Assembly: GCA_043803405.1 (NCBI GenBank)
Contig: JAZDKB010000001.1
Location: 1-58,824 of the forward strand
Direction of reading: 5' to 3'
Source: Spirochaetota bacterium
Lineage (GTDB): Bacteria > Spirochaetota > UBA4802 > JAFGDQ01
Length of the DNA: 58,824 nucleotides
Below the pieces are notes generated by a model. That model saw only the letters and a list, made by a program, of their open reading frames with translations, did not search any database and was not told where the DNA came from. Shown here in pieces: positions 1-58,824 of the stretch (position 1 is its first letter; the number at the start of each line of letters is the position of its first letter). A program made the position numbers and the translations under genes.

Positions 1-1
1 G

Positions 2-109
2 TATCTGGCAATAACAAATATATCCAGAAAATGGACAAGGCCTATTGTCGAATGGGGGCTTGCATTGAATCAGTTTGCTATACATTTTGGAGATAGAGTG
101 AATATCTAA
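2..109 (+). mobile_element. 3' end of IS256-family (Mutator-like) transposase, truncated by window edge
   Basis: Frame +2 reads YLAITNISRKWTRPIVEWGLALNQFAIHFGDRVNI*, matching the typical IS256 transposase C-terminus (LYLA...KW.MP...W..ALN.F.I.F.DR). Not in the ORF track. Confidence 0.85.
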
Positions 110-114
110 TATCT

Positions 115-140
115 GTTTACACAAAAAATATTACACTCTC
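115..140. mobile_element. IS256-family right terminal inverted repeat
   Basis: GTTTACACAAAAAATATTACACTCTC just after the transposase stop. Reverse complement GAGAGTGTAATATTTTTTGTGTAAAC resembles IS256-family ends. Confidence 0.8.
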
Positions 141-463
141 CATTTTTCCAGATGCAGACTGGGAAAATCCATGCCCGGAACGAGGAAGTCGGCCGAAAAT
201 CAGCCGGCGAGCTGGTACGGAAGGGCAAATTCCTGTCTGTCTATGGCAAATTTCCTGCCCGGGATCAGGAAACCATCTGAAAAACGGATAGTAATTAATA
301 TTCCTCTGACTGCCGGATGTAAAAAAATCCTTTACTGTACACATTCCCCGGCTAACAACAAGCTGGACTGACATTTTTTATTAAAAACGATTTGGCCTAT
401 TTGAAAAGCGAAGATTATTTTTTTGCATTGCTAAAAAAGAACACGTAATGTATATTTGTTTAT

Positions 464-706
464 ATGCATGAATATTACTTTACTGAATATTTCGAAAAGG
501 AAGTCTTAAGAAAACGTCCGTATATTAAAAAAGAATGGTGCATTCAGGTTTGTGAAAATCCATTGAAAGTTGAACTTCAAGAAAATAATCGTTTTAGATT
601 TTGGGGTAAAATTAAAGAACTTGAAGATCGTATCCTTAGAGTGATTACTTTAATGGACAAAAAGACAATACATAATGCTTTTCCTGACAGGAGATTTAAA
701 TTATGA
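464..706 (+). CDS. Small RelE/BrnT-like (DUF4258-type) putative toxin
   Basis: 80 aa basic protein with R.RFWG...RILRVI...TIHNAFPDR. ATGA overlap with the downstream DUF2283-like gene. Confidence 0.65.
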   Translation: MHEYYFTEYFEKEVLRKRPYIKKEWCIQVCENPLKVELQENNRFRFWGKIKELEDRILRVITLMDKKTIHNAFPDRRFKL

Positions 707-921
707 AATTAAATTACTACAAAGAAACAGATTCGCTTTATATTGATTTATCATCAAAAACGAGCACAGATAGCCAAGAAATATCTGAAGGTATAGTTTT
801 AGACTATGATACTGAAGGTAATATTGTCGGAATCGACATTGATAATGCAAGTAAGAAAGTCGATTTAAAAGAAGTAATCCTAAGTAAAATTCCAGCTGAC
901 CTCGAATCATTAACTGCCTAA
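703..921 (+). CDS. DUF2283-family protein, putative antitoxin
   Basis: MKLNYYKETDSLYIDL...EISEGIVLDYD.EGNIVGIDI, the characteristic DUF2283 pattern. Acidic, 72 aa. Confidence 0.8.
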   Translation: MKLNYYKETDSLYIDLSSKTSTDSQEISEGIVLDYDTEGNIVGIDIDNASKKVDLKEVILSKIPADLESLTA

Positions 922-1109
922 ATAAACAATAATTATCACTTGGGACGGATGAGTCTGCCGGGTAATTTAAAAGCTAAATGTTCAACATTTGTTCCAGCCG
1001 GATACTTTCTCGTATCTGGAATGTAAAGTGCGCATTAATTCATTCAAAGCCTTTGTGTATCTGAAAGTCAGTGCTGTGACCCGCAAGTACTGCTGAACAG
1101 TCAGATAAT

Positions 1110-1152
1110 TCCCATTCCTCCTTGCAAAGGGGGAATGGGCCGGTGATTAGGG
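1110..1152. repeat. GC-rich palindrome (CCCATTCCTCCTTGCAAAGGGGGAATGGG...TTAGGGG), REP-like family also seen at 23335 and 58675
   Basis: Imperfect hairpin in intergenic AT-rich DNA. Confidence 0.4.
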
Positions 1153-1488
1153 GTCTTAGCGTAAAAGCTGAGGTCTATAATGCCTCTATCTATAAAAACA
1201 CCCAATCAATTTTTTTTGCTTGACTTATTGGATTGTTTAATTACTGTCTTAAACCTAACAGCAACAAATATATTTTTTTATTTTTTAAAAGATTTGCCGG
1301 TATTCCGGTTTAATCAAAAAAAATGCACAAGCTTCTTAAAAAAGAGGCGCTTCTTTAAACTAAAATCAAATTTCATCTTTATCAATATTTAGCATTAAAT
1401 TTGTTTAATTTAAAGAAGAAAAATTTTGCCTAATTTTTTGAAGCAACTAAATGCATCACAAATTAAAAATTTATTTGGAGGTAGTATC

Positions 1489-2775
1489 ATGAGGTTAAAA
1501 GCTTTATTAGTGGCAGCAATATTTGCCATCTGCATAATGGGATTCTACGCACCAGCACAAGCGGCTGACGGTGTAACTCCGTATGCTACAGTACATATCT
1601 GGGCCGGTTATCAAAAAACAACTGCTCCGTTGAACCCAGGAATCGGCCACCAGGACACAGACTTTCAATTGGGTCAGGCTGATACAATTGCTACAAACTT
1701 CGGTATTAAAGGCGAAAAAAACGGCGCAAAAGTTGTAGCTGAAGTCGGAGTTGCATCAGAGTATTTAGCAACCCCAAGTGATAGCGGTGCCACTTATGCA
1801 GGCGGTTTCAGATTCAGCCCAAGACACGTTTACGGAGAATATACATTTGCCGGAACAGTAAACCTGTTATTCGGACAAACAATTGCTCCTTATAGCGGCC
1901 AAAACCTGAACGATGCAGGCAATGTACAGATTATGGCATGCGACGGTGCTTCATACGACAACTGGCAGCAGCAAATAAGACTTTCAGCATTTGGCGCTTA
2001 CTTCCAGATCATGAAACCTTACACAAGCAATGCACTTGGATTTACTACAGCTGAAAATCAGCCTACAGGCAATGGTTCTTCCGCTGCTAATTTAAGTAAT
2101 GGAGTTCAAAGCTCAAATACTAACAATGATGTATTAATCCCAAAAGTAGCTCTAGGATACATCTTTAAAACAGACGCTTTCAGCGTTGGCGTACACGGTG
2201 TAGTTCAGAAATACTCTGTTAAAACACCTCACAGCACAGCTGCCGGTGCTCCAACTGATGAGTATGAAATTTTAGCTTATGTTGGAAACGCAACATTCAA
2301 AGGCAACTTCGGTCCTCTAGGCGTTCATCTTCATGGCTTCTATGGCCAGAACACAGGCGACCTTGGTTTCTATACACATAACGGAAACCCGAAAGGATTA
2401 CCGACTGCAGGGAACAACAGAGCGCAAAGAAGTAAAAATGCAGCTGGTACATCTACTTACGATGTTGAAGATACTAAAGTATACGGCGGAAACGCTGGTT
2501 TAAGCTATGCGCTTGGAATGGTTAAATTCAGCGGCGGCGTTGGTTATGAAAAAGATGAGAATGATATGATTGGTAGAACAACCTCAAATACAGGCGAAGG
2601 CGCAGATGATTTCTTATCTTACTTCGTAAACGCACAGATAAGCATTGAGCAGAACTTCTCAATAATCCCATCCTTTAAATGCATTAATTACAGAGAAAAA
2701 ATTACTCAGACTACAAGCAGCAAAGATGAAGGAAAGAGATATTTATATGGCGTTCTTTTCAGAGCAAGCATATAA
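1489..2775 (+). CDS. Exported, probable porin-like outer-membrane beta-barrel protein
   Basis: GGAGG RBS before ATG 1489 (the track's 1426 start is likely too early). Signal peptide ends in AQA. Gly/Asn/aromatic-rich amphipathic strands, C-terminal strand YLYGVLFRASI, strong terminator. Confidence 0.65.
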   Translation: MRLKALLVAAIFAICIMGFYAPAQAADGVTPYATVHIWAGYQKTTAPLNPGIGHQDTDFQLGQADTIATNFGIKGEKNGAKVVAEVGVASEYLATPSDSGATYAGGFRFSPRHVYGEYTFAGTVNLLFGQTIAPYSGQNLNDAGNVQIMACDGASYDNWQQQIRLSAFGAYFQIMKPYTSNALGFTTAENQPTGNGSSAANLSNGVQSSNTNNDVLIPKVALGYIFKTDAFSVGVHGVVQKYSVKTPHSTAAGAPTDEYEILAYVGNATFKGNFGPLGVHLHGFYGQNTGDLGFYTHNGNPKGLPTAGNNRAQRSKNAAGTSTYDVEDTKVYGGNAGLSYALGMVKFSGGVGYEKDENDMIGRTTSNTGEGADDFLSYFVNAQISIEQNFSIIPSFKCINYREKITQTTSSKDEGKRYLYGVLFRASI

Positions 2776-2806
2776 CGCATAGTAACATATTTACTCAGCA
2801 AAACAC

Positions 2807-2845
2807 AAAAGCGCGGATTACCTAAGGTAATTCGCGCTTTTTTTT
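2807..2845 (+). terminator. Rho-independent terminator
   Basis: AAAAGCGCGGATTACC-TAA-GGTAATTCGCGC followed by a T run. Confidence 0.85.
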
Positions 2846-2965
2846 ATTTAGTATCAACAATCAATAAATGTCATTAATTTACAAACAGATTCGCTGCAAT
2901 TGGCTTGATTATTTTTACAAGTAATAGTAAATTGGAATAAACTAATTATTTTGATGAGGTATAAA

Positions 2966-3170
2966 ATGAACCAGATTATTATTGATACAAGAGTGATCAA
3001 AGGGAATGTAAAAATGCCGAATATCCCTCTAAAAGATAATACTGAAGTAAAAGTCATTGTTGTTCCAAAAGCCATCTTATCAAAAATGTCCTAAAAAATC
3101 AAGACAGCTCACTAAATCAATAAGAGGCAATTTAGCGGATGATATTATTTCTGAAAGAAACGAAAGATGA
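2966..3170 (+). pseudogene. Frameshifted antitoxin (VapB partner) pseudogene
   Basis: GAGG RBS, then MNQIIIDTRVIKGNVKMPNIPLKDNTEVKVIVVPK..., which stops at 3092-3094. It continues in another frame as KSRQLTKSIRGNLADDIISERNER*, ending in an ATGA overlap with the PIN gene. Confidence 0.65.
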
Positions 3171-3615
3171 ACTTATTTTTAGATACCAGCGCGCTCTTAA
3201 AATTATATCATGATGAAGAAGGAACAGAAAAATTACTGGATTTCTTAAATAAAGAACAAACAAACTTATTTTTAACTATCTCCGATTTAAATCTCATAGA
3301 ACTTCATTCTGCTTTGTTAAAACGAGTGAGAACGAGAGAAATATAACTCGATTCTGTACTAAAAATTTTTAAAAATTTTCAAAAAGATACGGATTTTATG
3401 AATGTTACTGAGATTGATAAATCGATAAAAAATCTTGCGATAGATTTATTAAATCAATATTCTTCAAAAATTACTTTTTATTAGACGCACTTCAACTTTC
3501 ATCCGCAATTATCTCAAATAATTATTTTAAAATAGATTATTTTATTGCTGCCGACCAAAGACTTCTGGATGTGGCAAAATTATTCTTTAAAATCTACAAT
3601 CCTGTTGTAAAGTAA
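3167..3615 (+). pseudogene. vapC: VapC/PIN-domain toxin pseudogene
   Basis: N-terminal PIN motif MNLFLDTSALLKLYHDEEGTE. In-frame TAA at 3344-3346. Frameshift near 3475-3481 before LDALQLSSA...FIAADQRLLDVAK...NPVVK*. Confidence 0.85.
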
Positions 3616-3955
3616 GTGAAAATTTGGCTTTCGTACCTTTACAGTGATCGGTTATTCATTTGCTGCAATTCGTGCCTGTGCTTTCTATATATATAAAATA
3701 TTGCCAAAAATATAAAACTTGCAAAAAAAAATGCTAATATTACTTTATGGTCTAAGAAGTAATTTAAATCTATCTTTACAATACAGCTTACATTTAACTC
3801 AAAAGTGCATAGAATCAATACATTAACTGAAAAAATGAATACTTTATTTTAATCTGTTTTTACAGCTAATTTATTCCTGCTCTTTTGGTTCAGGTTGTAT
3901 TCTTTAAAACAAGTTTAATAATTTAAAAATAATTTCAGGAGGTTTCCAAATCACA

Positions 3956-6541
3956 ATGAATTTCTTAAAACGTACATCATTGTTGTTGGGTTTTGTTCTG
4001 CTTACTGCAGTGCAAGTATACGCCAGCGAAGCCGATCTTGCTATTCCGGATCTTCACGCAGGCAGTTACAATTTATTCGGCGGAACAATATCCGCATGGC
4101 AGCTGCTGTTCTACGGAGCATTAGTTATTGCCGGAACACTGGGAATAAGCTTGTTCCAGTTCTTTATGATTAAAAAAATCAAAGCGCACGAATCAATGCT
4201 GAAAGTTGCGCAGATTATCTACAAAACATGCAGCACTTATCTTATTCAGCAAGGCAAGTTCCTTCTAATGCTGTTCTGCTTTATAGCAATCGCTATGGCA
4301 TTTTATTTCCTGGTGCTTAAAGGCGAACGCGTCCCGGTTCTTATTCAGGTTCTATTGTTCTCCGTTATAGGTATGGGAGGATCATACTGCGTTGCATGGT
4401 ACGGCATAAGAGTCAATACGTATGCCAACGCACGTACAGCTTTTGCTTCACTTGCAGGCAAACCATGGGACGTTGTTAATATCCCGCTGCGCGCAGGCAT
4501 GAGCGTTGGTCTTTTCCTTATTTCCCTTGAGCTTGTAATGATGGTTATTATTCTGCTTTTTGTTCCGCGTGAAATCGTAGGCTACTGCTTCCTCGGATTT
4601 GCGATCGGTGAATCTCTTGGCGCATCAGCGCTCAGAATTGCAGGTGGTATCTTCACAAAGATAGCGGACATAGGCTCCGACCTTATGAAGATTGTTTTCA
4701 AAGTAAAAGAAGACGATCCGCGTAACCCGGGCGTTATTGCAGACTGTACAGGTGACAATGCCGGTGACAGCGTAGGCCCAACTGCAGACGGTTTCGAAAC
4801 ATACGGAGTAACAGGCGTTGCTCTGATATCTTTCATAACTCTTGCAATCACAGTTCCCGACATAGTCGGCAGAATGGACATTGCCGGAATACTTGCCAAA
4901 GCAGGCTTTGCAGGCGTAGGCAACGAAGTTGTTAACGCGATTGCCACAACTTTCCAGGCAGAACTCCAGTCCAAACTGATAGTCTGGATATTCGCAATGA
5001 GATTCCTGATGGACTTCTTCTCCGGTATCTCGTACTTTGTAAACCAGGCAATTTCAACTGCAAAATATGCAGGCAAAAAAGAGTTCGATTTTGAAGAGCC
5101 TTTAATGAGACTTATCTGGATTGCTGCAATACTTTGCATAAGCACATCGTTCTTTATGAGCAATCTGCTTTTAGGCAACCTTGACCTTACATTGTCTGCC
5201 CAGGCATTACAGGCAGTCGGCGTAAAAGGCGCTGTTAGTGCAATCACATTCATTCAGTATCCGGGTATCTGGTGGAAAATGGCAATGATAATAAGCTGCG
5301 GAACACTGGCAGCGGTTCTCATACCGGAATTCACAAAAATATTCACAAGTGCAAAATCAAAACATGTAGCCGAAATTGTTACAGCCACAAGAGAAGGCGG
5401 AGCATCCCTCACAATCCTTTCAGGTATTGTTGCAGGTAACTTCAGCGCTTTCTGGATTGGTATGCTGATTGCAGGCTTAATGACAGGCGCTTATGTTACA
5501 AGCATGTTTGGACTTGGAGATGTTATGGGCCCGTACGCGTCAATATTTGCATTCGGTCTTGTTGCATTCGGTTTCCTTTGCATGGGACCTGTAAACATCG
5601 CAGTAGACAGTTACGGCCCTGTAACGGACAACGCACAGTCAATATTTGAGCTTTCTCAGATTGAAACAATTCCAAATATTAAACAGCAAATAAAGAAAGA
5701 CTTCGGATTTGAACCGGATTTTGAACTTGGAAAACACTTCCTCGAAACAAACGATGGGGCTGGCAACACCTTTAAGGCAACCGCTAAGCCGGTGCTTATC
5801 GGCACTGCAGTTGTAGGAGCTACCACGATGATTTTCGCGATCATCCTGCTGTTAAAGAAAGTCGGTTTCTTAAAGCTGTCTTTAACTGACGCACCGGTTA
5901 TTCTCGGTTTCATCTGCGGCGGCGCTGTTATATTCTGGTTTGCAGGCGCTTCTATGCAGGCTGTTACAACAGGTGCTTACCGTGCAGTCGAGTTTATAAA
6001 GAAAAATATGGATTTAAGCAAAAAAGAAGCTGATCTGGAAGACTCCAAGACAGTCGTCAGGATATGCACTCAATACGCTCAGAAAGGTATGTGGAATATC
6101 TTTATTGCATTGATGGCTATGACTCTTGCATTTGCATTCGTAGATCCGAATTTCTTCGTAGCATACCTTATTTCCATAGCATGCTTCGGTCTGTTCCAGG
6201 CAATCTACATGGCAAACGCCGGCGGAGCTTGGGACAATGCAAAAAAAGTTGTTGAAGTTGACCTTAAAGAAAAAGGCACAGAACTCCATGCAGCAACAGT
6301 CATTGCTGATACAGTCGGCGACCCGTTCAAGGATACATCATCTGTATCAATGAACCCGATCATCAAGTTCTCCACACTTTTTGGTCTGCTGGCAACTGAA
6401 ATCGCGATTGAGATGAAAATGCACGCGATATCCACAAAATCAGTTGATTATACAATGATTATCGCAGTACCGATTTTCATTATCGGACTCTTCTTTGTAT
6501 ACAGATCTTTCTTTGGAATGAGGATTCCGCCGAAAGATTAA
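3956..6541 (+). CDS. hppA: Membrane-bound ion-translocating pyrophosphatase, K+-independent type
   Basis: Motifs GGIFTKIADIGSDL, EDDPRNPGVIAD.TGDNAGD, DSYGPVTDNA, GNTFKA (Lys at the K+-independence position), GGAWDNAKK and DTVGDPFKD. Many TM helices. Confidence 0.95.
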   Translation: MNFLKRTSLLLGFVLLTAVQVYASEADLAIPDLHAGSYNLFGGTISAWQLLFYGALVIAGTLGISLFQFFMIKKIKAHESMLKVAQIIYKTCSTYLIQQGKFLLMLFCFIAIAMAFYFLVLKGERVPVLIQVLLFSVIGMGGSYCVAWYGIRVNTYANARTAFASLAGKPWDVVNIPLRAGMSVGLFLISLELVMMVIILLFVPREIVGYCFLGFAIGESLGASALRIAGGIFTKIADIGSDLMKIVFKVKEDDPRNPGVIADCTGDNAGDSVGPTADGFETYGVTGVALISFITLAITVPDIVGRMDIAGILAKAGFAGVGNEVVNAIATTFQAELQSKLIVWIFAMRFLMDFFSGISYFVNQAISTAKYAGKKEFDFEEPLMRLIWIAAILCISTSFFMSNLLLGNLDLTLSAQALQAVGVKGAVSAITFIQYPGIWWKMAMIISCGTLAAVLIPEFTKIFTSAKSKHVAEIVTATREGGASLTILSGIVAGNFSAFWIGMLIAGLMTGAYVTSMFGLGDVMGPYASIFAFGLVAFGFLCMGPVNIAVDSYGPVTDNAQSIFELSQIETIPNIKQQIKKDFGFEPDFELGKHFLETNDGAGNTFKATAKPVLIGTAVVGATTMIFAIILLLKKVGFLKLSLTDAPVILGFICGGAVIFWFAGASMQAVTTGAYRAVEFIKKNMDLSKKEADLEDSKTVVRICTQYAQKGMWNIFIALMAMTLAFAFVDPNFFVAYLISIACFGLFQAIYMANAGGAWDNAKKVVEVDLKEKGTELHAATVIADTVGDPFKDTSSVSMNPIIKFSTLFGLLATEIAIEMKMHAISTKSVDYTMIIAVPIFIIGLFFVYRSFFGMRIPPKD

Positions 6542-6570
6542 CGAAAGAAAATCATTCGTTTTCGTATTTC

Positions 6571-6603
6571 AAAAAAGGCGTCTTTTATTAAGACGCCTTT
6601 TTT
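6571..6603 (+). terminator. Rho-independent (bidirectional-type) terminator
   Basis: AAAAAAGGCGTCTT-TTATT-AAGACGCCTTTTTT. Confidence 0.85.
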
Positions 6604-6695
6604 ATTTAAAACGCATACTGAAACGCATACCCGGCATAGTTATATCTCCGTATTAAAAGAGCAAATCCATCCTCAAAGAAAATATAATATATCAA

Positions 6696-6723
6696 TTGAC
6701 ATATCTATAATTTATGCTATAGT
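6696..6723 (+). promoter_or_regulatory. Putative sigma70 promoter of the vWA gene
   Basis: TTGACA-16 bp-TATAGT with TG extended -10. Confidence 0.5.
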
Positions 6724-6789
6724 TTGACACATATTCAACCGATAATTTAAAGTACTTATCTTCTATACATATCCATGGAGGGCCGGACT

Positions 6790-7992
6790 TTGAATAAAAA
6801 AATAATATTTAAAATATCAAAAAAAATATTTATTCCCCTCTTGACCGCAGTATTCTTTACAGTAAATTTATTCAACAACCAGATACTAAAAGCCAGCAAC
6901 GAAAAAGACCTTATCCTGATTGTCGACACATCATTAACCATGGCAGGATACGGTACCGGAAGCTCAAATATACTGCCCCAGGTTAAAAAAAGCCTGCCGC
7001 AGTTCATTGAGCAACTGGACAGCGATGACAGCATTACATTAATAACATTCGATACCGATATAAAAATTTATCCAACGATCTATATTGACGACAAAAAAAA
7101 CAAAGATAGCCTTATTGAATATATAAAAAACATAAAAGCTACAGGTGCATGGACATATACAAGCCAGATGATGAAAACAGCTTTTCAGAAAGCGCAGGAA
7201 CTTGAAGCAAAAAATAAAAAAAGACAACAGGTCATTGTTATAATGACAGATGCTATCGACGACCCGCCTCCGGGCAAACGCGCCGACAGGTTAAACATAA
7301 AACAAATAGGAAAAAATTATAAGGACAAAGACTGGTTTATATTTTTTGTAAATTTTGGGGAAGCTCTTAAATCCAATCCCCAGCTTGCCAAAATGCAGAA
7401 AGAACTAACTGCAGATGTTACAAAATACACAAAAGTAATTGAGACTAATGCCGGACAGGCAAAAAAAACCGATAAAATGACAGGAAAAACAACCCTGTAT
7501 ACCGGGGAAAAAGGCATTCAAAAGAGTATTGAGAAAGATTTATCTGAAAATATTAAGAATATGGAAGATAAAAAAGACGGTAAAGGCGGTTTTCCTTATA
7601 AAATACTCATAATTGCATTATTAATTATTGCTATCGTGCTGGCTGTTTTATACTATTTTAAAAATTATTCAAAACTCAGAGTAACAGGTAAATTAGAATA
7701 CTGGGATCATACTATGATAAGCCCGTATTTTGAAAAGTTCGATCTTACAAAACAGGATGCAAAAGAAATACTGGTCGGCACAAAAACTTCATGTAATTTG
7801 ACAATACGCGATATAGAAATAACAGATCCCTTTAAAATTACTGCAATAAAAGTTAATGGTGAAGTAAAAAATGCATTGCAGGCCGGCAAAGGCTACGCAA
7901 TCGAATACGCGAACAGAGATCCCGAAGGTTATTTAAAAAACGGGGATATGTTTAAAATTGCAAACTATACTTTTAAATATTCAGAAACATAG
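6790..7992 (+). CDS. Membrane-anchored vWA (MIDAS) domain protein with C-terminal cytoplasmic beta (FHA-like) domain
   Basis: N-terminal hydrophobic segment. MIDAS-like DTSLT...T...MTD. TM helix ILIIALLIIAIVLAVLYYF. C-terminal LKNGDMFKIANYTFKY. GGAGG RBS favours TTG 6790. Confidence 0.75.
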   Translation: MNKKIIFKISKKIFIPLLTAVFFTVNLFNNQILKASNEKDLILIVDTSLTMAGYGTGSSNILPQVKKSLPQFIEQLDSDDSITLITFDTDIKIYPTIYIDDKKNKDSLIEYIKNIKATGAWTYTSQMMKTAFQKAQELEAKNKKRQQVIVIMTDAIDDPPPGKRADRLNIKQIGKNYKDKDWFIFFVNFGEALKSNPQLAKMQKELTADVTKYTKVIETNAGQAKKTDKMTGKTTLYTGEKGIQKSIEKDLSENIKNMEDKKDGKGGFPYKILIIALLIIAIVLAVLYYFKNYSKLRVTGKLEYWDHTMISPYFEKFDLTKQDAKEILVGTKTSCNLTIRDIEITDPFKITAIKVNGEVKNALQAGKGYAIEYANRDPEGYLKNGDMFKIANYTFKYSET

Positions 7993-8167
7993 CCGTTTTT
8001 ATCAGCTATTTATACCACGGTATCCGGTACAAAGATGTATCTTGTATATTTGATTCAACATATTATTATTTTTTTGATGAATTCGGACAACATAATACAA
8101 AATTTATATTTCCGCATTCCGGCAGGATATAAAATATAATTTTTTTAAAATAATTTTAAATAGAAAC

Positions 8168-8196
8168 TTGACAACTAATATAACTTTAAGTAAATT
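8168..8196 (+). promoter_or_regulatory. Putative sigma70 promoter of cfpA
   Basis: TTGACA-17 bp-TAAATT upstream of a strong AAGGAGG RBS. Confidence 0.5.
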
Positions 8197-8339
8197 TATA
8201 CGATTAAGTTGTAAGAGATTTTGTATAAAGCCAAAAAGACAGATAAAAAACTGATTTTCACGCTTAGCCTTTTGGCCGCAACATATTTCTATAATCAAGA
8301 AAAAAAATGATCACAACAGAAAAATAAGGAGGTTTACAT

Positions 8340-10298
8340 ATGTCCGTTTTTCAATTTCCCAAAAGTCCAAATAAAGTTCACCCTGAATTGCCAAGTGCCG
8401 TTGGTTCCAGAAACTCAATCGTTCAGGAAGGACGAGATAAAGTTGCCGAATCAAAATTAGTTTTGGATGAGACAACTGACAAAGTTTTAAACCATATTCA
8501 AAGCAAATTGCCTGTAGAAGTACTGGAAAAAATCGACATTATGGGCGGTTTAAAAGAAAAACTGTATGGCTACATCAACCAGACATACGTCAATATGTTT
8601 AACAGATACAATGTAACCATGGAAGATGAAATTATAAAAAAAGTCCGTGATTTCGTCGATAAGGAAGAATCAAAATGTCTGGCAAGATATACACCCAGAG
8701 AAATAACAGAAATGCTGGATAAAATCGGCGGAGCGGAAAAATTCAATACAGGTGAGATTGAAAAATCCATTGTAAATATGTATGGCCACCTTCAGGGCCA
8801 TATTCAGAGAGGATTAAACGACCTCGAGAACGAAACAAACTCCATTTTAAGACAGAAAACAGATGTCGGTGCATTTGTAAGAGGCCAGAACGCATATGCA
8901 ATTCTTAAATGCATCTTTAAAGACAATTTCCTTAAACCGAAATATGTTTATGATGTTAAATTATCAATAAACATTTGCGACAGCGAACTTGTAAGCCCTA
9001 TAAAACATTACCAGGTTACTCTTGAGTCTTTGCTAAAAAAATCAATTCAATCCCATATTCATAACTTGATCGAAAGACAGATTGAAGAGCTTAAAGAAGA
9101 ACTCGTTGATCAGGGCAAACAGGAACTGGAAGCATCTGAAATAATGTTCGAAAAGATTAAAAGAGTGGAAAACTTCACTGACGACAACAAGGAAGACGAG
9201 AAATCAAAGAGGTATACAATCCTTGCAAAAAAATTCCTTGATAAGATAGAAGGCCTTAGAGCTGAAATAGACGAAGGTGAATACGATCCGCTAAATATAA
9301 GAGAAAACATCAAGTTTGTCATAGACGAAGAGAATATAAGAGGCAGAGGTTACAATTCATGTCTTAACTCCTTAACTTCAATTCTCGATACAAGCAAAAT
9401 GGGATATCAGGTTTGCGATAACCTTAAAAATGCCAGAGTTTGCCATATCAGAGAATATGAAGAAATGGATCCGACAGTTCTTCCCGATGAAAGATACGGT
9501 ATTAGAATGGCTTATTATGATCAGGACCAATTAAGGGAAGAGAAAAAAGAATTCGACAAACAGATGGAAGCATTCAGCAGAGAGATCGCTAAGTTATGGG
9601 ATGTAGTCCATGCGCATTATGAATCAAAAAAGAGATTCAGATCGCTCAAAGATTTCGACGATCTTACAAAGAGACTTATGAAGAAGGAATGGAGAGTCAG
9701 CACAAAAGAGGAAGATGATGCAAGCGGCATTCTATGGAATGAACTCGGTGAAATGTATCCTGAAAATACTTTTGTTGAAAAAAACAACAGAACGTACGAA
9801 TTCAGAACACTTCATTTAGTAAGAAAAATGAGATATTTGCGTGAGATGGTTGCCAAAATGCACGGTTATCAGAATCCGATTGAGCGTGTTATTATTGATG
9901 AGAGAATTGACTTTGTTGAAAAGAGATTCCATGAATTTACATATAAAGTCAATCCGCATCATATTCAACCGGGGCTTATCCTTGATATCGATGTAACTAC
10001 TACAAAGAGAAAACAGTATATTCTGAAAGGAATGGCCGGTGTACTGAACGAATTCCTGTTCGATATTTCAAAGGGATTTGCGGATGCAGCATTTGCTTCT
10101 TACACAAGAAGAAGATCAACTGTAAGAGACGACATAGATCAATCGTTCGCAACAGAGGAAGTTCAGGAACATATATTCGAATCAGCATATAAAGCATCTA
10201 ATGAAGCTTCGGAAGTAAAGGGGACTGTTGACTTAACGCCTTCGGCAAAGAAAAAAGCAACATCAAAAGGAAGAACTTCAGGATTAAAAGAACTCTAA
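8340..10298 (+). CDS. cfpA: Cytoplasmic filament protein CfpA
   Basis: Motifs as recalled for Treponema CfpA: PKSPN..HPE.PSAVGSRNS, MGGLKEKLY, KFNTGEIEKS.VNMYGHLQGHIQRG, LRQK.DVGAFVRG, SKGFADAAFAS..RRRSTVR. Confidence 0.92.
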   Translation: MSVFQFPKSPNKVHPELPSAVGSRNSIVQEGRDKVAESKLVLDETTDKVLNHIQSKLPVEVLEKIDIMGGLKEKLYGYINQTYVNMFNRYNVTMEDEIIKKVRDFVDKEESKCLARYTPREITEMLDKIGGAEKFNTGEIEKSIVNMYGHLQGHIQRGLNDLENETNSILRQKTDVGAFVRGQNAYAILKCIFKDNFLKPKYVYDVKLSINICDSELVSPIKHYQVTLESLLKKSIQSHIHNLIERQIEELKEELVDQGKQELEASEIMFEKIKRVENFTDDNKEDEKSKRYTILAKKFLDKIEGLRAEIDEGEYDPLNIRENIKFVIDEENIRGRGYNSCLNSLTSILDTSKMGYQVCDNLKNARVCHIREYEEMDPTVLPDERYGIRMAYYDQDQLREEKKEFDKQMEAFSREIAKLWDVVHAHYESKKRFRSLKDFDDLTKRLMKKEWRVSTKEEDDASGILWNELGEMYPENTFVEKNNRTYEFRTLHLVRKMRYLREMVAKMHGYQNPIERVIIDERIDFVEKRFHEFTYKVNPHHIQPGLILDIDVTTTKRKQYILKGMAGVLNEFLFDISKGFADAAFASYTRRRSTVRDDIDQSFATEEVQEHIFESAYKASNEASEVKGTVDLTPSAKKKATSKGRTSGLKEL

Positions 10299-10335
10299 AA
10301 AGGAGTTAGTATAAAATTGTATAACAAGTAAGTAT

Positions 10336-10369
10336 AAAAAAGGATGCTATTAAAATAGCATCCTTTTTT
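10336..10369 (+). terminator. Rho-independent terminator after cfpA
   Basis: AAAAAAGGATGCTATT-AA-AATAGCATCCTTTTTT. Confidence 0.8.
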
Positions 10370-10465
10370 CTTTGCTGCTTTTCTATGCCGCTTTCTTTAT
10401 TCTTAATACTGCTTATCTAATTTGCATTTTACAATATTTTTGAAAAATAAAGGAGAAATTAACTA

Positions 10466-11374
10466 ATGGAAACGACCTTTTTTTCGCTGGCTACTAAAAG
10501 CAAGTTTAATAAAGGACTTAATCATTTCTTTGCTGTTAATGAAGTTGTTGAAGAAGTCGGTTCAGGTTATAATATTGCCGATTTAATCGGGAAAAAACTT
10601 GATGAAGATGAACTAATGCGGGACCAGATTCTGCCGATAGTCGGATCTGTTATAAAAGAAAAATTTAATTACTCATATGATTCGTTTAACATACCAAGTA
10701 CAATTACCGACTTTAATAAAATTATTGAAGAAACTTCGAAATGGACAGCCGTTGATATTTTGATCGTCTACTATAATCCGAATGGCGAAATATTTTTAAT
10801 CAATCCTAAAAATCCTGCGCACTGGGAAAAAGCAGGCGATCTTTCAGCCGATCATCTTGCTGTTATATATGCAAAGTACTTAAAATCGGAAAATAAAACA
10901 ATTTCAGATGAAGCCATTAAGGCTATTGAAGAAATGATAGCAGGCAAAGATGTATTTATAAATCAGGAATTTATTGACCATACCGTAAGCCCTAAAAGAG
11001 TAGCAAGAAAGGAATCAGCAACCGGGAAAGAGCAGCCCGGCAAAAAAACGCTTACTCCTAAATACTCTGTTCTTGTTACTAATGAACTCTTTCATAACGG
11101 CAATGTCGAAGCATGGAAAAAAATAATTGAAAGTTTTAAGGCTTCTCATCCGGACCTGGAGGTGGCAATTTTTTATGACAACGAATTGATTAATGACATC
11201 AATTCGCTGTTTAAATGGGGCAAGGTTAAAAGTAAATCCTATATTTATTTTCAGGTTAGCGGTGAAAACATAAGAGATGTTTCGAAGTTGCAAAAATACT
11301 TATTTGAAGGCGCCAGCGTCAGATTTGAACAATTTCTAAAACTGGGCGTAGGGAAAGTTTTAAAATTATTTTAA
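10466..11374 (+). CDS. Conserved spirochaetal hypothetical protein with putative C-terminal HPr-like domain
   Basis: AAGGAG RBS. Residues ~198-280 (KYSVLVTNELFH...F...V.I...SLFKWG...I.F.VSGE...V..L) follow the HPr pattern, with His210 at the His15-equivalent position. Confidence 0.6.
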   Translation: METTFFSLATKSKFNKGLNHFFAVNEVVEEVGSGYNIADLIGKKLDEDELMRDQILPIVGSVIKEKFNYSYDSFNIPSTITDFNKIIEETSKWTAVDILIVYYNPNGEIFLINPKNPAHWEKAGDLSADHLAVIYAKYLKSENKTISDEAIKAIEEMIAGKDVFINQEFIDHTVSPKRVARKESATGKEQPGKKTLTPKYSVLVTNELFHNGNVEAWKKIIESFKASHPDLEVAIFYDNELINDINSLFKWGKVKSKSYIYFQVSGENIRDVSKLQKYLFEGASVRFEQFLKLGVGKVLKLF

Positions 11375-11519
11375 AATAAATAAATTTTATTATTCTTGTT
11401 TCTTCTATATTTTAATAAAGGCTGCTGTTTATTTTATTATTGTTTCAGATGAAATGATATTTAAAATCAATTTTTAATATATTACTTACATTTTATTTCT
11501 TCCGGAGGTTAAAAATCTT

Positions 11520-14117
11520 ATGGACAATATAATAAATTTTAATAAAGAATTAAAAGATTTTGACGACAAATTATTTAAAAGATCCGGCATAAGAGGCCGC
11601 AGAGCTCTTGAGCTTGCCAAAATCGGGCTCCCTATTGCACCCGGATTCATTATCGATTCTGATTTAACCAAAAAGCTGCCACGGGTTAACATTAAACAGC
11701 TCATTAAAACCGCTATTACTCAACTTGAAAAAGATATTGATAAAGGTTTTGGAAATCAGAAAAAACCGCTGCTACTAAAAGTAGTATTAAGCTCTGATTT
11801 AAATGTTCCTTTCTTCCCTTCCATCCACCATGTCGGATTAAATGAAAAAACTGTTGATGGTTTTGCAGAATTTACCGGTGAGGATTTTGCCTACGGTGAA
11901 CAAATTTATCTTCTGCACAGCATAGCTACAAAAATATATAAACTTGATGAAGGGGATATTAAAAAACTGGAAGAAAAATCTTCTAAACAGATGAATCTTG
12001 AAAGCGCAAAAAAAACTATTGAAAATTACAAGAAATATCTGGGAGACAGATACAGCGACGATGTATATGATCAGCTTGGGCTTATTTTAAAAGGCGCTGC
12101 GGATGCTTACTGTGATTCTGAACTCGATGTTGATAACTCTTTAGCCATTATGGTTCAGGCTATGGTCTACGGCAATTACGGGCAGAATTCATTTTCCGGC
12201 AACTATTATACAAGGGATATTGTAACCGGAGAACCTAAAATAAAAGGACAATACTTACAAAATGCGTTTGATATCGACAAGGTCAAACCAAAAGATATTT
12301 CTACAATTGAAAAAAAATATTTTACCCACTTTGCCGATATTGCAAAAAAAATTGAAGATAACTTTAAGGAAATCCGCGAAATAAAATTTACAATTGAAGA
12401 AGGAAAATTCTGGATTGTTGAACAGTTCGAGGTTGATGAAAAGTCAACACAGGCACACATTAAAACAATGCTGGACCTTTCTAAAAGAAAAAAAATCACT
12501 GAAGAATATCTGGTTGAACATATTCAGCCTAATCAGCTCAACGAATTGCTGCATCCGGTAATTGATCCCAGAACAACTAAAGGAGTAAAAACGATCCAGG
12601 GCGGGGTATCAGGTTCAACCGGCGCAGCCATTGGAAGGGTTTTCTTTTCTACACCAAGCCTGCTAGAAGCTCATAAAAGAGCGATAATGAGAGGAGATGA
12701 TACGAACTTAATTCTCGTTATGCCTGCAACTTATGCTGAAGATGTTAAAGCGATTGAAGTCGCAAAAGGCGTAATTTCGACAGAAGGCGGATTCTCTTCA
12801 CATGCGCCTGTTGTCGCACGCAGCCTGGGCAAAGTCGCGATGGTTCAGCCAGATATGAAAATAAGGGGGACCAGTTTTACTCTGGGCGGAAAAACAGTAA
12901 GTGAAGGCGATTTTATTTCAATAAATGTGCCCTACTATGAAGCACCAACAATTTACCTGGATAAAGTAGGCCTCATTGAACCTAATTTCAAGGAAAACGG
13001 CCTTCTAGATTTTCTCGATATTGTAAATAAATTCATCGATTCATTTGACGTAAGGGCGAACGCCGACCAGCCGAAGGACGCTGTTATCGCAAAACAATTC
13101 CATGCAAGGGGGATCGGCCTTTGCAGGACAGAGCACATGTTCTTTAACGAGAAAAGAATTATGACATTCAGACAGATGATCCTTGCAGAAGATGAATCGG
13201 AAAGAAGAAAAGCGCTTTCTGCTTTAAAACCCATGCAGAGAACCGACTTTTACGAATTATTCAAAATTATGCAGGGACTTCCTGTGACTATCAGGCTTCT
13301 GGATGCTCCGCTGCATGAATTTCTTCCGAGAACGTCCGGCAGCATGGATGAGCTGGTTGCGTTTCTTAAATCAAAAAAAGACCGGGCCAGCGCTTCAGAA
13401 GTTAAAGCAAGATGCGACGAGCTTGCGGAGATGAACCCCATGCTTGGCCACAGAGGTTGCAGGGTTGCAGTCACGCATCCGGAAATTTACGAAATGCAGT
13501 GCAGAGCAATCTTTGAAGCAGCCTGCATGTTAAAAAAAGAAGGTATAGAGGTTAAACCCGAAATAATGATTCCTATCGTAATGAGCGAGCATGAACTTAA
13601 ATTTATAAAAACAGGCAAAAAAATTGAAGGGAAAACGGTTAAAGGAATCCGCGATATAAAAGACGAAGTAATAAAAGAATACGGTGTAGATCATCTTGAT
13701 TACAGCATAGGCTCAATGATTGAGCTTCCGGCTGCCGCTTTGAGAGCAGGCTCTATTGCCCAGCATGCGGAATTCTTCAGCTTCGGCACGAATGACCTTA
13801 CACAGACATCCTACGGTCTTTCCAGGGACGACAGCAACTCGTTCTTCCCGAGCTATTCTCTTTACGATCTTATGAAAGACAATCCCTTTAAAGTGCTGGG
13901 CGAAGAAGTAAAAGAATTAATCGAGCTCGCTCAACTGAGAGGAAAACTCACCAGGCCGAATATTAAATGCGGCTTGTGCGGCGAGCACGGGGCAGATCCT
14001 GAAAATATTGCGTTCTGCATAAATGTCGGATTAAATTATGTTTCATGTTCTCCATATTCAATTCCTCTCGCAAAACTGGCGATCGCAAAATATAATTTAG
14101 CAAACAAGGAAGAGTAA
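11520..14117 (+). CDS. ppdK: PPDK-derived PEP-utilising protein with degenerate nucleotide-binding domain
   Basis: Full PPDK architecture. Intact GGFSSHA (His428), GLCRTEHMFF, TIRLLD, MIELP, FGTNDLTQ and GLCGEHG (Cys820). ATP-grasp motifs are altered (see findings). Confidence 0.85.
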   Translation: MDNIINFNKELKDFDDKLFKRSGIRGRRALELAKIGLPIAPGFIIDSDLTKKLPRVNIKQLIKTAITQLEKDIDKGFGNQKKPLLLKVVLSSDLNVPFFPSIHHVGLNEKTVDGFAEFTGEDFAYGEQIYLLHSIATKIYKLDEGDIKKLEEKSSKQMNLESAKKTIENYKKYLGDRYSDDVYDQLGLILKGAADAYCDSELDVDNSLAIMVQAMVYGNYGQNSFSGNYYTRDIVTGEPKIKGQYLQNAFDIDKVKPKDISTIEKKYFTHFADIAKKIEDNFKEIREIKFTIEEGKFWIVEQFEVDEKSTQAHIKTMLDLSKRKKITEEYLVEHIQPNQLNELLHPVIDPRTTKGVKTIQGGVSGSTGAAIGRVFFSTPSLLEAHKRAIMRGDDTNLILVMPATYAEDVKAIEVAKGVISTEGGFSSHAPVVARSLGKVAMVQPDMKIRGTSFTLGGKTVSEGDFISINVPYYEAPTIYLDKVGLIEPNFKENGLLDFLDIVNKFIDSFDVRANADQPKDAVIAKQFHARGIGLCRTEHMFFNEKRIMTFRQMILAEDESERRKALSALKPMQRTDFYELFKIMQGLPVTIRLLDAPLHEFLPRTSGSMDELVAFLKSKKDRASASEVKARCDELAEMNPMLGHRGCRVAVTHPEIYEMQCRAIFEAACMLKKEGIEVKPEIMIPIVMSEHELKFIKTGKKIEGKTVKGIRDIKDEVIKEYGVDHLDYSIGSMIELPAAALRAGSIAQHAEFFSFGTNDLTQTSYGLSRDDSNSFFPSYSLYDLMKDNPFKVLGEEVKELIELAQLRGKLTRPNIKCGLCGEHGADPENIAFCINVGLNYVSCSPYSIPLAKLAIAKYNLANKEE

Positions 14118-14138
14118 GCAGCTCGGGATAAGTATATA

Positions 14139-15407
14139 ATGAATGCAACAGTAGAAACATATACAGAGGAAACCGGAAAACAAGTGGATAATCTCAATAA
14201 ACTTCTTGAAATTAACGCCATTATCAATTCAACGCTTGATATAGGAAAATTGCTGAATATAATAATGGAAATTATCAAGGATATAATGAATGCAGAAGCC
14301 AGCACTCTTTTTTTATACGAAGAAAAAACAAAGGACCTTGTATTTAAGGTTGCATTGGGTGAAGCTGGGAAAGAACTGGCTGAAAAACACAGAGTTAAAA
14401 TCGGCAGGGGTGTAGCAGGCTGGGTTGCGGAAAAAAGAACGCCCATTTACATTAATGATGTTTACGCTGATAAGAGATTCGATCCTAATTACGATAAAAT
14501 TACGGGATTCAGCACAAAAGCAATATTATGCGTTCCGCTTTTATTCAAGGGAAAGCTTATCGGGGTAATCCAGGCAATTAATCCAAAAGGCAGGCAGGGA
14601 TTTGATGATAATGACATGATACTTTTCTCCGCCTTTTCCGAACAGGCTGTTCTTGCTGTTCAAAACGCAATCTTCTTTCAGCAGGCGGTTGAAGAGCAAA
14701 GGATAAAAGCCGAGATAAACTCCGCCAGATCGTTTCACAATTCCCTGCTCCCTCCTGTTGATAAAAAATACAAGAATATTGAAATTGCCGCCCGGTCGAT
14801 CCCGGCCAGAGAATTAGGGGGCGAATTTTACGATATTTCTTTCTTCAATGATTCGGTGGGCATTACGCTTGGAGACACTCAGACAAAAGGGATTCCCGGA
14901 GCGCTGAACGCTTCCATTCTGTTGGGCGCCATTAAAGGCGTAACATCGATTGTCCACGGCAACCCGGCTAAATTGCTGTATAATCTCAATAATACTATTG
15001 GTAAAAATATTGAGATCATGTCCATTTTTAACGGATTAATATCTTGCGAAAAGAAATTGATCCAGTTCATTAATGTAGGCTTTGCTTACCCTATAATAAT
15101 ACGAAAAAATGTCGCCCGATATTTAAAATTTACCTCTCCTTCCGGAATGGCGATTCTGCATCCGAAGCTAATAAATGTAAAGCTGGAGCCGAATGACTTT
15201 TTTGTAATCATCACTGACGGGATCGTAAATCTTAAAAACAAAGGAGCGCAGAACCTGGGACTAAAAAGAATTATGGATCATCTTTGCAGGAATTATAAGA
15301 GTCCAAAAGAGATTGTAGAATCCCTTAATAATCTTGCGGATGAATTTTTGGAAGGCCTTGAAAAGATGGAAGATATTTCAATAATTGTTTTTAAATTAGA
15401 AAACTAA
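14139..15407 (+). CDS. GAF + SpoIIE/RsbU-type PP2C phosphatase domain protein
   Basis: GAF motifs IGRGVAGWVAE, DVYADKRF and ILCVPL...LIGVIQAIN. PP2C-like GGEFYD, LGDT, ITDGI and EDISII. Confidence 0.85.
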   Translation: MNATVETYTEETGKQVDNLNKLLEINAIINSTLDIGKLLNIIMEIIKDIMNAEASTLFLYEEKTKDLVFKVALGEAGKELAEKHRVKIGRGVAGWVAEKRTPIYINDVYADKRFDPNYDKITGFSTKAILCVPLLFKGKLIGVIQAINPKGRQGFDDNDMILFSAFSEQAVLAVQNAIFFQQAVEEQRIKAEINSARSFHNSLLPPVDKKYKNIEIAARSIPARELGGEFYDISFFNDSVGITLGDTQTKGIPGALNASILLGAIKGVTSIVHGNPAKLLYNLNNTIGKNIEIMSIFNGLISCEKKLIQFINVGFAYPIIIRKNVARYLKFTSPSGMAILHPKLINVKLEPNDFFVIITDGIVNLKNKGAQNLGLKRIMDHLCRNYKSPKEIVESLNNLADEFLEGLEKMEDISIIVFKLEN

Positions 15408-15419
15408 GGGAATAATAAT

Positions 15420-15641
15420 ATGAGCAATTATGTTTCCGTAATTTTTTGCAGAAACTGCAGTTCCAGATATGTTGAAATTGAGGAATGGGATACAAACGAA
15501 AAAAAAGTGGTAATTCACTGCAGGACGTGCGACATAAGGGAACCTCTCACTAATTTCACCTTAGGGAGATGTAAAATCCCGGATAAAGATCTTCAGGAAG
15601 CAAGGGATACAAAAGCTGTTCCCTTTAAACCTGAAAGGTAG
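15420..15641 (+). CDS. Small zinc-ribbon protein
   Basis: CRNC...CRTC pair, 73 aa, 12 bp after the phosphatase gene. Confidence 0.65.
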   Translation: MSNYVSVIFCRNCSSRYVEIEEWDTNEKKVVIHCRTCDIREPLTNFTLGRCKIPDKDLQEARDTKAVPFKPER

Positions 15642-15702
15642 CTACTCTATAAATACCGGGGAATTATCAACACTCATGAAATTGATTATTAATAGTCCCT
15701 TG

Positions 15703-16518
15703 TTATTTATTTTTAAAAAATCTCTTAAAAAGAACATTCATAAAAAATACTACAACCATAATCAGTCTTCCTATTCTCCACGGCCTTGTAATAATCCGGT
15801 AAAACCATTCAAGACCTCTCATCATGAAAAACGGGGGCGCTTTTTTTATAACTCCTGAAATTATGTCAATACTCCCTCCTACCCCGATTATTATTCCGTT
15901 TTTAAGCTCGCTTTTCAGTTTATAAATCCATTCATCTTCTTTTGGAAATCCAAGGCCGACAAAGATTATATCCGGCTCGCTTTTCTGTATTGCTTCAATT
16001 ATCGCTTTTTCCCTTTCCTCGCTGAAATACCCGCCATGCCTTCCTACAATCCTGATCTTTGGAAAAGATTTGCGTATATTAAAAAATGCGCGTTCAACAA
16101 TTTCAGGCTTTCCGCCAACAAGAAAAATAGTATGCTCTTTTATTTCAGCAATACGTATCAGGTCCATCATAAAACTAAGAATGGGGATTCTCTCTTTTAT
16201 TTTGGAGTTAAGCTTTTCCGATGCCCACTGAATTCCTGCTCCGTTGGTTAAATACATGGAAGCCTTGCTGTAAATGACTCTCAGATCCGCGTTAAATTTT
16301 ATCTTTTGTATTTTATAAGGATTCAGAAATATTATATGATATAATCCCTTCGCTGTAATCATATTCATAACTTTTACAATAGACTGGTCTCTTGTAACGT
16401 TATCTATTGCTACCCCTAATATATTAACAATATTTATATCATCCAGTTTTACCTGGTTATATTCGAGAATAATATCCCTGTTCTCTTTCCATGAATCATA
16501 ATATATTTCATCGCCCAC
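15703..16518 (-). CDS. WecB/TagA/CpsF family glycosyltransferase
   Basis: IFLVGG, G.HGGYF, PDIIFVGLGFPKED.WI, GVGGSID, KAP....GLEWFYR. GGAGG RBS favours GTG 16518. Confidence 0.9.
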   Translation of the reverse strand: MGDEIYYDSWKENRDIILEYNQVKLDDINIVNILGVAIDNVTRDQSIVKVMNMITAKGLYHIIFLNPYKIQKIKFNADLRVIYSKASMYLTNGAGIQWASEKLNSKIKERIPILSFMMDLIRIAEIKEHTIFLVGGKPEIVERAFFNIRKSFPKIRIVGRHGGYFSEEREKAIIEAIQKSEPDIIFVGLGFPKEDEWIYKLKSELKNGIIIGVGGSIDIISGVIKKAPPFFMMRGLEWFYRIITRPWRIGRLIMVVVFFMNVLFKRFFKNK

Positions 16519-16556
16519 TTCAATCCCTCCGGTTAAACAAAGATATAATTTTTTAT

Positions 16557-17813
16557 TTACTTCTTCATTGCGCAGAATTCGCCGCACATTGAACACTGAT
16601 CATCCCCTGAAGGGAGTTCGCTTCTGTATTTTTCAGCTTTTTGTTTATCTATTGCAAGCCCGAACATCACTCCCCAATCACGTTTTTTTCTTGCTTTGGA
16701 CATATTATTGTCCCACGAGATAGCTTTATCTCTAAGCTTTACCAGGTCGCCAGCGTGTGCTGCTATCTTCGAAGCAATTACGCCCTCTTTTACGTCCTCC
16801 ACAGTCGGCAGCCGCAAATGCTCGGCAGGCGTCACATAGCAGAGAAAATCCGCGCCGCTTGCTGCGGCAATGGCGCCGCCTATAGCTGACGTGATATGAT
16901 CATAACCGGGCGCTATATCAGTGACAAGCGGCCCAAGCACGTAATAGGGGGCATTATCGCAGATCGACTTCTCCAGCCTCATGTTCTCCGCGATCATATC
17001 AAGAGGGACATGCCCGGGACCTTCTATTATCGCCTGCACGCCCTTATCCCTTGCCCTTCTCGCAAGTTCTCCCAGTATAATCATCTCGTGTATCTGCCCC
17101 CTGTCGCTGGCATCGCTAATGCATCCCGGACGAAGACCGTCTCCAAGGCTAATTACTATATTATATTCTGCCAATATGTCAAGAATCTCATCATAATATT
17201 GATATAACGGATTTTGCTTTTTATTGAAAGAAATCCATTGCGAAAGCATCGATCCACCCCTGCTTGTAATGCCTACAATACGCTCCTGTGAATTAAGTGA
17301 TTCCAGCGACTCGGTCGTTACGCCTGAATGTATGGTCATGTAATCAACGCCGTCTTCGGCCTGTCTTTTAATGACTTCGAGATAATCTTCTATTTTCATA
17401 TCTATTATTGATTTTCTCTGTTGCACCATGTGAACTGCGACCTCGTAAATAGGCACTGTTCCCAGGGGAACGGTTGATTCTTCAAGAATTCTTTTTCTGA
17501 AATCCCTGATATTGCCCCCGGTACTCAGATCCATGACCGTATCCGCTCCGTATTCAATAGCGGTTTTTAATTTAGCTAGTTCAACATCGATTTTAAACAT
17601 ATCGGGAGAAGAGCCGATGTTTGCGTTTATCTTTGTCCTTAAACCTTTTCCTACGGCAACAGGTTTAATGTTTTTTTTGTTATTCTTAAATATAGCTATT
17701 TCACCTTTTGCGAATGAGTCCATAACCTGCTTAAGAGGCACGTCTTCATAGCCGGCAATTGCTTCAACTTCGGGTGTAATAATACCTTGTTTTGATTTCT
17801 GAAAAATATTCAT
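16557..17813 (-). CDS. thiC: Phosphomethylpyrimidine synthase ThiC (a BzaF-type paralog is not excluded)
   Basis: TKINANIG.S, GADTVMDLSTGG, GTVPIY, SRGGS, SLGDGLRPG, EGPGHVP, GYDHITSAIGG, CYVTPAEHL and C-terminal CSMCGEFC. Confidence 0.9.
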   Translation of the reverse strand: MNIFQKSKQGIITPEVEAIAGYEDVPLKQVMDSFAKGEIAIFKNNKKNIKPVAVGKGLRTKINANIGSSPDMFKIDVELAKLKTAIEYGADTVMDLSTGGNIRDFRKRILEESTVPLGTVPIYEVAVHMVQQRKSIIDMKIEDYLEVIKRQAEDGVDYMTIHSGVTTESLESLNSQERIVGITSRGGSMLSQWISFNKKQNPLYQYYDEILDILAEYNIVISLGDGLRPGCISDASDRGQIHEMIILGELARRARDKGVQAIIEGPGHVPLDMIAENMRLEKSICDNAPYYVLGPLVTDIAPGYDHITSAIGGAIAAASGADFLCYVTPAEHLRLPTVEDVKEGVIASKIAAHAGDLVKLRDKAISWDNNMSKARKKRDWGVMFGLAIDKQKAEKYRSELPSGDDQCSMCGEFCAMKK

Positions 17814-17896
17814 GTTTACTCTTTTTGATTTTATTATTCTGGTAAGCAGGGTAATTCAAATAATTTGCCACAGCAACAAAGGGACGCTAGACTCAT

Positions 17897-18337
17897 CTAT
17901 TTCTTTAATACAGCGTATTCATACCCGTCAATAAGGACATGAAATGAAGCGGCGTTAATATTTTCGGAAAGGCAATATACCTGCCATACGTCCTCGCCGT
18001 CCGTGAAAATAATTGTTACTTCAACATCAGTGCTTGTTCCTCTTTTCGCATTAAGTATGTTTGCCCTGTAATCAATAAGCTCCACTTTCTCAATTTGCGG
18101 GAAAAGCGGGGTCAGCGCTTTTTTTAATACCTTGGCAAGCGCGTCAACAGGCCCGTTCCCGGTTGAAGCTTCATGTATATTCCGCCCGTTCGCTTCTATT
18201 TGCACTGTAGCTTCCGGGTCAAGTCCGTCGTCAATAAGCCTGTAGCCGCCGACAATCTTAAAAGGCGGAATGTATTTCTTTAAGGAGCGCGCTATTGTAA
18301 GTTCTCTTGTTGCGTCTTTTATTTCAAAGTTTAACAT
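17897..18337 (-). CDS. Stand-alone LeuA/CimA allosteric (regulatory) domain protein
   Basis: EATVQIE...EASTGNGPVDAL..L.KAL...P....V.L.DY...ENI..AS...L.DG.EY, with no catalytic TIM barrel. Start at MLNFE chosen to avoid overlap. Confidence 0.8.
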   Translation of the reverse strand: MLNFEIKDATRELTIARSLKKYIPPFKIVGGYRLIDDGLDPEATVQIEANGRNIHEASTGNGPVDALAKVLKKALTPLFPQIEKVELIDYRANILNAKRGTSTDVEVTIIFTDGEDVWQVYCLSENINAASFHVLIDGYEYAVLKK

Positions 18338-18360
18338 GATTCCAATTATATAAGATAGAT

Positions 18361-18798
18361 TTAATTTGAATAATCTTTTGTTAATTGATTTATAGTGCAA
18401 CCTGTCGACTCAGAAGGCAATGAAGCGCTATCAACTTTATCTCCATCTTCATATATATATATATCTATCGCATAAGAACAGTTAGTTCTAATTGCTTTAA
18501 TTGATAAATTATCTAAATCTTCTATGCTAGCCTCAAAATAAGAATAACCACCTAATTCCTGTATTCCAATTGTAGTAACTTTATAGGCACTAAGTACTCC
18601 AGTTGTGTCAGTTGAATTCTTTTCCGAAAAAAGTATAGGTCGGCTATCATTTACAAAATAATGCCCTCCTAATGGAAAAGCAGTTGGACAAGTTGTAACT
18701 ACTTGAAATTTTATTATGACTTCATCTTCTTTACACGACAAACAAACAACGCCAAATATAATCAGCAGGGAGATCGTCAGTTTTTTTAAAATCGTCAT
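18361..18798 (-). CDS. Hypothetical lipoprotein
   Basis: GGAGG RBS, MTILKK + hydrophobic stretch + CLSC lipobox. Confidence 0.6.
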   Translation of the reverse strand: MTILKKLTISLLIIFGVVCLSCKEDEVIIKFQVVTTCPTAFPLGGHYFVNDSRPILFSEKNSTDTTGVLSAYKVTTIGIQELGGYSYFEASIEDLDNLSIKAIRTNCSYAIDIYIYEDGDKVDSASLPSESTGCTINQLTKDYSN

Positions 18799-18837
18799 AG
18801 AACTGCCTCCGAAATAATAAAACACTTCCTAAAAAAT

Positions 18838-19377
18838 TTATTTTCCGCACCCGGCTTTTTTACTCATGTAATCCGCAAAAGAAACTTTAAGCTTGTAGCA
18901 TCCTTCGCTTATATATCTTAAAATGCCTGTAAAGACATCCGGTTTAATAAAACCCGGCACCTTATCGATCAGGTTGCCTTCTTCGTCCATAAACACTACC
19001 GTAGGCAATCCGCTTACTCCAAGCAAAGGAGCGAATCTGTCGGCTGTAGTCATATTTCCTTTATAAGTAATACTTTCTCTTCTTTGTGTATCTATCCTTA
19101 TTGCAATAAAGTCGCGGTTTAAAATTTTGGTTACTTCTTCGTTTGAAAAGGTTTCCCTGTCCATCACCTTGCACCAGTGGCACCAGTCCGCGTAGAAATC
19201 AATGATTACAGGTTTTTTCTGACCTAACGCTTTAGACATTCCTGCATTAAAAGATTCCCATTTTACCTGAGCGTTTTGCGCGACCTGCGGTTTAACTTTT
19301 TCGGATGAATCGGGGCTTTCCGGACAACCCAAAATGAAAACTGTTATTATAAATATTAATATTAATTTATATTTCAT
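18838..19377 (-). CDS. Thioredoxin-fold lipoprotein (SoxW/DsbD-gamma-like)
   Basis: ILGC lipobox, DFYADWCHWC, GLPTVVFMD..G. Confidence 0.85.
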   Translation of the reverse strand: MKYKLILIFIITVFILGCPESPDSSEKVKPQVAQNAQVKWESFNAGMSKALGQKKPVIIDFYADWCHWCKVMDRETFSNEEVTKILNRDFIAIRIDTQRRESITYKGNMTTADRFAPLLGVSGLPTVVFMDEEGNLIDKVPGFIKPDVFTGILRYISEGCYKLKVSFADYMSKKAGCGK

Positions 19378-19386
19378 TAAATTATT

Positions 19387-20004
19387 TTAAAACACCACAG
19401 TCTGATCCGGTTCAACAGTGAAGCCTGTTTTGCAGTCCGGGCAAATGTATTCGCCGCTTTTCTTTACTCTTATCATGCCTTTGCATTCTGCGCATTCAAG
19501 TATAATGGGATGATCGAATGTCTTTTCTCCGGATGACTCTTCCTCCGAATTGCTGTTGGAAAGTTCCTTTACTACTTCGGGTTGCGCTCTAAAGGAATCC
19601 AGCGCTTCTTTTTTAATAACAGCCTTTCCCCGCATTTCGCTTTCAATGAGCGTTATCTGTTTCTGCATTATGCTTAAAGCTTCTTCTTTGCTGTTTGCAA
19701 GCTTAATGATTTTATCGAATCCCAGCATTTTATAGATTGTGGCAATTTCTTCGGAAATATTGCATACGATAAAGAATCCCTTGGAAGACAATATTTTCTT
19801 CTGCGTGTAAAGAAAAACCCCGAATCCCGCGGAACTAATGTATGTTAAATTTTTTGCATTTATAATAACGAAAAATTTCTTCTTCAGCAACAGCTGATTT
19901 ATATAATCTTCAAAATCAGGGCTTGTCTCTGAATCCAGGGCGCCTTTTAGTTCAATAAGTACTACTTTTCCTTCCAGGTCTTCTGTATGATTAATAAAAA
20001 TCAT
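19387..20004 (-). CDS. STAS anti-sigma-factor antagonist with C-terminal zinc ribbon
   Basis: L.GALD, LTYISSAG STAS motif, C-terminal CAEC...CPDC. Confidence 0.8.
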   Translation of the reverse strand: MIFINHTEDLEGKVVLIELKGALDSETSPDFEDYINQLLLKKKFFVIINAKNLTYISSAGFGVFLYTQKKILSSKGFFIVCNISEEIATIYKMLGFDKIIKLANSKEEALSIMQKQITLIESEMRGKAVIKKEALDSFRAQPEVVKELSNSNSEEESSGEKTFDHPIILECAECKGMIRVKKSGEYICPDCKTGFTVEPDQTVVF

Positions 20005-20015
20005 AGAATATACCT

Positions 20016-20921
20016 CTATTTTTCTTTGACTAGTATTGCGTCTTTTATTTTATTCTTACCAGTTATTATAATATCTTTTATTTTAACAGAATGTTTTACT
20101 TTTATTGCTTCCTTGAGGCTTTTTTCATTAAAATTTTCCTGTTTGTCAATATTATTACTGCCGATATCTTCCACTATTGTAATTTTATTTTTTCTTATGC
20201 TCCTGTACCTGAAATATACTATTAAAGAAATAAATAAAGATAAAATAAATGATATTGAGGCAAGAATAATAGATAGTTTTACCGTATTATTTAAATGTTC
20301 AAGTAAAAAATTATTTATTCTGTTTTTGCTTATGATAAAGCTGATACATCCGATGCTTTTAGTATTAACAATCACAGCCTTTGTAACCAGCCAGCCTGAA
20401 ACATCTATTTTAGGATAAACATACGACTTAATTAACCTGGTTATTTCTTTAGGGAACGGCAACTTTTTGTTTCCGCCGTATATATGGTAATCCATAAACT
20501 GGGCATGTTCAACTTTTGTCCAGATCGGGAGCATTATAAGGTCTATATTGTAGGCAAATTCGTCGGTAGCTATGTTTCCCTTCAGTTCTTTTTCGATTTC
20601 CGGGCTTGAGTGAACGATAATTTTGCCGTCGGAAAGCACAAAAAATCCTTCAGCAATAACACTTGCCTGTATTTTTTCCCTGAATAACCTGTTTAGCTTT
20701 GCCAGATCATTGTTTTTATAGCTGAGTTCGGCTACATTTGCGAAAGCTTCGGCAAGCGGAATTGAGTAATCACGCGTATATTTCTCCATCTCTGCTACAC
20801 GGCTTGTGGTTTCAAAATAAAAATAAGCGGCAGAAACAGCAGCAGAAAGTATAAGCATTACTAAAAATATAATAAAAAAGATTCCGATTGGGATAACGCT
20901 TTTTTTCTTTTTTTCTTCCAT
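20016..20921 (-). CDS. Two-TM membrane protein with periplasmic Cache-like domain
   Basis: Two hydrophobic helices flank a ~200 aa domain containing FFVLSDGKIIVHS. Short cytoplasmic tail with no output domain. Confidence 0.55.
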   Translation of the reverse strand: MEEKKKKSVIPIGIFFIIFLVMLILSAAVSAAYFYFETTSRVAEMEKYTRDYSIPLAEAFANVAELSYKNNDLAKLNRLFREKIQASVIAEGFFVLSDGKIIVHSSPEIEKELKGNIATDEFAYNIDLIMLPIWTKVEHAQFMDYHIYGGNKKLPFPKEITRLIKSYVYPKIDVSGWLVTKAVIVNTKSIGCISFIISKNRINNFLLEHLNNTVKLSIILASISFILSLFISLIVYFRYRSIRKNKITIVEDIGSNNIDKQENFNEKSLKEAIKVKHSVKIKDIIITGKNKIKDAILVKEK

Positions 20922-21218
20922 GGGCGATGTTCTGAAAATATTTTTAATGTGGATTATGAATTATCCTGCTTTTATTTTCGGCATATAAGCCGGATAATTT
21001 CATATAAGGTTAATGCAAATATATACAGATTCTTTTCCAAACACAAGTAATTTATTTTAAGAGCATTCAAAGACATGCCATATGTTATATTCGTAGTAAA
21101 TATAAGTCTCCTGGACGCAACATAAGAATTTATTTCAATGGATCAATTTGCATTGCATGAATTACTGACTCCCTGAGCTCCGACTAGCATCTAAAGAAAC
21201 AGGCTCTAAATTTATTCT

Positions 21219-23207
21219 TTAGCTTTTAATATAATCCTTAACCCGCTTAACAATATTTTCAACTGTAAAACCGAACTTTTCAGCAAGTATGTTATGAGGC
21301 GCGGATGCTCCGAACGATTCGATAGTAAAATAGACCGCCTTTTCGCCGGCATAGCGCTCCCAACCCATCCTGATGCCGAGTTCAACAACAGCGCGCTTTT
21401 GTACGGAGCCCGGCAAAACAGTATTTTTGTATTCATCCGGCTGTTTGTCGAAAAGCTCCCACGATGGAAACGATACAACCCGCGTATTTATTCCTTCAGC
21501 TTTCAGTTTCTTTGCAGCTTCAATAGAAAGGCTCACTTCCGATCCGCTTGCTAAAAAGATCATATCCGGATCTGGCTGAGGATTATACGCGATGTACGCG
21601 CCCTTGTGAAGATTCTGCGCTCCGCCGGCAGTGTCCTTTTGCACAATCGGAATGTCCTGGCGTGTCAGTATAAGAGCAGTGGGGCCATTTTTGTTTTCGA
21701 TCGCGGCAAGCCATGCTTCCGAGGTCTCATCGGCGTCCGCAGGCCGGATTACAGTAAGGTTGGGTATTGCTCTCGCAGATGCAAGATGCTCAATGGGCTG
21801 ATGAGTGGGCCCGTCCTCGCCTACAAAGATCGAATCGTGCGTGAAAACGTAAATGCAGTGCAGTTTGCTGAGCGCTGCCAGGCGCACAGGCGGCCTCATG
21901 TAATCAAGGAAAGCGAAGAAAGTCGCGCTATAAGGGAGAAGCCCGCCGTAATACGCAATGCCGTTCTGTATTGCGCCCATTGCGTGCTCCCTTATACCGA
22001 AATGCAGGTTGCGCCCCACTTTGCCCTTTCCGGATTCGCTGTAGCCTTTTACGAAAGTTTTGTTGCTTGGAGCAAGGTCTGCAGAGCCGCCTATTAGTCC
22101 CGGACATTCCGCGAACAATGCTTCTATAATTTTTCCGCTAGCGTTCCTTGTGGCAGTGCCTTTTGAAGCATCAAAACGAGGCATTTTTTTTCTTAATGCA
22201 TCAATATCCGGAGAGACAAAAAAGCGATCCCACTTGCTTTTCAAGCCGCCATTCATTGCTGCGTTAAAATTATTTGTCCATTCGTCATATATCTTTTTAA
22301 GTTCTTTTTGTCTTTCTTTAAAAAGGTCATAGACATTGGTGGATATGCAAAACGGCGATCCCAATTCGCAGCCGATATTATTTTTAGTTTCGTTTATGGC
22401 ATCTTTGCCCAAAGGGGATCCATGCGCAGACTCATTGCCTTCTTTGGACGGGCAGCCTTTTGCGATAACAGTCCTCGCAATAATGATCGACGGCTTAGCT
22501 GTTTCTTTCTGTGCGTTTATAACCGCGTTATAAATTGCGTCGTGATCGTAGCCGTCTGCTTTCTGTACATGCCAGTTGTACGATCTGAATCTTTCCTCAA
22601 CATTTTCCGAGAATGCCAGGTCCGTGCTTCCTTCAATCGTAATCCTGTTGTCGTCATAAATAAATATAATATTGCCGAGGCCCATGTGGCCTGCCAGCGA
22701 GCCGGCTTCGGACGAAATGCCCTCCATCAGGTCGCCGTCGCTTACTATAGCGTAAATAAAATGATCGATTATGCTGGTTCCGCCTGCATTGAATTCATTC
22801 GCCAGAACCTTCGAAGCTATTGCCATCCCGACTGCGTTTGCGAACCCCTGTCCGAGAGGTCCCGTCGTAGTATCAACTCCGGGAGTGCAACCGAATTCCG
22901 GATGCCCCGGCGTAATCGACCCAAGCTGGCGGAAATTCTTTATATCGTCGGCTGATATCCCGTACCCGGCAAGATGCAGAGCGGAATAAAGAAGCATTGA
23001 CCCGTGTCCGGCTGACAAAACAAACCTGTCGCGGTTGATCCACTTCGGATCAGAAGGATTATATTTCATTACTTTGTACCAGAGCACGGCAGCAATATCG
23101 GCGCAGCCCAGAGGCATACCAGGGTGTCCTGAGTTCGCTTTCTCTACCGCGTCCATAGAAAGCACTCTTATGGAATTTGCTATTAACTTCAAATCTTCGT
23201 TATTCAT
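21219..23207 (-). CDS. tkt: Transketolase
   Basis: ANSGHPGMPLG, DRFVLSAGHGSMLLY, TTGPLGQG, DGDLMEG, FGIREHAM, THDSIFVGEDGPTHQPIEH. Confidence 0.97.
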   Translation of the reverse strand: MNNEDLKLIANSIRVLSMDAVEKANSGHPGMPLGCADIAAVLWYKVMKYNPSDPKWINRDRFVLSAGHGSMLLYSALHLAGYGISADDIKNFRQLGSITPGHPEFGCTPGVDTTTGPLGQGFANAVGMAIASKVLANEFNAGGTSIIDHFIYAIVSDGDLMEGISSEAGSLAGHMGLGNIIFIYDDNRITIEGSTDLAFSENVEERFRSYNWHVQKADGYDHDAIYNAVINAQKETAKPSIIIARTVIAKGCPSKEGNESAHGSPLGKDAINETKNNIGCELGSPFCISTNVYDLFKERQKELKKIYDEWTNNFNAAMNGGLKSKWDRFFVSPDIDALRKKMPRFDASKGTATRNASGKIIEALFAECPGLIGGSADLAPSNKTFVKGYSESGKGKVGRNLHFGIREHAMGAIQNGIAYYGGLLPYSATFFAFLDYMRPPVRLAALSKLHCIYVFTHDSIFVGEDGPTHQPIEHLASARAIPNLTVIRPADADETSEAWLAAIENKNGPTALILTRQDIPIVQKDTAGGAQNLHKGAYIAYNPQPDPDMIFLASGSEVSLSIEAAKKLKAEGINTRVVSFPSWELFDKQPDEYKNTVLPGSVQKRAVVELGIRMGWERYAGEKAVYFTIESFGASAPHNILAEKFGFTVENIVKRVKDYIKS

Positions 23208-23334
23208 TTTTATATCTACACACTCTTTATTATTATTTTTTATTAAAATCAATAAACCTGTTTTGCTTAATAAAATAATATTCTATATAATTTAACTAAA
23301 TGATATGCTAATGGAAAAATATGTGTTTAAGGTT

Positions 23335-23404
23335 CCCCTCTCCCGGATTACTCAACCCCCTCTGCCTAAAAAGCAAAATTACGGGAGAGGGTTAGGGGTG
23401 AGGG
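23335..23404. repeat. GC-rich REP-like palindrome (CCCTCTCCCG...CGGGAGAGGG TTAGGGGTGAGGG)
   Basis: 10-bp perfect arms plus a G-rich tail in intergenic DNA. Similar in style to the element at 58675-58818. Confidence 0.55.
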
Positions 23405-23468
23405 CATTTCAAGTTTCTCTTTTATTAAATTTTATACTAACATTCCACAATAACCAAGAACTGCCTTT

Positions 23469-24137
23469 CTAAGAAAGAACTACAAGACTGTCTACTGCAA
23501 TGGGTTTCCCGTTAGCTATAATGAGAGGATTAACGTCTATCTCCGCAATCTCTTTATAGTCAAGAGCAAGGTTCCCCAGCCCTACAAGCACCTTTGCCAG
23601 CATCGGTTTATCGACTCCGGGGCTACCCCTGAATTCATCCAGCAGCCTGCTTGTTTTAATCTCGTTTATCATCTCAAGAGCGTCCGCTTCCTTAAGCGGA
23701 GCAACTCTAAAGCTGACATCCTTTAAAACTTCGGCGAATATACCGCCAAGGCCGAACATAACGCATGGCCCGAACTGCGGATCACGCGACAGCCCCATAA
23801 TGAATTCCCTGCCTCCGTTTATCATTTCCTGCACCAGAACGCCGTCTAGTTCGGCGCCCTTACCCATTATTTCGTCATAAGCCTTTGAAAGCTCATTATC
23901 GTTATCAATCCTAAGTTTTACAAGGCCAAGCTCGGTTTTATGAGCGACCTTATGGCCTGAGCCCTTTAAAGCAACCGGATAGCCTATTTCTTTTGCCATT
24001 TTAAGCGCCTCTGCCTTTGAACCTGCTAAAAATTCCTTCGTGACCGGTACCCCGGCAGATTTAAGGATTTTTTTGGACTCAAATTCGGACAGTGTTTTCT
24101 GGCCGTTTTTAACTGCATTTACTAAAATTTCTTTCAT
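23469..24137 (-). CDS. ADP-forming acyl/acetate-CoA ligase beta subunit (ATP-grasp)
   Basis: LSEFESK.IL...G.P, IGYPVALK...HKTE.G.V, VLVQEM, DPQFGP.VMFGLGG, EIDVNPL. Confidence 0.85.
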   Translation of the reverse strand: MKEILVNAVKNGQKTLSEFESKKILKSAGVPVTKEFLAGSKAEALKMAKEIGYPVALKGSGHKVAHKTELGLVKLRIDNDNELSKAYDEIMGKGAELDGVLVQEMINGGREFIMGLSRDPQFGPCVMFGLGGIFAEVLKDVSFRVAPLKEADALEMINEIKTSRLLDEFRGSPGVDKPMLAKVLVGLGNLALDYKEIAEIDVNPLIIANGKPIAVDSLVVLS

Positions 24138-24386
24138 AAATTCTTCTTTTGTATATTATAAAATAATATTTTGTTATTACTTGTATTTTACAAAGTCCAG
24201 TCAAGTAATTTATGTAAAAAGTAATTTCACAGGAATATGATTATTCTCATTCCCTGATGTTTAAAAAAAATGTATAATAATGGCTTTGTAAGCAAAGAAT
24301 GGAGCTTTTTTATATAAAAAGCGTATTTTTGATGATCGGAGCATCTCCGAGATGGTACGGAGCCTGCGAGATGGTCGCGAGAGCCT

Positions 24387-24413
24387 ATAGGGGCGAATAA
24401 TCATTCGCCCTAC
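24387..24413. repeat. GTAG-type REP-like palindrome
   Basis: ATAGGGGCGAAT-AATC-ATTCGCCCTAC. The CTAC end reads GTAG on the minus strand, like REPs associated with Y1 (RAYT) transposases. Confidence 0.5.
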
Positions 24414-24515
24414 ATATGTTTATTTTAAATCAATATAAAATTAAAAATATTTATTGATTTAATACTTACTCTTATATATCTTTTTGATATTTTTACAGCA
24501 AACATTCTGGATAAA

Positions 24516-27491
24516 ATGAAAAAAACAATAATTATTATTTCGATGCTGCTTATTACAGCTTCTAAACTATACGCGGCATTGCTGTTTGATCCGCAGCTTG
24601 AATGGCGCTCTATTCAGACAAAACATTTCTGGATACACTATCATCAGGGGATTGAGGTTGAAGCAGTAAAGCTTTCCGTAATAGCGGAAAAAGTCCACGA
24701 GCGGCTGTCCCCGCTTATACAGTGGCAGCCGAAGCTCAGAACCGACGTTGTGCTGGTAGACAACTTTTACACTGCAAACGGCTCCGCTACGCCTTTCCCG
24801 TTTAACCGCATAGAGATTTATTTAACAAGGCCCGAACTCGACAGCGTTTTAAATAATTTCGACAGCTGGCTCGAGATGGTCTTTACGCATGAATACACGC
24901 ATATACTTAACCTGGATACTGTTTACGGGTTCCCTGCTATTACAAGATACGCATTCGGCAGATGCTGCTTCCCCAACATGTATCTGCCAACCTGGATGCT
25001 GGAAGGGAACGCTGTTTACCACGAGTCCGATTATTCAAAGTTCGGGCGTAACAACAGCACATACACAGACATGGTAATGAGGACTGAAATATTATACAAA
25101 AACTTTAAGCCTATAAGCGACGCGTCAAATTATCCAAGGGAATGGCCTATTGGCAATGTGCCCTATCTTTACGGCGGCCTGTTTGTAGATTACCTGGAAA
25201 AGAAATACGGTAAAGGAAGATTTGAAAATGTAATGACCAATAATTCCTATAATATTTTACCGTACAGCGACAATGTACACTATTCTTTACTTCTTATATT
25301 CCCATTTTTTACTCATACTCCGTGGTTTTGGTATAGTGCCAGCGAGTGGGAATATGGAGAAGGACAAACATCCCGCATTCTCTGGAAAGAATGGGAAGAA
25401 TTTATAAAGATTAAATACGACAGGCAAATTGAGAATATAAAAAACCGGCAGCTGACATCTTATAAAAAAATAACATACAGCGGTTATCTCACAACTATTC
25501 CCAGGTGGAGCCGGAACGGAAAGGATATTTATTATATCAGAAATACGAACTATGACAAGTCCGCACTTATAAAGCATTCGCTGGAAACCGGGGACTATAA
25601 AATCCTGTGCAAGGTCAATGATCCCAACAGCCTGTCGGTTTCGGGAAATGGCAGGATATTTGTCTCGGATGCGGAATATTACAGGTCGTTCTCCATATTT
25701 AATGAAGCTTTTGTTTACGATTACAGCTACAGAAAACTCACAAGCAAACTCAAAGGCAGCTATATTGACGCAAGCCCGGACGGGGCAAAGATTTGCTTTG
25801 TAAAACAGGACGCGGGCAGATTCTCACTGATACTGGCAGACCAGTCGTTTAATAATTTTGAAAGCATAATAGACAGGAGCGATATACAGATCGCTTTCCC
25901 TAGGTTCTCGCCCGACGGCAAAAAGATTGTCTTTACTTTAAAAGAGAAAAACGGGAACACCGACCTCGCCGTGCTGGACATTGCGGGCAGGAACATGCAA
26001 AGGCTTACGAACGATGACTACAATGACATACACGCGACCTGGCATCCGGACGGGGATAAAATTATCTTTGTTTCGGACAGGGACAAGGTATATAATTTGT
26101 TCGAATATGATCTGAAAAACAAAGCAATATATAAAATAACGAACGTTCTTGGGGGCGCCTTCTCTCCGGATGTGTCTCCGGACGGGAGCAGGATTGTTTT
26201 TTCCTGCTATGAGAAAAACGGTTTTGATATTGCTGTAGCGGATTATCCGCAAAAGACTTCAAAGCCGGAAAATGCCGACATAAAAAACCTGCCCGCAGAA
26301 TTTTTCGGTTCAGCTGAGCAATCCGTTCTGAATAATCAAATCAGCACTGAAAAATATAACGTCTTTAATTCGCTTATACCAGCGTTCTGGTACCCGGTTT
26401 TCGGGAATTATGAAGTATATCATGGAAAGTACGAGTATGTACTCGGAGGTTCAACCCTGGGATGGGATACCCTGTATAAAAACATGTATCTACTCACTGC
26501 TTATGCCTATACTTATGAAAAAAGAGCGAACATAGACGCATATTATTTATTCGGCTACCTTTACCCTGATATTATTTTGCAGTATCACGATGATACGCTT
26601 TTCTTCGGAGAAGATAAATTCCCATGGGAAGATAAAAACACAAGGCCGCTTAAAAGAGAAATGGAACGGTCCGGCATAGCAGGGATTGCATTCCCGTTCT
26701 ATTATTATCTCAGTTATCATGTAATCTCGTTTTCCTATAAATACGAGAAGTCCATAACGGACAGGTACGAACCGCCGAACACAGTCTTTAATTATAAAGA
26801 TATTGAAGCAAGAGTGCGGGCAAAATACATGTACTCAAACGCGCTTGAATATTCCTATTCCATAAGCAAGGAAGACGGCAGGGACTTTTTTATTGCTTAT
26901 GATGCCTACAGAAAAGAGATAGGGTCGGATTTTACTTATTCCAAAGTAATGGGAGAATACGCTGAATATCTTCCGGGTATAGGCAGAAACAATGTCATTA
27001 TGCCGCGCATCCGGGGCGGCGCCTCGTTCGGCAACCCGGATCACAAGTCTCCGTATCCTATCGGCCGGTTCCAGAAAGGCGATATTACATCGCCTGCGAC
27101 AGATGAAGACGAGTTCGGTTTAAGAGGATATCCCTACGGCGGAATATTCGGGAACAGAATAGCTGTCGGGGCGCTCGAATACCGCTTCCCTGTTTTGCAG
27201 AAGGATTTCGGGCTCGGCACTTTCCCGCTCATGTTCCGCGATCTTTGGTTGACACTTTTTGCCGAATATGGGAATGTGTGGAATAATGAAATAAATACCT
27301 GCGACTTTAAAAAGAGCGCGGGCATTGAACTCAACCTGAGAATTACCCTCGGATATTACATAAATCTTCAGGGGTACATCGGCTTTGCAAGAGGATTTGA
27401 CAAATACGGCGAAGATCAGGTATATTTTGCAATAAGCACACTTTTTGAAGGAGCTCTTAAAAATAATTATAAATGGCTTGATTATTTATAA
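24516..27491 (+). CDS. Exported protein: gluzincin-like peptidase domain + TolB/PD40 beta-propeller + Omp85/BamA-like barrel
   Basis: Signal peptide. HEYTH...WMLEG zincin motif. Repeated SPDG..I.F PD40 motifs. C-terminal LRGYP...EYRFP...F.EYGNVW...SAGIEL barrel motifs. Confidence 0.8.
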   Translation: MKKTIIIISMLLITASKLYAALLFDPQLEWRSIQTKHFWIHYHQGIEVEAVKLSVIAEKVHERLSPLIQWQPKLRTDVVLVDNFYTANGSATPFPFNRIEIYLTRPELDSVLNNFDSWLEMVFTHEYTHILNLDTVYGFPAITRYAFGRCCFPNMYLPTWMLEGNAVYHESDYSKFGRNNSTYTDMVMRTEILYKNFKPISDASNYPREWPIGNVPYLYGGLFVDYLEKKYGKGRFENVMTNNSYNILPYSDNVHYSLLLIFPFFTHTPWFWYSASEWEYGEGQTSRILWKEWEEFIKIKYDRQIENIKNRQLTSYKKITYSGYLTTIPRWSRNGKDIYYIRNTNYDKSALIKHSLETGDYKILCKVNDPNSLSVSGNGRIFVSDAEYYRSFSIFNEAFVYDYSYRKLTSKLKGSYIDASPDGAKICFVKQDAGRFSLILADQSFNNFESIIDRSDIQIAFPRFSPDGKKIVFTLKEKNGNTDLAVLDIAGRNMQRLTNDDYNDIHATWHPDGDKIIFVSDRDKVYNLFEYDLKNKAIYKITNVLGGAFSPDVSPDGSRIVFSCYEKNGFDIAVADYPQKTSKPENADIKNLPAEFFGSAEQSVLNNQISTEKYNVFNSLIPAFWYPVFGNYEVYHGKYEYVLGGSTLGWDTLYKNMYLLTAYAYTYEKRANIDAYYLFGYLYPDIILQYHDDTLFFGEDKFPWEDKNTRPLKREMERSGIAGIAFPFYYYLSYHVISFSYKYEKSITDRYEPPNTVFNYKDIEARVRAKYMYSNALEYSYSISKEDGRDFFIAYDAYRKEIGSDFTYSKVMGEYAEYLPGIGRNNVIMPRIRGGASFGNPDHKSPYPIGRFQKGDITSPATDEDEFGLRGYPYGGIFGNRIAVGALEYRFPVLQKDFGLGTFPLMFRDLWLTLFAEYGNVWNNEINTCDFKKSAGIELNLRITLGYYINLQGYIGFARGFDKYGEDQVYFAISTLFEGALKNNYKWLDYL

Positions 27492-27603
27492 TTATTTATT
27501 ACTTAAGTATCTAAATTAGTTTCTAGGGAAGAATTCACGCTTCGACGATAAAATACGCCGCAAGCGTTGGAAAGCCTATTATTCACCGGGAACTAAATTA
27601 TTA

Positions 27604-29130
27604 TTGATGTTTCGGGAGTTTAAATTGCAGGAAGAACACGAACAGCCATATACCCTAAAACCGGCTGATTATAAAAAATCGATAAAAAATAATCAGCGGT
27701 TTTATTTACAATTCAATTTCTTTGCACCGGAAGTTGAAGAAATTTTCATGAAAATAATACACAAATTCCTCGGCAAACACGACATACTTTATTTAAAAGA
27801 AATGCTGATTACCGTAATACGCGAGGTAATCACGAACGCAGTCAAGGCGAACACAAAGAGATTATATTTCAAAATGATGAACCTTGATATCAAAAAGAAA
27901 GAAGAATACCGGCAAGGAATGGAGACTTTTAAAAAGGACGTATATACAGGCGGAAACGATATTTTTGCCAGGTTAAAAGAGGTTAACCTGCTTGTAAGGA
28001 TTATTTTTGACAGCTACCCTGACAAGCTAAAAGTCAGCATTATCAACAATACTCCGATCCTGGAGGAAGAGCAGAGAAAAATAGAATCAAGAATAAAAAA
28101 AGCCTATTCTTATAATGATATATCCGAAGCCTTTGAAGACGTAATGGACGATTCCGAAGGCGCAGGACTTGGCCTTATTATGGCATTAATGCTTTTTAAA
28201 AGCGCCGGTTTTCCATATGATACTTACAGCCTCAAATGCGAAAATAATCTCACAATTACGTCAATTATTATTCCTCTTAGCATTAATAGGGAAGAGCATA
28301 ATATTAAAATTGTCGATGAACTTACTAAAGAGCTGGAAAAAATTCCGTCTTTCCCTGAGAATATAGCCGAGATCCAGCGTCTGTGCGCAGATCCGGACTC
28401 AACCGTTAAACAAATCTCCGAAAGTATAACAAGAGATCCGGGATTAACAACCTCGCTTCTTAAACTGGCCAATTCAGCCGGTTACATAACATTACAAAGC
28501 ACAAAAACTATTGAAGACGCAGTAAAACTAATAGGCATTAAAACTATAAATACGCTTCTGGTCGCAACCGGCGTACAAAGAATATTGAATTCCAGATATA
28601 AAAAATTCGAAAACCTGTGGCGCGATTCATACAGGGCTGCATTTTATGCACACAAAATTACCATTCAGACAAAACAGACAAGAGCGAGCGAATTTGTTTA
28701 CCTTGCGGCGTTGCTTGCGGACATCGGCCAAATAATTCTACTGTCGATTAAACCCGAACTTACAAAAAAAATCCATGAAATTGCCGGAACGAAAATAATT
28801 GAGAACGCCAGCCTCCTGGAAGAGATGAGCCTTGGAGTAAGCCATACAACACTCGGCAGCCTTATTTGCGAAAAATGGCAATTCAATGAAGCTCTTGTTA
28901 TGATAATAAAATATCATCACAGGCCTCATATCGCGCCTTTAAAGTACAAACCTATGATCTATCTGGTATATCTGGCGTACGCTCTTGTAGATATTGAGAA
29001 CAAGAGACTTCGATTTGAAATACTCGACGAAGATGTCCTGGAATATTTTAATTTGACAAATAAGGAAAGATTCGAGACATTGCACAGAACTTTAAAAAAT
29101 ACGTATGAAAGTCAATACGGACTGATGTAA
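27604..29130 (+). CDS. HDOD-domain signalling protein with N-terminal HATPase-like domain
   Basis: E.ITNAVKAN and EGAGLGL boxes. HDOD motifs IPSFP, DPGLT..LLKLANS, A...IG, LLADIG, HTTLG..I.EKW.F...I.YHH. Start may be TTG 27625. Confidence 0.85.
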   Translation: MMFREFKLQEEHEQPYTLKPADYKKSIKNNQRFYLQFNFFAPEVEEIFMKIIHKFLGKHDILYLKEMLITVIREVITNAVKANTKRLYFKMMNLDIKKKEEYRQGMETFKKDVYTGGNDIFARLKEVNLLVRIIFDSYPDKLKVSIINNTPILEEEQRKIESRIKKAYSYNDISEAFEDVMDDSEGAGLGLIMALMLFKSAGFPYDTYSLKCENNLTITSIIIPLSINREEHNIKIVDELTKELEKIPSFPENIAEIQRLCADPDSTVKQISESITRDPGLTTSLLKLANSAGYITLQSTKTIEDAVKLIGIKTINTLLVATGVQRILNSRYKKFENLWRDSYRAAFYAHKITIQTKQTRASEFVYLAALLADIGQIILLSIKPELTKKIHEIAGTKIIENASLLEEMSLGVSHTTLGSLICEKWQFNEALVMIIKYHHRPHIAPLKYKPMIYLVYLAYALVDIENKRLRFEILDEDVLEYFNLTNKERFETLHRTLKNTYESQYGLM

Positions 29131-29236
29131 ATTATTTGCCGGATCAGATTAAAATATCTTTTGCTGATTAATTTAAAGAATTCTTTGAATCCGGTTTATT
29201 TGCTTCGGAACTATATATATTAGCGGATCATCCAAA

Positions 29237-30133
29237 ATGTACTTTCAGGAAATCATCGCAAAATTAAACGAATACTGGGCATCCAAGGGATGCGTTATTA
29301 TACAAGGATACGACCTTGAAGTCGGCGCCGGTACATTTAATCCATCAACATTTCTGCGAGTCCTTGGACCTGAGCCGTGGAATGCCGGATACGTTGAACC
29401 CTCAAGACGCCCCACTGACGGCAGGTACGGAGACAATCCGAACAGGCTTCAGCATTATTATCAATACCAGGTAATAATGAAGCCTTCCCCGCTGAATGTA
29501 CAGGATCAGTACCTTGATTCGCTGCGATTCCTGGGAATTAAGCTAGAAGAGCATGACGTCCGCTTTGTGGAAGACGACTGGGAATCTCCGACTCTCGGAG
29601 CATCTGGCCTGGGTTGGGAAGTCTGGCTGGACGGGATGGAAATCACCCAATTCACTTATTTCCAGCAGTGCGGAGGCATTGAATTGAATCCGATAGCCGT
29701 CGAATTAACATACGGCCTTGAACGCATATGCATGTATATACAGGGCAAAGAGACTGTTTTTAATATTGACTGGAATGATAAAATAACATATCGTGACATC
29801 TATCACAGAAATGAATTTGAATTTTCGCATTATAATTTTAACATAGCGAACACGGAGCTTTATTTTAATTTATTTAATATGTACGAAAAAGAATGCGTTT
29901 CGATTCTTGATACTGAAGAACCTAAACTCGTTCTTCCTGCTTATGATTTTGTTTTAAAATGCTCCCATGCATTTAACATGCTGGACGCCCGCGGAGCTAT
30001 CTCGGTCACTGAAAGAGTGGGCTATATTACCAGGGTAAGAAACCTGGCAAAAAAATGCGCCGAAAGATATGTTGAGATCAGGGAAGAACTGGGTTTCCCG
30101 CTTTTAAAAAATCCAATCCGTAAGGCTGAATAA
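29237..30133 (+). CDS. glyQ: Glycine--tRNA ligase alpha subunit
   Basis: [62 protein letters not shown]. Confidence 0.97.
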
Positions 30134-30137
30134 ATTT

Positions 30138-31124
30138 ATGTTCCAGGGATTTAAAAAATTAGAAGGCTTCCTGTCGAAATATGATAAATTTATTATTTCA
30201 ACCCATGAGAGTCCTGACGGGGACGGACTTGGTGCAGAAATAGCATTTAAGGAGCTTCTGGCCAGCTTTAATAAAACCGCAATTATTTTAAATTCCGATC
30301 CTATTCCCGATAAATTTCTTTTTATTGACCCCGACAAGGAGATAAACATTTTAAGCAAGGAATTTAATCTGCCCGACCTTGCTGATTATGCCGTGTTTGT
30401 TCTCGATACCAACGATTTTGACAATATCGGGGTCGCTTATAATTTTTTTAAAGATAAGGTAAAAGATGTATTTATAATTGATCATCACGAAGGCGGCGAA
30501 GATAAATTTGAAGATAATTTCATAAAAGCTGAAGCTTCATCCGCAAGCGAAATTATATATGATATATTAAAATACTACAACAGAAAACCCAGTTTTAAGG
30601 CTGCCCAGGCATTATATGCGGGTATTTTATTCGATACAGGATCATTCCGATATCCGAAAACATCTCCTGAAACTTTCAAAATAATCGCCAGCCTCGTGGA
30701 ATCGGGCGCAAATCCATTCAATATTTACGAAAAAATTTATGAGAGCAATTCACTCGACAGCTTTGAGCTTAGAGCAAGAATGCTCGCCTCAATGGAAATT
30801 CATTTTAATAAAAAACTGATCCTGATGAAACTAACGCCCGAGATGCTTAAAGAAACCGGCGCTCCATTTACCGAAGGCGAGCTCAATATCAATCTTCCTC
30901 TTACTGTTGACGGCGTTATCGCAAGCGTGCTTGTAAAACAGAACATCGAAGGCCAGATCAAAGTGAGTATGAGAACCAAGGGAGATTACGATGTTGCCTC
31001 AATCGCAATGGCGAAGGGAGGCGGCGGGCATAAAAACGCTGCCGGGTATAAATCAAAAATCTCATTTGATGAAACATGCAAAGAAGTAATCCGCGAGATG
31101 TCTAAATTCTTTCCTGAAAAATGA
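30138..31124 (+). CDS. nrnA: Bifunctional oligoribonuclease/pAp phosphatase NrnA (DHH/DHHA1)
   Basis: H.SPDGDGLG, IIDHH, DTGSF, GGGGHKNAAG. Confidence 0.9.
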   Translation: MFQGFKKLEGFLSKYDKFIISTHESPDGDGLGAEIAFKELLASFNKTAIILNSDPIPDKFLFIDPDKEINILSKEFNLPDLADYAVFVLDTNDFDNIGVAYNFFKDKVKDVFIIDHHEGGEDKFEDNFIKAEASSASEIIYDILKYYNRKPSFKAAQALYAGILFDTGSFRYPKTSPETFKIIASLVESGANPFNIYEKIYESNSLDSFELRARMLASMEIHFNKKLILMKLTPEMLKETGAPFTEGELNINLPLTVDGVIASVLVKQNIEGQIKVSMRTKGDYDVASIAMAKGGGGHKNAAGYKSKISFDETCKEVIREMSKFFPEK

Positions 31125-31164
31125 AAACGCAGTCGAACCAGTTCGTCCATACTGAGTATCTTAT

Positions 31165-32112
31165 TTATATCAACTCCAATAGATTTTTTATCTCATTTAA
31201 ATCGACTTGATCCAGTCTTTTTTTAAGAAGCTCAATGCCATCTCTTTTCTTAATTTTAAAAGTCAATACGATATCATCTCTTTCTAAGTAAAAAGGAAAA
31301 TCAATTTCAAATCCTGTTTTCCTGAAATTTCCGATTATCTCATCTGCCTTGTTTTTAATATTCGCGTATTCGGGGTATCGCAACTCAAAAATCCGGCGAT
31401 AAAGAGCTTCATCTTTCCTGACATTATTATTATCAAGTAATAACGGATCAAACCCTGTTAATTTCTCCAGGCATTTGTCCCTTCTATAAATATCTATAAT
31501 AAGATCAACAATTTCCTTAAAAATATTTAAACGCATGCCTGTCTCTTTTACCCATTCAGAAAGAAACAAAAAAGCTTCAGTGGGCAATCTTAAAATATTT
31601 TTGAGTGTTTTAAAACCTGCTTCTTTTATATCAATATAATTTAATAAAGACTCAGGAAGATTAAAAACTTTCCCGGATAAACTATTATCAAAAAAATCTT
31701 CGGATATAAACAAAGCTTTAGCCGTAGCCAATATATCATTTTCATCTGCCATGAATTTAGTTTTCAGCAATTGAATAAATTTAATTTTGCCTATAGGTCC
31801 GATTTCCCCGCTGAAATTTTTTAATACCGCATAGCGGATGAATTTCCCGGCATCCAAACCTGATATTATATGAGAAGCGACTGTCGATTCGTTAAGTTCT
31901 TTTAATATGTTAAGCCTGTTATGCCCACAAATTACCTGATACTTATAATTGGTTTTTATTAAAACAGGAGGCGTTATTAAGCCGAATGACTGAATTGAAA
32001 TTTTAAGCTTATCATCTTTTAAAGGCTTGCTGATTTTGTAAGTGGAATCCGCAAGATCGATTGAATCAATGCGGATATATTCGATCTTAGGATCAGGACA
32101 AAACGAGGTCAT
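31165..32112 (-). CDS. ParB/Srx N-terminal domain protein
   Basis: LKISIQSFGLITPPVL...YQVICGHNRL. Start overlaps the upstream stop (TAATG). Confidence 0.7.
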   Translation of the reverse strand: MTSFCPDPKIEYIRIDSIDLADSTYKISKPLKDDKLKISIQSFGLITPPVLIKTNYKYQVICGHNRLNILKELNESTVASHIISGLDAGKFIRYAVLKNFSGEIGPIGKIKFIQLLKTKFMADENDILATAKALFISEDFFDNSLSGKVFNLPESLLNYIDIKEAGFKTLKNILRLPTEAFLFLSEWVKETGMRLNIFKEIVDLIIDIYRRDKCLEKLTGFDPLLLDNNNVRKDEALYRRIFELRYPEYANIKNKADEIIGNFRKTGFEIDFPFYLERDDIVLTFKIKKRDGIELLKKRLDQVDLNEIKNLLELI

Positions 32113-33677
32113 TAGTTCAATCCTTTTAACAACTCATTAAGCTCCGAAGGATAAATAATATTGACTTTGCTGAGTTTTGCCAGGCTGTTTTGCGCCGCAT
32201 CAGTCAGCTCGGCGCTCGTAACTAATATTCCTTTTTGAGCCCTGATGTCATTGATTGCCTGGGCAAAATTTCTAAGCGTTATTTCGCCGATCTTGCTGCC
32301 TTTCCAGCGCCTTACCCAGATCAGGACTCTTTCTTTGTTGTCTTTGTTTTCGGACTGTGTAAGAATATCGACACCATCCGATTCCCTGTAAGTGTGTAAA
32401 ATTTCATCAACCTTGTACCCCAGTTTAAGAACCAGCCTGTTCGAAAGCATCCTGAACGATTCATTGCTCATATCGCAAAAATTAGTTAACCTGTCTTCGG
32501 ATAGTATTTCGTCAGCAGCTTCCCTGCCGATATCTTTTCCTTTTGCGATCTTTGCAGAAACAGCAATATTTTTTATATCGATTATTTTATTGCTTTTTAA
32601 TCCGCAAATATTCCACAGGAAATCTGGAGAAAAAGCGCTTGCGATCCAGTCTTCAACATAATCAAAAATTGAGCTTTCAAATCCGTCGCCGGAAGTGCTC
32701 TTATTCAGGTCTTTCTTTAATAAATTAAGAATTTCTTTTATATCTTCATAATCGTTATCCAGTTGGTATAGTTCTTCCCAGAACTTATTTGCCTGATCAA
32801 GCGCGTTATTCTTAACGCATGCAAAACCCAAATCATACAAAGTCAGCTTGATCTCATTTGGCATATTTTTTTCTTTTAAAAATGCCAGCAAATCAATCAG
32901 TAAATTCAAGCCCTCGTTGTTCCTGTTCGCTTCAAAATGTAAAAAGGATAAAAGTCTCTTAGCCAGATAATTTACCGCATCTTCGGTTATTCTTTCGTCG
33001 AGCTTGTTCAGGTACGAAATTGCTTCGGCATATTTACCGGTCCTCCGCAAAGTAAAGGATATTGCAAGCGCTGCAATATCCGAGTTAGGCTTCATTGATA
33101 ACGCTTCCTTGAAATAGTTAAGCGCTTCCGTATTTTTATTATTCTGATAACAGCAAATTCCGGCGCCGAAAAAAGATTCAAAATCATCGCGCAGTTTTAC
33201 TAATTTTTCAAAGTATTTCTGAGCAATTTCGAACTCTTCCTGCCCCAAAGCTATAAATGATATATGATAGTACGCTTCAGGATCTTCAGGATTAATCTTT
33301 AAAATATTAAAATATATCTGAAAAGCTTTCTCAACATCATCAATCAAATAATACGTCTGAGCAAGATTTCTGAGCACTTTTGGCTTTTGAACCTCAAGAT
33401 TGAACTTATCAATTCTTAAAATTTCATTTAAATGAAATATCGCTTCGTTGTAATTCTCCAGTTTTAAATATAACTCAGAAATGATATAATGAACATTGAT
33501 ATCGTCAGGTTTGTCGTACAGAATTTTTTTATATTCTGTTATTGCTTCAGGAATTTTATTCTGTTTTGTTAATTCCCTAGCCTTGTTAAACGGATCATGC
33601 TTAGGCTTAATAAATGAGAAATAAAAAATTAATCCCGAAACCAGTATAATAATTATTATTAAATAAAAAAGCAGCAT
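32112..33677 (-). CDS. Membrane-anchored TPR protein with C-terminal Mrr-like restriction-endonuclease-fold domain
   Basis: N-terminal TM helix and many TPRs. C-terminal F..L...L..KLGY...DGVDI...VLIWVRRW...IGE..LRNF...KGILVTS..LT. Confidence 0.75.
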   Translation of the reverse strand: MLLFYLIIIIILVSGLIFYFSFIKPKHDPFNKARELTKQNKIPEAITEYKKILYDKPDDINVHYIISELYLKLENYNEAIFHLNEILRIDKFNLEVQKPKVLRNLAQTYYLIDDVEKAFQIYFNILKINPEDPEAYYHISFIALGQEEFEIAQKYFEKLVKLRDDFESFFGAGICCYQNNKNTEALNYFKEALSMKPNSDIAALAISFTLRRTGKYAEAISYLNKLDERITEDAVNYLAKRLLSFLHFEANRNNEGLNLLIDLLAFLKEKNMPNEIKLTLYDLGFACVKNNALDQANKFWEELYQLDNDYEDIKEILNLLKKDLNKSTSGDGFESSIFDYVEDWIASAFSPDFLWNICGLKSNKIIDIKNIAVSAKIAKGKDIGREAADEILSEDRLTNFCDMSNESFRMLSNRLVLKLGYKVDEILHTYRESDGVDILTQSENKDNKERVLIWVRRWKGSKIGEITLRNFAQAINDIRAQKGILVTSAELTDAAQNSLAKLSKVNIIYPSELNELLKGLN

Positions 33678-33898
33678 CTCTCTTTTTAATTAGTCCTGAA
33701 ATATATGTTAAGAGTAAGTTCAAAAACCCATTGTAAGATTGCAACACGTGATAATAATATCTATTTTCAGGTTTTGGAACGCACCTTAAGTTATCCTTTT
33801 CAAAATACCAGGAAATATAATATATGAATCGACATAATTAATAAATAAAAATATTAGAAAATAAAATGGGGATTATATTGCGGATTATAACAAAAAAA

Positions 33899-36172
33899 TT
33901 ATTCTTTTATAAATCTGATAATTGATGGCCAGCCGTGAATTAAAAACGAATTCCCGATTTCCTTTTTTAATATAAAATCATCTTCCTGCTTAACCTTTGT
34001 CGGGAACGGTAAATTGATCCTCATTTGAGGCGGGAGAAATTTCGGCAAATCGTTAAAATAAAATTGCACCTCATTTTTTATTGTGATTACCTTAAAATTA
34101 ATATTTCCAAAAAGCGAGGGGGCATTTTGTATCTCTATTTCCGAACCCTCGGAAAACCATTCGCTTTTAGGCAAAGGAAAAATCTCCAGCAGTTCATGCG
34201 AATCCATAAAAATAACCGACCTCAGCAAAATAAAAAAGGCGGAGATTACTTTTAACGAATCTCCGTCTCCCCTGATTCCGCAGCCGGTTTTCGGATTAAT
34301 ATAATCCTGCAAAACGTATTTTTCCCCGCCGAACTCAATAATCTTAGCGATAATGTTGTGAACTCTGGGATCTTTTACGCGTAATAAATTAATGGCAAAA
34401 ATAATCGAAAACAACATATCAGAGCCGCCAATGGATTTAAAATACAGAGGATTCTCAGGGAAGAAACCGGAAATTTTATCCGTAATCTTTTTTAAGTTCT
34501 CATCAGTCAGCGATTTTATCTGAAAAGGATAGCCTGCAAAAACGTTATAAACAAAATTCTCGTTCCTGTAATTAAAAATATTCCCCTTTGTTTTATTGCG
34601 AATGTTTTCATCATGGCTCTCTTGTTCGTCATTACTGCTGTCATTTGCATGGGGTTTCTGTACTAATTCATTTAAGATTATTTTCTCAAGCCTGTGGGAT
34701 TCTTTTTCAAATTTCAGCTCATCATTAAAGATACCGAGACATCTGGCTAAATATGAAATTTGAAAAAGAGTGAATGAAATTAAAATCGTATCATGAATAT
34801 GGTTTTCCATGACGGCATAATTCTCAATCGAATTTTCATATTGTGCCGGATTATTATCTTTAATGTTGCCGGAATGTTGAATTATCTGCCCGGAAATTTC
34901 CCTGATGAATTTGTATTTCCCTTTGACATAATCTAAATCTCTTGACAGCTTAAAATAATCTGTAACTGCGCATATAAAATAACATTTTTCCAGAATACTG
35001 CGGATATCTGGTTTGCTTTTACCGATTTTAGAAGCAGCTTCATTTAAAATCCGTATAGACTCATTGAAAAATCCCATCCTGTTATAACCGGATGTAATAT
35101 AGAATAAAAATCTTAAATCAGCATTATATGTGGAAATCGCATTTATAATATTGTCGTCTAAAAATTTAAGGGCAGATATTTTTGAACCATTAAGCCAGTT
35201 CTCAACGGATTTTTCAGGAAATCTCGCTTTAAATCCTGTGTTGATTAAAATGCTTGTGTGATCAATATATTCGCTTTTGATTTTCGAATAATTTAACTTG
35301 CGGTTATTAAATGCTTTTTTACCGCCGGTATTTATCCGTATTGTAAATTCGTTAGTTCCTCTTGTGAGATTATAGCCAAGTCCCAGTGTTGCCATCCCGT
35401 AATCGCATTTTATGCTGCCGGTTTTTTTATTTAAGTCATTGAAATCAATATCGCCAAATGATGCATTGCCTCCCAAAAAATAATCAGGTTTGGTTTCAAA
35501 ATAAATTCTATCGACATTATTTATCCCGGTTAATTTTGATTTACTGTTATATTCAATCTTGTTAATTCCGCCTATTGACAATATATTATATGGCCGCATA
35601 ACGACAAACATACAGTGATGAGTATTGCTTTTATGCACGATAGCATTAAGGTGCAGAACAAGTTCATCCGCTTCGTCTTTAATTCCATAGATACTTTCAT
35701 GGAATTCGAAATTAGCTTCTTTCCATATAGTACTAATTAAAGAAGTATTCAAATCCAGCTTTTGTTTAACCGAAGAAATCCGCTCCTGTGGCCTGTAGCA
35801 AATATTTTTTTCCAATATCCAGAATTCTATTGACCAGATATCACTTATCAGGGAAATCATGCCTGCAGGATCAATAAATATTCTATTTGACGAACGTCGG
35901 TTTGAAAATGACATCCAGTCGCGGTTGCTGTTATTCAGCAAAAGATACGGCGTAATGGGATTGAATGTTTTTGATTTTATTGAGAAGGAATTAAACAGCC
36001 AGTACGGCCATTTAAAACAAAAATAATTCTGGAAGAGGAAATAATTCTTTATGCCCAGAGGATAATCCTTAATAAATATTGATAATTTTTCCTTATCAAT
36101 ATTCCCAATATTTAATTCCTTAAAGCAGGAAAACGAATTCTTATCTACATCATTTCTGTATTTATTTCTCAA
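33899..36172 (-). CDS. Hypothetical protein, possible glycoside hydrolase/phosphorylase-like (alpha/alpha toroid + beta sandwich)
   Basis: 757 aa ORF with TTG start. NR.W, IDP.G.I...WSIE.W, INPKTGCG..GDG, LE.FP.P..W...G..I....APS.FG.I are reminiscent of six-hairpin glycosidases. Confidence 0.45.
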   Translation of the reverse strand: MRNKYRNDVDKNSFSCFKELNIGNIDKEKLSIFIKDYPLGIKNYFLFQNYFCFKWPYWLFNSFSIKSKTFNPITPYLLLNNSNRDWMSFSNRRSSNRIFIDPAGMISLISDIWSIEFWILEKNICYRPQERISSVKQKLDLNTSLISTIWKEANFEFHESIYGIKDEADELVLHLNAIVHKSNTHHCMFVVMRPYNILSIGGINKIEYNSKSKLTGINNVDRIYFETKPDYFLGGNASFGDIDFNDLNKKTGSIKCDYGMATLGLGYNLTRGTNEFTIRINTGGKKAFNNRKLNYSKIKSEYIDHTSILINTGFKARFPEKSVENWLNGSKISALKFLDDNIINAISTYNADLRFLFYITSGYNRMGFFNESIRILNEAASKIGKSKPDIRSILEKCYFICAVTDYFKLSRDLDYVKGKYKFIREISGQIIQHSGNIKDNNPAQYENSIENYAVMENHIHDTILISFTLFQISYLARCLGIFNDELKFEKESHRLEKIILNELVQKPHANDSSNDEQESHDENIRNKTKGNIFNYRNENFVYNVFAGYPFQIKSLTDENLKKITDKISGFFPENPLYFKSIGGSDMLFSIIFAINLLRVKDPRVHNIIAKIIEFGGEKYVLQDYINPKTGCGIRGDGDSLKVISAFFILLRSVIFMDSHELLEIFPLPKSEWFSEGSEIEIQNAPSLFGNINFKVITIKNEVQFYFNDLPKFLPPQMRINLPFPTKVKQEDDFILKKEIGNSFLIHGWPSIIRFIKE

Positions 36173-36228
36173 GGTTTATCCAACCCATCAAATAATAGAA
36201 AATATATTTTCAGTTATTATGCTTAAAA

Positions 36229-36564
36229 TTAAAAAGCTCTGATCGCTTCATCTTCCGTATTATATACTTCAAACATATCCAGCAATTCAACAATTTCAAA
36301 AATTTTTTTAACCGGTTCGCTTAAGCTGCACAACTTAAGCTTTCTGCCGGTCTCTTTTAAAATTCTCATTGTAGAAACGAAAATCCTGATGCCGGAACTG
36401 CTCATATACTTAACATCAGCCAGATTTAAAAGCAAATGAAAATCTTTTTCCGTTTGAATTAGCTGGTATATTTCCTTCTCAATTTGTATTGAATACTGAA
36501 CATCCAATCTGCCGGTGAGCGGCAATATTATTATATTGTTTATTTTTTTTATTTGCAGCTGCAT
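36229..36564 (-). CDS. STAS anti-sigma-factor antagonist
   Basis: L.GRLD, LNL.DV.YMSSSG, VKKIFEIV.L. Confidence 0.9.
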   Translation of the reverse strand: MQLQIKKINNIIILPLTGRLDVQYSIQIEKEIYQLIQTEKDFHLLLNLADVKYMSSSGIRIFVSTMRILKETGRKLKLCSLSEPVKKIFEIVELLDMFEVYNTEDEAIRAF

Positions 36565-36687
36565 AAATAATCCAAAACTTATTATGTACTAAAATTAGAA
36601 TAATATGAATGATTTGTTAAAAAAAAGCTCCCACGGTCTGGATCTCTGGATGCAACAGGCGGATTTTTTTATTCTTTATCAAATAAT

Positions 36688-37134
36688 TTATTCTATCCCC
36701 GCCTTTGCTTCTTTTAATGTAATTATAAGTCCCCATAATGTTACCAAAAAAATGGCAACAAAACCAATTCCAAAACATGTTAATATCCAGTGATCAAATG
36801 TATAACCATTATACAATAGTATTACTGAAGAAAATAAGGGGAACACTATTCCGGTAAAATATACCAATCCTCTGTATTTTAACGGATCATAAAGAGGCAG
36901 GATCATTGCCATTCCTGCAGTAAAAAGCATAGCGGAAAAACTTCTCGCCAGTATATAAAGCGGCGCAACGAATGTATCATACTCAATTGATTTAAACCAG
37001 TCATCAGGTACTTCAATTGAAAAAATCTGGAAAAATTTAACCGGAGAATAAAAGAAAAATGCTCCAAGTAAAAGATAAATTATTCCTGTTATAATAATAA
37101 TAACCTGCAAAATATTTGTTAATTTAGTTCTCAT
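36688..37134 (-). CDS. Hypothetical 4-TM membrane protein
   Basis: Four hydrophobic segments, co-oriented in an operon. Confidence 0.7.
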   Translation of the reverse strand: MRTKLTNILQVIIIITGIIYLLLGAFFFYSPVKFFQIFSIEVPDDWFKSIEYDTFVAPLYILARSFSAMLFTAGMAMILPLYDPLKYRGLVYFTGIVFPLFSSVILLYNGYTFDHWILTCFGIGFVAIFLVTLWGLIITLKEAKAGIE

Positions 37135-37142
37135 GCAGGTTA

Positions 37143-38945
37143 TTATTTTTGCTCAGTATTAGCCGGTGCTGTTTGCTTATCTACTGCCGGAGCAGGGATC
37201 GCTTCCTTCTCTGATACGGTCGGAAGTTCGGATTTCTTTTCTGCTTCGGGTGCCGGTACTGTTACCGCTTCCTTTTCTTTCACTGGAGGAACATCAGCTT
37301 TCTTTTCTGCTTCGGAAGCAGCCGGAACAGGTGCTGTTTCCTTCTCAGCCGCAGGTTGAGTGACCGGAACTGGCTCTGCATCCTTCTTATCTGATGCCTG
37401 CGGTTCGGCTGCAGGCGATTCTTTCTGAATCCCAGGAATTTCAGTTTCTTTCATTTTATCAACTGCGGGCTGTTCTTTGATCTTCTCAGGAGCCGCTGTT
37501 TCCTTTTCTGCTTCCTGGGAAGCACCTTTTAATTTAGGAACTTTAATAAGCATATTCGGCCAGATTAAATTAGGATTACGTATTTTATCCGTATTTGCTT
37601 TATAAATATTCTGCCAGTATAAAGGATTTCTGTAATATTTCTCTGCAATTCTCCATAAACAATCTCTTCTCTGCGGAATGTATCGGACTTTATAAATAAA
37701 ATAGTCCTCTGAAAAGATCGATTCAGCTGAGGAACCTGATCCTTTAATTCCCTTGCCGCCTTTTGCTATAGCTCCCTTGCCCTCTGCTGCTTTTGTATTA
37801 ATTACTATGTTTGATAATCTTTCGGATTCTTCAGCAGATGCTATCGATTCTTTATATTTTGATTCCTTAAATTGACTCCTGGATGTTTCGAGCGCTTCTT
37901 TTGCTCCGTTCAATTGTTCAACAGCAATCGCAGCTCCGACCGAATTTTTTGCTATTTCAAGCTTTGCTTCAGCACCTGCAATTTTGCCCTTTGCCGACTC
38001 TCTTAACGAACCGAGAACCATGCCGGACATCCTCATGGATTCGTCCGAAGATAAAATTGATTCTTTATATTTTGAATCCTGGAACTGGGATTTCGATTGG
38101 TTCAGCGCCTCTTTTGCTCCGTTCAGCTCATCTTTTGCTGTTGCTGCTCCTTCGGACTTTTCAGCTTCGGAAAATAAGTTACCGGCTTCGTCCAGTTTTA
38201 CTTTAGCAGTTTCCTTGAGTGCCAGAAGGTATGCTTCATCCGCATTGGTCCCGGCGATCTCCATAGCTGCAAATCCTTTTTTAAGTTCAAGATTTTTATA
38301 AGACTCTTCCGCGATGCTTAAATTATCCTTTGCTGTTTTAACTTTATCGGGCGCTACTGCTAAAGCATTATATTTCTCGGCTTCTGCAAGTATCGCCTTA
38401 ACTTCTGCTATCGATTTGCTTAATATTTCTTTTTTACCTATAGCAACGTTTCTTGCTTCTTTTGCGAGCCCGTCGGCCTGAAGCGATTTCTCGTAGCTTG
38501 CATAATACTCTTTCTGTTCATATAAAGCTAAAGCAGCAGCATAAGCTTCCTTTGCCTGTTTATATTCACTCTCTGCCAATACTTCAGCATAAAGGGCCTC
38601 AGCCTGATCCAGACTTTGCTTTGCTATATCAAGTGTATCTTTTGCCAGAAGAGGTATTGACTTATTGTACGCTTCTTCTGCTTTTTTACGTGAAATAATT
38701 GCTGAATCTTTACTTTTATCAAGAGAATCCTCTTTAATAAAATTATGGCTCTCTAATAGTTTTTTCTCAGCTTCAGCAATTTCCTGCGGAGCATACTTTT
38801 TAGCCATTACAGACAATGCCCTGGATATCTCCATTTTGGCCATTGCCATTTCTTTAACCGGTATTTTCTCTCCGCAGCTTAAAATAAATACGAAGGCAGT
38901 CAATGCCACCATAATTCTCGATTTATAATTTAACATATTAATCAC
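37143..38945 (-). CDS. LipL71/LruA-like lipoprotein (helical DUF4398-like repeats + LysM + Pro/Ala/Glu-rich tail)
   Basis: ILSC lipobox followed by GEKIPVKEM. LysM YKV...RDCLWRIAE.YY.NP..W..IY.AN...I.NP.LIWP...I.VP. Adjacent to STAS and tgt, as recalled for Leptospira lipL71. Confidence 0.75.
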   Translation of the reverse strand: MINMLNYKSRIMVALTAFVFILSCGEKIPVKEMAMAKMEISRALSVMAKKYAPQEIAEAEKKLLESHNFIKEDSLDKSKDSAIISRKKAEEAYNKSIPLLAKDTLDIAKQSLDQAEALYAEVLAESEYKQAKEAYAAALALYEQKEYYASYEKSLQADGLAKEARNVAIGKKEILSKSIAEVKAILAEAEKYNALAVAPDKVKTAKDNLSIAEESYKNLELKKGFAAMEIAGTNADEAYLLALKETAKVKLDEAGNLFSEAEKSEGAATAKDELNGAKEALNQSKSQFQDSKYKESILSSDESMRMSGMVLGSLRESAKGKIAGAEAKLEIAKNSVGAAIAVEQLNGAKEALETSRSQFKESKYKESIASAEESERLSNIVINTKAAEGKGAIAKGGKGIKGSGSSAESIFSEDYFIYKVRYIPQRRDCLWRIAEKYYRNPLYWQNIYKANTDKIRNPNLIWPNMLIKVPKLKGASQEAEKETAAPEKIKEQPAVDKMKETEIPGIQKESPAAEPQASDKKDAEPVPVTQPAAEKETAPVPAASEAEKKADVPPVKEKEAVTVPAPEAEKKSELPTVSEKEAIPAPAVDKQTAPANTEQK

Positions 38946-39059
38946 CTCTTATTTAATTGTTTCCCTTATAGTTTTGCCGGTAACACAATAAAATACCGGA
39001 ATAATAGTTTTAATATTTTAAAGATTATATTGCTGAGATTCTTGTCGTATAATATGCTT

Positions 39060-39398
39060 CTATCTGTTAAAAGCCGCTATAGCAGCATCTTCTGAATCAT
39101 ATATCTCGAAAAATGATGTCAGTTTAGTAAGTTCAAAGACTTTCTTGACTGATGCGTAGACGTTAATTATTTTAAGGCCGCCCTGATATTTCTTTAAATT
39201 AGAAAGGCTGGAAATCAAAGCGCCAATACCGGATGAATCAATATATGATACTTTTTCAAGATCAATGATTACATTATAATTCCGTCCCTCAATTATTTTA
39301 TGAATAATGTCTTTTATCTCAGGCGCATTATATAAGTCAATTTCCCCGACAATTACTAAAATAACTATGTCGCCTCTTTTTCTCTGGGTAATATCCAT
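39060..39398 (-). CDS. STAS anti-sigma-factor antagonist
   Basis: GEIDLYNAP, IDLEKVSYIDSSGIGALI, VFELTKL. Confidence 0.92.
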   Translation of the reverse strand: MDITQRKRGDIVILVIVGEIDLYNAPEIKDIIHKIIEGRNYNVIIDLEKVSYIDSSGIGALISSLSNLKKYQGGLKIINVYASVKKVFELTKLTSFFEIYDSEDAAIAAFNR

Positions 39399-39628
39399 TT
39401 ATATAGCTCCTGCCTGCAATAGTCACCCGAAAAGGGACAATGCAGTGACTTTATTCATACTCCTAATTTATCAGAATTCGTATCAATAATTTCCCGTAAT
39501 ATATATTCGGTTTACATCCTTATTGAATTTAATATAATCAGTTTCTTCGGAGGAATTATTAATTGATTTTCCTATTTCCGTTATGAAGCGAGTAGAATAC
39601 TACAGTTTAAATAACCTGTTAATCTGTG

Positions 39629-40747
39629 TCAAGTTAATTTATATACATTCGCCCATTTTTTATAAATTTGGCTAAAAACATCCTGTTCTATACTCTCGCG
39701 GATTTCATTTAAAAATGTCTTCATAAAAAATAAATTATGATAAGAATTATAAATCAATGATGAAATCTCACCCATGCGGAAAATATGCCGAAGATATGCC
39801 CTTGAAAAATTTCTGCATACATAACATCCGCAATTCGGATCCAGGGGAGAAAAATCATCCGCATGGCTCGCTGCTTTTATGTTTACTCTGCCAAGCGATG
39901 TATAAAGAGTCCCGTTCCTGGCTATCCTTGTGGGCATTACACAGTCGAACATATCCACCCCATGCATTACGGCAAATAAAATCTCCATGGGGCTTCCGAC
40001 ACCCATCATGTATCTGGGTTTATCTTCAGGAATATGTTTAAGTGTAATCTCGGTCATTTCTCTGTACAAACTCTTTGGCTCGCCTACAGACAGCCCACCG
40101 ATCGCGTATCCTGAAAACTCATTCTGTAAAAGCATTTCTGCGCACTCTTCCCTTAAATCCGCAAAGACGCTTCCCTGTACAATCGCGAAAAGCGCCTGCT
40201 TTTCGGTATCAAAATTATCCTTCCAGTAATTGTATGATATGCCTGCCCAGTTTACAGTCCGCTCTACTGCACTCTTCGCTTCCTCTTTTGTACAAGGATA
40301 ATGCGTACATTGATCGAGAACCATCATAATATCCGAGCCGATCACCTTCTGAATATCCAGTACCTTCGCCGGCGTGAACAGATGGCTGGAACCGTCAAGA
40401 TGCGATTTGAATTCCACGCCGTCTTCACGCAGCTTGCACAGATCGGAAAGCGAAAATATCTGGAATCCGCCCGAATCTGTCAGCACCGGCCTGTTGTAAT
40501 TCATGAATTTGTGAACCCCGCCGGCTTTCTCCAGTATATCCAAACCCGGCCTTATATAAAGATGATATGTGTTTGAAAGAATGATCTCGAACCCGATCTC
40601 TTCAATATCCCTGAAAGTCAATGCCCTTATTGTCCCTCTTGTGGCTACTGGCATGAACACCGGCGTATTGATTTCACCGCGCGAAGTAATGATCTTACCT
40701 CTTCTCGCGTTGCTGGAATTATCTTTTTTTATTAATTTAAAGTTCAT
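39629..40747 (-). CDS. tgt: tRNA-guanine(34) transglycosylase
   Basis: TPVFMPV.T, NTYHL, TDSGGFQIFSL, GGLSVGE, DMFDCVMPTR.ARNG, C.C..C zinc site. Confidence 0.97.
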   Translation of the reverse strand: MNFKLIKKDNSSNARRGKIITSRGEINTPVFMPVATRGTIRALTFRDIEEIGFEIILSNTYHLYIRPGLDILEKAGGVHKFMNYNRPVLTDSGGFQIFSLSDLCKLREDGVEFKSHLDGSSHLFTPAKVLDIQKVIGSDIMMVLDQCTHYPCTKEEAKSAVERTVNWAGISYNYWKDNFDTEKQALFAIVQGSVFADLREECAEMLLQNEFSGYAIGGLSVGEPKSLYREMTEITLKHIPEDKPRYMMGVGSPMEILFAVMHGVDMFDCVMPTRIARNGTLYTSLGRVNIKAASHADDFSPLDPNCGCYVCRNFSRAYLRHIFRMGEISSLIYNSYHNLFFMKTFLNEIRESIEQDVFSQIYKKWANVYKLT

Positions 40748-40794
40748 TGTATCAGATTAATCTCAGGAGGATTTTTTTGGCAAGAAGCATTTAA

Positions 40795-41898
40795 TCAAAA
40801 CTGGAGCCTTGTTCCGAACTGCACGTTCACATCGCTTCGGTTCAGCAGATTTACCATTGTTTCAGCATTTAGCTTAAGAACAAGTATATTGATCTCAAGG
40901 CCAAGAATATAAAGAGGAATTACAGGGCTCGGTCTGTATTTATTTTCAGATAAAAATGTGAGCGTTCCCATGTCGGTAGTTGTTAAAACCGGAGGGTATG
41001 TTGTGTCCGTAGTAAAGTCACCTTCTCCTTTAAATTTAACTTTAAATGATCCGATATTTCCGGCAACTCCGAAACCCGAATAAAGACTGAATAAATAAAA
41101 AATATCAAAATAAGCAACTGCCTGCGCATCAATAGTAAATATTGCCCAATGAATGTTTGCATCGAACGCACCGTCAAAATGCATTGGAACTCCGCTAGGC
41201 AGTCCGCTAACAGTTATATTTTCAAAGTCATATTGATAATCCCCGGTAAAACTAATGTCGCCATACATAAAATTCCCGCCCAAGCTAAATGTTAGTCCTC
41301 CGAATGCCAGGTAAAAAGGCAAAAATTTCTTTCTGGGGATAAAATTATACCTTATTTTTCCGCCGACTGAATATATTTTGTAATCCTTTAAAGTGGCAAC
41401 ATCTGTCTCGTAGTCAATGTCGGACTTGTATTTATTTACAACGGATTTGCTTACATAAAACATCTTTCCAAGTATATCTACTCCGCCTCCTATGCCTATT
41501 CCAAAATGAAGTACGGCATTAGGCGCAAACATAGGGAGTGTATCATTGTCGTGCGCTGGATCATTTTCATCAAAATACTTCATGTTTGTGCATCCTGAAC
41601 CGGCTGCCAGGCCGATCTCAAAATGAGGGAAGCTCCCTAAATATGATTTTCCGATCGGGTAACCAAGCACATTGGCAAGAGCAAAGGCATTAGCAACAAA
41701 CGGGCCGTTCAGGTCGCTTGTATCCTGAATCTGCCTGGCCATTTCAGCTGTATTAAAATCATCTGAATCTAAAACTGCTTCAACAGCAGTAGAAAGAGTA
41801 ACTGTTATGGAAGTTTCAGCGTATAAACTATTTATCAATACAAAAAATAAAAGAGGAAATAATATAAATCGAAATATTAAATTCAATATATTTTTCAT
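40795..41898 (-). CDS. Exported probable outer-membrane beta-barrel/surface protein
   Basis: Signal peptide ending in LYA, alternating aromatic/Gly strands, C-terminal Phe (VQFGTRLQF). Confidence 0.6.
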   Translation of the reverse strand: MKNILNLIFRFILFPLLFFVLINSLYAETSITVTLSTAVEAVLDSDDFNTAEMARQIQDTSDLNGPFVANAFALANVLGYPIGKSYLGSFPHFEIGLAAGSGCTNMKYFDENDPAHDNDTLPMFAPNAVLHFGIGIGGGVDILGKMFYVSKSVVNKYKSDIDYETDVATLKDYKIYSVGGKIRYNFIPRKKFLPFYLAFGGLTFSLGGNFMYGDISFTGDYQYDFENITVSGLPSGVPMHFDGAFDANIHWAIFTIDAQAVAYFDIFYLFSLYSGFGVAGNIGSFKVKFKGEGDFTTDTTYPPVLTTTDMGTLTFLSENKYRPSPVIPLYILGLEINILVLKLNAETMVNLLNRSDVNVQFGTRLQF

Positions 41899-42005
41899 TC
41901 TTTAAATACAAAAATATTTTTATTTGCCCGCGCTGCCAGTTAAATATAATATAACGATTTTTTTTAAAAGTCAATGCAAATCCGGCTTTCTTGCCTTCGC
42001 ACTTT

Positions 42006-42761
42006 TTAACCAGTGAGGATCACCGGCCCGTCTTTTGTGACAGCGACTGTATGCTCAAACTGTGCGGAGAGTTTCCCGTCCTCGGTAACTGCCGTCCAGC
42101 CGTCGCCAAGCACCACAACATCGCTTGTACCTTCGTTAACCATAGGCTCTATGGCGAGCACCATGCCTTCGGAAATTATCCTGCCTTTGCCTTTAGTCCC
42201 GAAATGCAGAACACTGGGTAATTCATGTACGGCAAATCCTACGCCGTGGCCTGTGTAGTCACGCACAACACTAAATCCGTTTGATTCTACATATTCCTGA
42301 ATGGCAGCGCCAAGATCTCCCAATCTCTTGCCGGGATAACAGGTATCTATCCCTATCTGCAAAGCTTTGTCTGTAACCGATACTAATTTATCGGCAGCAT
42401 CGGATATAGGTTTTACGGTAAATGTCTGGCATGCATCCGCAAAATAACCGTTCTTAACAACGCCTATATCGATCTTTACAATGTCGCCTTTTTTAATTAT
42501 TTTTTTTTTGGAGGGAATGCCGTGAACAACCTCATCATTTATGCAAATGCACGTAGCGTGGGCGTAATTTTTTACAGTCTTAAAAGAAGCTTTGGCCTTT
42601 GCTTTAAAAATTACATCTTCAATAAATTTATCAAGCTCCAGTGTAGAAACTCCGGTTAACGATTTACAGGAAATGACCTTAAAAATCTCTGCGATTATCC
42701 TGCCTGCTTCCCTGATCCTTTTTATATCATCAGGCGATTTTAAGGTGATCTTTTTCTTCAT
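42006..42761 (-). CDS. map: Methionine aminopeptidase type I
   Basis: N.EVVHGIP, GDIVKID.G, GHGVG..VHE, AIEPMVN.G, SAQFEHT. Confidence 0.97.
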   Translation of the reverse strand: MKKKITLKSPDDIKRIREAGRIIAEIFKVISCKSLTGVSTLELDKFIEDVIFKAKAKASFKTVKNYAHATCICINDEVVHGIPSKKKIIKKGDIVKIDIGVVKNGYFADACQTFTVKPISDAADKLVSVTDKALQIGIDTCYPGKRLGDLGAAIQEYVESNGFSVVRDYTGHGVGFAVHELPSVLHFGTKGKGRIISEGMVLAIEPMVNEGTSDVVVLGDGWTAVTEDGKLSAQFEHTVAVTKDGPVILTG

Positions 42762-42773
42762 TAAAAAATATTG

Positions 42774-43871
42774 CTATTTGGAAGAAGATACGGCTTCTTC
42801 TGCTTTCTTCTCAGCCGGTTTATTTTTACCCTTTGGAGTTTCCTCAGCCTTGCCTTCTTTCTCTTCAAGAAGTCCGGTTTTAATCTTTATCTTTTTCTCT
42901 ATCTCGGAAGCAGTAGCAGGATTATTTTCAAGGAATGTCTTTGCATTTTCGCGGCCCTGCCCTATCCTTTCTTCGCCGTAGGAGAACCATGTTCCGGATT
43001 TCTTTATAATTTCGTATTTTACACCAAGGTCGAGTATCCCGCCCATCACTGAAATGCCGGAATCGAACATAACATCAAATTCAGCCTGTTTAAAGGGCGG
43101 AGCGACCTTATTCTTCACAACCTTTACGCGCACGCGGTTGCCTATCGCGTCATCCCCGGACTTCAGCACCTCTATCTTCCTTATATCCAGGCGTATGGAA
43201 GCGTAAAATTTAAGTGCGTTTCCGCCTGTTGTAGTTTCAGGTGAACCGAACATAACGCCTATCTTATGTCTTATCTGATTAATAAAAATAACACAGGTTT
43301 TCGATTTCGAGATAATGCCTGTCAGCTTTCTGAGAGCCTGGCTCATAAGCCTTGCCTGCAGTCCCATGTGCGAATCTCCCATCTCGCCGTCTATTTCGGC
43401 CTTGGGGACTAGAGCTGCGACAGAGTCAATTACAATGATGTCGACTGCGCCCGATCTCACAAGCGCTTCCGTGATCTCGAGAGCTTCCTCGCCCGTATCG
43501 GGCTGCGATACAAGAAGCTGGTCTGTAACAACGCCGAGCTTTGCAGCATAAGACGGATCAAGCGCGTGCTCGGCATCCACGAAAGCCGCAGTGCCGCCAA
43601 GTTTCTGAGCCTGTGCCACCACATGCAGCATCAGCGTTGTTTTCCCTGAAGACTCTGGGCCGAATATTTCAGTGACCCTTCCCCTCGGGATTCCGCCAAC
43701 GCCAAGGGCTATATCGAGTTCAATAGAGCCTGTCGGAATTGCCGCAACCTTCACTTTCGCAGAATCGTCGCCAAGCCTCATTATTGAACCTTTCCCGAAC
43801 TGCTTCTCTATCTGAATAATCGCCTGCTCCAAAGCCAGCGATTTCTGGTCGAATTCCTTTTGCTCTGCCAT
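42774..43871 (-). CDS. recA: Recombinase RecA
   Basis: [43 protein letters not shown]. Confidence 0.99.
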
Positions 43872-43947
43872 ATTACGTCACCTCAATTAATAATATTCTA
43901 ATTAGAATTCTTTTATATAAAGACGATTTTTTTATCAAGTACTTTTG

Positions 43948-45528
43948 TTAAATATTTCCGTTCTTTTTCTTCATATATTCAAGTTTATTAAGAGCATCAA
44001 CAAAAGAAAGTATACCTGCAATGGAAACATCAATGTTTACGCCATTGCCGAATACGGTAATTTTCTTCCCCTCAAATTCCTCCACTACAGTAACTGCAAC
44101 CTCGGCAAGGGCGTCCGAACCGCCTGTAATGGCAACCAGGTTGAAAGATTCAATGCGCGCTTTTGTACCTGTTATCTTCATTACTGCCTTAACTCCGGCA
44201 TCAACGCCGCCATTGCCGTGCGCTACATCGAACTCTTCTTCTTTACCCATTGTCCTGTCAGTAATCGTTACCATTGCCATTGGCGGAGAAAACATTCCTG
44301 TCGATATCTGAACATTGGAAACGGAATATCTTCCTTCTTCTTTATAAATCGATTCCCAGATGATAACTTCCAGGTCATCATCGAATATTTCCTTTTTCCT
44401 GTCTGCGAGATCTTTGAAATACTTGAAAAAACGATCCAGCTCTTCCGTGGTCAGCTCATACCCAAGACTCTTTAGCCTGTCCACAACAGCGTGCCTTCCG
44501 GAATGTTTCCCAAGCACAAGCGTTGATTTTGAAATCCCTACATCTTCGGGTTTCATTATCTCATAAGTAAAAGAGCTCTTTAACAGACCGTCCTGATGGA
44601 TACCGGATTCATGAGCGAACGCGTTAGCTCCGACAATCGCCTTATTCGGCTGTACGGACACTCCTGTAATATGAGTCAGCAGCTTGCTTGTGGCCAATAT
44701 CTGTGTCGTATTGATACCAGTAAAAACGTTATAGAGGTCCTTTCTTGTCCTGATGGCCATTACTACTTCTTCAAGCGAGGTATTGCCCGCCCGCTCGCCA
44801 ATGCCGTTTATAGTGCATTCGATCTGGCGGGCGCCTGCCTGAACCGCAGCCAGCGCATTTGCCACAGCCAGGCCAAGATCGTTGTGGCAGTGAACCGAGA
44901 TGATCGCTTTATCGATATTCTTGACATTATCGAAAATATATCGTATCAGTGCATAGAATTCTGAAGGTATTGCATATCCGACTGTATCCGGAATATTTAT
45001 AGTAGTTACGCCCGCGTCAATCACTGCTGTTATCATATCAATAAGATATTTCCTGTCGCTGCGCGAAGCATCCATAGGAGAAAACTCAACATCACCGGTA
45101 TAGGACTTTGCTCTCTCAACGGCAGCAATTGCTTCTTTAAGCACAGTTGGCCTGTCTTTCTTGAATTGATGTATAATATGAATATCCGAGCTTGATATAA
45201 ACGTATGAATGCGCGGTCTTTCAGCGTCTTTAATTGCGTTCCATGCTGTATCAATATCCGGATTATTCGCTCTGGCCAGGCCGGCAACCGTTATACCCTT
45301 CGAACTCCTGGCTATCCTTTGCACAGCGTCAAAGTCGCCCTGAGAAGCAACAGGAAATCCTGCTTCAATTACATCGATCCCGAGTTTTATCAGCTGGCCT
45401 GCAAAATGCAGCTTCTCATCAATGTTCATGCTGAAGCCCGGCGACTGCTCGCCGTCCCTTAATGTCGTATCAAAAATATAAACTCTGTTTTTATCGATCT
45501 TACTGATTTTTGAATTATCTTCTTTCAT
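43948..45528 (-). CDS. leuA: 2-isopropylmalate synthase
   Basis: FDTTLRDGEQSPG, HCHNDLG, GIGERAGN, AHESGIHQDG, LGKHSGR, plus the C-terminal regulatory domain and an upstream Leu-rich leader. Confidence 0.95.
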   Translation of the reverse strand: MKEDNSKISKIDKNRVYIFDTTLRDGEQSPGFSMNIDEKLHFAGQLIKLGIDVIEAGFPVASQGDFDAVQRIARSSKGITVAGLARANNPDIDTAWNAIKDAERPRIHTFISSSDIHIIHQFKKDRPTVLKEAIAAVERAKSYTGDVEFSPMDASRSDRKYLIDMITAVIDAGVTTINIPDTVGYAIPSEFYALIRYIFDNVKNIDKAIISVHCHNDLGLAVANALAAVQAGARQIECTINGIGERAGNTSLEEVVMAIRTRKDLYNVFTGINTTQILATSKLLTHITGVSVQPNKAIVGANAFAHESGIHQDGLLKSSFTYEIMKPEDVGISKSTLVLGKHSGRHAVVDRLKSLGYELTTEELDRFFKYFKDLADRKKEIFDDDLEVIIWESIYKEEGRYSVSNVQISTGMFSPPMAMVTITDRTMGKEEEFDVAHGNGGVDAGVKAVMKITGTKARIESFNLVAITGGSDALAEVAVTVVEEFEGKKITVFGNGVNIDVSIAGILSFVDALNKLEYMKKKNGNI

Positions 45529-45603
45529 ATATTTCTCCGTTTTAGTTAATTAATTTAATTACAATGGTTTACGATTGAATTAGTTAATTTAGAATATTAA
45601 GTC

Positions 45604-45686
45604 GGCATTTCGAAGGAGCGATAGCGACTGAGAAATCTGTTTGCCAATTTGATTTAAGAGATTTCTCACATTCGTTCGAAATGACA
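45604..45686. repeat. Palindromic REP-like element (TGTCATTTCG...GAGAAATCT...AGATTTCTC...GAAATG family), copy 1
   Basis: Nested inverted repeats. Homologous, in inverted orientation, to 51881-51951. Confidence 0.75.
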
Positions 45687-45835
45687 CAGTACTATTCATT
45701 ACGTAAACTGCTATAATATAATAGCACACTCCGGTAAATGCACTGCCGGAAAACAAAATAGCATAGTGAGTTTATATTTTTAAGGATGCGTGGGAAAATC
45801 ATTTCCCTGTTTCCTCCTGTAATCATATTAAATTT

Positions 45836-45874
45836 AAAAAAAAAGGCCGTCGCGGTGAACCGTGACGGCCTTTT
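45836..45874 (-). terminator. Attenuator terminator hairpin of the leuA leader
   Basis: Minus strand GGCCGTCACGG-TTCA-CCGCGACGGCC followed by T9. Confidence 0.85.
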
Positions 45875-45895
45875 AACTTTCTTTATTGTTATAAG

Positions 45896-45982
45896 TCACG
45901 AGATTCCCCGCATGGATGTACCCATGCTAAGCAATAGAGCCAATAGTAAAGTCAAAAGCGATATGTTGGAAATTCGTGTCAT
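45896..45982 (-). CDS. Leucine-rich leader peptide (leu attenuator)
   Basis: MTRISNISLLTLLLALLLSMGTSMRGIS*: 8 Leu in a 10-codon stretch (CTT, TTG, TTA, CTA). CGTGAC at the stop can pair with GTCACG of the terminator 5' arm (antiterminator). Confidence 0.85.
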   Translation of the reverse strand: MTRISNISLLTLLLALLLSMGTSMRGIS

Positions 45983-46093
45983 AAATTTATTATTTTAAAT
46001 ATATCCTGATATCACATAACAATAAACTGACTTATCTGTCAATATAAATAACGGCATATTATTTAAAAAAATAAAATTACTGCATGTTTAATA

Positions 46094-46462
46094 TTAACGC
46101 TTCAAAAGAGCACTATCGATCAGATTATCAATGGAATTATTCCCATCATCAGTAAAACTAACAGATAACAAACTGCCGGAATAAGAATTTTTAAATACCG
46201 ATTTATGCGTTTCGTCAACCTGTTTGCTTATAAAAATTTTATACTCACTCTGCTTAACAGCCGGAGTATTAAAAAAAACTGCAAATACAACAACTGCAGC
46301 AGTTGCAAGCATACTTAACGAAGAAAAGGCATAAACATTCCTTCTGATCTTTTTCCTGTGCTTTGATGTGACCCTAGCGCCAATAAAACTATCCCAGTCG
46401 GGATTATTTGTTCTTTGACTGATCTCAAAATCCATCCGTTCATCGAATTGATTAGTTGTCAT
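46094..46462 (-). CDS. Putative single-TM anti-sigma factor
   Basis: Overlaps the ECF sigma stop. Basic cytoplasmic N-terminus and one TM helix. Confidence 0.6.
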   Translation of the reverse strand: MTTNQFDERMDFEISQRTNNPDWDSFIGARVTSKHRKKIRRNVYAFSSLSMLATAAVVVFAVFFNTPAVKQSEYKIFISKQVDETHKSVFKNSYSGSLLSVSFTDDGNNSIDNLIDSALLKR

Positions 46463-46979
46463 TTTTTGCACCTCCTGCAACAATTTTCTGCAAAATAAAC
46501 TTTCCCCGGAAGATCCGTGATTTAACTGTTCCCTTTTTTATAGATAATTCCCGGGCTATTTGTTTTTCAGAATACCCCTGGGAAAACAGTTCCAGCACTT
46601 TCCCGTATTTCTCCGGCATAGAATTTATTATTATCTTTAAGTCCATTTTCTTTATATTTATATCATTCTGTTCTTCCGCACTTATTGCGGATTCAAGCTC
46701 TTCCATTTTCTCGGCTTTTTTCCTGAATTTTATTTCCTCTCTGTTCAGCTTTTTCATCATGCGAAGGCTTTCGTTCCTTGCAATTGCATATAACCAGGTT
46801 TCGATAGACGATTTCCCCTTAAAGGCATTCTTTGCTAAAGATCTGTACGCTCTTAAATACGTTTCCTGAACAACATCGTCAATCGAATGAAAATACTGCG
46901 CTGCCAAATGCTTTTTAACTGCAGAAAGTACAATACCCTTTGTTGAACTTACAACTTCGGCGAATTCATTATCAGTCAT
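46452..46979 (-). CDS. ECF RNA polymerase sigma factor
   Basis: DDVVQETYLRAY, F.GKSS..TWLYAIARN, GYSEKQIA..L.I..GTVKSRIFRG. Confidence 0.92.
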   Translation of the reverse strand: MTDNEFAEVVSSTKGIVLSAVKKHLAAQYFHSIDDVVQETYLRAYRSLAKNAFKGKSSIETWLYAIARNESLRMMKKLNREEIKFRKKAEKMEELESAISAEEQNDINIKKMDLKIIINSMPEKYGKVLELFSQGYSEKQIARELSIKKGTVKSRIFRGKFILQKIVAGGAKNDN

Positions 46980-47037
46980 ATTTATACCCGTGTTATTCAA
47001 CAGCAAAAAATCATTAACAAAATAGAAAAATATGCAC

Positions 47038-47592
47038 TTAATCCGCAATAGGCTCACGATCCCTGTATAAAATATCGTTCCGCCTGTACAGCTTGCCCAT
47101 CATCTGCTTCATAGAGTTTCTTAACTCCTTTTTTTGTGCCGGAGTCAAAACCTTCTCAATTTCCAGAATGTGATTGATCCTGAGCATTCTTATCTCGACT
47201 TCAAATTTTGATATTTCTTCCAGCAGAGCCCGTACATCATTCAAATTTATATTATCGCCGGTGAGAAGGCTCTGCAGTTTAGTCCTTTTCGGCTCAATGC
47301 TGTCGCGTATAGTTAACAGCTTTTTTCTAAAATCATTATTGATAATTCCGATTTTCTCAACCTGCTCATCAGAAAGTCCGAATTTTTCTTTCATTACCTG
47401 CGGATCGCCGAAGAACAGACCTTTGTGCGGACGACCTTCATGATGCATTCCCCCGCCATGTCCCATCGGCCCGCGGCCCGGACTCATATCTCCATCCCTG
47501 CGATCTCCCGGACCCATCGGCTGAGAAAAAGAGCCTGAAGCAACAGCAAATAAAAAACCAGTAATCATTAACGATAACAAATGTTTTTTCAT
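47038..47592 (-). CDS. Spy/CpxP/ZraP-family periplasmic chaperone
   Basis: Signal peptide, Gly/Met/His-rich N-terminus, LSDEQ and VLTPAQ (LTxxQ) motifs. Confidence 0.85.
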   Translation of the reverse strand: MKKHLLSLMITGFLFAVASGSFSQPMGPGDRRDGDMSPGRGPMGHGGGMHHEGRPHKGLFFGDPQVMKEKFGLSDEQVEKIGIINNDFRKKLLTIRDSIEPKRTKLQSLLTGDNINLNDVRALLEEISKFEVEIRMLRINHILEIEKVLTPAQKKELRNSMKQMMGKLYRRNDILYRDREPIAD

Positions 47593-47621
47593 AATCCCTA
47601 CCTCAAAATATATTATAACTT

Positions 47622-47650
47622 TTAGACCCCCTGTTTGTTTAAAAAGTTCC
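47622..47650 (-). promoter_or_regulatory. RpoE-type ECF promoter of the spy-sigma-antisigma operon
   Basis: Minus strand GGAACTT-16 bp-GTCTAA, matching the sigmaE-type consensus, 30 bp upstream of the Spy start. Confidence 0.8.
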
Positions 47651-47742
47651 ATATATATTCTTATTTAATCATTGACTTCTAAAATTAATAAAGATATTTT
47701 TTCAGCCTTGTAATAATATTATCTCTTAAGAATATATTCGCA

Positions 47743-49503
47743 ATGAAAAAAATTTTTATAATACTAATTATAATTTGTTCTGCACTCATTATTTCTTATT
47801 CATTATATATTTCAGCCGATCCTTTGATTAACTGGCCTGTAAATCTGCCGAAAAGCCTCTCGGCCACGCTCGGCGAGATACGCGGCTTTTCCCTTCATCA
47901 GGGCATTGACATAAGGACAAACGGACGTACCGGTTACCCTGTATTTGCCGCAGGCGCAGGAAAAATTTCCAGGCTGATCTCGAAAGAAAACGGATACGGG
48001 AATGCTATTTTTATGGGCCATGGCAGCAATATCGAAACAGTTTACGGGCATCTTGATTCGTTTGAAGAAGGCAAATATCATTTAAACAACATGGCGAGAA
48101 TTTTTAAAGTACTGTACAATAAAAATTATACGGACTTCAGGTTTATCAACAGCAATTTATATTATAAAAAAGATGAAAATATCGCATTTACGGGAGAGAG
48201 CGGAGCCGGGTTTCCTCACCTGCATTTCGAGATAAGGAAAAATGATAAATGCGTCAATCCTCTGGATTATATACACATAAAAGATACCGACCCACCTGTA
48301 ATGGATAGCCTGTATATTTGCAGCGAAAAAGACAACACAACGATAAGTGAAAAAAAAATTAGAGTAAAAAAAAGATGGGGGTCATATATTACGGACAGCA
48401 ACTTAATCGAGACAGAAGGAGAAAAAATTTTCTTCAAGATCTCGTGCTTCGACAAGGTGGGAGCATACAACCATGTCGCGATCTACAGAATTTCCGTATA
48501 TTTTAATAAAGAAAAAATATATGAGCTGGCCTTTGACGGCCTGAAAAATTCCGAACTTCAATACGGATCGTTAACGTACGATATATCCAAATCAACAATA
48601 AAAGACGGAGTATTTTACGTTTATACCCTATGCCGTAAAGAAGCGAATAATTATACAGGCATTAGTTCATCAGGAGATGGTTATTTAAAATTTAGCGAAA
48701 AAGAAAAAGACATCAAACATATCACCATACTGGTATCGGATTTCGCAGGCAACGAAGAAAATCTGCAATTTAAAATTTTACAAAAAAAATCAGATCTGCC
48801 GCCGGATAAAAATTTTACTTTAATCAATAAAAAAAAGAACAACTCAATCTGGGATAAAGATAAAAATATAAATATATATATTCCCGAAGATGCGACTTGC
48901 TCCGACGTATTGGCCGGACTGGAAGATGCTGTCAGCAGTGAAATAACTGACGCGTTATGCAGGGATTTTGCCGTATTAAAACCCGATTTGTTCAGCGCTT
49001 TTTCAGTCTTTCCGCATGACGTTATATACAAAAAACCGATTACAGTAACAGTTAAGAAACCGTCCGGCATAAAGGATGAAGATGCAAGGCATGTCCAGAT
49101 TTTTCAATTCTTTGAAGGAAGGAAGCCTGTGGCATTAAAAACGAAATATTCATCCGGCAAATTCAAAGCAGAGACTTACACTAACGGATTCTTTGCTCTC
49201 ATTCTGGACAAAACGCCTCCGAAAATATCCCTGCCTCCGACATTCGAGCTTTGTGAGGACAGGGAATTTTATCGGAAGTTGCGGCTTAACACCAGAGACA
49301 ATATCTCAAGAATAAACAAGGATTCCATCATCTGCATTATTGACGGAGAAATTTATCCCTCAACATTTGATGATGACAGGAAGTGGATCGAAGTAAAACT
49401 GCCGAGAAACGCGGTGTCCAGAGGAGTGCATCATATCTTTGCAAAAGCGCGCGATGAAGCGGATAACGAAGCTGTGTTCAGAGGCCTGCTGACTTTTAAA
49501 TAG
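47743..49503 (+). CDS. M23-family metallopeptidase, exported
   Basis: N-terminal hydrophobic segment, HQGID (HxxxD), YGHL, PHLHFEIR. Confidence 0.88.
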   Translation: MKKIFIILIIICSALIISYSLYISADPLINWPVNLPKSLSATLGEIRGFSLHQGIDIRTNGRTGYPVFAAGAGKISRLISKENGYGNAIFMGHGSNIETVYGHLDSFEEGKYHLNNMARIFKVLYNKNYTDFRFINSNLYYKKDENIAFTGESGAGFPHLHFEIRKNDKCVNPLDYIHIKDTDPPVMDSLYICSEKDNTTISEKKIRVKKRWGSYITDSNLIETEGEKIFFKISCFDKVGAYNHVAIYRISVYFNKEKIYELAFDGLKNSELQYGSLTYDISKSTIKDGVFYVYTLCRKEANNYTGISSSGDGYLKFSEKEKDIKHITILVSDFAGNEENLQFKILQKKSDLPPDKNFTLINKKKNNSIWDKDKNINIYIPEDATCSDVLAGLEDAVSSEITDALCRDFAVLKPDLFSAFSVFPHDVIYKKPITVTVKKPSGIKDEDARHVQIFQFFEGRKPVALKTKYSSGKFKAETYTNGFFALILDKTPPKISLPPTFELCEDREFYRKLRLNTRDNISRINKDSIICIIDGEIYPSTFDDDRKWIEVKLPRNAVSRGVHHIFAKARDEADNEAVFRGLLTFK

Positions 49504-49506
49504 AAT

Positions 49507-49739
49507 GGAGTTATCTCAAAAGAATGCCACGGAGACACTGAGGCAGACGTTTGTTGCGACATTTTCGCCGTCTGTACCTTGCCATCCTGGCAAATGGCGC
49601 AGAGTTAAACTATTATTTTAAAAATAGTGTAAAATTTTATTAAAGATAAAGATATTTACCAATAAAACAATGTTATTCGAATCAAAATCCTTTGTGTCTC
49701 TGTGCCTCTGTGGCAGATTTTTTATTATGATACGCCCCC
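49507..49739 (+). mobile_element. MITE-like repeat, copy 1
   Basis: Highly similar to 55511-55719 (shared GAGGCAGACGTTTGTTGCGACA...TCGCCGTCTGTACCTTGCCATCCTGGCAAATGGC and GTTATTCGAATCAAAATCCTTTGTGTCTCTGTG). Imperfect terminal and sub-terminal inverted repeats. Confidence 0.75.
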
Positions 49740-49784
49740 ATAATTTCTTACCAAGAATGCATTCAAGAACCTCTTACTGCTAAA

Positions 49785-50657
49785 TTATCTCAGCTTATGC
49801 TTCTTTGCCCACTCCGCGACGTGTATTGGGGTTTCGAGTACTGTTGCGCCAGCTGCTTTGAGAGCTTCGTGCTTGCCCGCAACAGTTCCGGATGCGCCGC
49901 GCACTATAGCGCCTGCGTGTCCCATGCGCTTTCCCTGCGGCGAGTAACGGCCCGCGATGTACGCTGCCACAGGCTTGGTCATCCTTCTCGCGATGAACCC
50001 GGCTGCTTTTTCTTCCTGTTCGCCTCCTACTTCGCCTACAACTATCACTGCGTCCGTGCCTTCGTCCTCCTCGAACAACTCAAGGATGTCCGCCAGATTT
50101 CTGAGCACGACAGGGTCAGCGCCCATGCCGACAACAGCGCTCTGCCCTACCTTGTTCTCCGAGAGAATGCCTGCGAATTCGTACGAGAGAGTTCCGCTTC
50201 TGGAGATGACGCCCACGCGCCCGGGTGCGAACATGGACGCAGGCATAATGCCTATCTTCCCTTTGCCAGGAACGAGAATGCCGGGAGTAGTAGGGCCTAA
50301 CGCGAATACGCCCTTTTCAATAGCATAGTTGCGCATCTTCATAACATCCCTTACAGGAATATGCTCAGGTACGATAACTATCAGTTTAACACCTGCGTCT
50401 ATGGTTTCCATAAACGCGTCCAGAACAAATGCAGCAGGTACAAAAAATACCGAAGCATTGGCGCCTGTCTCTTTTACTGCTTCGTGGACACTGTTAAAAA
50501 CAGGGAGTCCCTCAACGACTGTTCCACCTTTGCCGGGAGTAACTCCGGCCACGACCCTGGTTCCGTATTCAAGCATCCAGTGTGCCTGCATGCTTCCTAT
50601 TCGGCCTGTGATGCCCTGTACAATTACGCGTGTAGAATCATTTATCAGTATACTCAT
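49785..50657 (-). CDS. SucD-like ADP-forming acyl-CoA ligase alpha subunit
   Basis: VIVQGITG, GVTPGKGG, SRSGTLSYE, GEVGG..E, RMGHAGA phospho-His. GPTTPG replaces the canonical GPNCPG. Confidence 0.85.
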   Translation of the reverse strand: MSILINDSTRVIVQGITGRIGSMQAHWMLEYGTRVVAGVTPGKGGTVVEGLPVFNSVHEAVKETGANASVFFVPAAFVLDAFMETIDAGVKLIVIVPEHIPVRDVMKMRNYAIEKGVFALGPTTPGILVPGKGKIGIMPASMFAPGRVGVISRSGTLSYEFAGILSENKVGQSAVVGMGADPVVLRNLADILELFEEDEGTDAVIVVGEVGGEQEEKAAGFIARRMTKPVAAYIAGRYSPQGKRMGHAGAIVRGASGTVAGKHEALKAAGATVLETPIHVAEWAKKHKLR

Positions 50658-50659
50658 CG

Positions 50660-51799
50660 TTAACCTCGTCCTGCTAATTCATATAAGCGCTCGACTGCTT
50701 TTTCGCTGGCAGCCTCGGTTACAACATGGACGCCCGCTGAACGAAAAATCTCCCATGTCTCTTCCTGCCGGTTCCCGAGCGCCTTTGCGACAATCGGTAT
50801 CTTTACGTTATGTTCTTTTATATAGCGCACTACTCCTTTGGCGCCTTCATGAATAGGATTGATGCCGCCGTATACATTTATAAGTATTGCCCTGAGGCCT
50901 GGTTTCATCATAATTAACTCCATGCATCGATAAAGCAGATCCGCGGTAATCCCGCCGCCTGTCTCGAGAAAATTGGCGGGTTTCATCCTTTCACCGATTA
51001 TGTCCATAGAGGCCATGCCAAGCCCTGCTCCGGAAGCTATAAGCCCTATATCGCCGTTCAGGTCAACGTAAGTAACGCCAATCTCCCTGCCCCTGCGCTC
51101 AAGCGCATTCTCAATTCTGTCGACGCGGTCCGGCAATGGAAAACGCACCCTGGATACAGCCGAATCATCAACTTCAAGAACAGCGTCTACGGCAATCAGC
51201 CCGCCGTTGGGAAGGACGACCAGAGGATTTATTTCGCAGATGAGAGCCTCGTAGCGCATAACAACATTGTAAAGCTGGCCGATAACATCAGTCCATGCTG
51301 TTATAAGCTGCTGCTTAACGCCAAGCCTTCTTAAAAGAGCGCGTGCCTGATATGGATAAAACGCGAAAGACGAGTCTACATGGATAGAAGCTACTTTTTC
51401 CGGCGATGTCCTGGCAGTCTCTTCAATGAGCATTCCGCCCTCTGTGCTCACTACGATAACAGGCCTGCCGGAATATCCGTCTATTGTAAAACCAAGGTAA
51501 AGTTCCTTGGCAATTTCTACTTTCTCGCATATAAGAAGCTTTAAAACAGGCAGTCCCTTAATGTCGGAAGACAGCATTGATTCTGCCACTCCCTTTAATT
51601 CATCCGGCGAAGAAGCTGTTTTAACGCCGCCTGCAAGACCGCGGCCGCCAACAAGAACCTGCGCCTTTACTACAACCGGATAGCCGATCTCCCCTGCAAC
51701 GTGAAGCGCTTCGTGCATAGTAGAAGCAAGTCCGCGTCGCGGAACAGGAATTCCGTTTTCCTCAAAAATATCCAAAGCTTCGTATTCGTGAAGTCTCAT
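50660..51799 (-). CDS. SucC-like ADP-forming acyl-CoA ligase beta subunit
   Basis: MRLHEYEA, VVKAQVLVGGRG.AGGVK, EINPL, GAGLGMASMD, PANFLETGGG. Confidence 0.85.
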   Translation of the reverse strand: MRLHEYEALDIFEENGIPVPRRGLASTMHEALHVAGEIGYPVVVKAQVLVGGRGLAGGVKTASSPDELKGVAESMLSSDIKGLPVLKLLICEKVEIAKELYLGFTIDGYSGRPVIVVSTEGGMLIEETARTSPEKVASIHVDSSFAFYPYQARALLRRLGVKQQLITAWTDVIGQLYNVVMRYEALICEINPLVVLPNGGLIAVDAVLEVDDSAVSRVRFPLPDRVDRIENALERRGREIGVTYVDLNGDIGLIASGAGLGMASMDIIGERMKPANFLETGGGITADLLYRCMELIMMKPGLRAILINVYGGINPIHEGAKGVVRYIKEHNVKIPIVAKALGNRQEETWEIFRSAGVHVVTEAASEKAVERLYELAGRG

Positions 51800-51880
51800 A
51801 GCGGTTAATTTCCTAATATTTATGAATTTAATATGACAGATAAATGGTTAACTAATCATAATTACAAGACAAAGCTAAAT

Positions 51881-51951
51881 TGTCATTTCGACCAAAGGGA
51901 GAAATCTATTAATTATTAAGAGATTTCTCGTCACTATGCTCCTCCAAATGA
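51881..51951. repeat. Palindromic REP-like element, copy 2 (family of 45604-45686)
   Basis: TGTCATTTCGACCAAAGGGAGAAATCT...AGATTTCTCGTCACTATGCTCCTCCAAATGA. Confidence 0.75.
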
Positions 51952-52050
51952 AAGTTTCGCAGAAAGTCTGTTATTAATAAAATATGTAAAATATATAATT
52001 ATCCTGAATTATCTATAATTGCTGCCTATATGTGTCAATAAAAATAATCA

Positions 52051-52124
52051 CATATTTGATTAAATTATCAATGCGAATTATTTTGCGATAAAAATAAAAA
52101 TTTAATTGCATATTTAATCAAATT
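52051..52124. promoter_or_regulatory. Putative GntR operator pair in the divergent promoter region
   Basis: CATATTTGATTAAATT (52051) and CATATTTAATCAAATT (52109). The 12-bp cores are reverse complements of each other. Confidence 0.4.
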
Positions 52125-52139
52125 TTTTAACGTTGTCTC

Positions 52140-52844
52140 ATGGCAAACGAAAAGAAAAAATCCAATAAAACAGAAAAAGAAGACAGCAGTCAGATTGCGT
52201 ATCAGGGCATAAGGCACATGCTTTATAATAAAGAGCTGGTGCCGGGACAGAAAATAGCATATAGGGACCTGGCGGAAAAGCTCGAATTAAGCCCTACGCC
52301 TATTATTCAGGCGCTAAAATGGCTTGAACTGCAGGGATATGTTCTGCATGAACCGAACCGCGGGTACTATATGGCGCCCTTTAGTCTTAAGGAAATAGAA
52401 GAACTTTACGAGATAAGGGAGCTTGTTGAGCCTTCTCTGGTGCCTGCAACTATCGAAAAAATCGATAAGAAAGGTCTAAACGAGCTAAAAGCTGCGCTTG
52501 AGGCACATCTTTCTGCGGAAAGGGAGTTTTATCTAAAGGAAAGGCTTTTCAAGAATAAGGAATTTCACATGACTCTTGCTTCTCTTTCCGGTAAAACCAC
52601 GCAAATTCGCATGCTGCAGAACGTTTTTGACATGCTGTTTCTCAAATACGGCGGCAACTATTTTCCAATATCATCGCTTGCGGCAACGGACCAGGCGCAT
52701 CAGGAAATATATGACGCAGTGGCACTTCGCAGTCTCGAAAGAGCGCAATCGGTGCTTAAAAATCATCTTACAAATGTAAAGATACAGGTCATTACGAGTA
52801 TTAAAAAGATACTCGCGGAACAGGAACGGACTGACTTCTCATAA
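52140..52844 (+). CDS. GntR-family (FCD) transcriptional regulator
   Basis: AY..I...L...EL.PGQK...LAE.L.LS.TP..QAL..LE..G.V...PNRG HTH, followed by an FCD domain with FH..L and H..I..A. Confidence 0.92.
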   Translation: MANEKKKSNKTEKEDSSQIAYQGIRHMLYNKELVPGQKIAYRDLAEKLELSPTPIIQALKWLELQGYVLHEPNRGYYMAPFSLKEIEELYEIRELVEPSLVPATIEKIDKKGLNELKAALEAHLSAEREFYLKERLFKNKEFHMTLASLSGKTTQIRMLQNVFDMLFLKYGGNYFPISSLAATDQAHQEIYDAVALRSLERAQSVLKNHLTNVKIQVITSIKKILAEQERTDFS

Positions 52845-52931
52845 GGGAACCTCAAAAAATGGTTACATCAATATTAATTAAAAGAGTTAACCATAAACTG
52901 AAACAGAAATTAAACACGGAGAAAATAGTTA

Positions 52932-54368
52932 ATGGGGATTAAGACAAAAGAACAATACATCGAATCCTTACGGTCGCTTAAACCGGTAGTCTATATGTTC
53001 GGAAAACGCGTAACAGATATAGTCGATAATCCGCGCATACGCGCAGGCATTGAAGCGACTGCTGCGACTTATGAGATGGCCTTGATACCGGAAAACAAAG
53101 AACTTTTTATAACAACCAGCCCGCTCATTAATGAGCCGGTTAACAGGTTTACGCTGCCGCCGGAGAACATCGAGGATCTGGTTGCGCGTGTTAAAATAAA
53201 CAGAAAAATGGCCACTTACGTGGGGACATGCCACCAGCGCTGTACGGGCCTTGACTGCCTTTCCACTCTCGCAATGGTAACGTATGACATAGACAAAAAG
53301 TACGGCACTAAATATAATCAGAATTTTACTGAATTTTTGAAATACATGCAGAAGAACGACCTTACTGCCAACGCAGGCGTTACGGACATGAAAGGCGACC
53401 GCTCTCTTACTCCAAACGAGCAGGTCGACAAGGACATGTTCGTTCACGTGGTTGAAAAACGTAAAGACGGTATTGTCGTACGCGGGGCAAAATCGCATCA
53501 GACAGGCTCCCTTTCATCGCACGAGATCATAGTGCTGCCCTCGCGCGCAATGAGCAAGGCGGACGCGGATTACTCCCTCGCCTTTGCAATACCTCCGGAT
53601 ACAAAGGGGCTGATACATGTTGTCGGCAGATCCACGCTCGACATGCGCGAGCTGGATGGCTGCGACATAGGTAACGTATATTATTCCAAATACTGTCCAA
53701 CGCTTATTTTCGATGATGTATTCGTTCCCTGGGAGCGCGTTTTCATGTGCGGTGAGACCGAATTTGCCGTAGATATGGTCGTAAAATTTTCGTCTTTCCA
53801 CAGACAAAGCCATGGCGGATGCAAGTCAGGCAAAATTGACTGCATGATTGGTACAGCACTTACAATGATGGATTATAATGGAACCAATAAAATGAGCCAT
53901 CTGAAACAGAAAGTCATTGATATGATCCATAGGTCGGAAACTCTTTACGCATGTTGCCTGGCATCTTCTTATGAAGGCAAAAAACAGCCTTCGGGCAATT
54001 ACTTCATCGACACGGTTCTGGCCAATGCTTCAAAGATCCATGAGGGTAAAGAAATGGCAGAAGCAACCAGGCTGATGATAGACGTTTGCGGCGGATTTGT
54101 AGCAGATATGCCTTCGGACAGAGATTTTGAAAATCCCGAGGTAGGCGAACTCTTAAAGAAATACATGAAGGGCGTGGATTCTATCCCGGTTGAGGACCGC
54201 ATCAAGATGTACAGGCTTGCGGAGAAGCTTGCGCTCGAAAGCGCGGACACTATCTCCGACATACACGGCGGAGGATCGCCGGAGGCACACAGGGTTACTA
54301 TTTTCCGCGAGAGCGATACAGAGAGCAAGAAAAAGGCTGCAAAACGGCTTGCAGGCATAAAGAGCTGA
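52932..54368 (+). CDS. abfD: 4-hydroxybutyryl-CoA dehydratase/vinylacetyl-CoA isomerase (AbfD)-like FAD/[4Fe-4S] enzyme
   Basis: CHQRC and HRQSHGGC cluster ligands, TDMKGDRS, VVRGAK.HQTG, FDDVFVPWERVFM.GE, HGGGSP. Confidence 0.8.
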   Translation: MGIKTKEQYIESLRSLKPVVYMFGKRVTDIVDNPRIRAGIEATAATYEMALIPENKELFITTSPLINEPVNRFTLPPENIEDLVARVKINRKMATYVGTCHQRCTGLDCLSTLAMVTYDIDKKYGTKYNQNFTEFLKYMQKNDLTANAGVTDMKGDRSLTPNEQVDKDMFVHVVEKRKDGIVVRGAKSHQTGSLSSHEIIVLPSRAMSKADADYSLAFAIPPDTKGLIHVVGRSTLDMRELDGCDIGNVYYSKYCPTLIFDDVFVPWERVFMCGETEFAVDMVVKFSSFHRQSHGGCKSGKIDCMIGTALTMMDYNGTNKMSHLKQKVIDMIHRSETLYACCLASSYEGKKQPSGNYFIDTVLANASKIHEGKEMAEATRLMIDVCGGFVADMPSDRDFENPEVGELLKKYMKGVDSIPVEDRIKMYRLAEKLALESADTISDIHGGGSPEAHRVTIFRESDTESKKKAAKRLAGIKS

Positions 54369-54385
54369 CGGAGCGGAGGATAAAA

Positions 54386-55486
54386 ATGGCTGGCGAGCAA
54401 GTTAATGTAAAGACGGATGCTCTTAAAAATTTCTGCGTAAATATATTTAAAAAGCTGGATGTATCCGAACAGGATGCTGTAATTACAACAGACGTGCTTG
54501 TAGCAGCCGACCTGCGCGGCATTCCCAGCCACGGCGTTGCCCGCCTACGCCGCTATGTTGACGGCCTGCGAAACGGCGTAATGCTTGCTCATCCCAAAGT
54601 CAAAACAGTGGTCGAGACACCCTCCACAGCCTCGATTGACGCAGGCGCAGGTTTGGGCCAGCCTGTGGCATTTGCTGCAATGAACAAGGCAATTGAGAAA
54701 GCCAAATCCGTTGGCTCGGGATTTATTACTGTGCGCAATTCCAATCATTACGGGATCGCCGGATACTATGCCATGATGGCGCTTAAGCACGACTGCATCG
54801 GCATTTCAATGACTAATGCGGACGTGCTTGTTACTCCTACATTCGGGCGCAATGCGATGATGGGCACAAACCCGATCGCTGTTGCTGCTCCGGCCGGAAA
54901 GGAGAGGCCGTTTGTGCTGGATATGGCGACAAGCACAGTGCCGCGCGGCAAAGTAGAAGTATACGACCGCCTCAATAAGCCGATGCCGCTCGGATGGGCA
55001 ACGGACGAAAGCGGCGTAAGCACCGAAAACGCAACACGCGTGCTGGAAAATTTCGTAAATCGGGCAGGAGGCGGGCTTTTGCCTCTGGGCGGCGAGGGCG
55101 AACTCTTCAGCGGGTATAAGGGCTACGGAATGGTGCTGTGGGTGGACATCTTTTGTGCAATATTATCCGGCGCTGCATACGCGAACCTAGTGTATCCGAA
55201 GACCGCGGAAGGCAAACCGCTCCCTGCCAATCTTGGACACTTTTTCGGCGCATGGCGCGTGGACGCGTTTCGTCCTGCCAAAGAATTCAAGGCAGCGATG
55301 GATGATCTGCAGCGCAGACTCAAAGACGCTCCGAAGGCGCAGGGACAGGAGCGCATCTACATACACGGCGAAAAGGAATATGAAGCAAGCGAGCGGTTCA
55401 TGCGCGAAGGCGTGCCACTAAATCCAAAGGTTGCCGAAGACCTCAAAGCACTTAGCCGCGAACTGGACGTAACCTACGAGCTATAG
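54386..55486 (+). CDS. Ldh_2-family (malate/L-lactate/sulfolactate/ureidoglycolate-type) dehydrogenase
   Basis: ADLRGIPSHG, NSNHYG.AGYY, GTNPIA.A.P, LDMATS, GYKGYG. Confidence 0.9.
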   Translation: MAGEQVNVKTDALKNFCVNIFKKLDVSEQDAVITTDVLVAADLRGIPSHGVARLRRYVDGLRNGVMLAHPKVKTVVETPSTASIDAGAGLGQPVAFAAMNKAIEKAKSVGSGFITVRNSNHYGIAGYYAMMALKHDCIGISMTNADVLVTPTFGRNAMMGTNPIAVAAPAGKERPFVLDMATSTVPRGKVEVYDRLNKPMPLGWATDESGVSTENATRVLENFVNRAGGGLLPLGGEGELFSGYKGYGMVLWVDIFCAILSGAAYANLVYPKTAEGKPLPANLGHFFGAWRVDAFRPAKEFKAAMDDLQRRLKDAPKAQGQERIYIHGEKEYEASERFMREGVPLNPKVAEDLKALSRELDVTYEL

Positions 55487-55510
55487 AACCTATTTCGGCA
55501 ATTCAATTAC

Positions 55511-55719
55511 GGGGCTATCGTAAAAGAAGGACACGGAGGCAGACGTTTGTTGCGACACCTTGTCGCCGTCTGTACCTTGCCATCCTGGCAAATGGCACAG
55601 AGTTTAACAATTGTTTTGAAAATAGTATAAAATATTATCAATTATAAAACAACGTTATTCGAATCAAAATCCTTTGTGTCTCTGTGACTCTGTGGCAAAT
55701 TTTTTATTATGAGATGCCC
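55511..55719 (+). mobile_element. MITE-like repeat, copy 2 (direct repeat of 49507-49739)
   Basis: Ends GGGGCTATCGTAAAA / TTATGAGATGCCC. Same internal blocks as copy 1, with small indels. Confidence 0.75.
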
Positions 55720-55756
55720 GCCCCTATCATCAACCATTTGCAAAAAATTCTTGACC

Positions 55757-55785
55757 TTGACAGAAAAACCGATGTTTATTATAAT
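55757..55785 (+). promoter_or_regulatory. sigma70 promoter of lemA operon
   Basis: Perfect TTGACA-17 bp-TATAAT, followed by a GGAGG RBS. Confidence 0.8.
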
Positions 55786-55820
55786 CACACCAAACAAATA
55801 TAAATTTTACGGAGGACGCA

Positions 55821-56411
55821 ATGAATAAGTTTTATTCATCTTTTGTAACATTGACAATCATCGCTGCGTTTGCGCTAAGCGGCTGCGGTTATAATTCTAT
55901 GCAGAAAGAGGAAGAAGCAGTATTTGCCGCATGGGGCGATATTGAATCGAATCTTCAGCGCAGGGCAGATCTTATCCCGAATCTCGTAAGCACAGTTAAA
56001 GGATACGCGGCTCACGAAAAGGAAACGCTGACAGGCGTAATTAAAGCAAGGGCGGAAGCTACAAGTGTTAAGCTTTCGGCAAAGGATCTCGGGAATGCGC
56101 AGGCGCTCGCGCAGTTCCAGAAAGCTCAGGACGGGCTGTCCAGCGCGCTCGCGCGGCTCATGGTAGTTGTGGAAAGATATCCCAACCTGAAGGCTGACCA
56201 GCATTTTAAGGATTTAATGAACCAGCTGGAAGGCTCGGAGAACAGGATAAACGTGGCAAGGGTGCGCTACAATGAGGCTGTAAAGAATTTTAATTATTCC
56301 ATTAGGAGTTTCCCGAACAGCATCACAAATAATTTTATTTTAAAGCTTGAGAAGAAGGAATATTTCAAGGCAGAGGAAACTGCCAAAAAGGCTCCGGAAG
56401 TTAAATTTTAA
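55821..56411 (+). CDS. lemA: LemA family protein
   Basis: [35 protein letters not shown]...F..L..QLEG.ENRI.VAR..YN. Confidence 0.95.
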
Positions 56412-56448
56412 GATAATTGCTCAGAAGCTCCCAAACACCGGTTACATG

Positions 56449-56765
56449 GAGAGCAATTTAGCCGGGTAGTATAGCAAATTGCCATCCGGAATAGCAATTT
56501 AGCTGTCGGGTATAGCATTTTCCTATTCGTAACAGGAAAATTGGGGTGCCGGACAGCAATTTTCCTGTTTTATACGGGAATGTTCCCATCCTGTATGGCA
56601 ATGTTCCGGTTCCGTACCCCGAATTCGGGGCATTCTTATGGCAAATTAGCTGACCGGCATGGCAATTTCCCCATTCAGAACGGCAATTTGGTAGGCGAAC
56701 ATAGCAAATTTGCTGTAACTGAAGGCAATTTAGCCAACAGAACAGGAACTTCGTTATCTGGAATC
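56449..56765 (+). repeat. Degenerate ~21-bp tandem array (~15 units)
   Basis: RGCAAWTT-like cores at 56452, 56473, 56493, 56514, 56535, 56555, 56576, 56597, 56640, 56661, 56682, 56703, 56724 and 56745. Confidence 0.7.
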
Positions 56766-56898
56766 AGAACGAAGGCTTAAAACCGGACAGCTGGCAGGTA
56801 TAGATTTCTGTATCAGCAATTGCCATATCATACAAAGGAATAATCCAGTTCCATAAAAAGAACGTCTATATAATATAATATTCAAAGTGTAAAATATC

Positions 56899-57792
56899 AT
56901 GAAATCAATTACCGGAAAATTTGCGGCACTTATTCTAACCGTATTTGCATTAGCAGACCCGCTTATCGCGCTGGAAGCGCCTGCTCTGAAAGCCAGGGTG
57001 AATGACTACGCCGGCATTCTTTCCCCACAGACAATAAGCATACTGGAAGCAAAACTCGAAGAGATCGAAAAGAGCGATTCCACGCAAATCGCGGTGCTCA
57101 CAATTCCTTCGCTTGAGGGCGACGCTATTGAGCCGTTCTCCATACGCGTTGCGGAAAAATGGCAGATCGGGCAGAAGAAACTCGACAACGGTGTTATACT
57201 GCTGATATCAAAAAACGACCGCAAGGTGAGAATAGAAACAGGATACGGCCTTGAAGGAAAACTCACAGACCTTGTGTCCGGACGCATCATAAGAAATATT
57301 ATTATACCGAATTTTAAAAATAATAATTTTGACCAGGGCGTTCTTGATGCAGTCGATGCCATAATATCCGTTGTAAGAGGAGAATTTAAAGCTGACGGAT
57401 CTGCCGGCGGCAGAAAAAAATCGTTCCTTTCCGGCAACGGCCTGTTCTTTTTGTTTTTTTTATTATTCTTTATTGCAATAGTCGGATCAATGAAAAAAAT
57501 ATTCGGCGGCATAATGGGCGCTGTTGTTTTCCCTGTCGCGGGCCTTTTCACGCTGCCGTTCACGGCCTGGTTGTTGGCTCTTATACCGGTCGGCTTCCTG
57601 GCAGGGCTCGCCCTGCCCGCGATCCTTTCGCTTATAGGAATGGGGCATGGCGGAGGATGGAGCAACAGAGGCGGCGGTGGCGGCTTCTTTATAGGCGGAG
57701 GAGGCGGGAGCGACGGCGGGTTTTCGTCCGGCGGTTTCGGCGGAGGAGGCGGTGGGAGCTTCGGGGGCGGAGGCGCGTCCGGGGACTGGTAA
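56899..57792 (+). CDS. TPM-domain (YgcG-like) membrane protein with Gly-rich tail
   Basis: RVNDYAGIL, QIAVLTIPSL.G..IE, DNGVILL....DRKVRIE.GYGLEG.LTD, C-terminal GGGGSFGGGGASGDW. Confidence 0.92.
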   Translation: MKSITGKFAALILTVFALADPLIALEAPALKARVNDYAGILSPQTISILEAKLEEIEKSDSTQIAVLTIPSLEGDAIEPFSIRVAEKWQIGQKKLDNGVILLISKNDRKVRIETGYGLEGKLTDLVSGRIIRNIIIPNFKNNNFDQGVLDAVDAIISVVRGEFKADGSAGGRKKSFLSGNGLFFLFFLLFFIAIVGSMKKIFGGIMGAVVFPVAGLFTLPFTAWLLALIPVGFLAGLALPAILSLIGMGHGGGWSNRGGGGGFFIGGGGGSDGGFSSGGFGGGGGGSFGGGGASGDW

Positions 57793-57820
57793 AAAAACTG
57801 AGCAATTAAGGAGTCTTGCC

Positions 57821-58456
57821 ATGAAAAATCTGGCCGGGAAATTCTTATCCGATCCGGATAAAGAAAAAATACGAAATGCAGTTAAGGATGCCGAAAAAAT
57901 CACGTCCGGCGAAATTGTACCTATGGTAGTATCTTCAAGCTATACATACCCTGTATCGAATTTTATCGGAGGATTTATTTTCGCCTTAATCATTGCCTTA
58001 TTTGCGGTCTTCATTAAAAATAATGAACACCTCTGGTATTTTCTTACGATTTTTATGCCGGTTTTTTATACAATGTACATGCTTATAAAACACAATCCCA
58101 AGCTTAAAAGATTATTCATATCCGACAAAGAAATAAACGAAGAAGTCGAAGAAGCCGCGATAAACCAGTTCTTTAAACACCGGCTCTATAAAACAAAAGA
58201 CCAGACAGGCGTACTGATATACATATCGGTTTTTGAAAGGAAAGTCTGGGTCCTCGCGGATCACGGAATTAACAGCAGGGTGAACCCGTCCGTATGGCAG
58301 GAAATTGTTGACATTATTGTCAAAGGCATTAAAGAAAAAAAACAGGGAGATGCCATAACCGTGGCTATCGCAAAAACAGGAGAAATTCTGCATACGCATT
58401 TCCCGTGCAAAAAAGACGATACTGACGAATTGAGCAATTTAATTATAGAAAAATAA
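57821..58456 (+). CDS. TPM-domain membrane protein (LemA operon partner)
   Basis: I..AV..AE..TSGEIV, T...TGVLIY.S..ER.V.V.AD.GI, DEL.N. AAGGAG RBS favours ATG 57821. Confidence 0.9.
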   Translation: MKNLAGKFLSDPDKEKIRNAVKDAEKITSGEIVPMVVSSSYTYPVSNFIGGFIFALIIALFAVFIKNNEHLWYFLTIFMPVFYTMYMLIKHNPKLKRLFISDKEINEEVEEAAINQFFKHRLYKTKDQTGVLIYISVFERKVWVLADHGINSRVNPSVWQEIVDIIVKGIKEKKQGDAITVAIAKTGEILHTHFPCKKDDTDELSNLIIEK

Positions 58457-58674
58457 AATTTTATAATATTGATTTTAAGCCGGTTAATCGAATCATTTGT
58501 TTTATTTATGGGGGATCAGTAATTAAATTTTCTATGGCTGCGGAACTCGGACAACAGGGCAGAGCTGTCTCATACTAAAATAAGGTGACCTTTTCTGCCT
58601 AATGCTCCTAAATCCCCTGAAGGGCAGGGCTGCCTCACGCTAATTATTTTAGTCATAAATCGGATATGCTCCCA

Positions 58675-58818
58675 GCCCCCTAACCCCCAAAGGGGGCACC
58701 GGCTTGGAAGGGGAAACAATATCTTTTGATATTAAATATAGATTATGTGCTAATCCATTGTAAAAATGAGAATTTATTCAATAAAAAATTTCTATGCCCC
58801 CTTCGGGGGTTAGGGGGC
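58675..58818. repeat. Inverted 23-bp repeats flanking an AT-rich spacer (REP/MITE-like)
   Basis: GCCCCCTAACCCCCAAAGGGGGC (58675-58697) versus the reverse complement of 58796-58818, GCCCCCTAACCCCCGAAGGGGGC: 22/23 identical. Confidence 0.8.
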
Positions 58819-58824
58819 AATATA

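What the first reader, a model, noticed from the sequence alone, without database searches (positions are those of the whole stretch)
8340..15641. Candidate PEP-driven phosphorelay next to the spirochaete cytoskeleton gene: cfpA - HPr-like protein - ATP-site-dead PPDK - GAF/PP2C - Zn ribbon
Seen in sequence: five co-oriented genes, of which the 'PPDK' keeps only its PEP-to-His half and the preceding hypothetical ends in a domain with an HPr-like pattern and His. Established: PTS Enzyme I shares the His and PEP-binding domains with PPDK and passes phosphate to HPr His15. From recall, to be verified: Treponema pallidum has the same order cfpA (TP0748), hypothetical (TP0747), 'ppdK' (TP0746), so the triad may be conserved across spirochaetes and mis-annotated as metabolic. 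Inference: an independently evolved Enzyme I/HPr-like pair that reports the PEP:pyruvate ratio to CfpA filaments, or to the downstream phosphatase and STAS partner-switching network. I know of no description of such a system. Caveat: a terminator separates cfpA from the next gene.
Basis: partly seen in the sequence, partly recalled or inferred. Interest (0 to 1): 0.9.

Follow-up and report, generated by a model that had tools for sequence, protein, structure and literature searches.

The report
Filament-linked PPDK look-alike gene trio
Spirochaetes that have the cytoplasmic-filament gene cfpA almost always keep beside it a protein built from two HPr-like folds and a copy of the enzyme PPDK that has lost its ATP-handling residues, which suggests an undescribed PEP-driven phosphate relay tied to the cell skeleton and means the "PPDK" of the syphilis bacterium is probably not a normal PPDK.

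Summary
Five co-oriented genes lie at 8340-15641: cfpA, a 302-aa protein, a PPDK-like gene, a GAF-SpoIIE phosphatase and a small CxxC protein.

- **PPDK-like protein.** It scores below NCBI's PPDK cut-off. It keeps the phospho-His and PEP/pyruvate motifs, but its ATP-grasp residues are replaced by a different, conserved signature. The genome also holds a canonical PPDK, two Enzyme I-like genes and a true HPr.
- **302-aa protein (Pfam TP_0747_N family).** It models as a helical head plus two HPr-fold domains. The second carries a near-invariant His just before helix 1. It has no sequence similarity to HPr.
- **Linkage.** In 100 loci the PPDK look-alike follows this gene in 98, and cfpA precedes it in 89 of 95 testable loci. 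Among 401 Spirochaetota genomes, 140 hold all three genes and 252 hold none.
- **Treponema.** T. pallidum TP0748-TP0747-TP0746 is the same trio, and TP0746 is its only PPDK-like gene.
- **Not core.** The phosphatase and the Zn-ribbon gene follow in only 3 of 80 loci.

Phosphotransfer itself is untested, and a complex prediction gave no verdict. The scan has noted this module before on other DNA. I found no description in print.

The parts
6775..7992 (+). VWA-domain protein, the usual upstream neighbour of cfpA in this order of spirochaetes
   Evidence: Pfam VWA_2 at 46.4 bits. A homologue lies just upstream of cfpA in most of loci L009-L082. None was seen in the 19 more distant loci; L097 is the exception.
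8340..10298 (+). cfpA, cytoplasmic filament protein
   Evidence: NF040882 equivalog at 894.7 bits, cut-off 500.
10337..10369 (+). Intrinsic-terminator-like hairpin plus T-run between cfpA and the next gene
   Evidence: Read. Fold dG -20.5 kcal/mol, z -6.1.
10466..11374 (+). 302-aa TP_0747-family protein: helical head (residues 11-66), HPr-fold domain 1 (69-161), disordered linker (about 165-195), HPr-fold domain 2 (195-290)
   Evidence: AlphaFold model with pLDDT 92.6. Precomputed PF27497 on all 120 listed homologues. Named TP_0747_N by the Atlas.
10670..10948 (+). HPr-fold domain 1 (residues 69-161), with no His at the phosphorylation position
   Evidence: VIA-align against E. coli HPr 9s8b_C: Z 9.1, rmsd 1.8 A, 80 of 85 residues aligned. 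The loop before helix 84-90 holds the near-invariant N75 and no His.
11048..11335 (+). HPr-fold domain 2 (residues 195-290), carrying the motif TNELFHNGNVEAW with His210 (codon 11093-11095)
   Evidence: The domain modelled alone has pLDDT 89, with His at model residue 19 and helix 1 at 20-36. The top 4 VIA matches are all HPr (Z 7.2, 7.2, 6.7, 6.7). The top Foldseek rows are almost all HPr (best E 6.8e-3, probability 0.99). His is invariant in 31 of 31 sequences.
11520..14117 (+). PPDK paralogue (RefSeq name of the orthologues: 'putative PEP-binding protein')
   Evidence: TIGR01828 at 697.9 bits, below the cut-off of 843.45. Forms a separate clade from canonical PPDKs.
11520..12554 (+). Remodelled ATP-grasp-derived N-domain (residues 1-345)
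   Evidence: Mapped to 1dik numbering: K22 to R25, R92 to V89, G101 deleted, M103 to F99, E323 to K289, R337 to E304, and the AQGEDVVAG loop deleted. The same signature is present in 72 of 72 and 18 of 18 full-length neighbours. Identity is 37-90% across the phylum.
12582..12929 (+). Swivelling phospho-His domain with His428 (codon 12801-12803)
   Evidence: Pfam PEP-utilizers at 39.9 bits. Motif EGGFSSHAPVVARSLG read. His is invariant in 43 of 43 sequences.
13038..14093 (+). PEP/pyruvate-binding TIM-barrel domain
   Evidence: Pfam PEP-utilizers_C at 234.9 bits. Motifs GLCRTEHMF, TIRLLD, NPMLGHRG, MIELP, FSFGTNDLTQ and CGEHG are kept in nearly all neighbours.
14139..15407 (+). GAF + SpoIIE/PP2C phosphatase; a lineage-specific neighbour, not part of the core
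   Evidence: Pfam GAF_2 at 67.3 bits and SpoIIE at 55.7 bits. Follows the trio only in L008-L010.
15420..15641 (+). 73-aa protein with two CxxC pairs; lineage-specific
   Evidence: Sequence. No significant family match. Homologues found only in L008-L010.

Best explanation
cfpA, the TP_0747-family gene and the PPDK paralogue form one conserved functional module of cfpA-bearing spirochaetes.

The proposed mechanism is as follows:
1. The paralogue binds PEP in its intact C-terminal domain and phosphorylates its own swivelling His428. The residues for this step are shown to be conserved; the activity is inferred.
2. Its former ATP-grasp domain can no longer carry out the AMP/PPi half-reaction. 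It has been remodelled into a conserved docking surface.
3. The phosphoryl group is instead passed to His210 of the second HPr-fold domain of the 302-aa protein. This step is inferred.
4. The helical head and first HPr-fold domain of that protein tie the pair to the CfpA filament. This step is inferred.

The module would then couple the PEP/pyruvate state of the cell to the cytoskeleton. It would work like Enzyme I/HPr without being a member of either family. The GAF-PP2C and Zn-ribbon genes are local additions, not part of it.
For: **PEP-to-His half kept, ATP half lost**
- The His motif and all six PEP-domain motifs are conserved in 72 of 72 neighbours and 19 of 19 neighbours.
- K22, R92, the G101 loop, E323 and R337 are replaced or deleted in all full-length members.
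- K22 is needed for catalysis in this enzyme class (passages of PMC4844700 citing Ye 2001).

**The N-domain is not decaying**
- It is 37-90% identical across the phylum.
- It has its own invariant residues.

**A distinct function is implied**
- G000 and most of the genomes I looked at that carry the paralogue also keep a canonical PPDK; I did not count them.
- The two forms separate into clades with SH-aLRT 96 and 98, across a branch of about 1.6 changes per site. Seven genomes contribute to both sides.

**The 302-aa protein**
- It has two HPr-fold domains.
- The motif NELFHNGNVEAW is invariant around a His that sits directly before helix 1.

**Linkage**
- The paralogue lies directly downstream in 98 of 100 loci, with a median gap of 30 bp.
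- cfpA lies directly upstream in 89 of 95 testable loci.

**Phyletic pattern**
- Of 401 genomes, 140 have all three genes, 9 have one or two, and 252 have none.

**Expression**
- T. denticola TDE0842-0844 are repressed together in co-culture (Table 5 of PMC3914990).
Against: - No phosphotransfer has been shown.
- The HPr likeness is fold-only. hhalign against this genome's own HPr gives probability 0.3%, and 0 of 31 members match PF00381.
- The structural scores are moderate: Z 7.2, below the tool's caution line of 8, and Foldseek E above 0.001. This fold type is a common arrangement.
- The better HPr-fold match is domain 1, which has no His.
- A strong terminator-like hairpin separates cfpA from the pair.
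- A strongly conserved N-domain fits a retained small-molecule site as well as it fits a docking surface. K22 to R is conservative, and Q335 may be kept as Q302.
- T. pallidum has neither pyruvate kinase nor a canonical PPDK, which would favour a metabolic role for TP0746.
- In family f41 all three genes are present, yet the one f41 locus I fetched (L100) has neither neighbour beside the 302-aa gene, and the f41 matches lie on different contigs. In genus g4, cfpA lies on a different contig from the pair.
Confidence: 0.4

Rival explanations
1. The paralogue is still a metabolic PEP/pyruvate enzyme whose N-domain has changed co-substrate. It would take a phosphoryl acceptor other than AMP + PPi. 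The 302-aa protein would be its accessory or regulatory subunit. The link to cfpA would reflect shared expression rather than a signal to the filament.
For: - T. pallidum (G102) has no pyruvate kinase (0 matches; the control rings in 14 of 14 genomes).
- It has only this one PPDK-like gene.
- The field treats TP0746 as the glycolytic end enzyme (passage of PMC10013896).
- The N-domain is under strong constraint, with invariant polar residues R25, K87, S91, H103, E127, Q213, N219, R286, E293 and Q302.
- A membrane H+-pyrophosphatase lies two genes upstream here and in L009.
Against: - G102 has a GTP-type PEP carboxykinase (544 bits) and a Na+-pump decarboxylase beta subunit (602 bits). A PEP to oxaloacetate to pyruvate route therefore exists without it.
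- Presence and absence follow cfpA, not glycolysis: 141 of 142 paralogue-bearing genomes also have cfpA.
- G000 and most paralogue-bearing genomes I looked at also keep a canonical PPDK (not counted).
- Charge reversals at E323 and R337, and loss of two loops, remove the known metal and phosphate ligands.
Confidence: 0.3
2. The two proteins are structural or sensing accessories of the CfpA ribbon. The paralogue would bind PEP or pyruvate, or be phosphorylated on His428, as a conformational switch. No phosphate would pass to the 302-aa protein, whose conserved His motif would be a binding surface.
For: - The co-occurrence and adjacency with cfpA are very tight.
- One database protein (P0361, 841 aa) reads CfpA in frame with the N-half of the 302-aa family.
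- The 13-residue invariant motif is longer than a phospho-acceptor site needs.
- Domain 1 has the HPr fold without a His.
Against: - Every catalytic motif of the His and PEP domains is kept over a deep divergence. That is not expected of a pure scaffold.
- P0361 is a single record. It may be a read-through or an assembly artefact, and no further long fused forms were found.
Confidence: 0.15
3. It is an ordinary, merely divergent PPDK that still uses ATP/AMP, and its position beside cfpA is a historical accident.
For: - Full-length homology to solved PPDKs (E 6e-161).
- Many sources name it PPDK.
Against: - It scores below NCBI's curated cut-off, and RefSeq already names the orthologues only 'putative PEP-binding protein'.
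- The essential ATP-grasp residues are replaced in every full-length member examined.
- Linkage and co-occurrence with cfpA hold across many families.
Confidence: 0.1

Closest known systems
PTS Enzyme I / HPr (PtsI/PtsH), and the regulatory pair EI-Ntr/NPr
   Same: - A PEP-binding domain and a swivelling phospho-His domain homologous to those of Enzyme I.
- A small partner of beta-alpha-beta-beta-alpha-beta-alpha fold, with a His directly before helix 1.
- The genes are adjacent.
- The proposed logic is PEP to His to His to a regulatory output.
   Different: - The enzyme descends from PPDK, not from Enzyme I: TIGR01417 scores 118 bits against a cut-off of 341.7, and there is no PEP-utilisers_N match.
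- The partner has no sequence kinship to HPr.
- The partner is a 300-aa protein with two such folds and a helical head.
- The genome has its own true Enzyme I-like genes and HPr elsewhere.
- The module travels with a cytoskeleton gene.
Pyruvate, phosphate dikinase (EC 2.7.9.1; TIGR01828; 1DIK/1KBL)
   Same: The same three-domain layout over the whole length. The catalytic His and the PEP/pyruvate site are conserved.
   Different: - It scores below the family cut-off.
- K22, R92, the G101 loop, E323 and R337 are changed, and the AQGEDVVAG loop is deleted.
- It forms a separate clade.
- It co-exists with a canonical PPDK in G000 and most genomes I looked at (not counted).
Rifampin phosphotransferase (RPH)
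   Same: A member of the same enzyme class in which one substrate domain was exchanged while the swivelling His domain was kept. Part of its new domain resembles HPr (passages of PMC4844700).
   Different: RPH keeps the ATP-grasp domain and replaces the PEP domain. Here the PEP domain is kept and the ATP-grasp site is remodelled.
Treponemal cfpA locus (T. pallidum TP0748-TP0747-TP0746; T. denticola TDE0842-0844)
   Same: The same three genes in the same order.
   Different: In print these are treated as a filament gene, a hypothetical protein and a glycolytic PPDK, not as one module. This window comes from an uncultured lineage that adds a VWA gene upstream and GAF-PP2C and Zn-ribbon genes downstream.

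Membership tests
Pyruvate, phosphate dikinase (TIGR01828, EC 2.7.9.1) | Score at or above the curated equivalog cut-off (843.45 bits) | tested here: not met
   697.9 bits. The genome's other copy scores 1374.7 bits.
Pyruvate, phosphate dikinase (TIGR01828, EC 2.7.9.1) | ATP-grasp catalytic residues. These are K22, R92, the G101 loop, D321, E323, Q335 and R337 in 1dik numbering. The list of essential residues is recalled from Ye et al. 2001; only K22 was seen in a paper here. | tested here: not met
   K22 to R, R92 to V, G101 deleted, E323 to K, R337 to E, and Q335 to E or shifted. The same holds in 72 of 72 and 18 of 18 full-length neighbours.
Pyruvate, phosphate dikinase (TIGR01828, EC 2.7.9.1) | Catalytic His on the swivelling domain, and an intact PEP/pyruvate site | tested here: met
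   His428 sits in GGFSSH. The motifs RTEH, RLLD, MIELP, GTNDL and CGEHG are kept.
PTS Enzyme I (TIGR01417) | Family score, and an N-terminal HPr-binding helical subdomain (PF05524) | tested here: not met
   118.3 bits against a cut-off of 341.7, matching the C-terminal part only. No PF05524 match.
HPr (PF00381) | Sequence-family membership | tested here: not met
   The genome-wide PF00381 search finds only the true HPr on contig C18. hhalign probability is 0.3%. 0 of 31 members match.
HPr (PF00381) | Open-faced beta-alpha-beta-beta-alpha-beta-alpha fold | tested here: met
   Domain 1: Z 9.1, rmsd 1.8 A, 80 of 85 residues aligned. Domain 2: Z 7.2, 78-80 residues aligned, with HPr as the top four matches. 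Foldseek probability up to 0.99. All of this rests on predicted models.
HPr (PF00381) | Phosphorylatable His at the N-cap of helix 1 (His15) | tested here: inconclusive
   In domain 2 the invariant His is model residue 19 and helix 1 starts at residue 20. No residue-level superposition is printed, and no phosphorylation was tested. Domain 1 has no His there.
CfpA (NF040882) | Equivalog score | tested here: met
   894.7 bits, cut-off 500.
TP_0747 family (PF27497 TP_0747_N) | Carries the family's domain | tested here: met
   The precomputed PF27497 label is on the window's own protein and on all 120 listed homologues. The Atlas names it. The T. pallidum orthologue is Y747_TREPA. The local Pfam copy lacks this model.
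PPDK regulatory protein (PDRP, DUF299) | Family match for the 302-aa protein | tested here: not met
   0 Pfam and 0 NCBIfam families for the 302-aa protein.
SpoIIE/PP2C partner-switching phosphatase | SpoIIE domain, with a sensory GAF domain | tested here: met
   SpoIIE at 55.7 bits and GAF_2 at 67.3 bits. Catalytic residues and the target were not examined.

The most novel reading that the evidence does not exclude
Spirochaetes evolved a second PEP:protein phosphotransferase pair independently of the PTS. It consists of a PPDK whose ATP site was turned into a docking site, and a tandem HPr-fold acceptor. This pair reports the PEP/pyruvate state to the CfpA cytoskeleton. As a corollary, Treponema pallidum has no true PPDK at all, and the textbook last step of its glycolysis must run another way, for instance through PEP carboxykinase and the Na+-pumping oxaloacetate decarboxylase.
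Probability: 0.3. Interest if true: 0.85.

Novelty: new variant of a known kind. Interest (0 to 1): 0.7.

Why it matters
CfpA filaments are a long-known but poorly understood cytoskeleton of treponemes, and no partners or regulators have been established. A conserved two-gene companion with the chemistry of a PEP-driven His relay gives a concrete, testable link between central metabolism and that cytoskeleton.

It also bears on the metabolic map of the syphilis spirochaete. TP0746 is treated as the ATP-yielding PPDK that replaces the missing pyruvate kinase. Yet it belongs to a branch that lacks the residues for the nucleotide half-reaction. Energy budgets and annotation transfers (Swiss-Prot PPDK_TREPA and many MAG records) may therefore need correction.

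Tried and rejected
- **Complex prediction.** I ran the paralogue (residues 1-500) with the whole 302-aa protein, both as alignments. The result was ipSAE 0.00 in two runs, verdict 'no answer', and no controls were run. This is neither for nor against binding.
- **Sequence kinship to HPr.** hhalign against the genome's own HPr, Pfam at E up to 10 on 31 members and the genome-wide PF00381 search all found nothing.
- **Internal duplication.** Domain 1 against the domain-2 profile gave probability 0.3%.
- **Fused forms.** The 'longer' search found none at E <= 0.001. This is weak evidence. The single CfpA-fusion record P0361 stays unexplained.
- **Foldseek on the whole model.** No match at E <= 0.001.
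- **Is the GAF-PP2C/Zn-ribbon pair part of the system?** Rejected: it follows the trio in only 3 of 80 loci.
- **Are the two PPDK-like genes of family f19 the same paralogue?** Rejected: their N-domains score like canonical PPDK, 45-52 bits against 220 bits for T. pallidum.
- **Tree.** One row (C_L114) was a wrong-frame ORF picked by my script and sits on a branch of length 10. It should be ignored. The careful search did not finish, so the tree is the quick one.
- **Threshold.** At E <= 1e-30 the N-domain query also caught canonical PPDKs. I dropped six genomes whose only hit was under 125 bits (G029, G034, G047, G094, G353, G389) before the overlap count.
- **Papers.** Searches for TP0746, TP0747, TP0748, TDE0843/0844 and for cfpA with PPDK or operon found no functional study of the two partner genes.
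- **Not seen.** Supplementary tables, such as interactome or proteome lists, were not opened and could hold relevant interactions.

Full report
**What is there.** The window carries five co-oriented ORFs at exactly the stated coordinates.
- The first is CfpA (NF040882, 894.7 bits, cut-off 500).
- The second (302 aa) matches nothing in the local Pfam or NCBIfam. It has 3202 homologues. All 120 listed carry the newer Pfam label PF27497, which the Atlas names TP_0747_N.
- The third (865 aa) aligns over its whole length with solved PPDKs (E 6e-161). It reaches only 697.9 bits on TIGR01828, whose cut-off is 843.45.
- The fourth is a GAF + SpoIIE phosphatase. The fifth is a 73-aa protein with two CxxC pairs.

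**The PPDK-like protein.** The same genome has a canonical PPDK (1374.7 bits), two Enzyme I-like genes and one true HPr. So the window's gene is an extra paralogue.

I mapped it to 1dik numbering from the printed alignment. The numbering places R92, G101, M103, D321, E323, Q335 and R337 where I recalled them. The substitutions are:
- K22 to R25
- R92 to V89
- G101 deleted
- M103 to F99
- D321 to E287
- E323 to K289
- Q335 to E301 (or kept as Q302 with a one-residue shift)
- R337 to E304

The AQGEDVVAG loop is also missing. His428 and the PEP-domain motifs are intact. That K22 matters for catalysis in this enzyme class I saw in passages of PMC4844700, which cites Ye et al. 2001. The wider list of essential residues is recalled, not read.

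The replaced positions form a conserved signature of their own: G[ISV]RG, KVVLSSDLNVPxFPS, EIRxIKFTIE and WLVEQxxxxKS. It is found in 72 of 72 long neighbours from related loci and in 18 of 18 full-length neighbours from more distant genomes. One further neighbour, L094, is truncated and lacks the N-part. The N-domain is 37-90% identical across the phylum. It has been remodelled, not left to decay.

A quick maximum-likelihood tree puts 28 paralogues and 20 canonical PPDKs on either side of a branch of about 1.6 changes per site (SH-aLRT 96 and 98). Seven genomes contribute to both sides. One further row was a script artefact.

**The 302-aa protein.** An AlphaFold model built on 73 sequences (pLDDT 92.6) shows four parts:
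- a helical head (residues 11-66);
- a beta-alpha-beta-beta-alpha-beta-alpha domain (69-161);
- a disordered linker;
- a second domain of the same topology (195-290).

A full scan of 48,161 chains puts HPr first for domain 1 (Z 9.1, rmsd 1.8 A, 80 of 85 residues). Modelled alone (pLDDT 89), domain 2 also has HPr as its four best matches (Z 7.2, 7.2, 6.7, 6.7). Foldseek's top rows are almost all HPr (best E 6.8e-3, probability 0.99). The Atlas structure search also lists an HPr cluster for residues 190-288.

These scores are moderate and rest on predicted models. At the sequence level there is nothing. The two domains are not detectably similar to each other.

Domain 2 carries the motif TNELFHNGNVEAW. 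Its His is invariant in 31 of 31 diverse members and sits one residue before helix 1. HPr's His15 occupies that position; this is established knowledge, and no superposition was printed here. Domain 1 has a conserved Asn region there and no His.

**Linkage.** I examined 100 loci: the best 80 of 563 found in GTDB species genomes, plus 20 that I picked from other families.
- The paralogue lies directly downstream on the same strand in 98. One locus is too short to tell, and L100 is a real exception.
- cfpA lies directly upstream in 89 of 95 loci with enough flank. The exceptions are L015, L036, L058, L081, L094 and L100.
- The median gaps are 30 bp (partner to paralogue) and 167 bp (cfpA to partner).
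- The GAF-PP2C and Zn-ribbon genes follow only in the three closest relatives.

**Phyletic pattern.** I searched an even sample of 401 Spirochaetota genomes.
- The 302-aa family occurs in 145.
- cfpA occurs in 148.
- The paralogue's N-domain occurs in 142, after dropping six genomes whose only hit was a canonical PPDK.
- 140 genomes have all three genes, 9 have one or two, and 252 have none.
- Six of the nine partial cases (G078, G105, G261, G273, G382, G397) are genomes of 80-93% completeness. The other three (G048, G338, G347) are 97-100% complete.
- Two large families have none of the three: f15 (0 of 75) and f19 (0 of 38). The PPDK-like genes of f19 have canonical-type N-domains.

**Treponemes.** Exact look-up shows that the L088 proteins are PPDK_TREPA (AAC65714.1, TP0746) and Y747_TREPA, and that L089 is T. 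denticola. The recalled order TP0748-TP0747-TP0746 is therefore correct.

RefSeq already calls the orthologues 'putative PEP-binding protein'. UniProt and many submitters call them PPDK.

That T. pallidum genome (G102) has only this one PPDK-like gene, at E 2.4e-183 and below the cut-off. It has no pyruvate kinase. It does have a GTP-type PEP carboxykinase and a Na+-pump decarboxylase beta subunit.

A 2023 paper states that TP0746 'most likely' converts PEP, AMP and PPi to pyruvate and ATP (passage of PMC10013896). In T. denticola, TDE0842, TDE0843 and TDE0844 fall together in co-culture arrays (Table 5 of PMC3914990).

**Reading.** The trio is a conserved module.

My best mechanism, at 0.4, is a PEP-driven relay. 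The intact C-terminal half loads His428. The remodelled N-domain no longer serves AMP/PPi but docks the partner. His210 of the second HPr-fold domain takes the phosphate. The rest of the partner ties the pair to the filament.
- Shown: the architecture, the residue pattern, the linkage and the co-occurrence.
- Inferred: every chemical step, and any contact with CfpA.

The main rival, at 0.3, keeps a metabolic PEP/pyruvate role with a changed co-substrate. The T. pallidum gene content favours it, and the strict coupling to cfpA argues against it. A non-transfer scaffold or sensor role (0.15) and plain PPDK activity (0.1) remain possible.

**Novelty.** It works like Enzyme I/HPr but fails the membership tests of Enzyme I, of HPr and of PPDK. 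My searches found no functional description in print. I did not open supplementary tables.

Earlier AI notes of this scan describe the same module on other DNA. They agree with this report but are not independent evidence. One note claims the cassette also occurs outside spirochaetes, which I did not test.

Noticed in passing
window 3956-6541 (+): A membrane H+-translocating pyrophosphatase (Pfam H_PPase, 573.5 bits) lies two genes upstream of cfpA. The closest relative, L009, has the same order PPase-VWA-cfpA. Any link to the altered PPDK is unexamined.
   Followed up: partly
window 19390-20004, 36232-36564, 39063-39398 (all -): Three STAS-domain proteins lie in the window. Together with the GAF-SpoIIE phosphatase at 14139-15407, they fit a partner-switching network that is separate from the conserved trio.
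   Followed up: no
protein P0361 (841 aa): One database protein reads CfpA (residues 8-594, 626.8 bits) in frame with the N-half of the 302-aa family (residues 619-791). It may be a true fusion, a read-through or an assembly artefact. No other long fused form was found.
   Followed up: partly
G347 (L094 6594-8354; G347:C1:2249885-2251645): A 100%-complete genome has the 302-aa gene followed by a paralogue that lacks the whole N-domain. Its cfpA lies elsewhere, inside a 2159-aa frame with an internal TAA. The module may be breaking down or rearranged there.
   Followed up: no
L100 (G076) and other f41 genomes of 1.3-1.9 Mb: All three genes are present in f41. In the one f41 locus I fetched (L100) neither neighbour lies beside the 302-aa gene, and across f41 genomes the matches sit on different contigs. 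In genus g4 (L015, L058), the partner-paralogue pair is kept together but cfpA is on another contig.
   Followed up: partly
L099 8032-8960 (G332); also G341 and G385: The 302-aa gene appears split into separate N-half and C-half reading frames in a few genomes.
   Followed up: no
family f19, genus g50 (e.g. G028:C2:508840-509994): Genomes of this family lack cfpA and its partners. Each has two PPDK-like matches near E 1e-262, close to the TIGR01828 cut-off, in frames of about 1000 aa. Their N-domains look canonical.
   Followed up: partly
L007 551-1767: The genome's true HPr (90 aa, with a GVHARPA motif) is directly preceded by a 313-aa gene. By eye this looks like HPr kinase/phosphorylase; it was not tested against a family library.
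   Followed up: no
G338 (family f21, genus g99, 2.0 Mb, 100% complete): A congener of the T. pallidum genome has only a weak cfpA match (E 4.6e-112), no 302-aa gene and no paralogue, but it does have a canonical PPDK. This is the reverse of T. pallidum.
   Followed up: no
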